DNA of 64,000 bases from Camelus dromedarius (lineage: Eukaryota). This document shows positions 1 to 64,000 of the stretch, piece by piece (within the stretch, counting starts at the first letter, position 1; every line of letters starts with the position of its first letter). Position numbers and translations under genes: made by a program. The stretch covers positions 44,020,001-44,084,000 of the forward strand of contig NC_087453.1 of NCBI RefSeq assembly GCF_036321535.1, read 5' to 3'. Under the pieces are notes generated by a model. It saw only the letters and a program-made list of their open reading frames with translations, had not been told where the DNA came from and searched no databases.

Positions 1-97
1 GGAAGCTGCTGTGAGCGCTCAGTGCTTGCCTGTGGGTGGACATCTGCTCTCTCTTGTCTAGCAGGGGAGTGGGCTGCTGGGGCTGAGGGCCGGCATA

Positions 98-750
98 CAG
101 TCCTACTTATCCGTCGATTCTGTGTTGTGAATTCACCTATTTGCTAGAATAGATTTGTGGTCCCAGAAGTCAGTACTCAGACACACGTCTGCCTCCGTCT
201 GCAGGCACGTGCAGAGCAGCAGGCCAGCTGAGCTGTCCTCCTGGCCGAGGTCTGACAATGCAGTGCTCAGCCTTCTTACTTCAGCTCTCAGACCAGAAAC
301 AACTGTCCTTGTCCAACCATACATTTAGTGCCACATTTTTCTTCTTTTTTTGCATTTCATGCTTTTTGGTGGTGATTTCAGTGTTTAAAATGGCCCCAAG
401 CCTAATGCTGAAGTGCTGTCTGTGTTCCTAAGCGCGAGAGGCTGTGACGTGCCCCTTGGAGAAAGCACGTGCATCAGAGGAGCTTCGTTCAGTCGTGAGT
501 GATCGTGCCGTGGGCCGCGAGTTCGATGCTGATGAATCAACTACTTCTATAGACTAAGGTGTCTTGAAACAGAGACACACGTAGGACAGGGTGATGTATG
601 GATCGGCTGGCGGCATGCTGTGACCAGAGGCTTGTGGGAGCCCCGGCCTGTATCTCCCCCAGGAGCAGAGGTTCCAGAGTCGTGACGTCAGTGTTTGTCA
701 CGACCTCACAGAACAGAGCTACCGTACGTTCAACTTTAATAAATACTGTC
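98..750 (-). mobile_element. TcMar-Tigger non-autonomous DNA transposon, MER82-like
   Basis: Starts TA|CAGTCCTACTTATCCGTCG (TA target plus Tigger-type terminus). Internal sequence such as tggccccaagcctaatgctgaagtgctgtc...gttcctaagcgcgagaggctgtgacgtgcc matches the recalled MER82-type consensus. Length is about 650 bp; the right terminus is degraded and the subfamily name is from memory. Confidence 0.7.
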
Positions 751-764
751 CGACATTTTGCTAA

Positions 765-875
765 AGTGATTGTCCCACCAGGGGAGCTTTTAAATCTCTC
801 CTGGGTCAGGCCACACCCAGACCAATTAAATTAGGACCTCTGGCAGGGGGACCCAGGGACAGTGGTCTAAAAAGC
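765..875. mobile_element. MER5-type hAT-Charlie fragment
   Basis: cctgggtcaggccacacccagaccaattaaattaggacctctggcaggggg resembles the central part of MER5A/B. Confidence 0.5.
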
Positions 876-1505
876 CAATGTCCACAGTCATTGACAAGGA
901 GAGAGGACGGGACAATCCCAGGCCTGTGTAATAGCAATGAACAGTTGTTGATTTCACCTGAAGGTGTTCTTTGGGGTTCTTTTTATTCAGTGCTCTACCC
1001 TCTTTGTCTTTATGTATGGTTTGTGCATGTAAAACATACTGTCAGTGGGAAACAATGGGTCACCTGGAAGGTAATGGACCAGAAGTACCCCCGTAACAAG
1101 CTGCAGCTCTCAGGAGATCACGTGATTGTAGAGAGCGAACGACCGCTTGGCCAGCGGAAATGCAGAAGGACCTACGGGGCTCATGTGCATCTCTTAGCAC
1201 CTGTGATCTTGAGCAGAGGGCGGGGGAGCCAGACACCAATCAGAGAGGCGCTGCTGCAGGAAACCGAGATGAGGACTGACTTCCAAATGCAAAGGAGCAG
1301 CTCCTTGTTACCAGGAAGCCAGCATCTCCTCTCAAAGCCAGCAGGGCCAGTTTCCAGGGTAGTCTGCACAGACTGAGCCAAGAAGAATCAAGTTTGGACT
1401 GTCCCTAGAGGATGAGCTCTGTTGTTGAAATTATTATAATCATTCAGGTGAAAGGTGAGTTTTTGAGATCCACCCCTCAGTGATCAAGATTGTCAAGAGC
1501 TGCTA

Positions 1506-2049
1506 CACTATTTGCAACAGCCAAGACATGGGGACAGCCTAAATGTCCATCAACGGGTGACTGGATAAAGAAGAGGTGGTATATTTACACAGTGGAATAC
1601 TACTCAGCCATAAAAACCGACCACATAACGCCATTTGCAGCAACATGGATGCTCCTGGAGAATGTCATTCTAAGTGAAGTAAGCCAGAAAGAGAAAGAAA
1701 AATACCATATGAGATAGCTCATATGAGGAATCTAAAAACAAAACAAAACAAAACGTAAATACAAAACAGAAACAGACTCATAGACATACAATACAAACTT
1801 GTGGTTGCCAAGGGGGTGGGGGGTGGGAAGGAATAGACTGGGATTTCAAAATTGTAGAATAGATAAACAAGATTATACTGTGTAGCACAGGGAAATATAT
1901 ACAAGATCTTATGGTAGCCCACGGAGAAAAAAAATGTGACAATAAATATATATTTGTTCATGTATAACTGAAAAATTGTGCTCTACACTGGAATTTGATA
2001 CATTGTAAAATGATTATAAATCAATAAAAAATGTTAAAAAAAAAAAAAA
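1506..2049 (+). mobile_element. Young camelid-type L1, 5'-truncated (ORF2 C-terminus, 3' UTR, poly(A))
   Basis: Encodes the ORF2 C-terminal motif WGQPKCPSTGDWIKKRWYIYTVEYYSAIK...WMLLENVILSEVSQKEK. AATAAA and poly(A) end at about 2050. A 20-bp TSD (aagat/ctgtcaagagctgcta) lies at 1486-1505 and 2050-2069. Confidence 0.95.
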
Positions 2050-2244
2050 AAGACTGTCAAGAGCTGCTAAAGGCACTTACTTTACCTGGTCCTCTGGCGC
2101 CAGCTTCCCACCCTGGAGGCGGATACACGATACGTGAAGGTGTCCATGAAACCTATGTATTTGCCTCCTGGGTGGGAAGCTCCAACCAGGAGTGCTCAGA
2201 GTTGAACTGGAAATTGCTGAAGCGGGTGTCTGAGTGGTCCAGTG

Positions 2245-2612
2245 GTTCTCAAATGTGGTTCCCAGACCAAAGCGACAGCGCCACCTGGGAACTTGTTAGA
2301 CATGCAGATGTTCCAGCCCCACCCCCACTGGTTTGCCAGAAGAAACACAGGAAGTCCAGTTAAATGAGAACTTCTGATAAACAACAATGAGTTTTTTAGT
2401 CTAATGTCCCATGCGACATTTGGGACTAAATATTGAAAGTTTATTGTTTAGCCAAAATTCAAATTTAAGTCGTGTATTTTTATTAGCAAATCTGGTCAGT
2501 GTAGAGCCTAGAACTGCGCAACCTGAAACTCTGGGGTTGGGGCTCAGCAGAAGGAGCTTCCGAGCCTTCCTGGGGACTCTGATGTTGACTGACGCTTAAA
2601 AGCCGTTGCTCT
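2245..2612 (+). mobile_element. MER5A (hAT-Charlie) interrupted by a MER53 insertion
   Basis: cagtggttctcaaatgtggttcccagacc...cacctgggaacttgttagacatgcag is the MER5A 5' part. The remainder (gaaactctggggttggggctcagc...gacgcttaaaagccgttgctc) resumes at about 2505. Confidence 0.75.
2328..2503. mobile_element. MER53 palindromic hAT MITE
   Basis: ggtttgccagaagaaacacaggaagtccagttaaat...aaattcaaatttaag...tagcaaatctgg matches the MER53 termini and central atgtccc/tttgggac dyad. Confidence 0.7.
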
Positions 2613-3194
2613 GGTCTCAGCTTCCCGTCTCGTCCAGTTGCCCTAGGAAAGGATTACTTCTCCTCTAGTCATGGCTCAGAGGTTGGACTGTACTAGCAAG
2701 AAACGTCTGAAATCTGTGCCCAGTATTTTTCTCAAATTGGAACTGAGTAACTCATTATCCATTTCCCTTCACTTCGTGTTGGGCAGAGCCCCGGTTCTGA
2801 CCTTCTCTCTAGATACGGGTGAATGCTTCCAGGTGCACGGTCCTGCGTTGTGGTGACTGCGCCCTTTGCAGTTTGCTGCTGCGTGGGACCTCTGACCAGG
2901 CAGCTGGCAAGGCTGCCTGCGTCCGAGCCCGATGGTGAGACTGGGGTACAGACTTCTCTGTCTCCTTGCTGCCACCCCACAGTAGAAGTTGGGCTTTCTC
3001 CCCTCCGGAGTCCACCAAAGGCTTGCCTTTCCTGGATCGGGTGACAGATAATACAGTGATGCCATCCCAGGCCTCCTTCTACAGCAAGAGCCACCACTTC
3101 ACAGCAGGGACCTATTATCACTGGGTATCTGAGCAGCATAGGTCCCAGGAAAAAGAATTAGAGTCTGAGAAATGGTGCTAACAGTAAAAATCAC

Positions 3195-3400
3195 CAGCAT
3201 TGCTGAGTACCTGCCAGATGCCAGGCGTTGTGCTAAAAGCATAACATACAACATCTCATTTAGTCTTCATAACAGCGCTGTGAACTCAGGGCTGCTTCAC
3301 TCATTTTAAGGTAAGGCAGCTGAGACCTAGCAAGGGCACACAGTCTCACAACTGAAAAATGGAAGGACCAAGATTTGAATCCCCGTTTACACGACTCCAC
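3195..3400 (-). mobile_element. MIR SINE
   Basis: gagtacctgccagatgccaggcgttgtgctaa...ctcatttagtcttcataacagc...gcagctgagacctag...gatttgaatccc is a typical antisense MIR core. Confidence 0.75.
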
Positions 3401-4195
3401 AGCTGTTGCTGTCAACTATAATGTCCATGGGTTTCCTTTTGGGAAGCTGACATCATTAGATGCCACTGAGCTAGACACATATTCATTGGCCCCCATGGAG
3501 CCCCTCCATGTGCAGGCACCGCGAGGGGCTGTGGGAATCGGAGATGCCTTACAGGCCCTGTACTGAGAGTCACGCACGGGTGGTAGAACCATGTGCTTGA
3601 GATAATAACCATTCTCTCTCCCCAGTGTATTTGTCCTCCCTCACCGAGCCAGCCCTGTGCACTCAGGGAAGGACTGGGGCAGCAGAAAACACAGAAGAGA
3701 AAGAGTCTGTCTTGTTGGCTCCTGGGTTTTGGAGCCTTAGATACTTTGGGGGAATGGGAAGGACACCCAGCATAGAGAAGAGATTAAGGAAGATGCTTCA
3801 TGGAAGAAGCAATTATTTCCCAGTCTTTCCTTAGACCAGAAAAGGATTTCTATCACAGGAGAGAGGGACGGTGATGGACCACAGGAGGCGAGGCTTCTTG
3901 GTCCTGCCTCCTGGGTCACGTCCTAGGGAGGTGACCGAGCCTCCAGACGGTTGTGTGGACCATAAGCTCAGGGTGGTCTTGGACCTTGCTGCCAGGGAGA
4001 GTCTCAGAAAGTCCCCAGGGTAGAAATGGTCCCACTAGTATCTGGGCAGACCATGCTTTGGATGCCCTAGTGGTGTTTTCTGCACTTCAGCGTGGCACCA
4101 TCCCAGAGGATGAACTTTAATGTACCTAAAAAAGGCACCTGAAATAACATCAAGAACTTCAGGACCTAAGGGAGCCACTGGTGGGAACAAGGGAT

Positions 4196-4209
4196 ATCTC
4201 CATGGCAAC
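4196..4209. promoter_or_regulatory. RFX X-box-like motif ATCTCCATGGCAAC
   Basis: Matches the GTNRCCATGGYAAC X-box consensus with a perfect right half. Sequence motif only. Confidence 0.3.
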
Positions 4210-4854
4210 GTGCACAGTCCGATGCCCACCGCAGTGCCCTTCAGGGCAGAGAGATGACACTGAAGACCAGACGACCACTTCCCTAGTAATGGCACTAACC
4301 TTAACTCCTAAAACTTAGACACTGGGAAAGAGGAAGTAATCCCAGGTGACTGCGGTTTTTACTATCTAAGCTGAGTGGGACTTAAAATAGAAATTAATGC
4401 AAGTGATAGAAAAATAGAAACAGTTGTCTGCTCAATTGTGCCAGGAAAAATTGGGAAGCCTTTGGAATTGGGGAAAAAGCTCACTGGGTGTCCTGTCTAG
4501 AGAGGCACCCTTCCAGGCTATCTTTGCCTTTCATTGTCTTTGAGCTATTTTACTATAAGTTAAGCAAAACTATAGTAATTCAAATGATTCTTGTCCACAG
4601 AAATATAAATAAATTGTGCCTGACGGAGATGCAATTAATCATTGCCCAAAGGGTATTGGCCAGTTTTGCACCTCTGTGAAAATTCATTTCAGGATTTATA
4701 TTGTCTACATATATGGATGTTTGCTGAATTCTCTTTTGAGCTGATTACAGTATCTTAATGGTTCATTATTGATGAGTTAAGTCAGTCTCTGACATGTATT
4801 CATTTTATAACTGTATGAGATAATTTTGCCTTTGAAAAAAATTATCCTTAACTT

Positions 4855-6727
4855 TTGGTTTCTGGTCTGGTATGCAAGGAGCTTGGAAGTCATCACTTCG
4901 TTTTAACAACTAGTAAAAAGCTGAACAAACTGGAACATCAACAACTCTTCTTAGATTCAACAGAGAAGTGATTCACAGAGCAATCTGCTGCCCCTTAAAT
5001 TAGAGAGAGGGAGAGGTGGCTACAGAGAATCACGACTTACTGGAGCAGAAACGTCCATGGGAACCAGCTCCAGGGTAGGAAAACCGGCACTGTAATTGAT
5101 GAATCTCTGGCAGCTTGGTGTGGACAATTCTGAGAAGTAAAAACTTCAGGAGAAGGCAGTCTTGGGGTTGGGAGGCTCTCGCACTTGTGAATTTTAACTC
5201 CAGGAACTCTAGCAGGCTCTCACAGTGAAGGATGGAGGCAAAGTTGATGAAATAAATCAAAGAATGAAAGAAATGGAGAGATACTCCATGTTCACGGGTA
5301 GGAGCTCAGCATAGTCAAGCTGTCAGCTCTAAATTCATCCATAGATTTAAGACAATCTCAATCAAAATCCCAGCAGGTTATTTTGTGGATACTAACAACC
5401 TGATTCTAAAGTGTACATGGAGGGTAGAAGGTATAATCTCAGAACAGCCAACACAATGTTTCACGAGTAGGACAAAGTTGGAGGGCTGTTGTTTTTAGAT
5501 ACAACACCAAAGGCAAGATCTGTTAAAGAAATAATTGGTAAGCTGGAAGTCATTAAAACTGAAAACTTCTGCTCTGTGAATAATACTGTCAGGAAAGCGA
5601 GAAGACAAGCCACAGACGGGGAGGACATATTTGCAAAAGACATACTTGATAAAAGACTATTGTCCAAAACATACAGAGAACTCTTAAAACTCATGAGGAA
5701 GTGAACAACCAGATTAAAAATGGGCCAAAGATCAGAACAGACACATCACCAGAGAAGATGTACAGATGGCAAATAAGCATCTGAAAAGATGCTCCACATC
5801 GTATGTCAGGAGGGAAATGCGAACTAAAACAACAGCGAGACACCACTACACACCTGTTAGAATGGCCGAAATCCTGAACGCTGACGGCACCAAGCGCTGG
5901 CAAGGATGTGGAGCTACGGGAAGCCCCTCTCGCTTCTGGGGGGGACGCACAGCGCTGCAGCCACTTTGGAAAGCAGGTTGGTTGTTTCTTACAAAATTAA
6001 ACACACTCTTACCATACGGTCCAGCAATCCCACTCTCGGTATTCACCCAGCGGAGCTGAAAACTCGTGAACACAAAAGCCTGCACATGGCTGTTTATAGC
6101 AAATGTACTCATAATTGCCAGAACTTGCAAGCAACCAAGTTGCCCTTCAGTAGGTGAGTGAAGAAATAAACTGTGGCACATGCTGGCGAAGGAATCTTAT
6201 TTAGCAATGAAAGAAATGAGCTATCAAACCATGAAGAGACGTGGAGGAAANNNNNNNNNNNNNNNNNNNNNNNNNNNNNNNNNNNNNNNNNNNNNNNNNN
6301 NNNNNNNNNNNNNNNNNNNNNNNNNNNNNNNNNNNNNNNNNNNNNNNNNNNNNNNNNNNNNNNNNNNNNNNNNNNNNNNNNNNNNNNNNNNNNNGTGATC
6401 GGCAGAACACAGACGATTTTTACGAAAGTGGAACTACTCTGTGTGGTACTGTAATGGTGTGGACGTGCCATTACACATTGGTCCAAACCCATGGAATGTA
6501 CACCACCAGGAGTGAGCCGTACTGTACACTGCGGACGCCGGGTGATTATGGTGTGTTAATTTGGGTTCTTCAGTTGTAGCAAATATACCACTTTGGTGGG
6601 GGATGTTGATTGTCGGGGAGGCTGTGCGTGTGCGGGGGACAGGGGCTGTACGGGAAATCTCTGTACCTTCCACTCAGTTGCTGTGAACCTAAAACTCCTC
6701 TAAAAATATAAGCATATTTTTTTAAAA
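4855..6727 (+). mobile_element. L1MC1/L1MCa-type LINE with large internal deletions (5' UTR, two ORF2 pieces, 3' UTR)
   Basis: 4855-5230 resembles the recalled L1MCa 5' end (aaggagcttggaagtcatcac...aaaaagctgaacaaactg). 5235-6250 are ORF2 remnants (IIGKLEVIKTENFCS..., HLKRCSTS..., TIRSSNPTLGI). 6395-6727 is the L1MC1 3' UTR (gggaaatctctgtaccttcc...gctgtgaacctaaaact). Confidence 0.85.
6251..6394. other. Assembly gap/masked run (144 N) inside L1
   Basis: N-run seen directly. Confidence 1.
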
Positions 6728-6806
6728 GTCACCCAAAATGAACTCATACACCGTGTTAACAGTGTTTTATCTCTGCCCTTGGAGTGAAGAAGGCTGGTAC
6801 CTTATT

Positions 6807-7034
6807 TTTTTTTAATCGAAAGATAATTTATTTACAACATTGCATTAGTTTCTGGTGTACAGAATAGTGATTCATTTATACATATTTGTATTCTTTTAAA
6901 TTATACGTCATTACGGATATTGAATACAGTTGCCTGTGCTCTGCAGTAGGGCCTTGTTTGCCTATTGTGTATGTAGGAGTTTGCATCTGCTAATCCCAGA
7001 CTCCTGATTTATCCCTCTCCTCCGCTTTCTCCTT
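6807..7034 (-). mobile_element. Cetartiodactyl L1 3' end fragment
   Basis: Poly(T), then tttacaacattgcattagtttctggtgtacag...ctgctaatcccagactcc. Degenerate TSD g(g/a)tacctt(a/g)tt at 6796-6806 and 7035-7045. Confidence 0.85.
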
Positions 7035-7274
7035 GATACCTTGTTCTTGATATTTTCAAGTTTGAAATACAAAATCCGAAAGATGTTCACACCCCCACAT
7101 ATGAGGACAGTAGCGTGTACTTTCCTTTATGCGTCAGTGTTCCGAAGAGAGCTGGAAAGGGAAATGAAATGAGGGGTCACCCGGTGTTGCACCACGAGGT
7201 TAACGCCTTAGAGGGGGCTTGCCGGCTTGTGTGGTTTATCGGTTCACGTGGACAGAGGGGACAAGGATGGGGGC

Positions 7275-7540
7275 TGACATTACTGAGATATACTGTCTAC
7301 CTTGGTTTTATTTCCTCTAGAAGGAAAGCCTGAGACAAGGGTTCAAGTGCTTTATTTGGGTGGTGGGGGGAACCCCAGGAGAGGAGTCAGGAGAGGGTGC
7401 AAGGAAGGGAAAGCAACCACGAGAGGGCTTGCCATCAACTCAGCCACCACTGTGGGCACCTAGGGCTTGAGTCTGCTGGGAACAGCTAGAAGAGGCTAGA
7501 AAAGGCTAGAAGGGTTATTGTACTCAAGGGGAAAGGGAGC
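7275..7540 (-). mobile_element. LTR16-type ERVL LTR fragment
   Basis: gcctgagacaagggttcaagtgctttatttggg...ccaccactgtgggcacctagggcttgag matches the recalled antisense LTR16. Confidence 0.6.
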
Positions 7541-7924
7541 TGGGATATTAAAAAATTAGCCTCTAACACTTGTCAGCGTTGGGGCTTGAGATTCCTACCT
7601 GCACCAGGTGTGTTTGTGGAGGGAGAAGGCATGACTGGATTTGTCTGGGGCCTGGGCTGGTGGGTCAGGAAGACTAAGGAGGTGATGTTAAAGGGGGGTC
7701 TTGGTGAAAAGAGAGGAAGAGTCATCCAGAAAGAATAGATAGCACGGCCAAAGGAGGAAGCGGGAACAGTATGGCGAGTCCAGAGGAGGGTGCAGTGTCT
7801 GTTCATCTGGCCATCTGGTCATCCAGTCATCTGGTCACCTCACGCTGTAGAAGCCTGGGCTCGAGAAAGGGCAGGGAGTGGAGGGATGGGCTGCAGCCGG
7901 TCACAGAGGGTCTCGTTCTCATTC

Positions 7925-8120
7925 ATCTGGAATTTGTCCTGTAAGCCAGGGGGAGGCATGGAAGGGTTTTAAATAAGGTCAGATTTGCCTTTTAGAAACA
8001 TCTTTTGGGCCATGGTGGAGATGGAGCGTGGGAGGGACACGGAGGCAGAGCAGCTGGCTGGAGAGGGTGAAGAGGTCCTGGGAGAGCTGGGGGAGGAGAG
8101 TGGCAGGAGGAAGGGATGCA
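7925..8120 (-). mobile_element. L2 fragment
   Basis: tggaatttgtcctgtaagcca...ggaagggttttaaataaggtcagatttgccttttagaaacatc is antisense L2. Confidence 0.6.
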
Positions 8121-8214
8121 GGAGTCTGGGGTGGGGACACGCCGGAGACGGAGGCCTTGCGACAGCTTCACCTTTTAAAGTAATGACAGCAATGCTATGA
8201 GGTGGTGCTTGTTT

Positions 8215-8870
8215 TCTTTTTAACTTAAAACTTTGGAAGCAATTTCAGATCTACAGAAAACATGTAAGAATATTTTTCCCGACTGAGAATAAGTCACAGA
8301 CATGCTCTCCCTCTGCTCCTTTATTCTTTACCCCTTTAGTCTTCAGAGTATATTTCTCCAAAACAAAAATCCTCTTAGAGGACCGCTACCCAGTTACAAA
8401 AATCAGGAAATTAAGCGTTTATAGAATACTGCCCTGCATATAGGCATCATTTGGATTTCAGTCCTTTACAGCAGGGAAAAAAAAAACCCTGGCTCCAACA
8501 CTGCAGTCAGTTGTCAGGTCTTTTAAATCTCCCACAGTCAGGAGCGTTTTGTCTTTCATCACCTTGACGTTTTTGAAGAGTGCAGGCCGGTTCTGTTGTA
8601 GCCTGTTCCTCGTTTGGAGTTTCTCTGATGTCTCCCCACGATGTGATTCAGGTTGTGCGCTGTGGGCAGGAGTTCACAGAGGCGCGCGCTGCCGGGAAGC
8701 ACCAGACTCCCGATCTGTCTCATTGCGGGAGGAGCGGGCGATAACGTGGGTCACTCAGCTAAGGGGGTGTCTGCCAGGCTTCTCCCCTACGAAGTGGCTA
8801 CTTTGCCCCTTGTAGTTCATAAGCATCTTGTGGAAGATACTTTGAGACTGGCCAAACATCCTGTTACTCC
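8215..8870 (-). mobile_element. L1MC4/5-type 3' end
   Basis: actttggaagcaatttcagatctacagaaaac...accttgacgtttttgaagagtgcaggcc...gtgtctgccaggcttctcc...gaagatactttgagact is the characteristic antisense L1MC 3' UTR. Confidence 0.7.
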
Positions 8871-10439
8871 TCAGACTGTCCCCTTGAGATGGTTATTTTT
8901 AACCCACACTTTCCAGCTGCAGAAACTGAGGCTCAGAGAAATGAAGCGGCCTGTCCAGCAAATGGCGTTTAGCACGTAAAGCTCCAGTTGGAATTTCCTG
9001 ACTGCAGATCATGCCTCTGTGTCTTCTCTGCTCCTGGATTAACAGTGTCAGTTCCTAAAACCATCGTCCCTGGTGTGGCCGATGCTGCCAGCGCCTCAGC
9101 CTGTCCCCTCAGCGCAAAGGCTCGGCCTCCCTCCCAGGTCCCAGCACCTGAGGGCCCTGCGTGGCCACGGCAGCTGTCTTCCACCCTCCCCGAAAGCCAC
9201 TGGGGAGATGGGGTCTTCTGAGCACCAGCCGCCACAGTCCTCACTCAGCCCTGCCATGAACGCTGTGCTCAGCTCACCACAGCCTGGTGAGTTGGCTTTG
9301 CAGTTAGGTAACTCTTACCAAGGTCGGTTCCAAATGAAGGCCCATTTCTGTCAGCTGGAGGTCGAGGCACGTGGCTGCCAGCGTGTGACCACCTCTCCCT
9401 CTCTGCAGCCATTGTCTTCACACACTCGCTTGCAGCACAAAGGAAACTCCTCCCCTTCCTCCACCGCTGTCCTCCCCCCAGCCCAGATGTCACCTGGGGT
9501 CACAGGTACGTGGGGGCTTCTCTGCGTGGAGTCCAAGATGGTTTCTCACCTGGCCGCCAGGTGGGAGCCCAGCTGGGCTGGCGGCCTCTGCAGCTCGGTG
9601 GTCTCCAGGCAGACGGCTTGTTAGCTGGCAGCTGTCCCCACTCCCCCCTTCCCCAGAGCGAGCGTCCCATGAGGACCCTGAGGGGCTGCAGGACTTCTCC
9701 CACCTGGCCTGGCAGGGACTCTGCCTCTCTGCGGGATAACAAGTGAGTCCCTGGGGTGAGCCCAGGTTGGAGGGCAGGGGAGCGGGCCCCAGCTCTGAGG
9801 GAGGGGTGCTGAGCAGTTTGCAGACACGCTCTCAAGCCATGATGATGGTGGCGTGATTTCCATGTTCTCTGTGCCTTCATAGATATTTTGGTGGAAAAGT
9901 GGGAGACTCTAGTTTTGTCATGTTTAGGGGAAGAGCCCTCCCCTGCTGGTTTTGGGGGACCTGGTCTGCGCTCCTGGTGGTGGAAGGGAGGCCCGGTCCA
10001 GGCCGCAGCAGAGGCCTTCCTGTTGGCCTGTCCGACTCGCAGGGGACACAGGAGAAGGCAGCTGGGGCATCACCTAAGCAAGGGCTGACTGAAGCCTGGA
10101 GCAGACCTGAGGGCCTGCACTTTGATGAGCTGCTGGGCCCCTGGACCACACTTTGGAGAGGAGGGGGCTGTGGGCGTGTCCTGTGTGGGACGTAGGCTAA
10201 GAGTGGGCTTTACCTTTCTAAAGGGTTTTAAAGGCACAAAGAGGAGTGTGTGACAGAGACCATCCTGACCTGCAGAGCTCAAAACGTTTCTGATCCCCGA
10301 TTCAAGCCGTATGGAGTCTGTGAGGTTCCTGCTCTGTGGTCTGTCCCAGCTCCTGTGACGGATCTGGGGCCCTTGGGGGCACCCCGAGCTGGGCTGCACC
10401 CCCAGGGATGGCTGAGAAAACTCTTCCCCCTCCCCTCCT

Positions 10440-11480
10440 TGACTTGACTCCTTGAACTTTCACCTCTCTGACCCCCCTCCCCCCCCGCCAGCCCCACCAG
10501 CCCTCCCTCGGTGCTGAAACCTCAGGGGGGGTGTCCAGACATTCACCCCCAACCCGGGGCTGGCGAGGGGCTGGGGGGAGGGTGGGGGGGGCGACTGCTG
10601 CCGTCCCCAGGGTGGGGGTGGGGTGGGGTCGGGGGAAGAGGCCCATCTGCCCTTGGGGAGTAGGGTCTGAAGGACAAGGCTGACCTTCCACCCCGCCAAG
10701 GCTAATTTCCCACACTTACATCCACACGTAGCTGGGGTCCTTTAAAGCGAGACCCGCAGTGCCTTGACACTCCTCCCGTTGAGCGGCAGGATCTGTGCTC
10801 CCTTCCCCTGCTCTGCTTCTGTGCCTGTCTGACCAGGAGAGCACAGCCGAGGTGACGTGCTGCCAGTTCTCTGGCCCAGGCCGTTTCTTCTCCCTGCCTC
10901 TTGCGGGGCTGCCCTTCCGAACCCAGCTGCCAGGCTGCGAGGAGGCCCAGTGGCCTGGGAGGGGCCACGGGGACAGGATCCAAGGCCACCGGCCACCGCT
11001 GGCTGAGCTCCCAGCTGACAGAAGCCCCACCTGGGAACGAGGGGAGCGGGTCATAATCAGCGTGGACCCCCCGCCCCCACCCCAGCCTCCAGGGAGGAGC
11101 TGCCCCAGCACAGCGCGCCCAAACGGCAGACTTGTGAGCAGAACAGTTATTTGCGGTTGTTTTAGGTCACGGCTTTCCTGAAGCAGCGATGGAGAACTGG
11201 GGCACCTACCCTGAAAGGTCTCTCTTGCTGGCTCACACGAGGCTCCCAACGGCACTCCCAGGCCTGGGATGTGTCAGCACTCAGGAAACGCAGGGTGACA
11301 GAGACGGAACGCAAGCCTCTCCTGCTGCAGCTGGACGGGGAGGGCTCGCCGAGACTGCTCGCCCACCCTTTGCCATTTCGCCCTGCTCTGGGGCGGTCCC
11401 ACCCCACCGGCAGCAGCAGTCAGAGGCCAGGGGAAAATACATTTGTCACAAAAACAAGGCATGCTGACCACCCAGCAGTG
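10440..11480. promoter_or_regulatory. GC-rich, CpG-containing, G-quadruplex-prone promoter/enhancer-like region
   Basis: Multiple G4-6 runs (10545-10635) and C-runs (10470-10505), elevated CpG, no recognisable repeat, and a GAT|gtaagt minus-strand donor at 10720. Confidence 0.35.
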
Positions 11481-12989
11481 TTCGATTCTGTGTAGAAGCC
11501 ATCAGGAGAGACCCGTCTCCTCAAGTGTCCTCAGTGGAGCCACGGAATTCAATGGGCTGATTCTCTTAGAAACGGGCTCGGGTGGTGAGGTTCATGTCCT
11601 AGCACTCGGGGATCTGGGGCGTGCGCTCCAGTGCCCTGGTGCTCCTTGCTCTGAAGCTGCCCCTTGGGTGTTCCTTTGCAGGAGGTCTGCTGTAGATGCA
11701 TTTCGGGGGTATGTTTACAGCACACAGTGAGCTTGTTAAACTGCCCTCCCTCACCCACAGTGGTGACCTCTATCAGCCATTTTTGCCCACTACGACCCCA
11801 CCTCTCAGGGCACGGCAGATCACCCTGGGGGTATGTGAGTGTGAGAATGGGGGCAGGGGCACCGAGTCCCAGCTGTCTGTCTCAGAGGGTGGCGGGGAGG
11901 CGGGAAGGTCCGACGGCTCAAAGGGAAGAGAAGGGTGCAGCCACACGCAGAGAGAAGCAGGGGCTGGGGGCGGAGAGAAATCCTGCCCGGGTCTCCGGGG
12001 TTCCGTTCCAGCCCTTCCCACCCTGACCTTTCTTGCTTGGGGCCCCCTGGATCCTACTGCCGAGCCTCCTGTGTGACTGATGCTAGCTGGAGTCCATTTC
12101 TGTCGTTTTCCACCACACTGTCGCATACAGACCTGCTTTCCCAGTCACTCTCCTCGATTTGTGGACATGAAATGGGCCATGAGCTGTGATCTGGGATGAT
12201 GCTTACCCGTGTTTGCTGAGCTCTCGGCTAGTTTCAGGGGAGACAGATGAGCAGCACAGGGGCCTGCTCTGTGCTCCATCTGCCCAGTCCCTGCGAGTCT
12301 GCAGAGAAGTGCGTTGTGGGAAGATCCTGTACCCTCTCAAAGGACAAGCTACCATGGCAACCATGGATGCCGGGTCCCGAGTGTACCAAATTTCCATGCT
12401 TTTAGTACCAAAGAAGAAAATAAAAAAGCCACCTAAATTTGTTTTCTCCCTTCAAGGGTTATTTTTTATGGAGGGAAAAGTAAAATCAAGGTCACAGAAT
12501 TCTTTTTTGTAAGGTAGATTTGGGGACATAGGTTAACCTTTTGAGCAGGTGGAGAGGTCCACATCAAAACACAAAAATGACTAAAACTCTGAAAGGATTG
12601 GATGAAGTCCAAGTAATGCTTTTATTTAAGATTCCATCAGTGCCAAGGGCAGAGGTGACTCACAGACTAATTCACCAAGCAGGCAGTTACCCCATGCTTG
12701 CTAGGTCCTGGCGCTAACCTGGCCAAGGGAGTCCAGGTGTGTGTGGGACACAGGCTCTGCCCAGTGCATCTGGCAGAGCCTCATCTTCCATTAGCAGCGT
12801 CAACAGAAGGGCACGTGCCCGCCTGCTCTTTGCTCGGAGCTTGGCGAGGCAGGAGGAAGTGTGACACAGTGCTCACTCCCTCCAGGGCTGCCTCATCCCG
12901 AGGGCTAAGAAAGCTTGTATAAAACGAGAGGCTCCAGCACAAAGCGTGTCCCAAGTTCACGAGGGTGGTGCAGATAAGCCCTGTCTCTG

Positions 12990-13290
12990 GGACTCAAGAG
13001 GGCGGGCTAGGTTGGCTGGAGTGATCTGGGAGGGCTTCACTGAGGAGGCAAGTCTTGACTTGCCCCTTTGATGAGAGATTGTTGTTGGGCGGAGAGAGGG
13101 ACGGAGGGTACTCCCAGGGGAGCGTGCTGCAGGTGACCCAGCTGATCCCTGTCTCAGCAGCTGGACTGACTGGCGTCTGGGCTGGGAAGCCTGTCTGGGT
13201 GTGGACTGTGGGGGCCTGGAAGGCTCAGAGGGCTGGATCTTGCTCTTCAGGGAATGGTAAGCCACGGCAAGTTTTGGAATAAAGAGTGGC
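12990..13290 (-). mobile_element. L2 fragment
   Basis: gatctgggagggcttcactgaggagg...ggatcttgctcttcagggaatggtaagccacggcaagttttg is antisense L2. Confidence 0.55.
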
Positions 13291-13489
13291 TTTATTTAGA
13301 ACTCAGCTCCATTAAGCTGAGCCCACGAGGAGCTGACAGCGCGGGGCGAGTGCTGGTACTTTAACGAGTGACGGGACCCTGTTTAAATGATCTGCCAGCA
13401 AAAGCTGTGGTTGGAAATCTGCAGTCATCTTGCTTCCCGGGTCTTCAGGGCAGGGTTTTCTTTTGGGGGACTGATTTTATTATCTGACG

Positions 13490-14015
13490 TGATGGGGTTC
13501 AGGGCACACTGCCCCAAAGATGGCCCCTTGGCATACGGACTAGCCCGAGCTGGAGGAGTAGAGAAGACGGCTGAAGCAGGAAGGCCACCCCGGCCCACCT
13601 GCTCTCCCTGCTTCCCTGAAATAGGTCATAGGACTCCCGTGTGCAAGATGCCCTCCCTGTACCAGGAGGAGGGAAGACGTCTTTAGCACCAGAGATGGGA
13701 AATTTGGGAGCCAAGAAACCTGCACAAACAAACCTTATTACCCTCACTCTCCTCTTTACCACTTACTCCCCGAGCCCAAACCCTTTGCCTTGTCAGTTCT
13801 TCACAAATGTATTGTTTCTTCAACTACAAGGTATCAAAGCTGTCTGCTCTGCTTACGTCCCCAGGTCTTTGTTCTCTCGTGAAGGCTCCTGTGCACGTAT
13901 AAAAATTCCATAATACTTGTATGCTTTGCTCCTGTTGATCTGTCTTTGTCAGTTTAATTTTTGGACCCAGATGGGGACCCTAAGAGAGTCGAGGAAAACT
14001 TTTTCCTCCCTTACA
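13490..14015 (+). mobile_element. ERV1 solo LTR (MER34/MER39-like)
   Basis: Begins TGATGGGGTTCAGGGCACACTGCCCCAAAGATGG and ends ...tttttcctcccttaCA, giving TG...CA termini. Length is about 525 bp. Confidence 0.8.
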
Positions 14016-14299
14016 CATGCCAGTACGCTTTGTAAAACTCCCAGTGACTAAGGGCATGCCTGGGGAGGCCGTGCAGTAGCGAGTGAACCTGGCCTGAGTG
14101 AGGCCACTGCAGGGCCCAAGAAACAGTGTCGGGCCGTGTCCACCCAGGGGAGAGGACAAGGGTAGTCACATCACTCAGAGGGCTCGGGATCCCCAGCTGT
14201 CAAAGCGCGAAAATCTCGCAGGGCTGCATGTGGGCCAGTGCCCTGACCATCTGCCCTCCGGGCCACTGTTCAGTGCATGCTGGGGGCTTCTCACTGCAG

Positions 14300-14676
14300 G
14301 TGCCCCCAGCTGTCCACCAGAGGGCCCTCTCCTGCATGCTTGGTCAAGGTGGGCAGGCAGAAGTGAACGTCCCCTGGGAACAGCCCTCAACCAACCATGA
14401 TGGTATTTGATGGACGCACCCCACGTCCTCACCCCGTCCCCAAGGTGGGACAGCTCTGCGCTGAGTGGTACGCTGCCTCCGAGTGCTCAGCCTGCTTGAT
14501 CTCAGTTGCCCACAGGGTGTCCTGACTCGTCCCACCTTCTCTGTCGGGTGGCTTCCCTTCCTGGCCTCACTTCCCCATTCCTGTCATGGTACTTCCTGGG
14601 ACCACCTCCCAGATAAACTACTTACACTCAAATTCTCATGTCAGGGTCAGTTTCTGGGGGATCCCAACTCAAGATA
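14300..14676 (+). mobile_element. LTR16-type ERVL LTR
   Basis: cagttgcccacaggg...cctcacttcccc...cctgggaccacctcccagataaactacttacactcaaattctcatgtcagggtcagtttctggggg is the LTR16 3' part. Confidence 0.7.
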
Positions 14677-16519
14677 AATCAATCAAAACCAGATCCTCTG
14701 ATATCCTGCATCCTTTAGCATCAGGCAAATTGGAATCACTGCTCTTTGGAGCATGAGTCCACCCTGGGTCTGCTTGTCCAGCCATAAGTAAGTTACTGGT
14801 GGCTTGCTGTGGGACGTCCCCCAAGTCCCACGCCTGCTCTGGGCCACTGCGTTCCCTCTGAGTGCTGTGGTATCGTCGGGTTTCTGTCAGCCGGGACAAT
14901 GTGCAGGGACAGTCTGTGAGAACCAGCTTTGCCCTGTTTGGTGGCTCTGTGGGTGGAGGGTGCATAGTTGCCGCACGGCATTTGGAGGTAAAGCCAGATC
15001 CAGGGATGCAGGAGTAAGCCCCACAAAGCCTCGGTCATGTCTGTTGGAACTTAACCTCGTCTTTCCCCTCCTGTGTTGAGGATGAATTTCAGGCTCACCG
15101 CTTCAGGGCTTTGAAAGTCTTTTTCTAGCCATGACTCAGTTTTCCAAAAAGCTAACATCCCCATCCTGGAACCCAGGACCCTCCATAGCTACTTTGTTTC
15201 TGAAACTTTCACCCTGGCAAGTTGGAAAATGTAAAGTCAGCAAAGAATGAATCTAATTAAAGCAAATTAGGGAGGACTCTTAAATCCTACCAAGCCATTT
15301 ATCTGCACACCTGAGACCAGCAATTTTTGGTGCATGTGAGTAAAAGTAATTTATTAGCTCCCTTGTCTGAGTTTCTCTTTCTGAGCCTGACTCTCCCGTG
15401 GCTCCCTAGAGAGGAAAGCCAGTGGGACTGAAATGATTTCTGGTAAGTGATCCCCAAGTGGGCAGATCAGACCAAGCCAGAGGACCTACAAACCAGCAAA
15501 GGTGTATCAAAAGTCAGGCAATATGTAATTATGAATTTTTAAGATCAAAAGTGGTTCTAAATAACCAGAAGTACTAGTACTGTTGCCCTTCGGGTGGTGC
15601 AGTCAATTGACAGAAGACCCGTGAGGGCATTTTTCTTGGGCAGTTTTAGCTCTAGTGATGAGTCCCTCTGTGAGGTCCGAGTTGAGCTCAAATGCCAGCT
15701 TGTCTGAGCTTCTAAAACAGACCTTTATGGTCATGGCTGTCAGTGTGGAATCTTACCTATTTCTTTCCACATTATCTCTGGACTTATGCTTATTAAGCGC
15801 TGCAACGCAAGAAACCAGCCCTTCTGTAAATAGCTTTCATGATGGGTCACGGGGGCTTGGACAGACTTCTCATTCCAGAGACCCTGGTGGAATCAGAAAA
15901 CGTGCCCAGCACCGGAAGTTCTGGATGACATGCTGACAAGGGGAAAGGGTCCTCCCCTGAGGTGGTGGGAGCCTTTGATGAAGGGGTGAACATGACTTCG
16001 TGGGGGAAGTGGGGGGTTGGATAAAGGTGCCAGACTGAGCGCACCTGTGAACCATGCCCCATTTTGCACCAGATCTCTAGAAATTCCAGAAAAGACATAA
16101 AACACATCCACTACCCCTCTGTAAGATTGCATATATTACCTTACATGGACCTGAAATTATGAGGAATGCATGAAAGTCAGAAAGGAGATGAAGTCGGATT
16201 GAAAGTGAAGGGGAGGGTTCTTTCAATGTGGGAGCAGCCTAGGGGTGCTGCGTGGGGGCTCCAGCAGAGCGCCGAGCTTGCGGGTGGGGAGGCAGGGGGA
16301 AGGGTTCTTGGGGTCATCTGTCCAGGTGACTGATGGGGTCTTGCTCGAGCAGCCAAGTGGGCTGCCACCTAACTTCATAAGTAGCAGCAGGCAGGTGGGA
16401 GCAGGGAGCGTGGGTACTTGGGGAGGAGGGTGATGCACCAGGTAGCTGCTGATACTACGGGCTGACAAGCTATTGACACGTCAGCATAACAGCTTGTTAC
16501 AAGTATCTACCAAATAGCT

Positions 16520-17385
16520 GGGGCATCTCCATCAAAGCTGGGAACAAGACAAGGACAGCACAATCGGCAATACTAGTAAGCATTACACTAGAGGCCAACA
16601 CGATACGAGAGGTAAAAATGAGACATTTGGAAATGATACGATAACTTAGAAAATCAAAGAAAACTAAGTTATTAGAACCAGTGAGAGTTCTATAAAGTGT
16701 TCTGATATAAGATCAACATAGAAAAATCAAAAGATTTCTTAAGCCCTAGCAATAATAAATGAGAAAATGTAATACTGAATGAGATTCCATAGCCACAAAA
16801 CTAAAAAATACCTAGTAATAAATGTAACAACAAACATGCAGAATCTAAGTGAAAAGAATTACAAATCCTTATTAAACGTCACCAGCAGAGAGCTGAGTAA
16901 GTGAAGGGACTTGCCGTGTTTTTAGACCGTCTCTTTTTCAGTTCTCACAAAATTAATCCATAAAATACAAATAAGATTTTAAAAAAGCATATGATGAAGT
17001 GTATTCTAGAGTTCTTGCCTTATCAGCTATAAAATAAATCATGACATCATCCTATACATCATATACAGTAACTTAGAAGCCAAATGTACAAGTAACTATA
17101 AAAGTAAAGTATTAGAGAAAATATGGGAACATTGTTAATAATCTTGAGATAGAATTTCCTTAAGCAAGACACAAAATGCATAAGGCATAATTGATAGATT
17201 TTGATAAATTATATCAAAATTAAAACTTCAGCATAAGTGGTGGCATAAAACCTTTGAATTACAACAATATAATGACCAGAAAATATCTGTAACATACAGC
17301 AGTTAAATGATTACTTACTATGTAAAGCGCTCCAAAGAGCAATCTTAAAAAAGCTAAAACAATGCTCCACAAAAATGAGCATGGC
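16520..17385 (+). mobile_element. Old L1ME ORF2 fragments
   Basis: A-rich, decayed ORF2 sequence (gagttctataaagtgttctgatataagatcaacatagaaaaatc; aaaaatacctagtaataaatgtaac; ttcctaagcaagacacaaaatgc). Confidence 0.7.
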
Positions 17386-18050
17386 TTAACCACAAAATTA
17401 CCATATACTCTGAAGTGTAGCCAAAATACTCTCCACTTTATTTCTCTATGCCCGATCTTACCGCTCCTGCGGGGACCCCATGATTTTGCCCTCTCTAGTC
17501 GGTGAACCAAGACACTCTGTGGACCAGCACACAGCGTGGTCTCTTTAGGTAGATGCCAGCCTCATCTGGATAAAATGCTTAGGCTTCCTTCCATCCCGGC
17601 CCGCTTCCTCCCTCAGGTGCGGCTGGGTGCGTGGGTGAGGTGGTGGCCTGTGTGGCCTCTGATGCTGAGGACAAGCAGAGGATCTGTTTGTTGACTTCTG
17701 GATGCTCCCTCGTGTTGCCTCAGTCCTTGGATTGATGACGCTCCAGATGCCACGGGTCCAGTGCCTGCGTCTTCCTTCCCCGCTGGCATCTGCGGCTCGG
17801 GTCTGCACTGATGCCTTGGGTTCCGGTCTCTCTCTTCGGTCAGTGCCTGCGGCCCTTTCTGGCTGGCCGGGCCCCACTGCTGCCTCACTGTGCGCTTCCG
17901 CCCCCCCCCCCCCCCCCGAGGTCAGCCTGTGTTCTCGAGCCGCGTGGCCCATCCCAGAGCCACTTCCCCTCGCCGGAGTGTCCTCCTCGCCCTTTGGCAC
18001 GCTCCCCAGCTGGCCACCCGGGTTCCTCTGGGTTCCATCAGTGCCACATG

Positions 18051-18264
18051 CAGGGTTGCCGGGTAAAATTCAGGATGGCCGGTTAAATTCAAGTTCCAGA
18101 TAAACAACAAATAATACTTTTTTTCGGTATAAATATGCCCCATATACTGCATGTCTCAAAAACTGTATCGTGCATGGTTGCACTAGAGGATTATTCCTTG
18201 TTTATCTGAAATTCAAATGTAACTGGACAGTGTATGTTTTTATTTGCTAAATCTGTCAACACCA
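18051..18264. mobile_element. MER53 palindromic hAT MITE with 8-bp TSD
   Basis: CAGGGTTGCCGGGTAAAATTCAGG...tttgctaaatctgtcaacacca. TSD gccacatg (18043-18050) and gccccatg (18265-18272). Confidence 0.9.
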
Positions 18265-19221
18265 GCCCCATGGGAGCCAAGGGCTGCTTGGGAGCGTTTA
18301 CCTGCAGCCCTCCCTTCTCCTGCCTGGCCCTTCTGCCACCGGGCACACTGGGCTGACTTGGTTGTGCCCGCCACTCCTGGGGCTGACGGTGAGAGCGAGG
18401 CCGTCCCCTTCCACCGTCTGGAAGGGAAGAAGGTTGATGCTCTGCTGCCTTTGACGTTCCCCCCAATTTACAGATGTGTCTCCACTCCTCCAACCCAGAG
18501 CAGTTAAGCTAGGCACCCTCCTTTCTCGGCTGACTCCTGGACGTCCTGTCATTTCCTTCTGCATCTCCAAGCTCCTCCAGGCTCCTGAAATGGCAAAGGA
18601 GGGAGATGTAGGAATTCAGACAGTCCCTTTTTCTCCGCACAAAGCCTGCCTTTGGAGACCATTATCTCACTCAAAACTTATTCTGAGTGTCAGAAACAGA
18701 GTATTAACTCTTGGCATCACCACTGTGGATAATTCTAAAATGCCTCCTTGGCCCCCAACCCCCAGGGCAGCTGGATTCCTCACGCTGACTAGGGAAGAGT
18801 CGGCTAAGGTATAATTTTCAAGATGCCAGAAACATGAGAAATATAAAATGAACACGCGCCTGAGATTTTATTTAGCTCCTTAAATATTGAAGGAGTCAGT
18901 CAGTTGCTAAAACAGATTCAAATCAGAATTTGCGTTACAGAGAGTTATATTCTCTCTGGGACAAAAGAACCACTTACACGGCTGCCACCTGGCTTCAGTC
19001 TCGCTGCTGCCCCTGCCGGATGTGAAGCAGCCCCGCCAGCGCACAGTCAGTGAAAGGCGCACGCGTCTGCGGAGCCAGGTGGTGGCTGGACGGTCCCCGG
19101 CAACACCCAGGTCGCCAGCGGGGATCTCTTTCGCTCATTCCCAAATCTTGGACTTTTTTTTTTTTTTTGAAAAAAATTGCAATATTGTTTTAAAAAGTTT
19201 AACCTGTTACAGATACTGAAA

Positions 19222-19520
19222 GATAATAAGTTCAAAGAGGAAATATAAATGGCTAACAAATGTGAGACTAAACGCTCAACCTCACCAGCACAGAGGCGGG
19301 ACCCATATCAAAACAACGCAAGACTTTGTATGAGTTACTATCAGGGGTGAGGAAGCAGACGCCCTCGCACCGATGTTGGAAGTATAAACTGGCCACATTT
19401 TCTGGAGTACGGGATGGTGCTGTCTGTTGAAATTTCAAATGCAAACTTCTTTGGCCCAACAATTTCACTTAAGGTCTAGCTCCTAAGGAAATGTATTCAC
19501 AAACATGCAAATGGACAATC
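19222..19520 (+). mobile_element. Old L1ME ORF2 3' fragment
   Basis: gaggaaatataaatggctaacaaatgtgagactaaacgctcaacctcacc...ttggcccaacaatttcactt...cctaaggaaat. Confidence 0.65.
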
Positions 19521-19524
19521 ATGA

Positions 19525-20925
19525 AAGCATCATTAATTCATGCACCAAATATTCATAAAGCGCCTACTGTGTGCTGAGTTCAGAGACACTCGTGATAAAT
19601 CAATGAACAAGGCAGGCAAAGATCCCTGCCCTCATGGAGCTTGTGTTCTCGCTGGAGCTCATAGACGGTGAGCAACGAACCTAAGGAGCATGTCAGTTCT
19701 CTAGGACTTTAGACAGTAGTAAGCACAAGGGAGCACAGGAGAGGAGGACGTTCTCCTTGACACTCTTAGGGTCCTGGCTGGGCCTGAAAATTAAACAAAG
19801 ATTAACAGGACAAAAGCATACGAATCTATTTAAAATATATTTTATGTGACACAGGAACCTTAAGGAAATGAAGACCAGAAGGAATAGTTTGAAGACCTGA
19901 GCATTTTTATGCTGGGTTTGGTGAAGACATAGCCCTGCGAGGATGTGACAGGTTAGGGACGAGGAGGAAATTGTAGTAAACTGGGGGGGAGCTTAGCAAG
20001 GCCCGTTTGTCAGGATTCGTCCTGGTTCCCCCTTGTCTTCAGAGATAAGGATGCCCTTTCCTCTGGGTGTGGGGAGGGCACCTCTCACATGAGGGTTTTA
20101 TGACCTGTTTTCAGGGAGAGGGTGGGGAAGGTCAGAATGACCCTCTTGCTTCTGCCATTTTCTCAAATGCCTTCAGCTGAAGCCATGCAATGTGCCAAGG
20201 TGCCATGTTTTGGGTTAGTGTGTCCTGAACGCCGCCGGGAGAAGCAGAAGTACTCAGGGGCGGCGGGAGGTGGAAGCAGGGGACAGGGTGGGCCTCACTG
20301 AGAAGGTGGGCTTTGAGCAAAGGCCTGCAGTGGGAAGGGAAGGTGTCGTGTAGGTATGTGCAGGAGCAGCAGGGCGAAGACCTGAGGTGGGCGTGTGCTC
20401 GGCATGTCTGAGAAACAGCGAAGAAGCTGGTGTACTTGGAGCAAGGGATGGGGGGTAGGAAAGGGAGACCGTGGGTAAAGGGGCACCAGCCCGAGGGGCC
20501 TTGCTGGACGCTGTAAGCACTTCGGCTGACTCTGTACATAAAATGGGAGTTTTGCAGGATTTTGAGCAAGGAAGGTTACACTGCCTGAATTTTGTGTTCC
20601 CAGAATCCGCCGGCAGCTGTGTAGAGGATATGTGGTCTGGGCAAGGGGACAGAAGCAAGGGCCCCAGGCGGAGGCTGTGTTGCTCCTGGCCTGGACGCGG
20701 GTGGCAGCAGGGGAGCTGAGAGGTGCTCAGGGCCTGCGGTGTCTGCGGACGGAAGCCACGTGACTTCCCGACCCTGAACCTGGGATCAAGGCTGACTCCT
20801 TGGCTGTCAACCTGGATGGGGGACATTGAAGATGGAGCAGGGTCCTCCCTGGGGCCCCCTGGGGTGAGTGGGAGAAGGCCATCCAGAGTTGAGTTTTGAA
20901 TATAAGAGGTTAGAGATGAAAGTTT
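19525..20925 (-). mobile_element. L2a, interrupted by an ERV1 LTR
   Basis: Antisense L2a 3' end (caaatattcataaagcgcctactgtgtgctgag...gatccctgccctcatggagctt). It resumes at about 20235 (ggcctcactgagaaggtgggctttgagcaaagg...ccatccagagttgagttttgaatataagagg). Confidence 0.8.
19735..20234 (-). mobile_element. ERV1 solo LTR (MER34/MER39-like)
   Basis: The right end gtgccaaggtgccatgttttgggttagtgtgtcctgaac is the reverse complement of the family start seen at 13490. Confidence 0.75.
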
Positions 20926-22251
20926 TTTTGTTTTTGTTTTTGTTTTTTTTGGCGATGGCTCAAAGTTGAAAATAACTTAAATAGCTCTCTATAGGGGAGT
21001 GATTCTGTAAACTAAGGTACAACAGAATGAAGTGGATCCATGTTTTAGAACAGCAAGATCTCCAAGACCAGGCATTAAAGAAAAAACCATGTACAAAGTA
21101 CAGTGTGACCTCATTTATCTGGCTGCCTCAGTGACAGCAGAATTACAGATTTCTGCACACACTCTTACCGATGTGGACAAGTATCAGAAGTCATACCCTT
21201 TCTACTACATGAATTTCTAAAGAAAGTCGACTTTTCTGTATTGCTTATATAATTTTAAAAACAGTGTAAAGAAAACGAAAGGAAATGATGAGAAATCTTG
21301 CCTTGCCTTGGCCCTGGTTTCCTTTTCTGTAAGGTGACCTTTAAGGTCCATCTGCCCCTAGGAATCCATGTTCTGTCATGTTACGTGAACCTGGGTCCTT
21401 TTCAATTTGAAGCCAAGGTGTGTTTATTCTTTTTATAAAGCAGCTTCAATTCTGGCCCAGAAAAGGACAGAATTTGACATTTTCCTCTAATCATGAAGTG
21501 AAGGATCCCTTTGAAGTATGACTAAAATTTGGACGCACTTAGGTTTTCAGTTCCATCTCAGGTAGTGGCTCAGGTGGACGGCTCCGTGGCGGGCCCTGTC
21601 CTAACTGTGCAGTGGCGTAGAAGCTGGAGAGGCGTGCGACACGTCCAGGCTGGAGACGTGTCATGGCTGGGCGGGTGAGCCTCGGGGATGTTAAGAAACA
21701 TTTCTTTTCTGCTTTACGTGCTTGATCGACCCTCACGTATATTCCCCAACCAAAGACTCTGCCTCACTCGCTCCTTGACGGTGTCTCCTGTCCCCTTCCT
21801 GCTGCCCCTGACCACTCAGCTCTCCGGCCAGGTGACTCACCCTTCGTGCAGGACTGTCACCGGCGAGGGGGATGTGTGAAAAGAGGTTCTGGGCAAGCAT
21901 GACCCTAAAGGCTAATGTCTTTCCACTCAGTGGCTCAACGCACAGTCAATCCCTGTGGGCAGAGTGTTTCTTTGTGTAAAAAAATAGAATTTATTTTTAA
22001 AAAGCTAAGAATAAATTTAAAAATATTCAATAGCTATGAGCTATTTGAAGCTGTTGACTTCCTCAAACTCCACATGATTATACTTTCATTTCTTTTTGTT
22101 TTTTTTCTGATAAAGAAACCAATTTTTTTTGTACTGATGTACAACAAAGTTTTAAAGTTTCCAAAAAGCATAAAATCGGGTACCACCCAGAGATGATCAT
22201 TCTTCACATTCTGGTGGATTTACTTCCAACCTCCCTCATATATATATATAC

Positions 22252-22663
22252 TGGTAAAGAAAACATTGTTCCGACACTTGTCAAAGCGGTCAGACTTTAT
22301 TCAGGACAATTGCAAGAGATGACAAGACTGTCGCAGTAGGGGAGAGAGACTGGGCTCCACTCCAAGCGCAGCCAGGACAGGTGGGGATTTACAGCCCAGC
22401 AAGCAGAGTGAGAGGGGCCAGTGCGGGGAGAACTGCTAAGAGGGGAAGTCAAGGGTGGGGGAGTGGCTCTTGCTAAACTGCCTTAACTGGATTCTTGCTG
22501 GAGGCGGGCCCACCGACCAGATAGCAAGGCTGGGGGATTCTCTCTAAATGGACTTAGAAGGGTTCTTGCAGGCAAAGACAGGGGCCAAGGCCGAGGCCTA
22601 GTGGAGACAAGGGCTCGGAGGAGCCTGCGGAAAGTTTGGTCAAGGAGAGAGGCTTTGCCAACA
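22252..22663 (-). mobile_element. ERV1-class solo LTR
   Basis: TG...CA bounded. Its reverse complement starts tgttggcaaagcctctctccttgaccaaactttcc, and the antisense polyA signal (tttatt) is near 22300. Confidence 0.7.
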
Positions 22664-24149
22664 AATGGGGACAAGCGAAACCCTCATCTGTTTATGAAAG
22701 CCGGTGTCTCTCCTCCCGTCTCTCTGCACAATGGCCTCCCCAGGAGAAGCAGGAAGGCGGGACACAAAGGGGCAAGGATGACAGAGGCAGCCGGCGGCCT
22801 CGAGGAAGGTAAAGCAAGCTTGCCCGAAGGGGGTTGTAGCAGAGAAAAGGCTGGGAACCTGGACGTCAGCTATGATTTTCTCATGATACTTCTTGATAGA
22901 AAGGGAGGGTGTGACTGTAGAGGCCGGGGTGGCGTTCAGGGTTCCCCAGGGAAGCACTAACTTTGACAGGTGGCGGAGGAAGCCGTTCCGGATCAGCACC
23001 TAAGGAAGCGCGTCCCGCATCATAAACACAAAAGAGCCACTTGGCGCTGGGAGGAAAGGGCCCCGTGTTTAATTCACTGTTCGGGTACCAACCCCATGTG
23101 CAACCTTGAGCCCGTCCCTCAGCTTCCCCAGGCTTTGCGTTCCTCATCAGTGGTGAAATCAGGGAGCAGAACTGGTCCGTCTGGAGCGCCTGTGAGCCTG
23201 CACTTCCCTCTTGTCTTGGACAACCTCACTCACTGACGGCATGACGTGCGCACCTCTCCCCGAGCAATGGCAGCGTCTGTCTGTCCCTGGGATCTCTCTG
23301 GAGGAGCTCTTCCTGCTGACTCACCACACCAACCTCAGGCTGCTGAGACGCAGGGGAGTGGCTGCCGGGATGCGCTGGGGTGGTTGGAAGATGTCGAGTT
23401 TGGACCAGGGTGAACCCGAGGGAGAGAACATTTTAATGAGCCTGCGTGGGCAGTGAGGCGGTCTGCGTGGTGTGGGCACAGCTTAACGGAGATGCTGCCC
23501 CCGCACCCCGCTCTCTCTGCCTCCCCCCCCAGGGCCTGCTCCCCGCCGCAATCGTGCTACTTAATTGCCGTCGCTGATAGAGACGAATGGGAGTCACTCA
23601 GCTGGGGAACGAGTGAAAAGAGCGACCGCGTGTGCGTCACCCAGGTTGCCAAACCTGGGTGGAAACTAGGCGGTGTTTTTATGTCTCCTGTGCTTTGCGG
23701 GGGCTCTAATGTTCCCCGCTGGCAACCATTACGGTGCTTTATATAGAACAGTGAAACAACACGGCACGCTAACCTTTGCAAATGACAGTCAGACAGCGCC
23801 TTCATGAGCAGGGCCCTCTGATGCAAACACGGGCAAATGAGACACAGCTTCAGCTCTCTTACCACTGACTACCTGCGCTTTGTGTAGCTTCCCCCCGTGG
23901 CGCACGTGACACAGACAATGCCAGCTTTTCTCTAGCTCCTGGACATGGGGAGAGGGGGCTGTCACAGATGGCCTCTGTAGGGCAGGCTGCGGCATCGGAC
24001 CGGCTCTCGCAGCCCCCAGGCTGCCCCCGCTCTGGGCCGCGCCATCTCTCCCCCAGCTTGCTGCAGTAGCTTTGTGCTGGGCTCCCCGTGTCTCCAGCTG
24101 CCCCACAGTGAGCTCTCACTCAGCAGCCAGAGAGATGCTTTGACAACTT

Positions 24150-25480
24150 CAGTTAGACCAGGTCACTGCTCCCCAAAGCCTACCCAGGCTCCCATCTCAC
24201 TCCGAGCAGAAGACAGAGGCTTTACAATGCACCCCGCTCCCGGCTCCCGCTCCCGGCTCCCGCTCCCTGGAAGGGCCTTTGCACTGGCTGTTCCCTCTGC
24301 CAGGAATTCTCTTCACCAGATTTCTGCAGGACCCCTGCCCTCGCCTCCTCCAGGCTCTTATTCAAGTGCTGTCTTTCCAGCGAGGTCTTTCTGATGCAGG
24401 AAAAAATGGATGTGGAGCGTGTGGAGGGCTGGCCTGTGTCCCAGGTCTGGTTTGAGTCCCCGGGACGTGCCCCCCCAAGTGTGGGTCCTTGGCTTCGCAT
24501 AGGAAAGAATTCAAGTGCGAGCCACCGTTGAGTAAAGGTGGATTTATTTAGAGAGGTACATACTTCTTAGTGTATAAGGCAAGAGAAAGGCAAAGAAAGA
24601 GGTGTGGGGCTTGGGTGCTCAGATTAAAGTGAAAGTTGGCACACACTCCGTAGACAGAGTGTGGGCCGTCGCCGAAGAGGAGGGAGCGACAAAGGGCCGC
24701 CAGGCGTGGTGTTGCCAGTTTTTATGGGCTCAGTACCTTCACACGCCTACAGGTGGGGCCATTCCCACTACCCTGGGGAAGGGGCTGGGATTCCCAGGAA
24801 TTGGGCCACCACCAATTTTTGGCCTTTTGTGGTTAGCTTTGGGGCTGTCATGGTGCCTGTGGGCATGTTAGTCACCATGCTATTATGTTACAATGAGCGT
24901 ATAATGAAGCTCAAAGTCTACCAGAAGTCAAATCTCCCGCCATCTTAATCTTCAAGGCCAACTGGGAGTTGAATCTTCCACCATTTTGGTGGTAGTTGCT
25001 GTGTCATTCCTTGAATGGCTGTGCCCTGCCCCCTTCCCTCCTGTCTCATTTACTGCTTGAGAAATGCAGGTGTATCCTCCACACTCCTTTCCTCTTCCTT
25101 AGCACTGAGTTATCAACATCTGACATGCTATTTTTAACTTAAGGCCAACAATCCACTGGTCATCGGTTATTTTCAAAATCACCAGTGTTGCATACAACAT
25201 TTAAATAAACAAATTATATTTATATTACATATATACATATATGATGTATGTAGCTAGCATACACACACACATATTACATCATATATAATATATATTTATG
25301 TCATGTAATTTATATAACTTCTATAAATAGATGTATCAATATCATTATATATATATCATAGATAATGCATATTACCATTATTATTTACTGTCCTTCTTCC
25401 CCAAGTGAAAAAAGCTTCATGAAGATGAGGATGCTGGTTTTGTTCCCTGTTCCTGGGATTATACACTTTTCATCAGCGTT
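24150..25480 (+). mobile_element. L2a, interrupted by an LTR and a TA-rich insertion
   Basis: gggcctttgcactggctgttccctctgccaggaattctc...tcttattcaagtgctgtctttccagcgaggtctttctg. It resumes at 25049, and the 3' part (aagcttcatgaagatgagg...ttttgttccctgttcc) is at about 25400-25480. Confidence 0.7.
24392..25048 (-). mobile_element. Relatively young ERV1-class solo LTR
   Basis: TG...CA termini with near-matching 4-bp flanks tttc/ttta. Its reverse complement starts tgagacaggagggaagggggcagggcacagcc; an antisense AATAAA-like signal is at 24544. Confidence 0.8.
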
Positions 25481-26349
25481 TCTCACACTTTAACGTGAAT
25501 GAGAATCCTCGAGGGGTCGTTCCAAGCTGTGGACTCTGATTTGGCAGCCTTGGGCTGGGACCTGAGACTCTGCACCCCTAGCAGCCTCGGGGCCCACACC
25601 GGGAACGACGGGCTGGAGTCCATGGGGGTCCCCGCCTAGAGGCGGGGCCACCAGTTGTGTTCTTCCCAAAGCTAAGTTCAAAAGCCCAGGGCTGGGCTGA
25701 CGGTATCAGAATCAGGTCGGAGAGCTTTCAGGACAGATTCGTGGCTGCCTGCCCCGGAAGCTGTGATTTAGTAAGTCAGAAGCAGGGCTAGGGATCCTGT
25801 TCTGTGAAGCTCTCCAGGTGACTGGAACGTGCACCAGGATGGGTAACCGCCGCTGTGAGAAATTAAGAATTTCTTGCATGTGCAAATGTGATTCTGATTT
25901 TGCCAAATTGTCGTCTAGTGAGTACAAAATGGAAATTGATGTCTTGACTGAAAATCAGAAAATTTTTTTCCTCCTTTGCATCACTTGGTTGGCCTCCAAA
26001 AGAATCTAATGCTCTCAACAGAGATAAAAGGAAAATGTGTATAATCAACTCAGAATATCCCCATTTGTCACTTTAAAATTCTATTTAGTGTTATGAAAAT
26101 AACACAAGCACATGATAAACGATTCAAACAGTCGAGAGACGTGCAATGAAAAGCTAGGTTTTCTTCCACGTGGATTTCCAGTCTCGTTCCTTGGAGGAAA
26201 TTATTGTCAACTGTTTCTTGTGAACACGTACAAAAATTTTCTAGACACACACACTTTTTTTTCTTGTTAAAAAAGGGAAAACTGATCAAAGCTCTGCCCC
26301 AGGCTTTTTCTGACTGCCGTGGGTCTCGTCAGCCAGGCCCAGCACGCTG

Positions 26350-26760
26350 TATTTTCCCAAGATGGCTGCAATTCTAAGACGGCCCTCAGACTGAGGTGTG
26401 GGATTTGTGGTCCTCTCCTTCGAATCCAGGTGGGCTTGCGGCTGTATTCGGAGTGACACTGTGTGACTTCTGAGGCTAGATCATAAAAAGTGACACAGCT
26501 TCCATCCAGTCCTCTCAGGATGCTTGCATGTGGACCCGGTTGCCATGTTGTGGGGAAGTAGAGACACCATGTGGAGAAGACATGTTTAGGTTTTCTTGGC
26601 CAACAGCCGTGGTCGAAGTCCCAGCCGACAGCCGGCATCACCCTCATGTGGAGGTGAGCGTCAGATGACTCTAGCTTCCAGCCATGAAGCGGAGATGAGC
26701 TGCAAGGAAACTGGAGACAAAATTTCCTAACCCTATTTAAGGGCCGCACAGCAGGAGTTA
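26350..26760 (+). mobile_element. MaLR LTR (MLT1-type)
   Basis: ctgtgtgacttctgaggctagatcataaaaag...gttgccatgttgtggggaag...cccagccgacagccggcatca...cagatgactctagc. Confidence 0.7.
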
Positions 26761-27694
26761 CAGGAGGGCGGTGTAAGTTGAGTGTCACGGGCAGATGATC
26801 TTGAGCCGGTCCCTTTGTACGAGTTACCCCAGGCTAAGCAGTGCTGCAGCGACAGACAGAGCTTCACGTCTTACAACCCGGCGCCGTCAGTGTTTAGTTT
26901 TCACTCACGTTACAGACAGCAAAGCTCAGGAGGCTGTCCTCCCCATCGCGACCCGGGGGTCCCGTTTCCTTCCACGCGGCGGCTTTTCCATCTCCTTGAG
27001 CCTCCTTGGAATCTTGTGCTGTGTCCTCTTCATTAAGTGGCCTCTCAGCAGAGGAACAGAGCATGGAGGACGGCCCAGGGGGTCACACAGTGTGGCCTTA
27101 AATGAGTTCTGTCACTTCTGCCCACGATCCACTGGCCAAGACCCAAGCCTGTGGCCCCTTCCTAATCGCAAAGGAGCCTGGGGGAGGCAGTCTCCTTGAC
27201 TACTGAGGCAGAGCATCCAGCCAGTGTCTGCCACACAGGGCCTCCATTTCCTCTCTGCGGTTGGAGGTAATAACAATACCGGCCTCACCAGGGAGCAGTG
27301 AGGGTCAAAATGTAAGAAGCTGTCTTATCTCTGAAGGAGCTGACAGGACCTTACCCATTTTAGGTGTTTCCCAGCAGAGAAAGATACCAGGGATGACGGA
27401 CACTTTTCACCATCATTCTCGCGTCCCCGTGGACAAGGGGCGGTGATCATCACTGCCCCTCCCCGAGGCTATTCCCTATATAGCCCCCAGCAACCATTGC
27501 CCTCACACCAACAACCACTGCTCCCCAGCGGAGAAAGGACGTGCCACAAAGAGCAGCCCACCCTCGTGCTATTCAAGCTCAAAGGCAGGAGGGTCAAGAC
27601 CGCAGCTGGTCCCTTCCCAGGCGACGTTCAAGTGGGGCGCTGAGCGAGATGCACTTGTTCTTTCTGAGTCCTGCTCCCGGGGCCACGGGGCTCC

Positions 27695-27708
27695 GTTGCC
27701 ATAGCAGC
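27695..27708. promoter_or_regulatory. RFX X-box-like palindrome GTTGCCATAGCAGC
   Basis: One mismatch to GTTGCCATRGCAAC, in non-repetitive sequence. Motif only. Confidence 0.35.
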
Positions 27709-30700
27709 GTGTAAACTGCACATAAACAAGAACCAGAAACAGATTAAGTTCAAGGAGCCGAAAGCGAAGAATGTCAGCTCTTTTAGACCCTGGTTGTCCA
27801 CAAGGCTTTCTTGTCCATTCCTCAGTAAGATGCTGGAATCTGGGGGAGCCCAGTCTTTTCATCTGTACGTGGCACCTGAGCTGCCTAGATCAAGCAGTCG
27901 TGGAGAGGGTCCCTTAAGGAAATGCCCTGGAGGGGGCTTTACAAACCGGTAAGCTGTGCTGGGAAGAGGCGGGCCGTGCTGCTCCTCCTTCTGTTTATTG
28001 CTGGAGACGCGCTGGGCAGCGGCCTTACTGTGCAACTCCAAAAAAATCACAGCCTTTTTTCTGATTATAAACTTTTTGTATAAAACTTGGAAAACACAGG
28101 AAGGTATAATTATAGCTTCTGTTTGTTGAATGATTTCATTGTTCCCCTGAGTCACCCTCGTGGGATGGGGGACCTGCCCTCCTGCTTGCGTAGCAGGCCG
28201 CTCCGCCTGTTAGGAGTCAAGGTGGTTACACTGCTCGCGCTGGCTGTCTGTTTCCAAAGCAAGCTGCTCAGCAGTTTTACAGCGTGTGTCAGCGGTCTTA
28301 AAAATGTCCATTTCCTTTGGCCCCATAAACTTCTTCCTAGAAATACTTCCTGAAGAGATAATCCTAAACACAGCCCAGATTTACGGCCAGTGATCCAAAA
28401 GCAAAACAAAACAAAAGGCCATGGCAGGTTTATTTATAAAAGTGAGAGTTGCAAATGTAAATCCCTGTCCTTGGAGTTGTGGTTAAGGAAGTCAGGGAGC
28501 ATCCATGCAGTGGAGTATTATGTGATCCCTAAGAAAGCTGTTTATGTTACACTTTTAATGATGTAGGAAATTGTTCATTACATAAATATTCACACAATGG
28601 TGAATGCTGTCAGAGTTTTATCTCAACTGTGCTCAAAACACATAGAAAAATGACAGGAAAGAAATAGGCCAAAAGGAACTGTATTATTTCTGGATGGTAG
28701 GATTATGAGACCCTTCTTTTTTGTGCGTCTTCCCCCGTCACACCCAGACCCCCACCCCTGCTTTTCTGTAGTATGTAGTGTCTTTTAGAAACTTTAAAGT
28801 TTCTACATGGAAAAAATAAAATTCTGAACAAAGTTTTCAAAACCCTGTAAATCTCCTCCCAGACCGACGTTTCCTAGCTGAACTTCATCTCACTTGTTTC
28901 CAGTTTCATTTGCTTTTCCTTATAAATGCTGTGTTGCCGTTGGTGCTGGAAGCACTGGGTGGAATTCAGTCCAAAAGATGTAGAAACTGGAGCCGTCTGC
29001 TCACCAAGACGTCGCCTGCCAAGAGCTGCTCGTATGAAATTTCCACCTTCAGGCGCAGGTCAGAAAGCACAATCAAATGTTTTTCATAACATCAAGCGTA
29101 TCTTTGGCGAATAAGATCAAGAGGGAAAGGATCTAAAATCATGGATCCGATTAGAGCTGCAGCGTGTGGGAGACGAGCGTCCATGAAGAGCCAGGTCACC
29201 TGAGAGGACAGGTTGCTGAGGATGAGCACAGGGTTCCTGCGGAGCCTGGCGACCCCGGACCCTGCTCCGGGGGCTTTTGTGTGAGTGGCTCTGAGTGTCC
29301 CTTGCAGGAAGCTGCATAGAGGAAAGTCAGTGCAACATCCCCCAGGCAGGATTTTCAAACCCACCCTCAGAAGAAGAGACACGGGACAAGGCACTCCCAG
29401 GAAGCGCCTGTCTGCTCGCCTGTCCTTGCCGGCCACCCACAAAGCCCTTGAGCAGGTGAAGTCCCATGCGGAGTGACTTCTGAGCGGAAGCCAGAAGAAT
29501 CTGACGTGTACTGAATGTCATGCGATTATCCATTTGCACCAGGTCCGACAGCAAGGACAGCATTTGTTCTAAGGGTCAAGATTTCACGAGACCTGGCCGA
29601 GTGCTTGACAGCTGGGACCCCACCGACGTTCACCCCGCGTCTTTCCTGGTGGGGAAGACGAGTGCAGCACAGATTTCTATTGTTAGAAATAGCCTCAAAG
29701 CTCAGAATAAAGTCTGGGGTTTGCTTGGAGGGTAGACTCAGTGAAGGCAACAGTGCTTGCTAATCCTGGGCACCTCCGAGACACCGCCCTCGAAAGGGAG
29801 CTGCACGTGGGGCCCACTCTGCTTCTCTCGGGTCTTTTCCAGTGGATGTTTGACTTCGGTCTGTAGTCGAGCTGGTGACAAGTCTACCATGGAGCCTTGA
29901 ACTTTTCTGGGACCAGGAGTGCTTGTTAAGGAGGATGTCATACACAGGACAGTCTAGTTCTTTCCTTTCTTTTTTTTTTTTTTTGCATTCTTTTTTATTG
30001 AAGTGTAGTCGGTTTGCAGTGCTGTGTCCATTCCTGGCGGGCAGCATCCCAGTTCAGTCACCCACGTACACACATACATTCGTCTTCATATTCTTTTTCA
30101 TTGTGGGTCGCTGCAGGTTACCGAAGGGATAGTCTAGTTTTGAGACCCAACCCCGTTTTATAATGGCACTGAGACTTTCATTTCCTTGCGTGTCTCATGT
30201 GGTCCCCGGTTCCCAGCTTCGCGTCTCTCCTCCTCTGCCCCGTGAAGGGCTCTCAGCTGCCCTTACCTTCCTGGGCACACTCTCAGGTTTCCCTGGCTGT
30301 CTCTGACCAGCTCAGCTCTCATTCAGAGCCCAGCGCCTCTGTGTACATGTGTCTCCTGTCACGGAGTCCCTGCCGGGTGACCTGACTGGTCCCCCTCACC
30401 TCCAAGGCCCAGAAGCTAGCTTTGCCCTTGCAGATCCCTGCTCATGTTAGACCCCTGCCTTTGAGCCCACGTCTAGGCCTTTCTGGTGCCTCTGTGACTC
30501 AGTGTCACCACCTCCCGTCCGCTCCGGTGGGAGCATCCACAGAACGGATGTCACCTTCATGGTCTCACTCTGGGTCCTCAGCTCTCAGCCGCTTTTCTGA
30601 CATTCAGCATGTCATGGGCCTCGGCATGTCTGGGGGCAGCTGCTGGGAGAATCTTCCTCCTTCAAAAGGAGCTTTTTTAGGTGACTCAGTTCCACCCCTC

Positions 30701-30824
30701 AGATCCAAGAGATGGAGGGCGACCAACTCAGGCTGCGGCTGCCTGGACCTGAGTGCAGGTTGAAGAGTCGCCCTCCGGGGGGGGGGGGAGGGGCTTTTCC
30801 AATGACACCTTCTTTTTCCTTCTT

Positions 30825-31240
30825 TTACCCCCCCAGCTTTACTGAGGTATAACTGACAAGCAAACTTTTATGTATTTAAAGCACACAAAGTGATGATTTG
30901 ATGCGCGTATACATCAAGTTAATTAACACCTCCGTCACCTCACATAGTTACCGTTCTCGAGGTGAGATCACTTCAGATCTACTCTCCTACCGGATTTCAA
31001 GTATACAGCGCGGGGTTATGACTCCAGTCACTATGCTGCGCAAGAAATCACCAGAATACACTCCTCTTGTAACTGAAATTTTGCGCCCTCTAACCAACAC
31101 CTCCCCGTTCTCCCCCCGCCCCCAGCCCAGCTCCTGGCAACCGCCACGCTCTCTCTTTCCATGAGCTCGCCTGTTCTTTCTCTTTAGATCCCAGCTGTAA
31201 GTGACACCATCCACTATTCGTCTGTCTCTGTCTGACTCGA
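30825..31240 (-). mobile_element. L1MA9-like 3' end
   Basis: cagctttactgaggtataactgac...acacctccgtcacctcacatagttacc...gtaactgaaattttgcgccctctaaccaacacctcccc. Confidence 0.8.
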
Positions 31241-31404
31241 CACTAGCTTCTATTCACTCTGCGTGAGCGAAACTGAAACAAGATCTGGAAGCAAAGATAG
31301 GTCTCCCTGCATGAGAGGCAGGTCGTTCAGCAGAGTGAGACCGCAGTACCAGGATGGTCTTGCAGCCTCTGGTGATGGGGGTTGCACTGTATGCGTATCC
31401 TCAC

Positions 31405-33581
31405 TGCCGTCCTGAGGTGTCATAGTCAACCATGAAACACGGGCATCTTCCTAAATAGACAAAACCAGGATTGTCCACGGGGAGTATTCTCCACATGCGG
31501 GGTAGCTGGACCACACAGACCATACCTCGTCCTCCCCAAAGGAACCTCCTTCTTGGAGATTTCTCACTCAAGTTCTGGTCTCAGTACGGACACATCGCTT
31601 CTCCGTAACAGTATGATTGAAAAAGTCTGACACTCAAGGAAACCTTCCCAAAGTCTTCTGGATCATAAAATGGAAATATACGCTGAAAGGAACCACAAGT
31701 GAGATAGTCTGGCTACACAATATGGCTTTTTTATTGTTGTTTTGTTTTGTTTTAGTTTATTCTTGGGTTGCTCCGCAGAGGTGGCATTCGTTTTAGTCCC
31801 CAGCTTGTGGCTATGTCAGACCCTGGGTGGAAGTTGCTAGGTTCGTGGATGAATTTCAACAAAGTTTACCAATGCCCTGAAGTTTGAATTGAAGGGTCAT
31901 GTGCCTGTGCGTTTTTCTGGGGACAGAGTCCACATCTTTCATGAGGTTCTCAAAGGTGCCTTTGTATCCCCAAGTGGTAGGTACCACGTTAGCCCTGATA
32001 CCTGAGTCCCACAGCGTGGATGTCTCCACTTCTCAAAGATAAGAGGTGAAAAGTGAGAGACAAATAGATCCCCTCTCCAGTTTCCTTCCTGAGTGATTGA
32101 CCCCAAGAACAACCATCTTTTTCAAGGGGCACCAAACCACGCTGATAACCAACTCAAAACACAGCTCTGACAGAAATGGCACCCCAGTATTTGGGATCAT
32201 GTGTATTGTAGACCCAGCCTCTGCCTGGCTCTTGACGAGGTCCTGTAATAAACCAAAGTTCCTTATGCTGTAAAAACAGGCAACAATTTTGTTTAAACCT
32301 CTCTCATCTCTTCTCCCTGGGCTTCAGTTGAACTGGGTTTTAGGAATGGTTAGCAAGTTGTGTTTCTATAGACGCCCGGTGGGGAGAACGCTAACTGCAG
32401 TCTGCTTCATGTTCTCAGAAGGTGAGAACGCTTAATGTTGTGGAGACAACACCACGTGTAGTTCCAGGGATAGCCGCGACCATAGAACCGTGCGTTGGTT
32501 CCATCTCCCAGTGGATGGCTTATCATCTCTGCCAGCAGATGCAGCTTCGTGTGTAATTGGCAAGATCACACAGATACTTTTCCAGAGTATCCACATTAGA
32601 CTGTTAGACCAGTGGCAAAACCACTGGTTCCGACTTGACTGATCAAATATTGGAAGTGACCAAAGGGTCCTTGCAAACTAAACTAGGAGTGTTGAGTCCC
32701 CATGGAAAGAAGGCTACTCCTGGGATGGAGAGGCCAGAGTTACGGTGCTGCCCTGGGCACTGACCAGCTGTACACGTTAGTAAGTTAGCTGGTCTGTATG
32801 GATGCTCACCTGGATTCTTGCCAGTAGAATAAGGCTCTCTGAGGTCCAGTGCAGCTCTGACTTCTGCGTCTACTGACTGTACACATTTGATTCTGAAAAA
32901 GCCTAGGAGGGAACACGTGGCCTTAAATATGGGCAAAAGGACAAGGGACAGGGCTAGTACTATGAGTTGGGGCTGCACTAAAAGAGGTTTCAGCTGGTGG
33001 TTTAATTAAAAAATATTGAGACAATGATGGTCTTATTTCACTGTCTGAGATGTTCAAATGGAGAGTCCAGAATTTTTCCAATGATTGTATAATCCCCCAC
33101 CTATCTTTGGCTCCATCAAGGCAAACTGGAACTGATCTTGAGAAACAAGAAGGAAATATAAGCATGTTTACTAATCAGGGTCACGTGTTCACTTCTGCCG
33201 TCATCTGTTTGCCCCAGTGCACCCTCTCTTTTATCATGGCTATGCTCTGAAATAACAGTTCCGCACTGGACAGCTATGGAGTAAAGTTTAGGCTTACATT
33301 TCCCAGGAGGAGTCAGATTCACTCAGCGTCTGCCCTCAGACACAGCACACGGTCCTAAGCCAGGGAAATATCTTATTCTAAATAGCTGTACACAGGGCCC
33401 GAGTAATGGACGCACAGGGTGATCTCCCGCTGCAGACACTGGTCGGTAGTTTAAGCAGCTTCCTCGCAGTCCCGCCAGTGACGTGCACACTTCTCCCCGT
33501 TCTCACCTGGTAACTTACTGTTTGTAGAACCGGAAGCAATCTGGACCCAGTGGTGATTTGGTGAACGCTGAGTGTCTCCAC
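31405..33581 (-). ncRNA. Candidate spliced transcript; putative exons 33581-33519 (or -33507), 32892-32810 and 31450-31405 or longer
   Basis: Consensus splice sites on the minus strand: ttgcag|GTGGAG...AAACA|gtaagt; ctttttcag|AATCAA...CCAG|gtgagc; ttttgtctatttag|GAAG. No recognisable protein. Confidence 0.3.
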
Positions 33582-34519
33582 CTGCAAAGTCCACCAGCAA
33601 ACTCAGGTTTGAGTTTTGGAAATGTTTCCGATAGGTGAAACTTACAGCGACCCCATTAAACCTTTCATCCAACAGAAGACACCATTTATAAGTACTTCCC
33701 AGTGGGGCCAAGACAGCTGAGTACTGTATTTGGATACGGTAATATCCAGGTGAAAATAGAAACTCAAATTATTTTATCCCTCATGCATTGAATGTTTTGC
33801 TTAGGCCCAGCCAGTGACCTAGAAATTCACCACTAGAAGGATGATATTTCAAAATGTTTCTGAGCAAAATAATTTCCAGTAAATGTTATCTTCAAACGCA
33901 AGTATTATGCTAAGCTTGACACAAATGCAAATCAGATACGAAAAGCCTATCCTAAGCGAGCGTAAAGAGGGGACGGTTCATAAACACCCAGGACATGCAG
34001 CGATACAGGCGGGGGTGTTCGGCGAGCGGGAGCCTTGACGCAGTGGTGGGAGTTGCCAGAGTTGCCACGGGACGTGGCTCAGGAGAGTCAGCTCAGCTTG
34101 GGTGGAAACCAGATTGAAAGTGCAGGTCGGAGTCAGAGCCTGTTCAGGACGTTTTCGGCACCACAGGCTGGGGCGACGTTAACCTTCTTAAAGCTACCGT
34201 GTTGTCCCCTAGACTCCTGGAGAGCCCTGGGGCTGGCGGAGGCCCTTGCTGGTTAGGAGGGGCCCAGAAGGTCATATCCCAGCTGGATTGTCTTTTGAAA
34301 CTTTTAAGATATTTACTGAGCACCTGCTACGTGGAAAACCTCTACAGGGCATGGCAAGAAATTCTAGGAAGGGTCACTTTTAAGGATCCTGAAATGTAGA
34401 AACAATTACCATTATCTTAAAATAGATGCAAGGATAGAGAAAATGGATGCCAAAGAGACATCTGATGAATGTCAGTATCTGCTTTGATAAAATGGAGCGA
34501 GGACGAGCCGGGTAGACGT

Positions 34520-34855
34520 GTGAGTTGATGGAGATGATGATGGGGCCATAAGCCATTTGGTGTAACCTGCCCGCTTGGCCACAGTGACTTGTTCAGGAGT
34601 GAGTGACGGTCCGCTGGGCCAGTGTGACATGAGGGTGTTTCTTCTGGCTCCTGGAGAGATGTTCTCTTTCTGTTATGTGTGAACAAGGAAACATGTCGCC
34701 CGGAGAGGCCTCTGGCAGCCACCATGGGGCCAGGAGGAAGTGGCCTTGGACCTGCGACTAGGAAGATGACGACTGACCGGATGGCTTGCCTGAACTTGCG
34801 GGGGGGCTTCTAATTTACTGCATAGGCCAGTTTGAGTTTAGTTTTCTGTTACTGA
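34520..34855. mobile_element. MaLR LTR (MLT1-type) fragment
   Basis: ttggccacagtgacttgttcaggagtgag...ctggcagccaccatggg...ggccagtttgagtttagttttctgttact. Confidence 0.6.
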
Positions 34856-34889
34856 GGACAGCCGAATGAGCGCTACCTCATTAAAACAT

Positions 34890-35700
34890 CGATCTTCAAT
34901 CAAGAGGAAACATCCTGTTTAACGGAGAAGCATTACAGACATGCTCATTAAAGTCAGAAACAAGAAAAGATTGCCGCAGTCTGGTCTGTAATTCAATATT
35001 GGTTTACGCTGCATTAGCCAATGAAGTCGGGCAGATAACGGGGAATGGGTTTTGGAAGGCGAGACTGACGGGGCATTATCATCACTTACTGATCGTGCTG
35101 TTTTCTATTTGGAGAACTTAAAATAATTAACCAGGAAACTATTGGAAGAGAGTTCAAAAATATGGCTGGGCATCAAATATAGGGGAAAAAATCTGTAATC
35201 TCTTGTATAACAGTGATAGTTACAGAACATGAAAAATGAGCTCACTCACAACTGTAAAAAATAATGTGTGGAGCTCGGGCTTCAAAATAACAGCATTTAA
35301 CAGAGGGCAGTCATTTCAGAAATCTATTTGAATCAGTAGGAATGCAGCCCCAAACAGACAAAAATGGTATATTCATTTTCAGAGCTCAGGGAGGCAATAA
35401 GTACCAAAAGCTTTAACAGCTTCAAAACACTTTGTTTCCTAACCTTTATTTGTCCAGAAATTTATCCTACAGAAATCGCTAAAGATCTGTTCGAAGATTT
35501 AATTCCAGGGATGTTTACTGAAATGTCTTTTATAAGTACAGGAAATAATTAAAATGTGGCACAAAACGGATTTACGTAAATCTATCCTGGCATTTTCATA
35601 CACAGTGGCACACTGCAATTTATTGAAAACATGTTATCAGAGTATTGATTGAATTGGGAAGATACACACGCCATAGTAAATGAAGACGCTACTAAGCAGT
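34890..35700 (+). mobile_element. Old L1ME fragments
   Basis: attaaagtcagaaacaagaaaagattgcc...ccaggaaactattggaagagagttc...aatttatcctacagaaat...gggatgtttactg. Confidence 0.55.
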
Positions 35701-36002
35701 GTGCACAGGGTAATCTGATCTTAAAGCAGAGGTGCCGTGGCAGCAGGTAGCGATGGGAGAGGGAAGGCTCGACTGGATGTCCTAGGGGTGTCCCATGGCA
35801 CGGAGGCCACACGCGGGCCTCTAGAAGGGGCAGCTCTGAGAGGAAGGACATGGAGAGAGAGCCGACAAGAAGGAAAGCTACTACCTGCTTCTGCGTGTAA
35901 TTCTCCACCCCGTGGCTCCACACGTGCTCAGTGAAACATGTGGAGTCACTGGATTTCCTGTGAAAGGCACATGGGGCTGTTCCCCACCGCGTCACCATGG
36001 CT

Positions 36003-36130
36003 GGGTGTGCTAGTTACCTATTGCTGTGTAACAAATTGCCCCAAAACTTCGTTGCTTTTCTCTCACAGAGCGTTTATTACCTCACACAGTTTCTGCTGGT
36101 GAGGACGTTGGGGGACACCTTCCACTGCAG
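36003..36130. mobile_element. MaLR LTR (MLT1) terminal fragment
   Basis: gtgtgctagttacctattgctgtgtaacaaattgccccaaaactt...tttattacctcacacagtttctg. Confidence 0.65.
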
Positions 36131-37454
36131 CGAGGGGTCTGAGGGAGAGACTGGGCACCCAAGATGGAGGTGGAAGTGCTTCAGAACCAGTCTCAGACGT
36201 GACGTGCAGACTAACCGGGGAGTCACACAAAGGTGCAGGCACCAGGAATCCACTGGGAGCCATCCGGGAGGCTGTGGGAAGAGAAGAGAGAGTTGAAGGG
36301 AGGGGAGGGCGGGAACACAATGACATGAGGTCAGACATTTGGGAGGATCACAGATGGCATGTTGGATTCACCAGGTAGTGAAATTTGGGTTTGGAGCGAA
36401 GCTTACCTACATCTCGGAGGGTCACCGAGGCTCAAGTCGCGACATGGAATGTGCAGGGACTGGCTTGCAATCTCTTGCTGCCCGTTAGCTGGGGCATCCG
36501 AGAGAGGCTGTTTGAGGGTGGTGCCATCCCACACGTGCAGCCCGAGCCGAGGGATCGCCAGTGATGTGAAGGGTCTGTGTAGTGAGGAGCAGCCCTGGGA
36601 GCACGGGTGACCCAGCTTTCATATAAATAGTCCCTGTTATCCGTGTGCCGGTAGGAGGGTCAGGTCACAGCAGTGGGAGGAATATGTGTCCCTTACAGAG
36701 ATGTGACTGCATCAGCTCTGGAAGCGAGTGCTCGAATGGGCAAGGATTGTTGGTCTTTTGATAACTGAGGGAAAAATGCTAGTTGCAGCCCCTGCAAGGG
36801 GACAGAAACTGAACCAAAGTTCAAGGACAATGGTTTCCTCCCGTTGGTCTGTCCCACCCCGAGGGACCCCATTCATGGGATCAGAGCTCCCCCCTTTCCC
36901 ATGAAATGAACAGAAGGCTCCTTGGATGTTCAGTCACTACTTGAGGCAGAATCTAAAACACAGGAAAAAGTAGGGTAGGACTCTGCAGCCCTCCGCCCTC
37001 TGGAGGGGGTTCCAGATGGGGGCTGACAGCAGGGCATCTGCGAGAGAAGGACAGGAGGCTCTGGGGGCAGAGTCAGGGATGGAGGGGGGATCCTGTGGGG
37101 CACCTTGTCGAGGCTCCTGTGTGACCAGGGTTCAAGGTGCCTAAATAAAGCATGTCTCCTCACCCTTCCCCCGGCACTGCCATGGGGCAGTCTCCCACGT
37201 TCTGCAGAAGGGAAAAAATGCTGTAGATGTCTGTCCAGATTCAGTGTTTGTTTGGTTTGGGGCAGACAGAAGAGAATTTTCTAGGGAGAAGGCAGCCTAA
37301 ATGCCTGGAAATATGACGGCAGTAACTGTCCTCTGGGGGGCGTAGGGCGGATTAACCAGTCACGACAACCCACAGTCCAGGTGCTGAGAGCCCATTCCCT
37401 GACCACCACACCTCCCTCCGCGCTCCCCACCCGGAGCATCGAAGGGCAGCTCAG

Positions 37455-37530
37455 CACGTGCACACGCACACGCACACGCATTGCACACGCACCAGCTGCA
37501 CACACACACACATACCCACAGGCACACGTG
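37455..37530. repeat. Imperfect (CA)n/(CACG)n microsatellite
   Basis: cacgtgcacacgcacacgcacacgcattgcacacgc...cacacacacacatac. Confidence 0.9.
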
Positions 37531-37845
37531 TATGCAAACAGAGACAAATTAGCATACACGATGACAGAGGGCAATTTTTATTTTATTATGTAACCCACAC
37601 AAAATCCCAGGCCTTCAGTGGCCCAGTCTTACCACTTTGTCCCATTCAAAGAAACACAGTTCAGCAAATAAAAGCAATTTAAAAATGAACAGCCTTGGCA
37701 AGCATCTGTCAAAGAACATTAAAGGGGCTCTAATTCTAAACCCACAGCAATTTAAAACCAAATTCCCTGCAGGGTAGCAAGGTCACAGCGCGGCAAGAGG
37801 GGTTTAGGAGACAGAAGAAGTGCTAGCGGAGGTCAAGGAGGGCTA

Positions 37846-37905
37846 CCTGCAGCGGGCTGATGCCTGCAGCGGGCTGATGCCTGCAGCGGGCTGATGCCTG
37901 CAGCG
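37846..37905. repeat. 17-bp tandem repeat, 3.5 perfect copies (cctgcagcgggctgatg)
   Basis: Units at 37846, 37863 and 37880, with a partial unit at 37897. Confidence 0.95.
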
Positions 37906-38859
37906 AGATGGACGGATGGCGTTAACTAGGGAACCAAGCGGCTGAGAGGCCCCTCCGGGCAGAAGGGACAGTCTGAGCAGAGGTGGGAAGATGGGGGTGT
38001 TCTGGGAAAGTTCTATTTGAGCAAGGTCTAAATAAGGGAGTGATGGAAGAGAGACCCAGAGAAACAGGCTTACAGGGGAAGTCCCGTAGTTGTGCTAAGC
38101 CTGCCGGGGGGGCTTCAGAGGGTTTTGGCCAAAAGGGACATAGTGAGACCTGCACTGTTCACACAGCCATCCGGGGGTGGGTGGGGGGTGCACTGGGTGA
38201 GGGCAGAGAAATGTGGGGCAGGAAAAAGAGGAGATTTTGGAGACTCACTGTTCGGCTTGGACTGGAAGGTGAGAGAGCAGGGTAGGTCCAGCTGAGTCTC
38301 AGGTTCCCATTTGGGGGGACAGGTGGATGCGGGTTGCCAGGGGAGGCAGGGAAAATGGGGTTAGGCCCCACTTTGCAGAGAAATGTGGGCTTGGTTTTGG
38401 CCACATTGGCTAAGGTGGGGACAGCATCCAGGTTCAGAGTTCAGCAGGGGACTGAGTGCTGGAGTCAGAGAGCCCACAGGGGGTCAGGCTGGCCATGGGG
38501 ACAGGGCTGGAGGGGCTGTCAGCTGTTGCTGAGAGTCGAACAAGGAGCGTGGAGGGGCAGCGGGGAGCGCTGGGCGCAGGAGAGGACCTGGCATCACAGC
38601 CTTGGTGTGGATGGAGGAGAGGCACCCACTGTGGGCCAACGAGGCAGCGGTGGCCGTGCAAGGGAGGAGCAGATGGAGGGGTCGACGTAAGGCCAGGGGG
38701 CTAAGGCTTCAGCCTGCAGAGAAGCTTCAGTGCCTGGGGGGAGTGATGGAGCCAGAGCCAGGAGTCAGGCTGGCTGTGGTGGGAGAGAGGCCAGGGGCAG
38801 CCGCAGTATCTGAACACAGGGACTGGAGGGGAGGCTGAGTGAGCCCAGGATGCTAGGAT

Positions 38860-39010
38860 CGCACTGCCTGGGTCCACGCCCAGCTCTGCTGCTTGCTGCC
38901 TGTGTGACCTTGGGCAGATCACCTAACTTCTTTGTGCCTCAGTTTCCTCATCCATAAAACTGCAGTAAAAGTATATACCTCAAGGGTTGTCGTGAGGATA
39001 AAATGAGTCA
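38860..39010 (+). mobile_element. MIR SINE
   Basis: gtgtgaccttgggcagatcacctaacttctttgtgcctcagtttcctcatccataaaa...gggttgtcgtgaggataaaatgag. Confidence 0.85.
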
Positions 39011-39169
39011 GCAAGTGTATGTTATGACATGATACATAGTATGTGCTATGTCAAAACTGCCGGTGTTACAGCTCTTCCAGAATTTGTCTGGCAGGTTTTC
39101 CGGTCTGCACCAGAAAGCCCCCATGAAAACAAAAAACAAACAAACAAGACAACCTGCTATTATTATATT

Positions 39170-39187
39170 ACACACAACATGTGTAGG

Positions 39188-39218
<31 letters not shown>

Positions 39219-39480
39219 TGCAGCGTATAGAATATAAGGTATATATTATACAGTACATATAGTATGAATATGCAATATGTGCTGTATACAGCTAGCATGT
39301 ACGCTATATATGTAATATTATAATAAATACTATTATAACACATACGTAACAGCATGTATGATATTTACACTCTAACACAACTGCAGTATGTACTGTGCAC
39401 ACTGTATTTAATGTGTGTTACACTGTTAGACGTAACATGCTGTGTAGCTGTGTTCCCTGCTGTCATGGATACGCGGCACC
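39170..39480. repeat. (TG)n followed by TA/CA-rich low-complexity tract
   Basis: tgtgtgtgtgtgtgtgtgtatatatg...tatatattatacagtacatatag. Confidence 0.85.
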
Positions 39481-41284
39481 TGCTATTACTGTAAAAGTTA
39501 CTATCAGCAGCATCACTCTTACTAGAATCCTTTCAATGCCACAGGTGCCGATTTAACAGAGAAGCGGTGAGGCCAAGGTAGAACTTTTGATCCCAGGTAG
39601 TTGTGTGGGTGTTGACACTACGACCAGAAACAGAGAATCTGGTGTGTGTGTGTGTGTGTGTGTGTAATGAATGTGGCTGTAAACACGAAACTGGGGAAAG
39701 GGTTGACAGAGCTCTTGTGAGCCGTCTGGTTCAACCTGCTCATCTCCCGATGAGAAGTGGTTCCCTGAGCTGCCCCCTCCCTCTTGCACGCCTGGATTTG
39801 GGTAGAATCTGATGGACGTGGTCAGCACAGAGGTGAGGGCGGAGTGGTGGGGAGGCCTCCCTACTGGAAGCTCTGCTGTCCTTCCTTTACTGGGGGTCCA
39901 GCTTGACCATCTCCTCTGCCCCCCGCCCCGCCACGCTTTCACCGTTATGACATTTAGAGACTGTCCTCTGCCCCCAAGGCTGTTGATGTTTGCTCTGGAG
40001 GGACTCCTGTTGGGAAGCTCAGAGAACACTCAAAAATATTAACAGGTCAGTGCTTCAAAAGCCCAGGTTAAAACAGAAAGGAGCCGGGGCTGGTCTGGTC
40101 CTCAAGCCTGAGAACCGTGTCTCCTTAGAGACATCACCTCGGGGAGCGGGCAGATGGGCGCCGCCCAGGGGTTCCGAGGATGCAGGGAGTCCCAGCGGTC
40201 CTTTGGTATTTCCATAAAGACTCCACTGAGTTTCAAAACGTATTCTCTGTGACTTCCCCATCATCTTGGCTTGAAAGAAAAGATAGTAATTTCAGGCAGT
40301 TTGTGATTCAAGACGTATTATGAAACATGTATTTCCAGGTACATTTTGGGATGTTGTCAGAATAAATCTAATCACTGCCTTTTCTCCCCTGGGTTGTTAT
40401 GAGGCAAATCTGTGATCTATGCTGAGTTTGTCTTCCTACCATGTCAACCTCCCCACGCCCCGTTCTTCTCACAGATCCCGGGCTCGTGTGCTGTCCAGAG
40501 ACCCCCTGCGAGCCCCCCACGGTCCCCTGCCCTCCTGTGTGCACTCCCGCCCTGCTCACCCCAATGGCCGCCATCCTGCCCTGGGTCAGTCTCAGCGGGG
40601 GCTGTCCAGCAGGGAGCAGGGCCCAGCGGGGGCCCTTGCGTGAGGATGGGGGGCAGGAGGGCCGCTGGGATCGGGGTCCAGCGGCTATTCCATAGGTGAC
40701 AGCTGATGACATGGACATCATTTGCAGATATGAGGGGAAGAGAGACGTAAGGGGCACCGGGAGCCAGGGCGTGGTGAGTCTGCCCCACCCAGGCTGCTCG
40801 GCTCTGCCAGACTGCAAGTGCCAGAATCGTGACTGGCATTTCCAGCTGAGTCTTCCCAATTCGGACACTTTTTCAAACTACGCAATTTTTAGAGCATGAC
40901 TCTGGCGTGATGGAGCCCACTCCAAAGGGTACTAAGTGTGAGTTTAAACTACAACTGCCTGCAACAGTGTAATACTGGGTTTTTAAAAGCCTCAGAAAAT
41001 AGCATAGACCATGACGTACTTTTAATTCAATTAGAAGCAAGTAAAATGAAACATATTTTTTAGAAATACGTATGTGTTAAAACCGTATGTAAGAAAATGC
41101 AGGTGTTAAGTCTGCAGTTACCTCAATTGTGGAGGGAAAGAGATAGAAGGGGGAGAAGCACATGGATAGATGTAAATTTTGGGTCGACATTTTGGTCTTG
41201 TGTTCACGGTGTATTCATGCCCATGAATTATCTTCTATTACTAAAATAATATGAATTAAAATGTACAGACCAATGATGGATCTG

Positions 41285-41500
41285 ATTAACACTAATTCAT
41301 ATGCCAGATGTTGTTCTAAGCACCTTGTAAATATCATCAACGTGTTGAATTCTCAGAGCAGCTCTGTGTGGTAGGCGTTATTAGTATTTCCATTTCCTTG
41401 AAGAAACTGAGGCACAGAGAGGTCAAGTTAGTGGCCCAACATCACAAAGCTGAGCTGGAGTTCTAACCCAGGCTGTGCTTCTCCAGACTCCTGCTCTCCT
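41285..41500 (-). mobile_element. MIR SINE
   Basis: atgccagatgttgttctaagcacc...gaaactgaggcacagagaggtcaagttagtggcccaacatcac. Confidence 0.85.
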
Positions 41501-41733
41501 AACACCAGTGTTAGGATTAATGTACTGCTGTGAACTTGAAGTCTATAAAGAAAGGGGGGGCAAGTTAACTGAAGGCACCGGTTTCTCCACGAAGCAGGGG
41601 TAAATATGCAGCGAAGGAGGGACGCCTGGCTTTAGTGTGGGAACAAAGAGGATGGTTTTGTATAGGACAGCCTTTCAGTTGGTTACCATCTCTACCCTCC
41701 CAGGCAAAATATTTGCACTTTAGCAAGGCCTTT

Positions 41734-42288
41734 AAAAAAAAATTTGAAGTACAGTTGATTTAAAATGGTGTGTTAATTTCTAGTGTACAGCAAAGTGATT
41801 CCGATATACACACACACATACACATATATTCTTTTTCAGATTCTTTTCCATTAGAGGCTATTACAAGATACTGAATATAGTTCCCTGTGCTCTACAGTGG
41901 TCCTTGTTGTTTATCTATTTTATATACAGTAGTGTATATCTGCTAACCCTAAACTCTTAATTTATACCCCTCCCCAATCCTTCCCCCCCCGATAACCGTA
42001 AGTTTGTTTTCTATGTCTGTGAGTCTGTTTCTTTTTTGTAAATAAGTTCATTTGTATCATTTTTTTAGATTCTACATATAAGTAATATCATTTGATGTTT
42101 GTCTTTCTCTGACTTACTTCACTCAGTATGATTATCTCTGTCTATCCATGTTGCTGCAAATGGCACTGCATTGTTCTTTTTTATGGATGAGCAGTATTCC
42201 ACTGTGTATCTACACCACATCTTCTTTACCCAACTGTCTGTCAGTGGACGTTTAGGTTGCTTCCATGTCTTGGCTATTGTAAATAGTG
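41734..42288 (-). mobile_element. Cetartiodactyl L1 3' end, 5'-truncated
   Basis: tttgaagtacagttgattt...gtagttccctgtgctctacag...tccatgtcttggctattgtaaatagtg. Near-TSD agcaaggccttt (41722-41733) and agcaagccttt (42289-42299). Confidence 0.9.
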
Positions 42289-42596
42289 AGCAAGCCTTTT
42301 TGGCTTAATGCTAACAATGGGAATTTGTGACACGGGTGATGTGAGGGCGATCTGTTGACGGAGGGAATCTTTGAGCTCTCTTTGGTGGCAATGCTGAGCT
42401 GGCCCTGACTAGGTGGATTCAGTGCCTCTCATTGTTTCGTCTCAGGAGCCATCATCTATTGAGCAAATATTGACTTTTTGAATTAACTCGTAATGTCTCC
42501 TGCAACAGAAGTCAGTATTTGTCGATAACATATCTAGTGACTAAGTTAAGTGAATTCTGCCCATCAAAAGGAGGACCCATGAGGGGTGCCTGCTTT

Positions 42597-43283
42597 TTTT
42601 TTTTTTAACATTTTTTTTATTGATTTATAATCATTTTACAATGTTGTGTCAAATTCCAATGTAGAGCGTGATTTTTCAGTTATACATGAACATATATATA
42701 TTCATTGTCACATTTTTTTCTCTGTGAGCTACCATAAGACCTTGTATATATTTCCCTGTGCTATACAGTATAATCTTGTTTATCTATTCTACAATTTTGA
42801 AATCCCAGTCTGTCCCTTCCCACTCCCCACCCCCTTGGCAACCACAAGTTTATATTCTGTGTCTATGAGTCTGTTTCTGTTTTGTATTTATGCTTTGTTG
42901 TTTTTTTTTTTTTTTAGATTCCACATATGAGTGATCTCATATGGTATTTTTCTTTCTCTTTCTGGCTTACTTCACTTAGAATGACATTCTCCAGGAGCAT
43001 CCATGTTGCTGCAATGNNNNNNNNNNNNNNNNNNNNNNNNNNNNNNNNNNNNNNNNNNNNNNNNNNNNNNNNNNNNNNNNNNNNNNNNNNNNNNNNNNNN
43101 NNNNNNNNNNNNNNNNNNNNNNNNNNNNNNNNNNNNNNNNNNNNNNNNNNNNNNNNNNNNNNNNNNNNNNNTCCTGAAGTAGGGTTCCTTCTGGATATAA
43201 GCCCAGGAGCGGGATTCCTGGGTCTTATGGTAAGTCTATTCCTAGTCTTTTGAGGAACCTCCATACTGTTTTCCACAGTGGCT
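42597..43283 (-). mobile_element. Young camelid-type L1, 5'-truncated (same family as 1506-2049)
   Basis: Poly(T), antisense 3' UTR and ORF2 end. Perfect 16-bp TSD gaggggtgcctgcttt at 42581-42596 and 43284-43299. Confidence 0.95.
43017..43171. other. Assembly gap/masked run (155 N) inside L1
   Basis: N-run seen directly. Confidence 1.
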
Positions 43284-43454
43284 GAGGGGTGCCTGCTTTC
43301 AATTTCTTTTTTTTCTTAATGTTAATAATATTTTCATTCATTATGTACATAATGTCATTTCAACATGAAATCAGTATAAAAATTATTGAGATATTTTACA
43401 TTATTTTTCTTATTAAATCTTTCAAATTCAGTGTGTTTTATGCACTTATATTAC

Positions 43455-44352
43455 AATTTGTTTTGGAACTTTATGGAAGAATAATTGACAAAAAAAATTG
43501 TATATATTTAAAGTGTAAAACCTGATGATTTGATATACATATACCACTGCAGAGTGATGACCAAGATCAAGATAACTGACACATCGGTCAGCTCCATAGT
43601 TACCTCTGTGTGTGTATGTGTGTTTGTGTGAGAATGGTTACAATCTACTCTCAGCAGTTTTAACTATACTGCACTGCCTACAACTATAGTCACCATGTTG
43701 TACCTTAGGGCTTCAGAATTTATTCTTCTTATAATTGAATCACCCCATATCACCCTCTGCCCAGCCCCTGGCAACCCTCATTCTTTTCTCTGTTTCTATG
43801 AAGTCAGCTTTTTTTTTTTTTTAGATTCCATGTATAAATGAGGTCATACAATATGTGTCTTTCTCCATATGGCTTATTTCACTTAGCATAAATCCCTTAA
43901 GGTCTGTGCATGTCATAAATGTCAAGATTTCATTCTTTTTTCTGGGTGAATTATATTCCATTGCGCGCGTGCACACGCGCGCGTGTGTGTGTATGTGTGT
44001 ATATATCATATTTTAAAAAAATCCATTCATCCGTTGATGGATAATTAAGTTGTTTCCGTATCTCAGCTATTGTGAATAATGCTGCCGTCAACATGGGGGT
44101 GCAGACGTGTCTTCAAGATATTGATTTCATTTCCTTTGGAGAGATACCCAGGAGTGGAATTGCTGGATTGTATGGTAATTCTATTTTTAATTTTTTGAGG
44201 ACTCTCCGCGGTGTTTTCCGTGGTGGCTGTACCAGTTTACATTCCCACCAACAGTGCACGAGGGTTCCCTTTTGTCCCCATCCTCGCCAGCACTTGTTAT
44301 CTGTTGTTTTTTGATAATAGCCGTTCTTATAGGTGTGAAGTGATATATTATC
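43455..44352 (-). mobile_element. L1MA9-like 3' end with ORF2 C-terminal remnant
   Basis: Minus-strand [29 protein letters not shown]...[16 protein letters not shown], followed by 3' UTR. Confidence 0.9.
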
Positions 44353-44389
44353 GTAGTTGTAAGTCCCCTTTTCTTTTAAGTCAGACACT

Positions 44390-44512
44390 CTCTGTTCTCT
44401 AAGAGTGGTCCCCGGAAAGGCAGAAGGGCAGAAATAACATTACGCAGGAAATTTGTAGAAATTCACCTCAGCCCGGCTGCTTCCTTCCGGAGCTTTGGGG
44501 GTGGGGCCCAGC
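44390..44512 (+). mobile_element. MER5A, left portion (its remainder lies inverted at 45327-45365)
   Basis: ctgttctctaagagtggtccccgga...gaaatttgtagaaattc...tttgggggtggggcccagc, ending exactly at the Arthur1 terminus. Confidence 0.75.
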
Positions 44513-44732
44513 CAGCGGTGCGCTGGCAAAGTTTAACAACTGAGTCTCTAAAAAAAAAAAAAAGCAAATACGTATGTAAATAAGTTTATTATAAATTTTA
44601 CAGATATGCAGGCTACGTAGCACACAATTTACAAGTAATAATAATAAAATATTCAGTACTCCCTCTTATAAATTTCCTGTAGCACATTGATTTCCTCAGA
44701 ATATTTACATTGATTTTTGCCAAACTTTCGTC
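44513..44732 (-). mobile_element. Arthur1 (hAT-Tip100) 3' portion
   Basis: Terminus cagcggtgcgctggcaaagtttaacaactg, then aagtttattataaattttac...gcacacaatttacaagtaataat...ttgatttttgccaaactttcg, matching the recalled Arthur1 end. Confidence 0.75.
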
Positions 44733-44734
44733 TC

Positions 44735-44990
44735 TCCCCCCAGCCAATAAAACAGCTCCTGCCCACCATCACCTTCTACGACATCACTTTTCCTGTTTCC
44801 TTTGTAGCGCGTAGTAGTCCCAGTAATTATCCTGCTTGTCTGGCTTTTACTTGGTTTTTTATTCTCTCCCTCCTGGGATACAAACTCCTTCAGATCCGGG
44901 TCCTTGTCTGTCTCGCTCAGGGTTCTGCATCACCAGCATCCAGAACAGGCACATCACAGAGGCTTAATGAGCACTTGTTGAATAAATCAA
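44735..44990 (+). mobile_element. L2a 3' end (inside the inferred inversion)
   Basis: tacaaactccttcagatccgggtccttgtctgtctcgctc...ccagcatccagaacaggcacatcacagaggcttaatgagcacttgttgaataaat. Confidence 0.7.
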
Positions 44991-45326
44991 CCTACTTTAG
45001 ACTCAAGAAGACATGTCATTTGAGCAGGTGCACTGGCTGCAATTTTGTTTCGAGAGGATAAACTGAACCATAATTGGGTCTAGGGTTTATCTGGATCTCT
45101 ATTAATAGTTTACCAAACTGGGCTGAATCTGGAAGAGAAAAATCAAAGATTCAAAGTTGAAACCTTTTCTCATTCCTCTCTGCCTCTTTAGACAGATTTC
45201 TCCCATCCTCCCAAACTGAATTTGCCTAAACATTTAAGCACAGCATTAGGTTGGCCAGATCTTAGCACGTATCACTGGGTTAATTGCCGCTCAAAGCATT
45301 TCTTGTCCTCAGCCTCGGCTTTAGGC

Positions 45327-45365
45327 AGTGGTTCTCCACATTTAGCATCATCAGAATTACTGGCT
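45327..45365 (-). mobile_element. MER5A terminal piece (inside the inferred inversion)
   Basis: cagtggttctccacatttagcatcatcagaatt is the reverse complement of the MER5A right end. Confidence 0.65.
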
Positions 45366-46078
45366 CTATGATGTACTGGAGCGAGCCAGGGCAGCTCACG
45401 ACAGACGATTGTTAAACTGGTGACAATTTTGCAAGCCGATCGTGAAACACAGTTATCGTTAGAAAAGAAATAAAAAAATATGTATAATAAAGACGTTATG
45501 GTTTTTAACTAAATTAAAAACATTTTCTAACTATTGTACTTCCTGTTTCCGTGACGTCGCTCTTGAGGACATCTATCTATCGTGCTGGGTGGTGAAAACA
45601 GCATGAAACGGGGCCCTGCTGAGTCTCTTCCTCACTCCTGGTCCAGTGTCATGTGGCTTGAAATTGGCCGGGGAAGAAGTATTTACCCCACAGAGGCGGG
45701 CACATGCCACAGGTCCAGACCTGGCATATTATTTTGCTGATTGTCTAGACTTAAGAAAATGATGGAGAAAGTTTTAGTAATACAGATTAAATGTAAACAG
45801 GTCGGCCTGTAGCTCTTATACTGTGAATAGTGAAAAAACAAAAGTAAAGGTTTAAAACTGAGGAAACAGTCTTCCAGTATTTGCACATAAAATCCATTAT
45901 TCGATTCAGCAAAGAAGTTGCTCGTGTCATTGACAAACAAGTGACATTCAGATGCAACATACGTCTTCATTTCTTTCGCTTGCATCGTAACTCCTCAGTG
46001 TAAACAGAAATACCAATCAGCGTTCACGTCGGAATTACACTGATTCATCAATTGCGGCCGCACATTGTCTCTGATACC
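45366..46078 (+). mobile_element. Arthur1 (hAT-Tip100) 5' and central portion
   Basis: gtactggagcgagccagggcagctcacgacagacgattgttaaa...gcttgaaattggcc...gattgtctagacttaagaaaatgatggagaaa...gattcagcaaagaagttgctcgtgtcattgacaaacaagtg...gtcggaattacac...gatac. Confidence 0.8.
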
Positions 46079-46081
46079 AAA

Positions 46082-46520
46082 GTATCTGGGAGGGCCTCTT
46101 AGAGGAGGTGATCATTCAGTGACGAACTGAATGGCGAAAAGAATCCAGCCGTAGCATTCTGGGGTGAAGAGCATCCAGGCAGAGGGGACGGCAGTTGTAA
46201 AGGTCTTGAGGTGGAAACAGCCTTGCTGTGTGTAAGGCCTGCCTGGCAAGGAGGCCAGTAGGCCTGGGACAGGGTGAACAGGGTGGGGAAGACAGGAGAT
46301 TTGTCAGAAAGCAGACGGCAGGGGCCAGATCAGGTAAGGCCTTCTAGGCCACAGCAAATGTTTAGGATTTCATTCTAAGCGATGGGAAGCCTTTGGGAGG
46401 CTTAAAGCAAGGGAGTGATTGGTCTCATTTCTGCTTTAAAAAGATCACCGGCTGCTGAGTGGAGAATGGGCTGTATGCAGAAAGCAAGAGAGGAAGCCAG
46501 GAAATGCGTCGGGGGACTTG
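46082..46520 (-). mobile_element. L2a internal portion
   Basis: gggagggcctcttagaggaggtgatc...gagcatccaggcagaggggacggc...ggggccagatcaggtaaggcc...gatgggaagcc...ttaaaaagatcac. Confidence 0.85.
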
Positions 46521-48594
46521 CAAGAGTCCGTGGACCAGACACGGTGGTTCGGGATGGAAGTGGCCCGGCTCGGGGGGCTTTATAGGGAAGAGCAGATTCG
46601 ATGACAAATTCTTTATAAGTATAAAAGGAACCATTAACCCTACCATCTTTAAGCAAAATGGACTAGAATTCTCCGTGTCTATGCCTGTTAACACCTTGCC
46701 CACATTGGTCAATCTACTGCTTTCTACCTTCTTTACAGAATCATGTTTACAGTGTCCTAGGAAGGTGATGGCCTCTTCCTGGGGTCGATGCCCAAGGAGG
46801 CACCATTCGGAAGGTACTCCGTGAAGACTAATGCCACGGGCTTAGGTCGACAAGGGCCAAGCACGAGTGGGGAAGGGAGACCACCCTGGCCGCCCCTTGT
46901 ACCCGTGCAGGTGGCAGCAGCTATTACCGGTGTGTCTTTGTGCCCTTCCCACCCTGCCTGAATTGGGCAAGCAAGCCCCCCCGCTCGCATCTGGGGACTC
47001 CCACTTCTCCCATGTAACCGGGCCAGGTCGGGGTGTGCACTTGGTCAGGAGTGGGCCTGGCTCCCTAAGGACTCTGGCCTGCGGTGGCTTCAGCTGCGGC
47101 TGATTGACAGATGTCCTCTGGTGTGCATGGAACAGGAGCTGTGACCGGGAGGTGCACGGAGATCCTCAGCCTGCTGCTGAGGTCGTTACTAGGCTGCGTA
47201 TTTTGTACATTGTTTCACATACAGCTTTATTCACTGATTTAAAAAAGAAACGGACACAGTAGCACCTCATTTACTGCGCATTCTCTGCGAATGTGGCATT
47301 TCATATAAATGCACTTTTCCTATATGCCTTAAAGTGACAAGGCAGCTTTTTTTCCCACCATGAGTGGTTTTGAGCATTTTGGGGAGAAGTCTTTCTAAAG
47401 CAGGTGAGGCCCTTAAGCAGCACGTCCACGTGGTTTAACTTCCCCTGAGGACTCACGTTCGCCATTGTGATGGGAGTGACTCCTTTGCAACGTGACACAG
47501 CGACACAGCGGCTCCGTGCCCAAGGAAGCTGGCCTCCGTGTGAATCCCTTCATCCCCTTGCTCCTTCTGTGCAGAATCAGACCCTCCGTCCAGGGGTGTT
47601 CGTCACCAGCACCTACTCATAGAGCCCAGGGGTCACCCTTCACTGCTTCTTGTCAGCAAATTGGTGCTTTTACGAAGATGGCTTTTATTTGGGAGGTTTT
47701 GTCTAAGTTAGCTGGCCTGCTGTTCCTGAAAGCTGGAGTCTCCAGAAGCAATGACTGTGCTTTCTTTTCTCTTCTTTTTTTAAATCCATCTGAGTAGAAT
47801 GCTCTCTGTGTGACCCACCTACATTTGAGTATTACTGATCAATACAAAACCTTTTTATTACTGGTCCTGGTGCATATAAGCTGAGGAATACATGCGAGTC
47901 ATCAGAATGAGAAAGAAAAATGCCTCCTGGGTGATCCAAGCAGAAGCCGAAGGAAGAAGCTGACTCAGGGGCAGACCGGGAACCCCTCAGGATGTAAAAC
48001 AAGATCCGGGAGACCAGTGTCACCGGGCCCTGCCACTGTGGCCACGCCACCCCGTCCGGCCACGGGTCCAGCAGCCACGAATGGGGAGCCTTGGGGGGCC
48101 GTCACAGCTGCAGTGCACTGCAGGTTTTCTCAGAACTGGTTTGTGCCCTGAAAAGACCCTGCCTCCTAGGGGAGGTGACATCACGAAATCTTCTAGAGGG
48201 TCCCTACCCTGCTAGGATGTGGAGGAGCTGCCTTGCTCCCGAGTTTGCGCTGGGAAGAATTTGATGCAGGCATTTACTGGAAAACAGAAACGATGTCTTT
48301 CTTCCAGTCCCTGGGTTTTGGCGAGCAGAAGCCTCTTTCCAGTGCACTGGGGCGGACGTCCTTAGCTCAGCAGCAGCTAAGCTCCAACAGCAGGCTCGTG
48401 GGCGGCACGTGGAACGGGCTTCTCCGGGCGGCCAGACCCCAGACGTGCAGGTGGGAAGGGTCAGGGCTGCCGTCTGAACCAGACAGAGGAGCCAGGGGCC
48501 CAGAAAGTGTCCCTGTTTTGCCGGCTGTTTATTCTCTTCCTTTGGGGAAATATGTACTTATTTTGTAGCTATTTATACACAAATGCAGGTAATT

Positions 48595-50280
48595 TTTTTT
48601 TTTTAAATTGAAGTACGGAGTTGGGTTACAATGTTGTGTTAGTTTCTGGTGTACGGCAAAATGATTCATTATACACATATATATATTCTTTTTCATATTC
48701 TGTTCCATTATAGATTATTGTAAGATACTGAATATAGTTCCCTGTGCTCTACAGTAGGACCTTGATGGAGTCTATTTTATATGTAGTGGTGTGTATCTGT
48801 TAATCCCAAACTCCTCATTTATTCTTCCCTTCTGTCCCTTTCCCCTTTGGTAACCATAGGTTTGTTTTTGATGTCTGTGAGTCTGTTTCTGTTAGGTAAA
48901 TAAATTCATTTGTATCATTTTTTTAGATTCCACATATAAGCAATATCATATAATATTTGCCTTTCTCTGTCTGACTGACTTCACTTAGTATGATAATCTC
49001 TAGGTCCATCCACGTTGTTGCAAATGGCAATATTTCATTCTTTTTTGTGGCTGAGTAGTATTCCATTGCATACATATACCACATCTGCTTTATCCAGTCA
49101 TTTGTTGATAGTTACTTAGGTGGCTTCCATGTCTTGGCTATTGTAAATAGTGCTGCTGTGAACATTGGGGTGCATATGTCTTTTTGGATTATATGCCCAG
49201 GAGTGGGATTGCTGGATCATATGGTAAGTCTATTTTTAGTTTTTTAAAGAACCTTCATACTGTCCTCCATAGTGGCTGCACCAATTTACATTCCCACCAA
49301 CAGTGTAGGAGGGTCCCCTTCTCCACATCCTCTCCAGAGCTCATTATNNNNNNNNNNNNNNNNNNNNNNNNNNNNNNNNNNNNNNNNNNNNNNNNNNNNN
49401 NNNNNNNNNNNNNNNNNNNNNNNNNNNNNNNNNNNNNNNNNNNNNNNNNNNNNNNNNNNNNNNNNNNNNNNNNNNNNNNNNNNNNNNNNNNNNNNNNNNN
49501 NNNNNNNNNNNNNTTTTTTGATTGGGTGGTTAGTTTTTTTTGGTATTGAGCTGTATGAGCAGTTTGTATATTTTGGAAATTAAGCCCCTGTCATTTGCAT
49601 AGTTTGCAAGAATTTTCTCCCATCCCATAGGTAGTCTTTTTCATTTTGTTTATGGTTTCCTTTGCTGTGCTAAAGCTTGTAAGTTGGATTAGGTCCCATT
49701 TGTTTGTCTTTGCTTTTATTTCTTTTGCCTTAGGAGACTGACCTAAGAAAACATTGCTACAATTTATGCCAGAGAATGTTTTGCCTATGTTCTCTTCTAG
49801 GAGTTTTAGGTGTCATGTCTTATGTTTAAGTTTTTAAGCCATTTTGAGTTCATTTTTGTGTATGGCGTGAGGGAGTGTTCTGACTTCACTGATTTACACG
49901 TGACTGTCAAACTTTCCCAGCACCACTTGCTGAAGAGACTGTCTTTTCTCCATTGTGTATTCTTGTCTCTTTTGTTAAAGATTAATTGACCATAGGTCTG
50001 TGTTTCTGGACTCTCTATTCTGTTCCTTTGGTCCACGTGTCTGTTTTTGTGCCAGTATTACGCTGTTTTGCTTACTGTAGTTTTGCAGCATTGTCTGAAG
50101 TCTGGGAGGGTTATACCTCCAGCTTTGTTCTTTTTCCTCAGGATTGCTTTGGCAATTCTGGGTCTTTCATGATTCCATGTAAATTTTAATGATTATTTGT
50201 TCTATTTCTGTGAAAAATGGCATAGGTAATTTGATCAGGGTCACAGCAAATCTTTAGATGGTTTTGGATAGTATGGTTTT
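48595..50280 (-). mobile_element. Cetartiodactyl L1 (ORF2 3' part plus 3' UTR), contains 166 N at 49348-49513
   Basis: Poly(T), 3' UTR, and minus-strand ORF2 peptide [40 protein letters not shown]. Confidence 0.95.
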
Positions 50281-51829
50281 CTCTTTTAGAGAGAAAGGTC
50301 GAAGATTGTCATTGTCTGTCACGCCAAACTGAAACCGTTTGGCCCTTCCTCGGCTTTCTGTGGTGACTGGCTTCACAAGGCACTAACCAAACAGGTGTGG
50401 GTTGGACAGGATGGGGCCGTCTAAGCTTGGGCAAAGGCGCTTTCTCCAATGGGGGCAAGGAACAGGGATGCCCTGGATGGTTGACTCTTACTTATAGAGA
50501 AATCCATGGTCTAAAGACTTTCCTTTGTTGCTGTTTTCCCCTAGGCCCAAAGGACGGGCACTTCACCTGTCTTGCAGGGCAGGCCTGTTGGCAAAGTCTT
50601 TGTGTCCTGTAAACTGTTGAATTGAGTCTTTTCAGCCATTATTGACCTTAGTTTATGGAGTGTCTCTATGAGTAAAACTCCATGCTGGTTATAGAAACAA
50701 GAGGAATGCCTAAACATTAAACAAGGCAAAACCAAAATAGAATAACAAAACAACCAACTAACCAAACAAAGTAACCCCCTCCCCAGCAAAAAAAAAAAAA
50801 AAAAAAAAAACCCAGCCACCATCCCACCGCTCCTCCTCCCTGCCCCCTGCGGTGTTAGCACAGTCATTTCATTGCCATCTCTTTTCTCTTACTTGGATGT
50901 TTGTGGCTTTGTTGAGCGGAGGGGCTTATGGATTTCCTGAGCTGGAGATTATTAGTGCTTTATGCCCAAATAATATGGCCAGAATATCTCTGTTTTCTAG
51001 GTACAGGGAACGCTGTCTGTAAATTGCAGCCATCCAGTGAGGGCTTAACAAAGAGCTTTCTGAACACTGCATTTTGCTTGTGGAGGGAAAAAATGCCTGC
51101 ATTTAACTTCTTCCTCCTAATCTTCGGCTGACAGAAACCAGGAAACTGTTCAGTTTCATGTTTACTTCAGAAAAACCCACTGCAGCCAAGCGGCTGACTG
51201 CTCCGTTTTGCAAACCCAAGGCACCATCATCAAGCCGCACGTCTGGTCTTTCCCTGTGTTGGCTGATGCTTGTGTCCAAAAGGCAGGCTCTCAACAATCG
51301 CATTCTGATTGACTGACCTGGATTTCTGCAGGAAGCTGAACAGGAAAGCCAATGGATTTGACCAGAACTTGCTTTGCTGGGGTTTTTAGTCCCTTTCAGA
51401 AACAAGCCTGGGACACGTTTTATGAGAGGGCTGAAGAATGTTCTTTAACAACAACGGTACAAGTGAGAGTCACCGCAGGGAGGGTTTTGGAGCTGGATGA
51501 AATCTCAGGCTGTCTGCCCTAAGTGCTCAGCTATTCAAGGAGACTCATGGTCTTCTTTTAGGGGCACCTGCTGAGACCAAGTTTCTAAGTTCATAAAACC
51601 GCAGCCCTCTGAACAATCAGAGATGGTCTTTTGACTCTCTGTTCACCGTGATATTTGTTCTGAGATTGAATCTCAAGCCATTTCAATCCATCTAACCAAG
51701 GAGCCTGGTATCCATAGTGAGGTGTGGTCCCGTGGACTTACTTCATAATGATCCTTGGTGGTGCTGGGGGTAAAATCGAGGGATTCATCACCTCCTGACT
51801 GCTCTCACGGACCCTGGTCAAGACCATCG

Positions 51830-53420
51830 CTGTTTCAGGCCCCGCTGACCATTTTGCATCCCACCAGCAGTGAACAGGTGATCTTGTTCCACATTCTCAG
51901 CAGCAGTTGGTGTTGTCAGTGCTCCAGATTTTGGCCATTTTAATAAGAGTATCTTATTGTTGTTTTAATTTGCATTTCTCTGATGACACGTGATGTGGAG
52001 CATCTTTTCATATGCTTATTTTCCATCTGTACATCTTCTTTGGTGACTGTTAAAGTGTTTCACCCATTTTTAAATTGGTCTGTCCATTTTCTCATTGTTG
52101 AGTTTTAAAAGTTCTTTATATATTTTGGATAACTGTCCTTTATCAGATGTGTCTTTTGCAAATATCTTCTGCCAGTCTGTGGCTTTTCTTCTCTTTCTCT
52201 TGTGTCTTTCACAGAGCAGAGGCTTTACATTTTAATGAATTCTAGCTCATCAATTATTTCTCTCACAGATCATGCCTTTGGTATCTAAAAAGTCATCATC
52301 ATACCCTCGATCATCTAGGTTTTATCATTTTGCATCTTGTACTTACGTGGATAATACATTTTGTGTTAAGTTTTTGTGAAGGATGTAAGGTCCGTGTCTA
52401 GATGCACCTTAATCTATTCGCAAATGGCTGTCCGGTTGTTCCAGCACCGTTTGTTGAAGAGACTATATTTGCTCCATTGTATCGCCTTCACTCTTTTGTC
52501 AAGGATCAGTTGACTATATTTATGTGAGTCTATTTCTAGTCTCACTAGTATGTTTCATTGATCTGTTTGTCTCTTATTTCACCAATACCATGATATCTTG
52601 ATTACCATTGCTTTGTAATAAGTCTTGAAGTTGGGTAATGTCAATCTCCAATTTTGTTCTCCTTCAATGTTGTGTTGGTTATTCTGGGTTTTTGTCTGTC
52701 CATGTAAACTTTAGAATCTGTTGATATCCATAAAACAACTTGCTGGGATTTTTTGAGATTGCATTGAATCATAGGTCAAGTTGGGAAGAACTGACATCTT
52801 GACAATGTTGAGTCTTCATATCCATGAACATGGAATAGTTCTCCATTTCTTTAATTCGTCTTTAATGTCNNNNNNNNNNNNNNNNNNNNNNNNNNNNNNN
52901 NNNNNNNNNNNNNNNNNNNNNNNNNNNNNNNNNNNNNNNNNNNNNNNNNNNNNNNNNNNNNNNNNNNNNNNNNNNNNNNNNNNNNNNNNNNNNNNNNNNN
53001 NNNNNNNNNNNNNNNNNNNNNNTGATAGACTCTTGTATATTAACCTTATGTCATTGTATCCTCCAACCTTGCTATAGGTGCTTATTAGTTCCAGGAGGGT
53101 TTTTTTTGGGGGGGGGGTCAGTTCTTTCAGATTTTCTATAGAGACAATTATGTCATCTGTGAATAAAGGTAGTCCTATTTCTTCCTTTCCAATTTGTATG
53201 TTTTATTTCCTTTTCTTGTCTTATCGCATTAGCTAGAACTTCCAGTATGACATTGAAATGGAGCAGTAGGAGGGGCTGTCTTTAACTTGTGCTTGATCAT
53301 AGTGGAAAGCTTTGAGTTTCTCATCATTAAGTATGATGTTAGCTGTGGGGGTTTTTCAAGTTGAGGAAGTTTCTCCTTCCCAGTTTGCTAAGAGTTTTTA
53401 CCACAAGTGGCTGTTTGATT
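51830..53420 (-). mobile_element. L1MC/L1MB ORF2 fragment, contains 153 N at 52870-53022
   Basis: Antisense ORF2: ttaatttgcatttctctgatgac...ccagcaccgtttgttgaagagact...gttgggaagaactgacatcttgacaatgttgag...agctagaacttccagtatgacattgaa. Confidence 0.9.
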
Positions 53421-53589
53421 TTAAGAGCAGCAGTTGTGTCTAGCTATTTTTCTCAACCTCCTTCCAACTAGATATGGCTGTGTAAGTCCGGGCTATTGAG
53501 AAATAAGCAGAAGGTAGGATTTCTAGAATTGTTTCTTAAAGTAGGTCTAATGACAGCCAGGAAATGCCTCTTTAGTCTTTCCTTCCTTT

Positions 53590-54420
53590 TTCCTGTGCCT
53601 AGGTGGGATGGCTGGAGATAGTCACCATCTTGGACCATGAGGATAAGCCATGTATGAAGTTGGAAATTGTGTGATAAGGAAGGTGGAATAGAAGGAGCTA
53701 AAGACTTATGTCCTTGAAGATTTTATACCACAACTGTTATACTCGTTGTAGACTATCACCTCTGGGATTGGAGTCTATGATAGTTTTTCTTTGCTGTGTA
53801 ACTCATGGCCACAAACTTAGCAGCTTAAAACAACACAAACTTATTATCACAGTTTCGGTGGGTCAGGAGTCCAGGTATAGATTAGGGTTCTCTGTTAAGG
53901 GTCTTCTGATGATCGTCATGTCCTGTCCGGACCTTCACAGTGACCTTACCATTGGGTCTCTTTTCTTTCTGCTGCTTCTGGCTTGTGGCTGATTGCACCA
54001 TCAGTCCCAATTCTTAATTCCTTTGTAATGAAATCACTTTTCCATTCTCTTTCCATGGTCTTATGGTGGATGGTGCTTGATTTGAGGCTTGGTTACTTGT
54101 TTTGACCACTGGGATGTTCATAAGTGTGATATGAGCAATGGCTTGAAATGTGCTTGTGCAGTCGGGCTCGACTTCATGCACTTCTGCCATAACCATGAAA
54201 AGAAAATGCTCTGGGTAGCTTCTGGTTAAGGAGGATGAAAGACACATGGAGCAGAACTGAACCCCATGCATTGTCTGGAGCCAAGCCCAGCCAATCCAAG
54301 CCAAGGTCAGCCATACTTAGCCAAAATACAGGTGCAGGAGTGAGAAAAGTATGCTGATTATTGAATGCCACTCCCATTTTGGAGTTTTTGTCCCTCAGCA
54401 AGAGCTGACTGCAATGTGCT
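53590..54420. mobile_element. MaLR LTR fragments (nested MLT1 pieces)
   Basis: ttgctgtgtaactcatggccacaaacttagcagcttaaaacaacacaaacttattatcacagtttc; gtcgggctcgacttcatgcacttctgccataaccatgaaaag...gcagaactgaacccc. Confidence 0.65.
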
Positions 54421-54639
54421 TCTCATCTATTCTCCCCACTGCCAAAGTCTCTGTTGTGAAACGGAGGTCTGTCTTGTTGCTGGTTGGTATGCGGTGTCAG
54501 ATTGTTCCTACAGGGTGAAATTTCAAGTGCTTTTCTCGACGTGTGAGCCCTGCCTTGCCGAGTCTCAGCTTCTCACTCCCATCTCACTCCCATCTCACTC
54601 CACCGTGACCCCGACTCACAGGCCGGTATGTAAAGGTCT

Positions 54640-54980
54640 GAAACATTTTGGATTTTGACTCCCTCATGCCTTTGTCTTCTCTTTCCTTCTGCTGGACTCT
54701 CACCCCAGACCTACTTTGTCAGTGCCCACTTATTCTTCAAAGCAAGCTCAAGTACCACCACCCTGTGAAGCCTTGTTTTGCTCTCGCAGAAGTGGCCCAT
54801 AGATGACCCCATGGCCCTTCACAGCCAGTGCTGTTAGGGTGCCCGGTTTGTGCACTGCAGCAGACTGTCTGCGACTGGCCTGGGCTGGAGCTTAGAGAAG
54901 CGACTCTTTTATTTACCCTTGTGTCCTTTGTATCTGTGCTAACTCACTTCCTGGCACATGGTGGATGCTCAAAACAGGTG
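54640..54980 (+). mobile_element. L2 3' fragment
   Basis: cttattcttcaaagcaagctcaagtaccacc...gagcttagagaagcgactc...cctggcacatggtggatgctcaaaac. Confidence 0.55.
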
Positions 54981-55519
54981 CAACGAGTCAGTTTGAAGGG
55001 GCATCAGGCAGCCTGCCCTTCTTGGCCGCGCGATGAGCTCGTGGAGAGCGGGTTAGTTCTGAGGTCTCACGGAAGCAGCGTTCCCGTGGTTTCAGAGAAA
55101 CCCTGCCCGGAAGGGAGCTCTGCTTGGAAGGGTCTGTTGCAGACTCCGCCGGCTCCATCCCAGGACTGACGGGGAGGCTGCACAGCACTAGGGCTGGGGC
55201 ACAGGACTCAGAGTCAAGAGAAGCCGCGTGTCTCTCTGAGCTTCAGGCTCTTTGTACGATGAGGCTCTCGGATCTGAGAGTCTCCCCGGGCACTTTTGAC
55301 TCTGACGTACAACTGCTGCATTCTGCAGGAGTTTGGAAGCAAGGAGTCCCCCCAGAATCGCCCAGGTCCCCAGGAGGCACGAAGAGCGGTGAAGGGTGGG
55401 GCAGCTGGGTAACGGGAGCCAGCCCCTCATTCTGGGCGGGGAGCTCGGGTCTCACCCACGTCCCTGTACGTGTACTCCTGTTACCCATCTTCTGGACGAA
55501 ACGGACACCAACACTTGGT

Positions 55520-55800
55520 GGCTTAGAACAATAGCTTAGTGTTACTTCTCCCATTTGTGTGGGTTGGCTGGGCTTACCTGGGCAGGGATGCGCTGGCGCA
55601 GTTGAGGTCAGATGGGGCTGCACATCCCCGATGCCTCATGCACATGGCTAGCGGTTGACGCTGGCTGTCGGCTAGGGCTGTCCCTAGAGCGCTGGTGTGT
55701 GGCCTTGCCAATATGGTGGCCGGATTCCAAGTGGGAGTGACCTGAGAATGTGAGTTCCCAGTGAGAGTCCCACACACAAGTTGCAAGACTTCTTACAATC
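55520..55800. mobile_element. MaLR LTR (MLT1) fragment
   Basis: ggtggcttagaacaatagc...gttggctgggcttacctggg...aatatggtggccggattccaagtgggagt...ttgcaagacttcttac. Confidence 0.55.
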
Positions 55801-56387
55801 TAGGCCCAGAAATTCTACGACATATTTTTGCCACATTCTTGGACAGGCAATCACTAAAGCCAGTCCCCACCTCTCCCAGGAGGAATGCTGAGGACTTTAC
55901 AACCATCTTCAGTCGCCCTGGGCAAGGTGCTGAGATCGTGGACCTGGGAAACGTTTCAGGCCTGGAAAAGCCCAGGCGAACGTAGCTGGATGTTTCAGGG
56001 AACCTGCTGGGGGCGCTCTCCTATAGGGGACAGTCTAGATCTCACCTCGTCTGTAATCACTGCATCTCTCTGAACTCTACCTTCAAATGTTTTTTTTTTG
56101 AAAGAGAGTTTCAAGGCTTTTAAAGGTAATGTCATGACTGGGGTCCAGTGTGGGTCCCTAATGTGTGCTGAGCGAGCTGTTCCCTGGGCGCTCCGAGGCC
56201 AGCCTCAGTGCCTGAAGCCGAGCACAGAGACTCAGGTTCAACCCAACCTTACAGAAGGAGGTGCTTTCTTAGACTGAGGCCTCCCAGGAGCCTGGGCAGA
56301 GCTTGGAGAGAACCCTTCTCTTCCCATAGAAAACAACGCACTGGACCTTCATCAAATTTCTCACCGGTCTATGTGCCTCTTGGTATC

Positions 56388-56798
56388 TGTTGCCAAAATT
56401 ACATACAAGATGGAGACCAGAGCTGAGAATTCCCATTTAAGCCACACAAACAGAACTGAATCTGTCTTCTACATACTTAGGCTATTTTTTGTCAATGTCT
56501 CTGATAATCATAGAAGGAACCTAGGCCACCTTCCTGAAAATCTGTGAGGTGATCATTTTAAACCAACCCCCCGCCATCTGGGAGCTCCCACTGCAATCAC
56601 CGCTCATTGTAAAGACTGAACGACCTCCTCATTTTCACTTTACAAACCATCCTGTAACATCACACCCCTGAACCTCATATCAGTTTAAAATTTTGAAGTT
56701 CCCAGTTTGCAAACTGTCCTCATATGCACAGTAGCCTCTTACTAAATACTATTTCTTAATCTGGTGGTTTTCATTTTGCTGTTTCTGGGGTTTTGACA
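56388..56798. mobile_element. Possible ERV1-class solo LTR
   Basis: TG...CA bounded (tgttgcc...ttttgaca) with LTR-like composition. No clear TSD. Confidence 0.4.
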
Positions 56799-58439
56799 CC
56801 ATTGATCTGGTTTTCCACTTGAAAACTGGGTCCACGGTTGCAGCCTGTGGCCTTTGCCACACCCCCGTCCTCTGGTGCATCGTGAACTTGAAAGGGAGTT
56901 ACTAACTGAAAACCCTTTTTGAAAAAGGCCAAGGGCATCCTCTTCCTGTGCTGTTACCTGCTGTTCGTCCCGTTGCACTGAGATCGCATCGAGGGTAGGA
57001 ATTGGGTTCTCCTCATTCCTGTATACCATTTGGGGCCTCCTTTGTACACACAAGGCTCTCGGTGAGGTGGAGACTGCGGTTGGAGGAATTAAAAAGCTCC
57101 AAACTGCCCTACTGACTGTTCCCGTGGGAATCCCTCCATGAGTCTCCAAATGGCCCTAAATCCAGTGCTTTGAAGAAGATGTTTTACTCCTAAAAGGAAG
57201 AGTGCTGTATTTTCCATCTTGATGGATTGGTGGCCCGGCCAGGGCAAGGAGAGGTGACTCACCACAGACAGGGATCGGGGGCACAGCGGGGGAGGAGGTC
57301 TTGGCTGGCCGTGCTGCTCGGGGACGCGCTCCAAGGCTGGGCTCGCCATGCTCGTTGCCTGCGTTTAGTCACGGGGGTCATCAGGTTCTGTGGCGTGTGG
57401 CCCTGACTCTTAGCTCTGAGAAGCGTAGAAAGATGGGTTAAGGACAGTGTGGGTCTAAAACCTGCCATAAATTCGTCATGAGTCGATGTCCCCTTTTAGG
57501 CACTGCACTGTGTATGTGGATCTGCGTGTGTCTGTTGGAGGCCTGGGAACCAGATAGCTCGAGGACAGCTGGCTCCTCCACCGCATGCTCTTGGCTGTCT
57601 GGGTGTTAGTGTCAGTGGAAAGAATGCAAAGGCAGTAACTTGTCCCGGGGAGGGCGGCGCTCACCCTGCCTCCTCCCTCCCCCTGGGATTAGCGGTTGGC
57701 TTATTTCTTCGGAATGATGAAGTCGAATGGTTCTTTCTGGAGCAGGCAGCTCTCCCGTGGTGGGCCTGGGGGCAGCAAGAAGGGGTCTTTCTGGACTGAA
57801 GCCAGACAGTACCGAGGCCCTGAGTCATCAACAGTGGACTCTGCCTTGGTTTGAGCAGAGCCTGAGACCACGGTTTGGGTGCAGGTGGTTCTCTGGGAGG
57901 CGATCCCAGGGGGCGGGAGGGAGGAGGAAGGAGGGTGAGACAGAGGAGGGGAAATTAAAATGAGGGGGTGTTACTGTGAGAAGCAGGGCTCCACTCTGCC
58001 AAGACCTCAGAAGCACAGGTCAGACCCCGTGGTTGTGGGCAGCGCCTGGGGTGTTGACTTCTCTGCCATCCTGGCTGCTCTTACGCTGGACCTCGAAGGG
58101 TCTGCAGTGTTGTAGAAGGCTCTCTGGGAAGAAAGGGGGTACACAGGTGGGGTGGCCTTGAGGTGGGAAGCTGTCAGCGAGACTGAGTCTGTGCTCTCAA
58201 GGAGCTGTCCACGAAGCAGGTTAGAACCAGAGGTGGGCCGAGCAGACGCGATGTAGGACATCTTCTACTTTCAACAGGGACAGCTTCTGATGAGTAGCAG
58301 CGGGCGCTTGGCCCTCAACTTAGAGAGAAGGAAGCAGGAGCAGTGGGTTAGGTGGTGAGCTTGACTATTTCTGCAATGTTTAGAACAGATTTGTCACTGG
58401 TGAGAAGACCCGCCACTGTCGTCTACTCCCGGCTCTGCT

Positions 58440-60410
58440 TTTACCACCTTAAAGTATTTTCTCACCTGAGACCAAAAATATCCTACAAAACTGTGTGCTT
58501 CATATTTACCATCAGTTTTACCATTTTTCCCCTCTTAATTTCTTTAAGCAAATCCAAATATTTGAAACAGTTGAAGAGATAATGACCAGGAATTGTTTAA
58601 AATAATGAAAGCCACAAGCAAGAGGCTTGTAACCAAACTTGGAAAAATAAAACACACACACCCACACACCCACACCCTTAGTCAAACCGCTGAAACCTAA
58701 AGGTAAAAACTTGAAGGCATCCAGAGAAAAAAGGAATATCACATAAAGAAAAAAGGGTATTTTTTTCTGTTCCATTCTCTTGCTCTCTTTTCTCCTCTTC
58801 AATCACATGTATGTTAGACCACCTCCTTTGTCCCATAGCTTTTGCAAGTTTATTGTTTTATCATTCTTTTTTCTTTTTAGGTATTAGTACGTATAATTTT
58901 TATTGATTTATCTTTCAGTTCCCTGATTCCTTTCTCGGCTGTATCCAGCCTGCCAATAAGGCCAGAAAAAGGGTTAATTTCTGAGACTGCATTTTTGTTT
59001 TTGGTTTGTTTTGTTTTGTTTTGGTTTTGAGACTGCATTTTGTATCCCTAGCATTGCCATTTACCTCCTTTTGACTCCCTGCTGAAATTCCCTGTTAGTT
59101 CTTTTCCCATTTGATTCGCTACATTCATGTTCAATTTTCCCGCTAGATTTTTTTTTTTAACATAGTGATCATAGTTATTTTAAAGTCTGTGTCTGACAGT
59201 TCCCACATTGGAGGCCTCTGAGTCTGGTTCTGTTGGTCATTTTCTCTCTCTACAATGGGTTGTTCTTTCTTGTGTTTTCGTGTATCTCGAAAGGTTTTTT
59301 TTTTTTAATTGCATTGGTTGCAGAAAAGCAGTAGAGACTGAAGTGAGTACTACCCCCACCTGGAAGGGGGCCTGTCCCGCCTGTCAGGCAGCTGGCATGG
59401 TGGCTGGGCCAGTCTCATCAGGACTGAGCTGGGCTTTGAGGTTGTTTCTGCGTCGTCCCCTCAGTGCGCCCCAGACCTCAGGCCCGTCTGCAGTGGGCTG
59501 CTGTTGTCTTGTGCCTTGTGTGCGGATTGGGGGGCTCGGGGGCTGGCTCAGTGTTCCTGCTTCACACTCAGCTTTCAGGAGCATCTGGTGGTCAGTTCTC
59601 CAAGATCTTGACCCTCCGCAGTAACAGGTGTGTTGCCTGTTAGCTTGGTGCTCCTGATGGGGACTTGGGGGGAAGAGCACCTCACGTTTCCTGGTCCATC
59701 CTCAGGCTTGGGCAGGGGCTATATACTGCAGTCTCAGGGATACGGATTTATCAGTGCATCTCCCACTGCCGCAGAAACCAAACTCTGCAGAGTTTATCTG
59801 TGTTGGATGTCAGTTGGGAGAGAGTGTCCTGCCTCTTCCCCAGCAGTAGCCAACCTGTGTTTTGCGCTGGTGCACGATTCTGGGATAAGAGTATTTCCTT
59901 CTCCTCCTCCAGCAGCTTACGGTTGTTGCTTCATCTGAGGGAGCATCAGGAGGGTGGGGAGGGCGTCATGCCTGTACCGCCAGGGCAGGGGGTCCCCCCT
60001 GCACACCTCCACCACCCGGGGACACTCATTGGAGTGTCCCCTCTTGCACAAGACTTTTCCATGTGCTCCTGGGGAAGGTCTGTGGCAAAGAATTTGCAAG
60101 TGACTGTGAACTCTCTTTGTGTCTGGGAGTCCCAGTAATTCTAAACTGATATGCTGGTCTGCACTTGGCTGTTGAGAATTCATTAAAATTTTAGCTGATT
60201 TCTGCTCATCTACTTCTGCGGTGGACTCCCCTGCCAGGCCGCTGTGACCTGACAAAGGTCCAACCATTGGTGTGACCCATCTCTCCTTGACGGGCGTTCA
60301 TTGTTTGGAATTCAGTTCACTTGGCTGCAGTCAGCTCTGTGGACTCAAAAAGATGCGTCTGTAGATTTCCTGACCTTTCGTCATTGTTAGAGTGGGAAGA
60401 ATTGTCCCCT
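58440..60410 (-). mobile_element. Old L1M(E/D) 5' UTR plus ORF1, with an internal inverted block at 58556-58757
   Basis: The minus strand gives ORF1-like LWD...EEKREQENGTEK; the plus-strand block gives IFETVEEIM...VKPLKPKGKNLKASREKRNIT. 60250-60410 resembles the antisense L1M 5' end. Confidence 0.75.
58982..59041 (-). mobile_element. Poly(A)-derived insertion flanked by a 14-bp TSD
   Basis: tgagactgcatttt at 58982-58995 and 59028-59041 flanks 32 bp of (GTTTT)n. Confidence 0.7.
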
Positions 60411-61209
60411 TGTGACTCTCTGTGTCTTCTGTGGAAGTGGGGCAACTGTTCCTCCTGTCGTGCCCAGGAGACTGCGCCAGCCCCTGTTCATTGACTCTGC
60501 TCCATGACTTGTCCCTTCTGGCCAGTCTCCCTCAAAGGTGGACAACTCTTTCCACCTTTGGAATCCAGGTGACCTCCTGGACTTCTCCCTAGTCTTTGGG
60601 ATAGTGAAGCCCCCTCGCGGTTCTGCAACCAGCATGCTGGGACACCTCCTACCTGGGAGAGGACGGTGGGCGCGCTTTCTTCCATCTAGGGGCAGAGTGG
60701 CGCCGTTGGAGGGGATCAGGTATGTTGTCCTGATGCCAAGACAGGGTTGACCAGATGTCCCTTCCCTGGGGCTGAGCCATTACTCTCCAGTAGTGTGAGT
60801 TCAAGCAAGCCTCCTCAACGCTGGATCCCAGTTATCTTGTGGGTAAAATGGGAGGTTGGATTAACCTCTCTTAGAGTGGACGGTGGACGGCCTCCAGCTC
60901 CTGATGGGCCAGCGATTCCTGGGCCCAAAACAGAATCTGCGTGCACACAGGTGTTTCCTCACTCAAGACATAGTAAGAGGGCAGCTGCTCTCGTGTGGGG
61001 ATGAGAGATGCTCTGTGTTAAAAGTGGGGCTCACATTCAGGAAGGAGGAAACCACAGTTGACCTACTGTGGTTTTCACACAGGGTTATCCTGCCCCCCGC
61101 CATTTCATCCACAGCTCAGACTCCACAGTTTGCTTCATGGGCTTCCCTTCAAGTGTCTGCTTGAAGGAAAGGTTTTGTGAAGAAAAAAAAAAAGAACCCC
61201 CTTAGAAAT

Positions 61210-61400
61210 TAGATCAGCAGTTGCCTGGGGAGCGGGGGCCAGAGGGTCAGAGGAAGGAGGTGAGAGCATTTTGGAGGGTGGAAGTGTCCTCTGTCTTGAC
61301 TGTGGTGGTTGTTATATGGGTGTGTTGTGTGGATTTGGTGAAACTCATGGGACTGTATATTAAAATGTGCAAACTGTGTTGTGTATCCATTATACCTCAA
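61210..61400 (+). mobile_element. L1MB/L1ME 3' end
   Basis: gcagttgcctgggg...tcttgactgtggtggttg...aactcatgggactgtatattaaaatgtgc...tatacctcaatgaaactg. Confidence 0.75.
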
Positions 61401-62056
61401 TGAAACTGATTTAAAAATTGAAAGCCACTGCTTCAGATTAGCGTTTCTCAAATTTTTAAATATCCACGCTCCTTTTGATTAGACTAAAAACCTCACAATG
61501 TTCTTTAGTTACTGAGAATTTCAAAATAAATTAGTTGTAGTGGGAAAGAGCAAATCAAAACAATGATAATTTTAGAATATGCTCTGTTAATTTGGAGGTA
61601 AGGATCGTAAGACAGGTACCAGGCTTCCAACTACTCAGAATTTGTATTTGCATTTTATCCTTTTAACTTCATTTGTGTGTGTGTGTAAGAACATTAATTA
61701 CTGGTGCATCTGAAGCTCCTTGGCTGCCACCATTCATCACAATTCTGACCCCTCCTTGCCTTCCCTCCCTTTCTTCCTGGAGGCGATAGTGTGAAGGTTG
61801 GGTGTACATTCTTCCAGCGCATTTTTTGACATCTTTTCATATATATACATACATATCTAAGAATAATACATAGTATTATTTTGAACTTTTATTTGTAAAT
61901 TTATACAATTGGTTTCAAAATATACAGATCATTCTGCAATTTGCTTTTTTCAATTACCATTTTATTTTTGAGGTTTACACATAATGACATGTCTTGGTAA
62001 TTTTTCTTACTGTTGCACAGATTTCCATCATACTAATATACCACAATTTAATTTTC

Positions 62057-62763
62057 TTTTAAGAAATTGAAGCACAGTTGATTTACAATGTTGCATTAGT
62101 TTCTGGTGTACAGCATAGAGATTCAGTTATACATATATATTCTTTTTCATATTCTTTTTCATTATAGGTTATTGTAAGTTATCAAATATAGTTCCCTGTG
62201 CTCTACAATAGGTCCTTGTTGTTTATCTATTTTGTATATAACAGTTTGTATCTGCTAATCCCAAAATCCTAATTTATCCTTCCCCTCTTACCCCTTTTAG
62301 TAACCATAAGTTTGTTTTCTATGTCTGTGAGTCAGTTTCTGTTTTGTGTATCAGTTCATTTATGANNNNNNNNNNNNNNNNNNNNNNNNNNNNNNNNNNN
62401 NNNNNNNNNNNNNNNNNNNNNNNNNNNNNNNNNNNNNNNNNNNNNNNNNNNNNNNNNNNNNNNNNNNNNNNNNNNNNNNNNNNNNNNNNNNNNNNNNNNN
62501 NNNNNNNNNNNNNNNNNNNNNNNNNNNNNNNNNNNNNNNNNNNNNNGGGTGCATGTGTCTTTTCGAATTAGAGTTNNNNNNNNNNNNNNNNNNNNNNNNN
62601 NNNNNNNNNNNNNNNNNNNNNNNNNNNNNNNNNNNNNNNNNNNNNNNNNNNNNNNNNNNNNNNNNNNNNNNNNNNNNNNNNNNNNNNNNNNNNNNNNNNN
62701 NNNNNNNNNNNNNNNNNNNNNNNNNTCTCTGCAGCATTTATCATTTGTGGACTTTTTAATGAT
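62057..62763 (-). mobile_element. Cetartiodactyl L1 3' end, 5'-truncated, contains N-runs 62366-62546 and 62576-62725
   Basis: aattgaagcacagttgatttacaatg... 15-bp TSD cacaattta(a/g)ttttc at 62042-62056 and 62764-62778. Confidence 0.9.
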
Positions 62764-62979
62764 CACAATTTAGTTTTCAGTTCCTCTTTTTTCATTATTG
62801 TCAGCAACAATGTGTCTATGACTTCCCTTTTCCTGGCAGGGGGCTCTCTGGGTGGTCCCAGCAGCCGGAACCCCTTGATCCTGGGGCTGGAATGTGCCTC
62901 TCCAGCTACACAGTGCATCCCCCCTCCCACTCAAAGACCCGGAGATGCACATTCTCCACTGAGAGTCACTGCTCTAGAA

Positions 62980-63171
62980 CGTGGGTTAGCAAAAGTTTTC
63001 TTAAAGGGTCAGTAAACATTCCAGGCTTTGCCAGCCAACAGGCAAAATCGAGAACATAATGTAGGTATTTATGTAACCATTAAAAAATGTAAAAAACCAT
63101 TCTCGCTTATAGGCTATAAAAAAGCACGGACTGGCTGGATTTGGCTCATGCCCTGTAGTTTGCTGCCCCTG
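62980..63171. mobile_element. MER58-type hAT-Charlie MITE
   Basis: gggttagcaaaagttttcttaaagggtcag...gtagtttgctgcccctg. Charlie-type TSD ctctagaa (62972-62979) and ctctagac (63172-63179). Confidence 0.85.
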
Positions 63172-64000
63172 CTCTAGACTTGTCCAGTTCCGGACAGTCT
63201 TCTAGTTCTAGTGTGAATTTACTAATAAACAGATAAATTAACACACGTACACACACACACGTGCAGTGTAAGAAGTTAGGTAGTCGGCACGTGTGCATGT
63301 TTGACTGAGGGAAGCCGGGGGAGATGGCGTCTCATCTCCTACGAACCTGCTGTTGCCCTTGGCTTTTAAAAGCAACAGGCCCAGGAGTGGCTCCGTGTTC
63401 CTCCCCAGGCTGCCTCGTGCTGCTGTGCCCTCTCCGTTGGCCACGTGCCCCTTTCCTTGGTGGGCGGACACACACCAGTGATGCTGCTGTCCCCATGGGT
63501 GCTGTAGCTGCAGGGACACAGGAGCCCAGACTTGCCCACACCCTGTGCCTCCCTTACACGGCCTGTGATGTGTGCCTCGGGCAGCAGCTCTCCGGGGGTC
63601 TCGAGGTGGCGACGCTGCGAGCTGTTTGGAGGAGAAGTGGAAGGGAGGGCGGCGGAGTGGGCAGCGTTTTGGAAAACAGACATCAGGGAGTGTCAACGGG
63701 TTTGACTTCCTCTCTCTAAAGATGGGGTGCAGATGGGCTACAGGTAGGGCTGGTGTGGGGGAGGTAACCACCCGCGTTGTCCCCCGAGACAACCAGAGGA
63801 CACGGATTAGTGGAATAGATGACAGTGAAGCAGACTCAGGTTGAAGGAGCTGTTGTTTGTTTTAAGTAAAACCCTTGTCCCGGGCAGAATTTGGCACAGC
63901 CATCTGTCCTTCCAGTAGGGTGGCATCCAGACTGACCTTGACAGTTGACATCCAGTCTATTCTTTCCCATTTCTGGGCAAGGCATGTCTGTAATCTCCTT

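Follow-up and report, generated by a model that had tools for sequence, protein, structure and literature searches.

Broken transposons point to a probable 1,348-bp microinversion in non-coding DNA of Camelus dromedarius

Kilobase-scale inversions in collinear mammalian DNA are a well-described class and are used as rare genomic changes, as set out by Chaisson, Raphael and Pevzner (2006, PNAS 103:19824) in the form cited in PMC2515873, and the microrearrangements between human and mouse have been put at about 10,000 (PMC1378107). Inversions also arise by NAHR between inverted repeats or transposons (e.g. PMC12368964). In the annotation of transposons, REANNOTATE defragments RepeatMasker hits into models of nested insertions; the same paper points out that rearrangements after insertion break the collinearity of the fragments, and defers the detection of inversions to future work (PMC2672092).

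The locus described here lies in a window of 64,000 nucleotides, by which we mean the whole stretch of DNA analysed (contig NC_087453.1, positions 44,020,001 to 44,084,000; all positions below count from its first letter). Within it, pieces of a MER5A-like element, a hAT-like element and an L2a-like element occur in opposite orientations around a segment at 44733–46080. The segment resembles evolutionary microinversions in its kilobase scale, in its setting of otherwise collinear non-coding DNA and in being common to related species. Unlike the microinversions of Chaisson et al., which came from multi-genome alignment, it is a candidate read from the fragmented transposon fossils of one genome. 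The reasoning is that of REANNOTATE, in that collinear fragments of a single reference element are reunited to recover the history of insertions, in this case a hAT element nested within MER5A; it departs from REANNOTATE in that broken collinearity is itself the signal. As in NAHR inversions, transposon sequence is found at both breakpoints, but those elements have no relation to each other (a hAT at one breakpoint, an L2 at the other), and the segment lacks a flanking pair of inverted repeats. We regard the transposons at the breakpoints as bystanders that were cut, not as the cause of the inversion.

Layout of the element pieces and the two junctions

The region 44200–46700 was read directly and its junctions were extracted by script. 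Every string quoted in a preliminary description of this DNA was found at its place, and the coordinates given there hold. From the left, the layout begins with the 5' part of a MER5A-like hAT MITE (44390–44512, plus strand), which ends in ...GGGGTGGGGCCCAGC and whose degraded 5' tip abuts the 3' end of a young L1; as with the other MER5A and L2a pieces below, the family assignment is putative. It is directly followed by hAT-like piece 1 (44513–44732, minus strand), which the preliminary description called the 3' part of Arthur1, the human hAT family also known as MER69C (PMC5753468). This piece is AT-rich, with an A14 run at 44548–44561; on the plus strand it starts with cagcggtgcgctgg at 44513, its terminus CAGCGGTGCGCTGG pointing inward to the right.

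The segment that we consider probably inverted relative to the ancestral arrangement, on the strength of its flipped joints and of the sharing of right-junction words, then extends over 1,348 bp (44733–46080). It opens with an L2a-like 3' end (44735–44990, plus strand) that runs up to ...TTGTTGAATAAATCAA, and continues with DNA that carries no element assignment (44991–45326; CpG o/e 0.28), of which no repeat copy was found in the window. A short MER5A-like right (3') terminal part follows (45327–45365, minus strand), which on the plus strand reads CAGTGGTTCTCCACATTTAGC... and is thus reverse-complemented with respect to the left part. Hard against it lies hAT-like piece 2 (45366–46078, plus strand), the 5' part of Arthur1 in the preliminary description, which starts with ctatgatgtactgg at 45366 and whose terminus CTATGATGTACTGG also points inward to the right. 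Each of the termini at 44513 and 45366 directly follows a piece resembling one MER5A end. Beyond the segment stands an L2a-like internal part that lacks its last ~256 bp (46081–46520, minus strand), with a broken 3' end at 46081/46082.

In the present arrangement the left junction reads ...CTTTCGTC|TCTCCCCCCAGCC (44732|44733) and the right junction ...CTGATACCAA|AGTATCTGGGAGG (46080|46081). Reverse-complementing 44733–46080 yields the joints ...GCCAAACTTTCGTC|TTGGTATCAGAGACAATG and ...GCTGTTTTATTGGCTGGGGGGAGA|AGTATCTGGGAGGGCCTC; a read from the un-inverted arrangement would run from ...CTTTCGTC to TTGGTATCAG... at one joint and from ...GGGGGGAGA to AGTATCTGG... at the other. Both restored joints of the preliminary description are hence reproduced, although its quoted versions omit 4–6 unassigned bases at each. 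The window contains six N runs, none of them within 1.5 kb of a breakpoint, the nearest being 43017–43171.

The hairpin GATAC-CAAA-GTATC, which the preliminary description placed at the right breakpoint, is indeed present across the right junction at 46073–46086. Perfect hairpins with a 5-bp stem and a 4-nt loop occur 121 times in the window, however, about one per 530 bp. Because this is the frequency expected by chance, the hairpin is uninformative, and we dropped it as a clue to mechanism. Turned the other way round, GTATC stands just to the right of both inferred ancestral breakpoints.

The present arrangement in independently assembled contigs

All 235 sampled 31-mers of 44300–46600 are present in contigs of 20 runs from 10 studies, every one labelled organism A. 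The left-junction 60-mer has fewer than two indexed words, so that this sharing, while consistent with the left joint, says little about it. The right junction is covered directly: in the 60-mer 46051–46110 every possible 31-mer spans 46080|46081, and its sampled words were complete (3 of 3, share 1.00) in 20 runs. These come from 8 studies, and their samples bear the label organism A, organism B or organism C, or no label. The right junction is genuine DNA, common to at least three differently labelled organisms. Junction-side 24-mers gave no match in two metagenome scans.

This result bears on two accounts of the locus. A mis-orientation of the segment by the assembler, which the preliminary description had entertained, might be suspected on account of the short length of the segment, the repeats at its borders and a left junction that indexed words do not cover directly. 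The right junction recurs in independently assembled contigs across those runs, studies and three labels, and no gap lies near the breakpoints; a junction that is genuine and shared removes this account, to which we give hardly any credence. The second account accepts the inversion as real and holds that it is still polymorphic, with an un-inverted allele segregating in one or more of these species. Contigs demonstrate the presence of an arrangement and not its absence, and of the three right-junction words just one is present in X47, a run of organism C; in four other runs with that label all three occur. The single 31-mer that starts at 46080 would be identical in the inverted and un-inverted arrangements. 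A SNP or a coverage gap is the simplest account of the words missing from X47, which could also reflect another allele. Against a segregating un-inverted allele stand the complete junction words in 20 runs under three organism labels and the presence of every sampled word of the 2.3 kb in 20 runs from 10 studies, and we judge it improbable. The earlier proposal of a lineage-specific or polymorphic inversion thus keeps its core, as an inversion is supported as the best reading, and is weakened in its other half, as a private variant or rare polymorphism is unlikely given the sharing of the right junction.

One flip weighed against separate fragments and twin priming

We think it probable that the locus records a fixed, lineage-specific microinversion of 1,348 bp, one break of which cut a MER5A-nested hAT fossil while its second break cut an L2a, with a polarity and element identities that we infer. 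In the ancestral order, a non-autonomous hAT element of ~935 bp would have sat inside a MER5A-like MITE, and ~340 bp of unassigned DNA and then a minus-strand L2a would have followed. One break would have fallen within the hAT element (now 44732|44733) and another within the L2a (now 46080|46081), and the 1,348 bp between them would have been rejoined in reverse. The event would postdate the three transposon insertions and predate the divergence of the three labelled organisms in which the right junction recurs.

As to mechanism, the joints leave room for no more than 1–2 nt of microhomology, with TC at the left joint and A at the right one, and a repeat search of 43500–47500 found no inverted repeat pair with one arm at each breakpoint. 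Since flanking inverted repeats are lacking, homologous recombination is unlikely, and we propose end joining of two double-strand breaks with 0–2 nt of microhomology; a replicative template switch could have given the same product. An NAHR-mediated inversion was rejected, the two breakpoints having no inverted homologous repeats.

As for the L2 pieces, 46082–46200 presumably matches, in reverse complement, the L2 3' region with the ending ...GAGGCCTTCCCTGA, and 44735 onward its continuation on the plus strand (...CCACCC..TAAAA... down to ...AATAAAT), so that the two would abut in the consensus but for about eight additional bases where they join. GC skew on the plus strand is -0.295 for 44733–44990 and +0.345 for 46081–46520, and an absolute skew of 0.30 is found in no more than 7.6% of windows of similar size. 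Such extreme skews, opposite in sign, would suit a single strand-asymmetric element that was broken and then had one half flipped, and give modest support to that reading.

Of the MER5A pieces, 45327–45365 is presumably the reverse-complemented MER5A 3' end and 44400–44512 the MER5A 5' part; some 15–22 consensus bases would then be missing between them, and they would not be strictly contiguous. The terminal inverted repeats of the putative Arthur1, a hAT-Tip100 element, are weak. Anchored at their ends, the hAT termini agree at 8 of 14 positions (five of the six mismatches being transitions), and a local alignment of the first 60 nt of both ends reaches a score of 10, whereas shuffled sequence averages 12.7. 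A degenerate target-site duplication had likewise been described, with 5 of 8 matches; in the natural register, GGCCCAGC against AGCCAGTA gives 3 of 8, the count of 5 is reached only after a one-base shift into the element, and both counts are at the level of chance.

Both hAT pieces are unusual in keeping CpG close to the frequency expected at random. The observed-to-expected ratio is 1.00 in 44513–44732 and 0.84 in 45366–46080, against 0.28–0.38 in the adjoining and intervening pieces, 0.40 in the whole window and a median of 0.35 in 700-bp windows of similar GC. With the segment flipped, the hAT pieces make up one block of retained CpG, a mild argument that they belong together. The CpG decay seen in neighbouring old elements, and expected of an old Arthur1, is absent from both pieces; ratios of 0.84–1.0 are unexpected for a very old element and cast some doubt on the Arthur1 label. 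The retention might reflect germline hypomethylation, constraint, or an element younger than that label suggests.

In a further observation on these pieces, the perfect 10-mer AGTTTAACAA lies at 44530–44539 and its reverse complement at 45409–45418. After the flip the pair would be direct subterminal repeats, and could be a feature of the family, a motif derived from MER5A, or chance.

Two histories dispense with the inversion. Parts of one LINE on opposite strands recall the 5' inversions of L1 twin priming, which are common in L1 insertions, and an inversion of this type at the time of LINE insertion could in principle have set the L2 strands against each other. In twin priming the inverted part ends up immediately 5' of the direct part, and no other DNA separates the two. 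Here the minus-strand piece (46081–46520) is found past the 3' end (44990) of the plus-strand piece, at a distance of 1.1 kb, the MER5A end and hAT-like piece 2 stand between the two, and the orientations of the MER5A and hAT pieces, non-LINE elements that are flipped too, are left unexplained. With order and spacing wrong, the L1-type layout is excluded, and of all the accounts considered this is the one to which we give the least weight. LINE insertion, moreover, does not yield 3'-truncated copies, and the minus-strand L2 piece is 3'-truncated, so that a later break is needed in any case.

The stronger competitor holds that there was no inversion and that the opposite-strand pieces are independent fragments brought together by insertions and deletions. 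On this view one L2a inserted on its own with a 5' truncation, another L2a was truncated independently, and the two hAT or MER5A fragments are unrelated to each other. In its favour, a lone LINE insertion typically leaves a 5'-truncated 3' end like the 256 bp of L2 seen here, neither the terminal repeat nor the target-site duplication rises above chance, the MER5A parts presumably leave consensus bases missing between them, and families and consensus coordinates alike are putative. Yet such a history needs a 3'-truncated L2 that ends where the other L2 begins, and two MER5A ends each followed, in the same order, by a hAT-like CAG/CTA terminus. It further needs each of the three elements to be represented by complementary, non-overlapping pieces, the GC skews of the L2 pieces to be both extreme and opposite, and the two hAT pieces to have retained CpG alike. 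One flip explains all of these coincidences, and for that reason we prefer the inversion and consider independent fragments unlikely, if the least unlikely of its competitors. The inversion is the best and most economical reading of the sequence, and fits all that was observed.

Surroundings, gene content and biological meaning

The DNA directly left of the MER5A piece is a 5'-truncated minus-strand L1 3' end (43809–44350), with poly-T at 43809–43822, ORF2 C-terminal remnants and a CpG o/e of ~0.8. This L1 seems young and is likely to have deleted or pushed aside the 5' tip of the MER5A. The possibility that this L1 was twin-primed was ruled out, as it is a plain minus-strand, 5'-truncated L1. 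Within it, 44087–44255 gives sub-threshold Rfam matches to mir-6130 (30 bits, against a gathering score of 117) and mir-562, which we regard as look-alikes of L1-derived microRNA families, not genes. L1-type reading frames also flank four of the six N runs in the window (6251–6394, 43017–43171, 49348–49513 and 62366–62725, the last entry spanning two runs; a further N run lies at 52870–53022), so that these look like masked L1 segments, not assembly gaps or exons. About 700 bp to the right of the inversion starts a GC-rich block (46700–48500; GC 0.51–0.63, CpG o/e ~0.45–0.5), in which no exon, Pfam domain or RNA family was recognised.

A screen of all stop-free segments of at least 55 aa in the window for exons yielded only L1 remnants, and ten stop-free pieces of the hAT DNA (outside 45727–45772) contained no Pfam domain that would mark a transposase remnant. 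Beside 45727–45772, Rfam searches at permissive E-values returned only chance-level matches and L1-derived microRNA look-alikes. No homologue of the 114-aa ORF that crosses the left junction turned up in the protein collection searched, and an exact look-up of a 57-aa ORF matched no contig. BLASTN and nhmmer comparisons of the flipped region with the rest of the window found no other copies of these elements; with no second copy in the window, no consensus could be built from the sequence, and the literature offered no usable printed consensus strings for the element families. The breakpoints and their vicinity are non-coding, with no exon, RNA family or protein domain detected, and no function is implied.

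Very probably, then, this is an event of an ordinary, known kind, a microinversion that took place long ago in non-coding mammalian DNA. Given its non-coding location and the lack of any detected gene feature, no effect on the animal is expected. A more speculative and improbable reading is that the ~935-bp hAT fossil kept its CpGs because it lay within a germline-hypomethylated or constrained regulatory element, and that the inversion split this element in the common ancestor of the three labelled organisms; in a variant, X47 would carry the surviving un-inverted allele. If that reading were true, the inversion would be a rare genomic change that defines a clade and may have affected regulation. 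Inversions of kilobase scale seldom revert or recur and hence make clean phylogenetic characters; the present one could mark the clade in which it occurs, provided that its distribution among relatives has been established. The logic of broken transposons can reveal such inversions from one genome.
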